NCBI GenBank assembly: GCA_964426185.1
Contig: CAYRPF010000072.1
Coordinates: 1 to 16,696 of the forward strand
Reading direction: 5' to 3'
Source of the DNA: an uncultured archaeon
GTDB lineage: Archaea > Asgardarchaeota > Lokiarchaeia > Sigyniarchaeales > Promethearchaeaceae
Length of the DNA stretch: 16,696 bases
Positions 1 through 16,696 of this stretch are shown piece after piece; positions within the stretch are counted from its first letter, which is position 1, and every line of letters starts with the position of its first letter. The position numbers were made by a program, and so were the translations under genes. The notes under the pieces were generated by a model that saw nothing but the letters and a program-made list of their open reading frames with translations, was not told where the DNA came from and ran no database searches.

Positions 1-235
1 AAATGTTTTGTAGTTCAGATTGAAAGGATGATAACATGGGAGCGGCTTTAACTGCTTCTCAAATATATACTTTTTTGTTGTACATGGTTAAGTCACTCCT
101 TTATTTATAGGCTTGTTGGAAATACGAGGCTAAAATTTGATAGGAATGCTATTAATTCCATACTCTCCCAAAGTTGGTTGATAATCGTATAGAATTAAAG
201 AGGATTAGATAATTGAGCAGAAAAGTATCTAAATA

Positions 236-1168
236 CTATTCTTGTTCCGAGGAAAAATCAAAATATAGGCGCAAATCTTCGGATCGGATAAATCCAAAAT
301 TATTTATCAAAATTTCCAGCAATTTGAGTAATTGTTGACCCCGTTCAATCGTTTTCGGGTCGGTTTTCATGTATTTATCATGAGATACGCCTGCTCGTCG
401 CCGTTTTCGAAGAAAAAGTTCATTTATAATATCATTTAATGTTAATCCTTCCACTGTGGATTGAGTGTCGAAAAATAGGGAGAAAATCAATTCTTTTTCT
501 AAATCATCTTGAACTACCGCGTTGATAATTAGTTGAATTCGATTCAGCATAGATATTTTTTTCTGAAGAACTTCACGACGTTTTATCTCGATCTCTGCTA
601 ATTCTTTGTCTATTTTATGTAATTCTTGACCTAAATTTTTCAAAGCATAGTTTAACTGATCATAATCAATTCGAGCTTTAGTAGATGCGGTGATGGCTGT
701 GTGTGGATCATGTTTTAACTTGTTGATTTCCTCAGCTAAATCTTCAGGATTATTTTCAACTGAAATATGGAAAAAATTAGGGGTTAAATCAATTTGGGCA
801 TTTAGAGCTATATTTGGGCAAATACGATAATATTGCCTTTTTTGGTCATCGGGAGCTCCAACTTGTTCCACTAAACCAAATTCCACCAATTTATCGAGAT
901 GTTTTTTGATCGCTTGTTTAGATACTCCTAAATCTATTGCTAAATCTGAGGCATATCGCTGGAATTTTGCAAGTTTTGATAAAATTTTACGCCGGATATC
1001 ATTCCCTAGGAGTGTATAAAATAAATTTTCGTTAAATGAACCATCCTCTTTATACATTTTATTCCGTCTTTTTGTGACCAAAACCGGTTTCTTTTCAACG
1101 GGAGTTACTGCCAAGGAACGATTTTCATCAGTTGGTTCTGTGGATTCTTTTTTTTCTTTGGAAGGCAA
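236..1168 (-). CDS. Phr/HSR1-type heat-shock transcriptional regulator (ArsR-like winged HTH plus C-terminal coiled coil, COG1777-like)
   Basis: wHTH segment LLGNDIRRKILSKL...ASDLAIDLGVSKQAIKKHLDKLVEFGLV...KRQYYRI, then IDLTPNFF and a coiled coil (LKNLGQELHKIDKELAEIEIKRREV). This matches the layout I recall for Pyrococcus Phr. TTG start with GAGGAG upstream (1181-1186, - strand). Lies directly downstream of cdc48. Confidence 0.8.
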   Translation of the reverse strand: MPSKEKKESTEPTDENRSLAVTPVEKKPVLVTKRRNKMYKEDGSFNENLFYTLLGNDIRRKILSKLAKFQRYASDLAIDLGVSKQAIKKHLDKLVEFGLVEQVGAPDDQKRQYYRICPNIALNAQIDLTPNFFHISVENNPEDLAEEINKLKHDPHTAITASTKARIDYDQLNYALKNLGQELHKIDKELAEIEIKRREVLQKKISMLNRIQLIINAVVQDDLEKELIFSLFFDTQSTVEGLTLNDIINELFLRKRRRAGVSHDKYMKTDPKTIERGQQLLKLLEILINNFGFIRSEDLRLYFDFSSEQE

Positions 1169-1217
1169 TATCTATTCTATCTCCTCAGATATTAATTTTC
1201 ATTTTTTTTTATATCTC

Positions 1218-3446
1218 TTATGTATATAAATCTTTAGGTAGAGAGCCGTCAAGTTTTTGGTAAGCGCGTTCAGAACGATTTGAAGATTTCATTACTTCAG
1301 TTATGGCAGCATCAAAGTGGCGTTTATGGATCGAAACTTGTTTTAATTCTTCATCATTTAAATCTCGAAATCCTACTTTAGAAATATATTCTCGAATTGC
1401 ATTTTGAGTGGCTGATTTGCATAGAGCTTCAATATCAGCACCTGTTTTCCCCTCCAAAGAGGATGCTAATGATTCTAAATTAACAGATTCGTGTAATGGG
1501 AGATTTTTGGTATGAATTTGAAATATTTTCACCCTAGTTTTTAGATCTGGAAATGGAATTTCAATTTGTATCCCAAAGCGTCCTGCTCTCATTAATGCAG
1601 GATCCAAGATATCTGGGCGATTAGTTGCCGCAACCAAGATTACATCATGCAAGCGATCTAAACCGTCAATTTCGGTTAGTAGTTGAGAAACTATCCGTTC
1701 TGTAACTTGGCTACTTTCGCTTTTTCCTCGGATTGGGGCGATAGCATCAATTTCATCCATGAAAATAATACAAGGTGCTGCCGATCGAGCCTTTCGAAAT
1801 GTTTCTCGGACTGCCTTTTCGCTCTCACCCACCCATTTACTGATAAATTCTGGACCCTTTACCGAAATAAAATTTGCTTCACTTTCATGTGCCAGAGCTC
1901 GTGCTAATAGGGTTTTACCAGTACCTGGATAGCCATATAACAGAATACCCTTTGGAACTTCAGCATGTAAATAGCGGAAAATATTGGGATATCTTAAAGG
2001 CCATTCTACCGCTTCTTGAAGTGCTTGTTTTGCATTTTCCAGTCCACCGACATCATCCCATGTTTCACTTGGTGTACTGATAAGAACTTCACGTAAAGCT
2101 GAAGGTTCAATCGTATTTAATGCGGTGAGAAAATCATTCTGGGAGATGTGCAATTTCTCTAAAACTTCTGGTGGAATAATTTCTTCATCTAAATTAATTT
2201 GGGGCAGAATTCGTCTGAGAGCAATCATACCGGCTTCTTTAGCCAGTGCTTGAATATCTGCACCAACAAATCCATGGGTTTTTTCAGCTAGATGTCTCAA
2301 ATTCACACTGTCTTCTAATGGCATTCCTCGAGTATGAATCTGAAGTATTTCTAACCTTCCCTCTTTATCTGGGACTCCGATTTCGATTTCTCTGTCAAAC
2401 CTACCTGGACGACGCAAGGCTTCATCTAAAGAATTGGGACGATTAGTTGCACCGATTACTACGACATTTCCTCGTGAATCCAATCCATCCATCAAAGCCA
2501 ATAATTGAGCAACAACCCGCCTCTCAACTTCACCTTGAACTTCCTCTCGTTTTGAGGCGATAGAATCAATTTCATCAATGAAAATAATTGAAGGTGCATT
2601 TTTTTGGGCTTCATCAAATACCCGTCGTAAATTCTCTTCAGATTGCCCATAAAATTTAGACATTATTTCCGGACCTGAAAGCGTAATGAAATGTGCATCG
2701 GTTTCATTTGCTACCGCCCGTGCTAAGAGTGTCTTTCCAGTACCTGGTGGACCGTACAGCAGTAATCCTTTCGGTGGTTGAATACCAAGGCGATTGAATA
2801 ACTCGGGATGACGCATGGGCAATTCCACCATTTCTCGCACTTTTTGAATAACATCTGAAAGCCCTCCAAGATCTTCATAGGATGTTCGAAGAACCTTTCG
2901 TTCAATTTGCTTTGAGTCTATTGGTTTTCTTTCTATAGAAATTTCAGTTCCTCGATGAATTTGAACTGCTCGTGCCTTAGGGACAATTGTCTTAACTATG
3001 AAATGAACCGAGCCGCTATAAATATCGAAACTAATCATATCTCCTTCCATTACAACCCTATTTTCTAAGATTTGAGCAAATATATCCACGTTCCGAACTC
3101 CAATAGGGCGATCCAAAGGTGCAAATACTATATGCTTGGCCGGTACTACTTTAATTTTCCTAATTATTACTCTTTCATCAATTGCTGCCTTTAAATTACG
3201 ACGAAGTGAACCATCTATCCGGATAATATTGGTGCCCGCATCTTCTGGATATCCACGCATTATCAAAGCTGCAGTTTTCCTTCCATTTACCGTGTTCTCT
3301 AATTCAATACCGTCTCCAACATGAAGGTTTAATCGCTTTTGAATTTCGGGGTCGACTCGCGCAAAACCACGACCTGCATCTCGGCGTTTTGAATCTGAAA
3401 TTCGTACGTAGGCTTCTTTTTCTGGATTTTGATTAGTTTCTCCCAT
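1218..3446 (-). CDS. cdc48: CDC48/VCP/p97-family AAA+ ATPase (VAT-type)
   Basis: N-domain ([22 protein letters not shown]). D1 has Walker A GPPGTGKT, Walker B IIFIDEID and [16 protein letters not shown]2 has [16 protein letters not shown] and ALMRAGRF. C-terminus ...DLYT is an HbYX motif. Start moved to ATG 3446 (MGETNQ), preceded by GGGAG, rather than the upstream TTG at 3467. Confidence 0.97.
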
Positions 3447-3542
3447 TGTAATATTTCTCCCTTTCAAAAATTTAACTTTTTCTAATTAGATCAAAGAGTA
3501 TATGAAAAAAAAGATTAACTTTGAAGTAAATGTCCTATCAAA

Positions 3543-4292
3543 TTATTTTTTTTGACTTTTCCAGATAAATATAGGGGCTAATATCCAAAAAATCCTTCCA
3601 ATTATCACCATAAATGCATTGTATATTCCTGGAATTGCCAAAACAATGGCAAAATAAACTATTCCAATCGGGATTAAAGATATTCCTATAATTAAATTGA
3701 ACATCCGTTTCCGTAAATTCTTATCGTCAACTTTGTGTGAAATTAAGCGAACGAGCATCCAAATGGAATGAATATATAGTATAAGTGGAAAAGCCATTAA
3801 AATCATTGTTACAAGAGAAATATTGGCTGAAACAATAACCAGTGGTTCTGAATTCCATTTACTTGGATCTAATAAATTTCCTTCAGGATCTTTGATAACC
3901 AATTTATCTATTAAAGCAATTGATATAGCAATGGCTAAGAATATACTGCCAACTATATATATTTGCTTCCAATTTAATCCTTGATATCCTTTGACAACAA
4001 TTTGTGTAGAGAAAAAAATAAGGAACGCAAATACTACAGCGGCCACCACTTGGATGTCTCGAATTATATTGTCAATAAAGAACCAAGTTTCATCATTTGC
4101 TGCAGTAATCCACATGATTAAATCCGCTAATGTATACAAAGTCCACACGAAAAAGCTTATAGTATAGGTTATATTTAATTTGGATTTATCAGCATGATAA
4201 ATTTTAATTCCCAAAATCCAAAATAAACTGATTTCAATTAATTTTGGAAATTCTGTTAAATATTCGATCAAATTATATATTGCAAAAAGCAT
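3543..4292 (-). CDS. Stand-alone seven-transmembrane protein (HisKA_7TM-like sensor fold, no output domain)
   Basis: Seven hydrophobic segments by eye, a long polar loop between TM4 and TM5 (KDPEGNLLDPSKWNSEP), a basic loop between TM5 and TM6 (DDKNLRKRM), and a short basic C-tail. Confidence 0.7.
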   Translation of the reverse strand: MLFAIYNLIEYLTEFPKLIEISLFWILGIKIYHADKSKLNITYTISFFVWTLYTLADLIMWITAANDETWFFIDNIIRDIQVVAAVVFAFLIFFSTQIVVKGYQGLNWKQIYIVGSIFLAIAISIALIDKLVIKDPEGNLLDPSKWNSEPLVIVSANISLVTMILMAFPLILYIHSIWMLVRLISHKVDDKNLRKRMFNLIIGISLIPIGIVYFAIVLAIPGIYNAFMVIIGRIFWILAPIFIWKSQKK

Positions 4293-4436
4293 AATGGTTA
4301 AATATCTCTACTTTAAAATAAATTTCTTTCTATTAAAAATTGTAAATCATGAATTTGATATAAAATAACTTTTTTCCTCAAAAAAGAAGAAAATGAAGGT
4401 AAATCTTTTCAATACCTTATATACCAATAATTAATA

Positions 4437-6038
4437 ATGAATAATAATCAGACCGATTTAAAAAAATATGTTTTAGCCATTGACAGCGGAAGTACTGGTA
4501 TTAGAGCCTTACTTTTTAACCATAAAGGTGAAATTATTTCAAGAGCTTACCAAGAAACTCCCCCCTCCTTTCCCGAAGAAGGTGCAATTGAGCATGATCC
4601 CCTGGTTTTATGGGAAGCACTAATAGCAGTAGTTAAAAAAGTCTTTGAATCATCAGATTATTCGTTAGATGAAGTAGCATCAGTAGGAATTACCAATCAG
4701 AGAGGATCTTTTTGCTTGGTTGAGAAAGAAACTGGGGAGCCAGTGACCAATTTTATCAGCTGGGCCGATGTTCGGGCTGCAGATACTGCCGTACGTTGTG
4801 ATAATCAGTTTTCTTATCGTTTGCTACGTTCTTTTGCTGGAGTTGTAGGGGGTATTACCAAATCTCCTATGCTACTTACAACTAAAATGATCCATATGAA
4901 TCCCGTTTTGGGTATTCCCCGTTTAAAATGGCTTTTTGAACAAGAAGAAGTGATTTATAGAGATAAACGCCACAGCGGCCATGAGTTATACGAAAGGTGT
5001 AAAAATAACGAAATTCATTTTTGTACGTTGGATAGTTGGTTTATCTATAAACTTACAAACGGTAAACATCATTATACAGATGTTACCAATGCAAGCGGTA
5101 CATCGATGTACAATCCTTTTGAATTAGAATGGAATACCTTATATTTCAAGATTTTTGATATTCCACACCCCCCTGCCATGTTTCCAAGGGTATTAGATAC
5201 AGCGGATGATTTTGGCAATACAGATCCGGATGTCTTTTTTGGATATAGCATTCCCATTGGAGCAAGTGTAGGGGATCAAATGGCTGCGTTGTTTGGGCAC
5301 TGCTGTTTCCAGCCGGGACAAACTAAAATTTCGCAAGGATCGGGGGCTTTCGTGGATATGACAGTTGGTTCCAAACCCAAGTTATCAAAACGTGGGCTTT
5401 TTCCCTTAATTGCTTGGAGAATTAATGGAGAAATTACTTATATGCTAGAAGGACAAGTTGTCACTGCCGGGACCTTAATTGATTGGTTGGGTGAAGGAAT
5501 TGGAGTATATGATACTGCTCAAGCGTTAAATGAATTTGCGGCTCAAACTGAAGATACGGAAGGTGTGATTTTCATTCCAACACCGTCAGGGATTGGGTTT
5601 CCTTATTTTAGTCCTAAATCCAGAGCTTGCATTTTTGGTCTTTCTTTATCAACTCACCGCCGTCATGTATGCCGTGCAGTTTTAGAGGGTTTGGCGATGC
5701 GGGCATGGGATATTTTGGAAGGAATGCAAAGTGACACTAAAATTAAACTTCAAGAGATTATGGTTGATGGGGGTGTTTCTAAATCAGACATTCAACTTCA
5801 ATGTCTGGCGGATTTTGCCAACGTTAAGGTTATGCGTGCTCCAGAGAGCGATATGACAGGAACAGGTGCGGCTTATTTTGCAGGTCTTTCGGCGGGATTT
5901 TGGAGGAATCTGGATGAATTGAAGAATTTGCAGCGAGAATATAAGGAATTTGTTCCAAAAATGGATCCTCAGAAAAGGGCGCAAAAAATAGAGAAATGGA
6001 AGAAGGCTATGACGGCGGTATTATCCATGAATAAATAA
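4437..6038 (+). CDS. FGGY-family carbohydrate kinase, glycerol kinase 5 (GK5)-like
   Basis: AIDSGSTGIR phosphate-1 motif, GITNQR, NFISWADVRA, TDVTNAS, GDQMAALFGHCCF, DGGVSKSD, GAAYFAGLSAGFW. An insertion after WADVRA and the LFPLIAWRI segment resemble GK5 rather than GlpK. Confidence 0.9.
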   Translation: MNNNQTDLKKYVLAIDSGSTGIRALLFNHKGEIISRAYQETPPSFPEEGAIEHDPLVLWEALIAVVKKVFESSDYSLDEVASVGITNQRGSFCLVEKETGEPVTNFISWADVRAADTAVRCDNQFSYRLLRSFAGVVGGITKSPMLLTTKMIHMNPVLGIPRLKWLFEQEEVIYRDKRHSGHELYERCKNNEIHFCTLDSWFIYKLTNGKHHYTDVTNASGTSMYNPFELEWNTLYFKIFDIPHPPAMFPRVLDTADDFGNTDPDVFFGYSIPIGASVGDQMAALFGHCCFQPGQTKISQGSGAFVDMTVGSKPKLSKRGLFPLIAWRINGEITYMLEGQVVTAGTLIDWLGEGIGVYDTAQALNEFAAQTEDTEGVIFIPTPSGIGFPYFSPKSRACIFGLSLSTHRRHVCRAVLEGLAMRAWDILEGMQSDTKIKLQEIMVDGGVSKSDIQLQCLADFANVKVMRAPESDMTGTGAAYFAGLSAGFWRNLDELKNLQREYKEFVPKMDPQKRAQKIEKWKKAMTAVLSMNK

Positions 6039-6083
6039 GAGCGAGAAAATGGACAAATAATTCAAAAACTGAAAAACCAATGA

Positions 6084-6971
6084 TTATTGAAGTTCTGCCC
6101 ACCGATTGAGATGCTGCTTTACCTTAATATTGATTTCTTCCAGAGGAAGTAATGCAATTTCACGGAAACTCATGGATGATTCCCAATCTTTCAAGATTTC
6201 ATGGCCCAAAAAATAACCTGTTTGTTTGTATCCTTTGATATCATACCACGATCCAAAAAATTTTCGAATTTTTTCCTTATCTTCTACTGCATTCAAATAT
6301 TCTTTTGCTAACCAATTACGGTGTTGGTGACACCATTCAACCCAATTATCTTGTCCTTCTGCCTCATGAAAGGATTCACGGTTTAAAATTTTATGTTCCG
6401 CCCTCATAGCAAAACCTTCCTCATATAAATTCCAATAAGAATCATTCCCTACTGGTTTATTTGGAAGTTGAGATTGATTTCGCCATTCTTGATGAACAAG
6501 ATGCCCAACTTCATGAGCTATAAGACCTGCCAGCGAGTTTTCAGAATGCCATCCACATTCTATTATATTTTCTATACCCATAAGAACTGCCGGTTGATCG
6601 CGATATCTGGTTGCCCATCCAGCTCCGCATCCTAATCCCACATAAAGTACAAAAATTATATCGAATTTGAATTGAAAGGTTAATACCGCTTGACTGAAGA
6701 TCCAGGGAATGATATTCGATAGTTTTTCAATTAAGGGTTGCATGAAAGGAACAGAATCTGCATATTTTGGAAAGACATGCTTAAGTGCAGCCTCTTTCCA
6801 ATCGAAATCATCTTCAGCGTAGCAGTCCACTTGCATTTGCCATAATTCTGGATATAGCTTTTGAAATACTGCCTTATATTTTTTAACTTGCTCAGATATG
6901 GAAATGTGGCTATGTTCTTGCCAAAATTGCTTAAAAAGATCAAAAATATTTACAATTTGATAATTTCCCAT
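6084..6971 (-). CDS. Predicted Zn-dependent metalloprotease (DUF2268/YjaZ-like gluzincin)
   Basis: IAHEVGHLVH (HExxH), downstream LYEEGFA third ligand, GLGCGAGWA and TGYFLG motifs. Confidence 0.75.
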   Translation of the reverse strand: MGNYQIVNIFDLFKQFWQEHSHISISEQVKKYKAVFQKLYPELWQMQVDCYAEDDFDWKEAALKHVFPKYADSVPFMQPLIEKLSNIIPWIFSQAVLTFQFKFDIIFVLYVGLGCGAGWATRYRDQPAVLMGIENIIECGWHSENSLAGLIAHEVGHLVHQEWRNQSQLPNKPVGNDSYWNLYEEGFAMRAEHKILNRESFHEAEGQDNWVEWCHQHRNWLAKEYLNAVEDKEKIRKFFGSWYDIKGYKQTGYFLGHEILKDWESSMSFREIALLPLEEINIKVKQHLNRWAELQ

Positions 6972-7079
6972 AAGATAATATCCTAAAATAATTTGAGTGT
7001 AATAAATTTATAGAAAGCGAAAAGAACTATTCCGCAGCTAATTTAAAAGTGATCAATTTTGATCAGTAAAAAATTGTCA

Positions 7080-7430
7080 CTACAATCCGCCGAACATTAA
7101 TTCATATCCCACATTTGCAATACACAAGGTTTTGTTCAGCATTTTCGGAGAATCAATCAAGGGTTCGACTTTTTCTTGAAATTTTTTTAAAATATCTGAA
7201 ATATTAGAAGATCTATCTAAATTCCGCATACAATATAAATGGTCCATGTTTTTTCCCGTTGTTTTAGTCCATTCTTCTAATGCGTTCATGCTGTATCTCC
7301 AGATCAATGTCGGGCTAACATGAGCAGTCGCACTTATTTTTTCGACCATTTGTTGGAATGTTACATTGTCAAAGCGTCGGGATGTCGCAATAAATCGATT
7401 GAAATTCACTTTCAAGCCTTCTGTATCCAA
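7080..7430 (-). CDS. Hypothetical small, probably helical protein
   Basis: 116-aa ORF with TTG start occupying an otherwise empty gap. A TATA-like TTATATAG lies about 20-25 nt upstream. No recognisable motif. Confidence 0.6.
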   Translation of the reverse strand: MDTEGLKVNFNRFIATSRRFDNVTFQQMVEKISATAHVSPTLIWRYSMNALEEWTKTTGKNMDHLYCMRNLDRSSNISDILKKFQEKVEPLIDSPKMLNKTLCIANVGYELMFGGL

Positions 7431-7636
7431 ATCCCTATGAAAGATTTCCTATATAATCGAGAATAACACACCTAAAAAAAAGTTTCTAATTTGATTCTTT
7501 TATAAGAGAAAAAAAAGGACAAAAATCATTTTCAAAGCTTAATTTTAGCAATATGAGCAAAATTTTATAGAAGAAAAGAAAAAGAAGAATTATTTCATGA
7601 AAAAACGAATCAGATAATAATACAAGGCTAACGAGA

Positions 7637-8287
7637 TTACCGATCTAAGTTCGTGCCGCAATAGGGGCAAAATTTTGCATTAGATTCTGCCTTTTCACCA
7701 CAAATTGGACAGTATCGCAAATTCTCATCTGATTTTTGTTCTTCTTCATTTTTAACTCTAATGGTGTACAGAGCATATTCTGAATCAGAAGCTGTGGCAA
7801 CTTGGTTGTAATTTACTGAAGATTGGGCAGGATGACCATAGGCATTGTATGCATAATCTGAATTTTGAGATAATTCACGTTTATTTCGATTATTCTGGGT
7901 GAGGGTTACTAAATAAAGAATGGTGATCTCAACTGCCTTTATTTGTAAAATGGCGGGAGCTATTTGTGCATACCAAACCTTTCCTAAGAAAACTTGCATA
8001 ATTATTGATACAACAATTAAAGCAATCCATATACCCGCTACTTCATTAATCTGGGTGTTATAACGGTAATTCCTGCGAATTTCTGCATTCTGTAAATATT
8101 CAATTACATTTTTGATCAAACTGATGAAAAGAATCAGAACAATAATGGCTTCAAACCAAGTATGACCAAAAAGTCCTAAGAAAACAATAGAAACAACTCG
8201 TAATGCAATTAATGCACTAACAATCGGCTCATGGGGTGCTTTTTCTTGAGAAAAGCTATTATTATAATTATAATTGCGGTGTGACAT
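7637..8287 (-). CDS. Membrane protein (about 4 TM, internally duplicated hairpin) with C-terminal zinc ribbon
   Basis: Two hydrophobic hairpins, an N/Q/Y/S-rich linker, and C-terminal YCPICG-x7-FCPYCG (zinc_ribbon_2 type). Confidence 0.8.
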   Translation of the reverse strand: MSHRNYNYNNSFSQEKAPHEPIVSALIALRVVSIVFLGLFGHTWFEAIIVLILFISLIKNVIEYLQNAEIRRNYRYNTQINEVAGIWIALIVVSIIMQVFLGKVWYAQIAPAILQIKAVEITILYLVTLTQNNRNKRELSQNSDYAYNAYGHPAQSSVNYNQVATASDSEYALYTIRVKNEEEQKSDENLRYCPICGEKAESNAKFCPYCGTNLDR

Positions 8288-8419
8288 TTTTTTTCAACGC
8301 AGTGGTTTGAGTAACTAAAACCTATTCTGGATTATGAATAATTAGGAACCCAATTCTTATCACTACGAAGATTCCGTTTTTTGCTGACCTTTTGATTTTA
8401 AAGCAAAAACAGTTATAAA

Positions 8420-8467
8420 TGAAGGTAATTTTGAACTACGCGCGGTGAAGGTAATTTTGAACTACGC
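8420..8467 (+). repeat. 22-bp perfect direct repeat (TGAAGGTAATTTTGAACTACGC x2, 4-nt spacer GCGG) spanning the amidohydrolase start
   Basis: Copies at 8420-8441 and 8446-8467, read directly from the sequence. Confidence 0.95.
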
Positions 8468-9674
8468 TCTCAAAAATGGTAAAATTATTTCATGTGATAA
8501 AAATCATACTATCTATGAATCAGGAACAATTTTAATTGAAAATGGAAAAATCAAGTCAATTATTTCTTCAGATGAGGAAATTCCTGCTGATTTTGAAATT
8601 TTTGATGCAACCAACCGTGTAATTACCCCTGGGTTTATTGATTCTCATACCCATCAAGGAGTATTTGACGGAAGTGTAGGTCGAATGGGTTATGATGCAA
8701 ATGAAGCCACAAACCCAAGCACACCCATGGTTCGGGTAATTGACGCCATTAACATCGAAGATCCGGCATTTGAAGAAGCTATCCAAGGAGGCGTAACTAC
8801 CATCAATACTGGACCTGGTTCTGCAAATGTTATTGGAGGACAATTCGCAATATTAAAGACATTTGCAAAATCGCATGTTGTTGATGATTATGTTATAAAA
8901 GCTCCCTCTGCCCTAAAAGCGGCTTTAGGTGAAAATCCAAAAAGAGTTTACGGCAGTGATAAAAAATTACCCAGTACACGCATGGGAATTGCAGCTGTGT
9001 TTCGAAAAGCATTTTTAGAAGCCCAAGAATACGGGAAAAAATGGGATGATTACCATCAAAAGAAAGAATTATTCACCCAAAAAGGTGAGTTGGATAAGAT
9101 TCCACCTGAACCAGAACGAAATTTAGATAAGGAAATGTTGCTTCGGGTACTGAAAAGAGAAATACCCATTCATATTCACTGTCATCAACACAATGATATT
9201 GTAACGGCTGTCCGATTGGCTGAAGAGTTTAACCTCCGTTTAATGATAGTTCATGCAACTGAAGGGCATAAAATTGCTGAATTTCTAGCTGATAAGCAAA
9301 TACAAGTTTCTGTAGGTCCCAGCTTGGTTGGCTATGAGAAAAGCGAACTTCGGGATATCTCTTTTAAAACACCCAGCCAACTTTTTAAAGCCAATGTTAA
9401 ATTTGCCATTCAAAGTGATACATTCCCGCGCCTCCTTTACTTCCAAATTCTGCCTTGCATGGCGGCTAAATATGGATTACCCATTGAAGAAGCCTTACGA
9501 GCTGTTACCATTAATGCTGCGGAAGTTTTAGGCATTCAGGACCAAGTTGGCTCTGTTGAACCAGGGAAAGATGCAGATTTAGTGGTGTGGACTGATCATC
9601 CCGTGCAGAATTTTTACGCACATGTGCTGTTAACCATGGTCAAGGGCGATGTTGCATATAAATATTCAGAATAG
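8445..9674 (+). CDS. Metal-dependent amidohydrolase (imidazolonepropionase-like, TIM-barrel superfamily)
   Basis: PGFIDSHTH (HxH), GGVTT, PGSANVIGG, KAALGENPK, HCH, HATEG, SD, AVTINAAEVLG, GSVEPGKDADLVVW. Start is GTG 8445 or TTG 8457 (GAAGGT upstream of the latter). Confidence 0.93.
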   Translation: MKVILNYALKNGKIISCDKNHTIYESGTILIENGKIKSIISSDEEIPADFEIFDATNRVITPGFIDSHTHQGVFDGSVGRMGYDANEATNPSTPMVRVIDAINIEDPAFEEAIQGGVTTINTGPGSANVIGGQFAILKTFAKSHVVDDYVIKAPSALKAALGENPKRVYGSDKKLPSTRMGIAAVFRKAFLEAQEYGKKWDDYHQKKELFTQKGELDKIPPEPERNLDKEMLLRVLKREIPIHIHCHQHNDIVTAVRLAEEFNLRLMIVHATEGHKIAEFLADKQIQVSVGPSLVGYEKSELRDISFKTPSQLFKANVKFAIQSDTFPRLLYFQILPCMAAKYGLPIEEALRAVTINAAEVLGIQDQVGSVEPGKDADLVVWTDHPVQNFYAHVLLTMVKGDVAYKYSE

Positions 9675-9688
9675 AAAGATAGAATTAG

Positions 9689-9709
9689 GAAAAAAAAATC
9701 TCTTTTTTC
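9689..9709. terminator. Probable bidirectional U-tract terminator between convergent amidohydrolase and thermosome genes
   Basis: GAAAAAAAAATCTCTTTTTTC: an A-tract then a T-tract, so each strand has a U-run downstream of its stop codon. Confidence 0.5.
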
Positions 9710-9727
9710 GTTATTTTATATATAATT

Positions 9728-11374
9728 TTACATCATTCCAGGAGGCATACCACCCATTCCTCCCATTCCGCCTGGAGGACCGCCTGCGCTGGCCTTAGCT
9801 TTGATCATATCATCGATCCGTAGGATCATTACAGATAATTCTGTGGCGGATTTGATGATTTGATCAATATTTGCCACTGGTTCGATGACTCCAGATTCTT
9901 TATTGTTTACAACCTTGTTTTGATAGATGTCCAAACCCATAAATGCATTACCTGGTTTGGAATGGGCTGTACGAAGTTCAGCAACAATATTAATTGGGTC
10001 TAAACCAGCATTTTCAGCTAAGGTGATTGGAATGATTTCCATAGCTCGAGCAAAAGTCTCAATGGCTATTTGTTCTTTACCAGATTGTTTGGCTGCAAAA
10101 TTGATTAAACGTTGAGAAAGTTCCATTTCTACAGCTCCACCACCGCCAACAATCTCAGCCCGGTCATAAGTTGTAGCAACCACACATAATGCATCGTGCA
10201 AAGTACGTCCGGCTTCTTCTAAAGCGCTGTTCACACCCGCACGGAGCAAAATTGAAATTGCTTTGGGATTTTCGCATCCTGAAATAAAACACAAGTCATC
10301 GCCTGCAACTTTTTTGAATTCAACATGCTTTGCTTTACCTAAATCAGCCGCAGTGATTGATTCTATATTTTCAACGATTTTTCCGCCTACAGCTTTTCGT
10401 AATTTCTCCAAATCACTCTTGGTTACCGATTTAATGGCTACAATGCCGTATTTATTCAAGAAATGAGACGCAGTATCTTCAATTCCCTTTTGGTTAATAA
10501 CCACATTGGCGCCGGCTTCTTTTAGTTTATCGGCAAAGTGGCGCAAAATCTGCTCTTCTTGGTCTAAAAAGGATTGAATGTCATTTGGATCGGAAATTCG
10601 CAAATCGCTGGAAAACTCTGTCTTTTTAATCTCAAATGCTTGATTAATCAAGGCAATTTTTGCATCCGTGATATTTCTGGGCATCATTTGATGGGTAGGC
10701 TCTTTTTCTAAAATTACTCCTTCGATTATTTGTGATTCTTTTATTGAACGACCTTTTTTCTTAACCACCATGATATCCTTGACTCTGGCCATGTTATTGG
10801 TTCCAGATTCAGAACGGATTTTGCTGAAGGCTTCTACCGCTAATTCTGCAAAGAAGTCCTTATTGCCGCTGATTCCCTTGGAATTCATAGTTGTAATTGC
10901 TACTTTCTTGAGAATGTCCTTGTCGTTATCAGGATCGATTTTTTCCGCAATGGATTTTAAAATTTCACGGGCTTTCTTACCCGCTTGATTAAATCCTCGT
11001 GCAATAATACTCGGATGGATACCTTGAGACATTAATTCATTAGCAACTGTGAGTAAATGACCCGCAATAATCACACTACTAGTAGTACCGTCTCCGACGT
11101 TATCGTCTTGAGTTTTAGAAATTGATACTGCCATTTTAGCCCCTGGATGTTGAACATCAAGGTTGTCTAAAATTGTGGCACCATCATTGGTTACAGTTAT
11201 ATCACCTAATGAATCAACCAACATCTTGTCCATTCCACGAGGACCTAGAGTTGATTTAACAGCTTCAGCTACTGCTTGAATGGCAAAAATATTTTTTTCC
11301 CGAGCATCTTGACCTTTCGAGCGCTCGGTACCTTCCTTAAGCAATAATATTGGTACACCGCCTAATTGTGACAT
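9728..11374 (-). CDS. ths: Thermosome subunit (group II chaperonin, TCP-1/CCT family)
   Basis: [59 protein letters not shown], and a GGM-rich C-tail. SD-like GAGGT upstream. Confidence 0.98.
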
Positions 11375-11541
11375 TGTTTTTACCTCTTGTGTTTAATTTT
11401 GGTTCTTTCTCCATTTTTAATTATGGGATTAAGTAGAACAATACTTAAGGAAGTCTAAGTCACCAAAAATTAAAAATGCTTCGCTTATTTACAGTCGATT
11501 TTAAGTGTGTGGGCGAGTTACTTATTTTATTCCTTCTTAAA

Positions 11542-11593
11542 GGTGGAAAAAAAGGTTAAATAGGGTGGAAAAAAAGGTTAAATAGGGTGGAAA
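11542..11593 (+). repeat. 22-bp tandem repeat (GGTGGAAAAAAAGGTTAAATAG x2 plus partial GGTGGAAA) containing a BRE/TATA-like element upstream of yggS
   Basis: Identical copies at 11542-11563 and 11564-11585, partial copy at 11586-11593. Confidence 0.95.
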
Positions 11594-11598
11594 TTGCA

Positions 11599-12255
11599 AT
11601 GTCTCTTAAAAATTGGGATGAAATGATCCGAAATAATCTTGCTCAAATTAAAATTCCAAAAAGTGTCACATTAGTGGCAGTGTCAAAACGAAAACCGGTG
11701 AAATCAATCCGTGTTGCGTATAAATATGGTGTGCGTGATTTTGGTGAGAATTACCTGCAAGATGCCATTCCTAAAATTCAAGCTTTACAAGATTTACCCG
11801 ATATTAGGTGGCACTATATAGGGCACATCCAATCGAACAAGATTAAAGAGATTGTCAAGTATTTTGATATGGTTCAGTCAGTAGATCGGAAAAAAGTGCT
11901 CCTTAAAATGCAAAATACCTGTGAAATGCAAGAAAAGACACTTCCTATCTTGATACAAATTAATATTGGAAAAGAACCACAGAAAAGTGGGATATTTCCT
12001 GAAAATTTGGCTGAATTTCTGCAAGAGTGTGAACATTATTCTCGACTTAAAGTTCAAGGCTTGATGGGCATTCCCCCCGTAAATTGTGATCCAAGACCAT
12101 ATTTTGAAGAGATGCATAAATTATTTCAGCAATATAAAACTGAATTTGGGTTAACAACTTTAAGTATGGGTATGAGCCATGATTATCAGTTAGCCGTGGA
12201 AAGCGGTGCTACCATGGTAAGGATTGGGACTTCGATTTTCGGCCCTCGTGATTAA
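11599..12255 (+). CDS. yggS: Pyridoxal phosphate homeostasis protein (YggS/PLPBP/PROSC family)
   Basis: LVAVSK (PLP lysine), FGENYLQD, WHYIGHIQSNK, QINIGKEPQKSG, GLMGIP, LSMGMSHDY, GATMVRIGTSIFG. ATG 11599 preferred over GTG 11587, which lies inside the repeat. Confidence 0.97.
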   Translation: MSLKNWDEMIRNNLAQIKIPKSVTLVAVSKRKPVKSIRVAYKYGVRDFGENYLQDAIPKIQALQDLPDIRWHYIGHIQSNKIKEIVKYFDMVQSVDRKKVLLKMQNTCEMQEKTLPILIQINIGKEPQKSGIFPENLAEFLQECEHYSRLKVQGLMGIPPVNCDPRPYFEEMHKLFQQYKTEFGLTTLSMGMSHDYQLAVESGATMVRIGTSIFGPRD

Positions 12256-12325
12256 AAATAAAAAAAACGCCAAAGTGTTAAAAAGTTGAAAAACGATTGT
12301 TAATGTAAATGTAAAGGTGTTTATA

Positions 12326-13792
12326 ATGGTTGATCCAGAAAAAAAGAATGAACAAAAAAAAATATTGGAAGAGATTAAGAAAGGTCCAGCACTGCAGAAA
12401 GTCGATGAAAGAGAAATTCAAGAATTACAAGCTCAGCGTTCAGAACGCATGAAGGAAATTGATCAGTTGAAAGAATTATATCAAAATGCACAATCTATAA
12501 TCCAAGAAATACATAAATCTACAGCAAATTTGGCTCCAATTCCAAAAAATGAAAAACAAGAATATGAAGAAGCCAAAGAGAGACGTCTTAGATCAATAAA
12601 TAAACTAAGAGAAACGATAGAACTCAGCAAGAAACTGATTCAAGAGATCCAAAATAAAACTTCTCTTCAAGTTATTAGCGAAAAAGAACGCGAAGAACAC
12701 GAACGAATCAAAGCACAACGTTTATCTATGATTCGAGCTGCCAATAAGCATCTTCTTAATTTTTCTTCAGTCCTAGATGAACTATCTGAAAATCCAATGA
12801 GTGTTCTAACACCCGTCAATCGCAGTGAGTTAGAAGATTATCAAGCGAAAAAAGCAAAACGATTGAAAGAATTGACCATTGCAGAGCGTCAACTTCAAAA
12901 TTTTGCAACTATATTAGAAGAGATCTCAGTTAATCCACCACAATTGCAACAAATCGATGAAACTGAGCAACAAGAACTTGAACAACAACGTCAAGAAAGA
13001 TTACAAAAAACGGCAAACCTTAAATCTCGAATAGAAATGGCCGAACACTTACTTGATGATATTGTATCAACATTGAAATTATCTCCAGATCAAAAAGAGG
13101 AATTCTGGAAAGAATTAATCGAAAAATTCGAGGTTGCTTCTTCTTATTTAAACAGGTTAGATCCAGAAAAAGTAAGTAAACTTAAAGAAATCACCGGATT
13201 GAAGCAAAAAATTGAAAAAATTCCTGGTTTATTTCAAGAAATTAAGCAGCAAAAACTGAACCCTCCAGATCCTGAAGAAAGAGAAGCTTATGAAAAAGCA
13301 AAAGCATCTCGATTGAAATCAATTCAAGAATTAAAGGGAAAAATAATTGCGAAATTCGATGTCAGCAATGAGTTACTTAAAGAAATTCAATCGACACCCA
13401 AATTACAAAGTATTCCTCTCCAAGATATTCGATCATATGAACTTGATAAAATGAAACGTCAAAATGATATCATTCAGTTGAAAAGTCATTTAACTGTTTT
13501 AGATGAGCTGATAAGTAAAGTAAAAGAAGGTTTGAAATTAACGGAAATTAATCCCAATGAAATTCAAAAATACCAAAAGGAAAAAGAGAAACGACTTAAG
13601 GATTTAGCTGCGTTTCAATATAAATTGGACGTTTTAGGTGAATTAATGGAGATATCTGAAAATAACACTTTACTATCTCAGATAGATCAAGATCAACAAC
13701 AAGAATACCTAAATCGAAAAGAAGAAAGAATGGAAGAAATCAAAAAAATGAAGGAACAACTGCGCAAGATGAAATTGCCTGTAGATGAATAA
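12326..13792 (+). CDS. Tandem-repeat helical protein, about 10 units of ~45-47 aa, each starting with a WH2/beta-thymosin-like motif
   Basis: Consensus [IL][ILF]xEI-x4-6-Lxx[IVP]-x3-E-x2-E[YL]-x3-[KR]xxR[LM]xx[IL]. The first five units start at ORF-track residues 16, 61, 107, 152 and 199. ATG 12326 is preceded by AAGGTG. The CDS and the repeats are secure; the WH2 call is a hypothesis. Confidence 0.8.
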   Translation: MVDPEKKNEQKKILEEIKKGPALQKVDEREIQELQAQRSERMKEIDQLKELYQNAQSIIQEIHKSTANLAPIPKNEKQEYEEAKERRLRSINKLRETIELSKKLIQEIQNKTSLQVISEKEREEHERIKAQRLSMIRAANKHLLNFSSVLDELSENPMSVLTPVNRSELEDYQAKKAKRLKELTIAERQLQNFATILEEISVNPPQLQQIDETEQQELEQQRQERLQKTANLKSRIEMAEHLLDDIVSTLKLSPDQKEEFWKELIEKFEVASSYLNRLDPEKVSKLKEITGLKQKIEKIPGLFQEIKQQKLNPPDPEEREAYEKAKASRLKSIQELKGKIIAKFDVSNELLKEIQSTPKLQSIPLQDIRSYELDKMKRQNDIIQLKSHLTVLDELISKVKEGLKLTEINPNEIQKYQKEKEKRLKDLAAFQYKLDVLGELMEISENNTLLSQIDQDQQQEYLNRKEERMEEIKKMKEQLRKMKLPVDE

Positions 13793-13806
13793 ATTTTTTC
13801 TTTTCT

Positions 13807-15198
13807 TTATATGATATTACCGCGCTCCATATTTCGTCCCACATCAAGAATCATATCCACTTTTTCAGGTTTGATGGGGGGGCCTTCTTTTATCTGTATA
13901 TTATCTTTCACTTTGCGACCAAAGGTTATAAATCCATAATTGGGTAAAATTTGAGAGTATGTGATGCCTTTAGCCAAATCTACTTTTATTTCACGCTTAA
14001 TGATTTCAGAAGTAGAAAGATCATAAAAATTAGCTTTGTGAAGAGTTAGATGAAATTGTTTTGCATGTTCAAGATCTGAATGGATTCCGCAAAATACACC
14101 CCCATTTCTCAATATACCGATTGATTTTGAGAATAAGGGTTCCGAAAAACAATTATCTAAGCAAATTATGTCGAATTCTGATGTGTCTTGATTCTCAGCC
14201 ACCTCGGAAAAATCTTCCATATCTTCATTATTTGAGATATCTTGAAAAGTTATATTATTGGTGTTCTGAAACCAAAGGGTCAAAATTTGTTGTAATTGAG
14301 ATCTATCCTTAGTAAGTATCAAAATTTTACGATCGAGGGTAAATTGCGCATAAATGAATAAGTTTCCCAGATTCTCTGGAGAATAAAGGTCATCAAAGCC
14401 AATTTCTTGCAGTTTTTTATCAACTGAAGAAAAAGCCCCATAAGTCATATATCCAGTATGTCCAACCATTCGTCCCAAGGGTCGAGTTGCATTTTGCTTG
14501 ACTTGATAGAATCTCTTCATTAATTCGAATGTTTTATACCACTGAAATTGGTTTTGAATTAATGCATTGATATTTTTCTTAACTTGTTCCAAAGTTGGGC
14601 TGAAAAGGCAAATTCGACCCTTTACAGGATCTAAATATTTCTTAACACGTGGAACAGCTAGCCAAGGAGTTGCTAGATCCAACATGATAAAATTGATATT
14701 TTCAAAGTTATAATCTTTTTCAAGTATATTTCCCAAATCTACTGTAGTATGCTCTTTCATACCCATATGTTCAATATTTTTCTTTGCCTGTTTTAAGGCG
14801 GATTCGCGGATATCAAAACTATAAATATGCCCGTCTGGTTGAGAAAAATTGGCTAAAATACCAGTTACTGTTCCACTTCCAGTTCCTGCTTCGAGAATTT
14901 GAGAGTTAGGTCTCGCATTACCATAAATTAAGATCGATCCAATATCTTCAGGATAAATTATCTGACTTTGTCTTTTCATATGAAAAATAAAATCACTTAG
15001 TAGTGGTCTTAAAATTGCCACTTTTCTATGATAAGGTGAAAGTAGAAAGGTTTGACCAGGATGTTTTCCTATTACATCTTTAAAGTCAATAAATCCTTTA
15101 TCACTGTGAAATTGTTGTGTGGGATTAGCAGTTCTGATCCATTTTCTATGATGATCAAGAATTAGGTAAATTCTTTCCCCCGCGCGAATTGGTTGCAT
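13807..15198 (-). CDS. trmI: tRNA (adenine-57/58-N1)-methyltransferase TrmI/Trm61-like, with a C-terminal degenerate duplicate MTase domain
   Basis: FHSDKGFI N-domain, MKRQSQIIYPEDIG, ILEAGTGSG, YSFDIRE, LDLATPW, FSPTLEQV, TRPLGRMVGHTGY. Likely start ATG 15198 (MQPIRAGERI); the upstream in-frame extension to 15306 does not look like TrmI. Confidence 0.92.
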   Translation of the reverse strand: MQPIRAGERIYLILDHHRKWIRTANPTQQFHSDKGFIDFKDVIGKHPGQTFLLSPYHRKVAILRPLLSDFIFHMKRQSQIIYPEDIGSILIYGNARPNSQILEAGTGSGTVTGILANFSQPDGHIYSFDIRESALKQAKKNIEHMGMKEHTTVDLGNILEKDYNFENINFIMLDLATPWLAVPRVKKYLDPVKGRICLFSPTLEQVKKNINALIQNQFQWYKTFELMKRFYQVKQNATRPLGRMVGHTGYMTYGAFSSVDKKLQEIGFDDLYSPENLGNLFIYAQFTLDRKILILTKDRSQLQQILTLWFQNTNNITFQDISNNEDMEDFSEVAENQDTSEFDIICLDNCFSEPLFSKSIGILRNGGVFCGIHSDLEHAKQFHLTLHKANFYDLSTSEIIKREIKVDLAKGITYSQILPNYGFITFGRKVKDNIQIKEGPPIKPEKVDMILDVGRNMERGNII

Positions 15199-15396
15199 TG
15201 TTATTTCAAATGGTTGAAAGGCAAAAAATTTTTGTAATAATATTAGAGCTGGCAGAGAATCCGTAAAGTTAATAATTAATCCAAACCTTTCGGAAGATGA
15301 TCTCATCTTGAATTTTTTTACTTAAATTTATCAGATGAGAGCCATTTGATGATAGAAAAAAATATCGTTTGACGATATATTTTGGGTGCCTAGTAA

Positions 15397-16671
15397 ATGT
15401 ATAATCAAAATGAACCGGAAGATGAAGTCCCTCAGCCCGAAGAAGAGAAATCTTCAGAAGAAAATGAAACTGAGATTGAGGACTCATCTGATGATGAAGA
15501 AATTGCCGAAATAGATCCTGAAAAGGATGCCGAACTACAAGAATCACTAGATCGTGAAGCGGAAAGCTTGTTGGCTGAAGAAGACGAAGATGAAATAGAA
15601 GAAGAAGAAATAGAAGAAGAAGAAATAGTAGAAGAAGAAATAGTAGAAGAAGAATCAGAAAAAGAAGCCAGCCAAGACTCATCCAAAGAAGAAACCAAAT
15701 CTGAATCTACTGAGGAAAAAAAATCAAAAGGAAAAAAGCGTCGGCGGAAACAAAAACAACCAAAAATTGATTTGAACAAAAATCCTAAAATTAAACGGAT
15801 AGTTCAAGAATCTGAACGGCTTGAAGATGCTAATGAACTTAAAGAATTACGTGATGCGCATAACGATGGTACACGTGACTTAATTAACAAAATCAAGAAA
15901 ATTCAAATTGAAATTTCTAATGTCCGGAATCAAGCTTTAGATTATCGCATGAAACGTGATCAATTAAATAAACAAGTTCAAGAAATTAAAGCTAAAAAAA
16001 CAAAATTGGTTGAGTTCTTAAATGATTCTCGCTCTGCTTTGAAGAAAGCTAAAAGTGATGCAAAACAGAGCCCAGAAGGTCAAAATTCACGAAAAGTTGG
16101 TGCCCAAATCGGAAAAATCCGTCGGAAAATTGAATTTTTAGAAAAACAAATTGAAACAGAAGATTTGGATATTCATAAAGAGAACGAGATTGTAGATGAA
16201 ATTGATAAACTTGAGCGAACTTTGCAGGAACTTATGAAAGAAAATCGTAAGCCCAAACAATTCAAAGAAGAAATTGACAATATTCGCAAATATCGTAAAG
16301 AACTCGCAGAAATTAATGATGAACTTCGCAAATCCGCGGAAGAATCCCAGAATTATCATTTATTATATTTAGATTGTAGTAAGGAAATTGATGAACTTAG
16401 ACGTGAAAAGCGCAATTTACAACGAGAATTGAATGAAAATCGTTACATTGCAGATATTTATCATCAGCGCTTAATTGAAGTATCCCAACGCTTAAATAGA
16501 AGAAAACGCCTTACTCAAAAAGCTCAATACCAAAATAAGAAGAAGATAAAAAAGGAAATTCAGCGCTTAACTTTAGAAGATGCAAAAGACAAGCTAAAGA
16601 AAGGTGCAAAATTGAATATATTTGAAGCACGCGCCTTTTTGGAAGAAAAGGCAAATAAAGCAGAAAAATAA
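15397..16671 (+). CDS. Archaeal coiled-coil protein (COG1340-like) with long acidic N-terminal extension
   Basis: KRDQLNKQVQEIK, IRRKIEFLEKQIETEDLDIHKENEIVDEI, AEESQNYH, ADIYHQ and C-terminal AKDKLKKGAKLNIFE fit the COG1340 pattern. The first ~105 aa are strongly E/D-rich. Confidence 0.8.
   Translation: MYNQNEPEDEVPQPEEEKSSEENETEIEDSSDDEEIAEIDPEKDAELQESLDREAESLLAEEDEDEIEEEEIEEEEIVEEEIVEEESEKEASQDSSKEETKSESTEEKKSKGKKRRRKQKQPKIDLNKNPKIKRIVQESERLEDANELKELRDAHNDGTRDLINKIKKIQIEISNVRNQALDYRMKRDQLNKQVQEIKAKKTKLVEFLNDSRSALKKAKSDAKQSPEGQNSRKVGAQIGKIRRKIEFLEKQIETEDLDIHKENEIVDEIDKLERTLQELMKENRKPKQFKEEIDNIRKYRKELAEINDELRKSAEESQNYHLLYLDCSKEIDELRREKRNLQRELNENRYIADIYHQRLIEVSQRLNRRKRLTQKAQYQNKKKIKKEIQRLTLEDAKDKLKKGAKLNIFEARAFLEEKANKAEK
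15592..15651 (+). repeat. Intragenic 15-bp tandem repeat x4 encoding EI[E/V]EE
   Basis: GAAATAGAAGAAGAA x2 followed by GAAATAGTAGAAGAA x2. Confidence 0.9.
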
Positions 16672-16696
16672 ACTGCTAAAAATTATTTCTTTATTT

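Follow-up and report, generated by a model that had tools for sequence, protein, structure and literature searches.

A ten-unit repeat protein from a Lokiarchaeon is a candidate actin regulator with WH2- and thymosin-like units

We analysed a 16,696-nucleotide stretch of DNA (the window) that encodes a repeat protein of 488 residues, and we propose this protein as a good candidate, still unproven, for a kind of archaeal actin regulator that has not been described. We think it probable (about 0.65) that the regular units each hold a single actin as WH2 domains and thymosins do, with a conserved second helix adding contacts further along the monomer. Its ortholog in Lokiarchaeum ossiferum is expressed and is enriched with Lokiactin. 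The host belongs to Ca. Harpocratesius (Lokiarchaeia) and is congeneric with Ca. Harpocratesius repetitus FW102. The initial annotation had guessed at an Asgard archaeon with actin, profilin and gelsolin, and the genome does encode Lokiactin, a two-domain gelsolin, and a profilin-like protein. Compared to muscle actin, the host's actin is conserved around the acidic pair of subdomain 1 and the cleft helix.

The protein has nine clear units of 44–48 residues and one degenerate unit (Table 1). Each unit starts with a WH2/β-thymosin-like head, which is an amphipathic helix, a linker, and the motif Leu-x-x-Ile/Val, and continues as a long helix. The heads begin at residues 13, 58, 104, 149, 196, 242, 302, 350, 395, and 439, with spacings of 45, 46, 45, 47, 46, 60, 48, 45, and 44; the 60-residue step spans unit 6. 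All ten heads quoted in the initial annotation, which had described about 10 repeats of about 45–47 amino acids, are present, and the repeat is genuine. In leave-one-unit-out profiles made from this protein alone, nine units score 24.5–41.7 bits, and none of 500 shuffles reach their scores (the shuffle maximum is 12.8 bits). Unit 6 had been called degenerate, with an insertion, and it is indeed marginal: it scores 5.5 bits, which is equalled in 4 of the 500 shuffles. The conserved central insert beside it might possibly be a hinge, a dimer site, or a site for a second partner. A relaxed head pattern, chained five times at a spacing of 43–49 residues, selects just one of the genome's 2,422 open frames, which is this gene, and a pooled profile finds ten stretches in this protein and one other carrier in the genome. 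Unit 1 is the most WH2-like and is also the closest to the stand-alone proteins described below. In the alignment, the orthologs use the same start methionine. A scan for bacterial promoters and terminators gave results at chance level.

The helix after the motif is patterned too. An Asp/Ser cap is followed by Glu at +4, Tyr/His at +8, Lys/Arg at +12, and Arg at +15 (Arg in 90 of 98 units). Further on, hydrophobic residues form a stripe at +16, 19, 22, 26, 32/33, and 36. The conserved post-motif positions all lie on one face of the helix. This face could bind actin or, in its second half, could form the seam of a short coiled coil.

Table 1. Locations of features. Positions are in the window unless another record is named.
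Feature	Position	Strand	Remark
Ribosome-binding-site-like word AAGGTG (from sequence)	12314..12319	+	6 nt 5' of ATG
Gene (open reading frame) for the ten-unit, 488-aa protein	12326..13792	+	seven full-length orthologs, 34–56% identity
Unit 1 head	12362..12403	+	helix, 5-residue linker with Gly, Leu-Gln-Lys-Val
Inter-motif helix (example), unit 1 to unit 2, 36 residues	12404..12511	+	hydrophobic stripe enters next head
Unit 2 head	12497..12541	+	40.1 bits
Unit 3 head	12635..12676	+	25.5 bits; Leu-Lys-Lys-Val/Ile here in four orthologs
Unit 4 head	12770..12817	+	24.5 bits; longer linker
Unit 5 head	12911..12955	+	L. ossiferum counterpart has a weak Pfam WH2 match (E = 0.3)
Degenerate unit 6 and conserved central insert	13049..13225	+	Phe268, Ala271, and Tyr274 invariant
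Unit 7 head	13229..13267	+	27.1 bits; 4-residue linker
Unit 8 head	13373..13414	+	26.9 bits
Unit 9 head	13508..13549	+	30.9 bits
Unit 10 head, then terminal helix	13640..13684	+	26.6 bits
Thermosome subunit and PLP-binding (YggS-type) gene	9728-12255
TrmI-type tRNA methyltransferase	13807-15306	-	long C-terminal extension
Protein with acidic N-terminus and long coiled coil	15397-16671	+	similarly placed L. ossiferum gene is DUF7121
Host's own 55-residue stand-alone copy	G000:C17:14873-15040 = L066:1874-2038	+	β-thymosin spacing
Profilin-like domain, then four, two, or one units and a common C-terminal domain	L135:3001-4164 (P0076); P0067; L074:1017-1790; L075:1301-2053
Unit on Rab-like GTPases with ribbon-helix-helix domain, and on LRR, small ribbon-helix-helix-like, and coiled-coil + Pro-rich proteins	L076:1289-2239, L077:863-1933, L073:661-1710, L078, L079, L081, L071, L072
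GTP cyclohydrolase I of L. ossiferum (GNAMCCOK_04250)	L033:9242-9784
Weak Pfam WH2 matches in other Asgard families	L138-L140, L143, L146, L148; L142, L144, L147, L151

We scored the heads against a published definition of the WH2 motif (PMC3298513). The head helix has the two large hydrophobic residues, the two small, polar, or acidic residues, and the Ile/Leu of that definition: of 80 units pooled, about 90% are hydrophobic at positions 1, 2, and 5, and 60 have Glu at position 4. The linker in the nine regular units has 4–7 residues, as compared to 4–5 (and up to 10) in WH2. Leu begins the motif in all 72 units considered and Ile/Val closes it in 68, but the two basic residues in between are often replaced, with Lys at position 2 in 18 of the 72 and Lys/Arg at position 3 in 28. 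The strict motif, Leu-[KR]-[KR]-[VTA], is found in none of the ten units of this protein; one unit each in two orthologs fits the strict pattern, and among 48 stand-alone proteins, 10 carry the four-residue motif. According to the initial annotation, unit 1 alone retains a basic residue in the motif. This is correct for this protein but does not hold for the family: the L. ossiferum ortholog has Lys in 8 of 9 motifs. Asgard one- and two-domain gelsolins contain a central four-residue WH2-like motif, which in a Loki two-domain gelsolin (2DGel) has no basic residues (LVDV) and contacts actin through calcium (PMC9433394), so lysine-poor motifs are compatible with actin binding.

Profile searches gave weak similarities to both WH2 domains and thymosins. 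When the unit profile was compared to 177,635 PDB sequences, N-WASP and Spire WH2 constructs ranked first, second, and fourth (E = 0.011, 0.032, and 0.31; these scores are weak and are summed over tandem constructs), while the unrelated EF-1β ranked third (E = 0.071). With a profile of the tandem units alone, N-WASP ranked second (E = 0.52). For the subfamily that includes the host's stand-alone copy, the top PDB match was a thymosin β4 hybrid (E = 0.03). This stand-alone paralog subfamily aligns without gaps to thymosin β4 in 4PL8, and its motif Leu lies eight residues after the helix Ile, as in thymosins (5–8 residues in the ten-unit protein); its best named look-alike in the ESM Atlas is also a thymosin (0.87, which we take as a lead only). 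The Pfam models for WH2 (PF02205) and thymosin (PF01290) do not match the ten-unit protein, and the thymosin model matches neither the units nor the stand-alone proteins at E up to 10. One stand-alone member of the family passes the Pfam WH2 cut-off (23.7 bits; the gathering score is 23.1 bits). When 301 Asgard genomes were scanned with the Pfam WH2 model, the units were not detected and nothing scored above the cut-off; weak matches (E = 0.005–0.05, below the cut-off) were to proteins of 740 and 315 residues from two other Asgard families. Overall, the proposed WH2/thymosin identity survives as a likeness, with weak top matches in the PDB, but the unit fails formal membership in either family.

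The link to actin that the initial annotation proposed is supported by a published Lokiactin co-immunoprecipitation from L. ossiferum (bioRxiv 10.1101/2025.11.30.690169, Suppl. Table 2; later PMC13716822). This experiment concerns a 38%-identical ortholog rather than the host's own protein. We identified GNAMCCOK_04085 (56.41 kDa) as the ortholog because its mass matches that of the protein encoded in CP104013.1 (monoisotopic mass 56.414 kDa) and because 8–9 neighbouring tags and masses agree in gene order. It was enriched 23-fold (log2 ratio 4.53, adjusted p = 0.002), with 44 peptides, 70.5% coverage, and 366 spectra. By ratio it ranks fourth among 569 valid proteins (a number that we derived from the p-value adjustment), above actin (4.44) and above all five gelsolins (3.97–2.08). 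There is about one molecule of it per 60 actins (by iBAQ), which is similar to 2DGel1. The ortholog co-purifies with Lokiactin, which demonstrates association only: the cells were fixed with formaldehyde, the washes were mild, and many proteins were enriched. As a control, a neighbouring coiled-coil protein (DUF7121) with equal Glu + Lys content and equal abundance was enriched by only 0.70. We also considered that the antibody might recognize the ortholog itself. However, the ortholog has no likeness to either published peptide (the paper does not state which antibody was used). GTP cyclohydrolase I (GNAMCCOK_04250), which ranks above the ortholog, contains a six-residue stretch that is like the antibody peptide ab2, and on this sequence similarity its enrichment is probably due to cross-reaction. 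Neither the bioRxiv version nor the later version of the paper mentions the ortholog. Also strongly enriched, and not discussed by the authors, are GNAMCCOK_02751, 02268, 02871, 05159, 02875, and 00333.

The full ten-unit protein is found in 8 of 154 genomes from the host's order. These come from the genera Harpocratesius, Lokiarchaeum, and Promethearchaeum and include those of the cultured L. ossiferum and Promethearchaeum syntrophicum. The number of units is fixed among the orthologs, which have 478–497 amino acids. A single unit is far more widespread: 143 out of 153 genomes from this order had a match, and the 246 other Asgard genomes searched had none. It is mostly a stand-alone protein of 49–59 residues, and a profile comparison indicates that the stand-alone and tandem units are homologous (probability 96%, E = 3e-9). 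The initial annotation had proposed to check that homologs are confined to actin-encoding Asgard genomes; in our searches they are, and specifically to Lokiarchaeia. Among 1.84 billion proteins searched, 76 matched, and the named ones with heads are from Promethearchaeota. Repeats of about 21 residues in bacterial sensor kinases also match (E = 6e-6 to 9e-4), but we rejected these as homologs because they lack the head and match the charged helix only. A word-seeded search with the full protein, whose seeds were of low complexity, found nothing. Two or four copies of the unit are fused to profilin-like domains (with E = 2.5e-4 to 8.5e-3 for profilin, which misses the Pfam cut-off), in a layout reminiscent of eukaryotic elongation factors, and other copies are fused to Rab-like, LRR, or ribbon-helix-helix domains.

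Could the repeat have nothing to do with actin? It might be a Lokiarchaeial helical repeat, either a self-associating coil or an adaptor, with a convergent WH2-like head and with an enrichment that was indirect or caught by the antibody. The failure of the strict WH2 pattern and of Pfam would fit this explanation, as would the fusions to non-cytoskeletal domains, the presence of false positives in the top tier of the co-immunoprecipitation, and the conservation of the stand-alone unit, which is highest in the second helix and not in the head. Furthermore, the stand-alone protein GNAMCCOK_02436 (matched by mass) was expressed and was not significantly enriched (log2 ratio 0.57, adjusted p = 0.105). 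However, this explanation requires two independent coincidences: a prediction made from the motif, and a rank of fourth out of 569 in an actin pull-down by a protein with no epitope likeness. It also seems inconsistent with the fusions to profilin-like domains and with two subfamilies that separately recall WH2 and thymosin. We consider it unlikely.

AlphaFold2 predicts 36-residue helices separated by 9-residue loops, with no defined arrangement or packing between the helices. The model of the whole chain (8 sequences) has confident helices and a pTM of 0.17; a two-unit piece (47 sequences) has a pLDDT of 89 and a pTM of 0.38. In the model, the final two to three turns of each long helix make up the WH2-like helix, and the loop contains the Leu-x-x-Ile/Val motif. 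A compact self-packing solenoid, which the initial annotation had named as evidence against its own proposal, was not predicted, and neither was a hairpin, with either 8 or 47 sequences; these are single-chain models, and a dimer is still compatible with them. Searches of the ESM Atlas, Foldseek, and Pfam with the ten-unit protein gave no usable match.

Another explanation for the enrichment, which we think quite unlikely, is that the protein binds along the side of the filament, like tropomyosin or nebulin. It would then be a segmented and possibly dimeric coiled coil along one long-pitch strand, with one 45-residue unit per subunit, and it would stabilize or measure about ten subunits. Any direct binder would be enriched with actin. 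Also, a 36-residue helix is about 54 Å long (at 1.5 Å per residue), and the long-pitch repeat of actin is 55 Å. The constant number of units and the constant total length of the orthologs would suit a ruler, and the hydrophobic stripe continues along the helix with a 3–4 spacing; if this heptad-spaced stripe were buried in a coiled coil, as it could be, that would count against our proposal. However, charged residues (Lys, Arg) occupy the stripe's first half, which would make a poor coiled-coil core, the heads follow the WH2/thymosin spacing, and the near-universal presence of a one-unit version in the order speaks more for a monomer binder than for a ruler. An unbroken two-chain heptad helix of the tropomyosin type does not fit, as the model has a loop, often with Pro or Gly, every 45 residues.

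If each unit does grip a monomer, then the protein would be a soluble multivalent actin binder that arose by tandem duplication of a 45-residue module that is also encoded singly, and it would hold up to nine actins like beads on a jointed rod. A helix bound in the actin cleft is in competition with the filament's D-loop contact (PMC5173319), and for this reason we tentatively favour the holding and handing over of monomers, either as a local store or for delivery to filament ends. Nucleation is the next most likely activity, and a rather doubtful one. The initial annotation suggested that the helical spacers line monomers up along a filament strand, and this hypothesis stays alive because the length of the helix is so close to the long-pitch repeat. 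In its boldest form, the protein would be a stiff-jointed template for nine or ten monomers at approximately the long-pitch spacing, it would be the first nucleator or length ruler known from archaea, and the unit would have a common origin with eukaryotic WH2 and β-thymosin; we consider this combination improbable. Since the unit is found in just one order, convergence on the actin cleft is as plausible as shared ancestry with the eukaryotic motif.

[quoted passage not shown] The unit shares with them an amphipathic helix (two hydrophobic residues, two that are polar or acidic, and Ile); a linker, often with Gly three residues after the Ile; and the Leu and closing Val/Ile. It differs in that its head is predicted to be the end of a 36-residue helix, whereas WH2 is a short helix in a disordered chain, and in having a conserved second helix directly after the motif. 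We know of no precedent for a rigid 36-residue continuation of the WH2 helix. β-thymosins (such as thymosin β4 and ciboulot) do have a second helix after an LKKT-like motif, and they too exist as both stand-alone proteins and tandem repeats; they sequester monomers, and their C-terminal helix caps the pointed end. But the unit lacks their extended Pro-containing segment after the motif, and its period is 45 residues. The period of the ciboulot repeat is about 38 residues. Like Spire, Cordon-bleu, and VopL/VopF, the protein has several heads per chain, and constructs of Spire (DDD) and N-WASP were the top PDB matches; tandem nucleators have at least three WH2-type heads, and this protein has nine that resemble WH2 without being strict members. 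However, its nine to ten units compare with three or four in those nucleators, it has no other recognisable domain, and its spacers are conserved helices, predicted to be stiff, instead of short flexible linkers.

Published work describes profilins and gelsolins as the main means of actin control in Asgard archaea (PMC13716822), and in arcadin-2 an archaeal helix uses the same actin cleft (PMC5173319). We propose the same partner for the repeat protein, which has neither a gelsolin nor a profilin fold and which repeats a full unit of helix plus motif. In the openly accessible literature, WH2 in Asgard archaea appears only as the four-residue motif inside two-domain gelsolins, and no Asgard monomer binder or nucleator of the WH2 type is named. 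This architecture has probably not been described before, and its mode of action is probably like that of WH2/thymosin repeats. If binding is confirmed, it would be a third class of actin regulator in Asgard archaea, encoded and expressed by cultured species that crawl with actin-filled protrusions. Two questions would also become directly testable: in what way these cells, which lack formins, store or nucleate actin, and whether the WH2/thymosin design is older than eukaryotes.

The neighbours of the repeat gene are a thermosome subunit and a PLP-binding protein on one side, and a TrmI-type methyltransferase and a coiled-coil protein on the other. The thermosome and PLP-binding genes are also beside the repeat gene in H. 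repetitus and L. ossiferum; the orientation of the thermosome gene varies between genera, and it is absent from the stretch that was read in Promethearchaeum. Because the thermosome, the PLP-binding protein, and TrmI are housekeeping proteins and the neighbourhood is different in Promethearchaeum, we gave it no weight as evidence. As for the stand-alone units, the 50-residue gene lies between an N-acetyltransferase and pelota in the order's largest family; in the host's relatives it lies beside a ZPR1-like gene and 2-oxoacid oxidoreductase genes (both are among loci L013-L018 and L036-L065).
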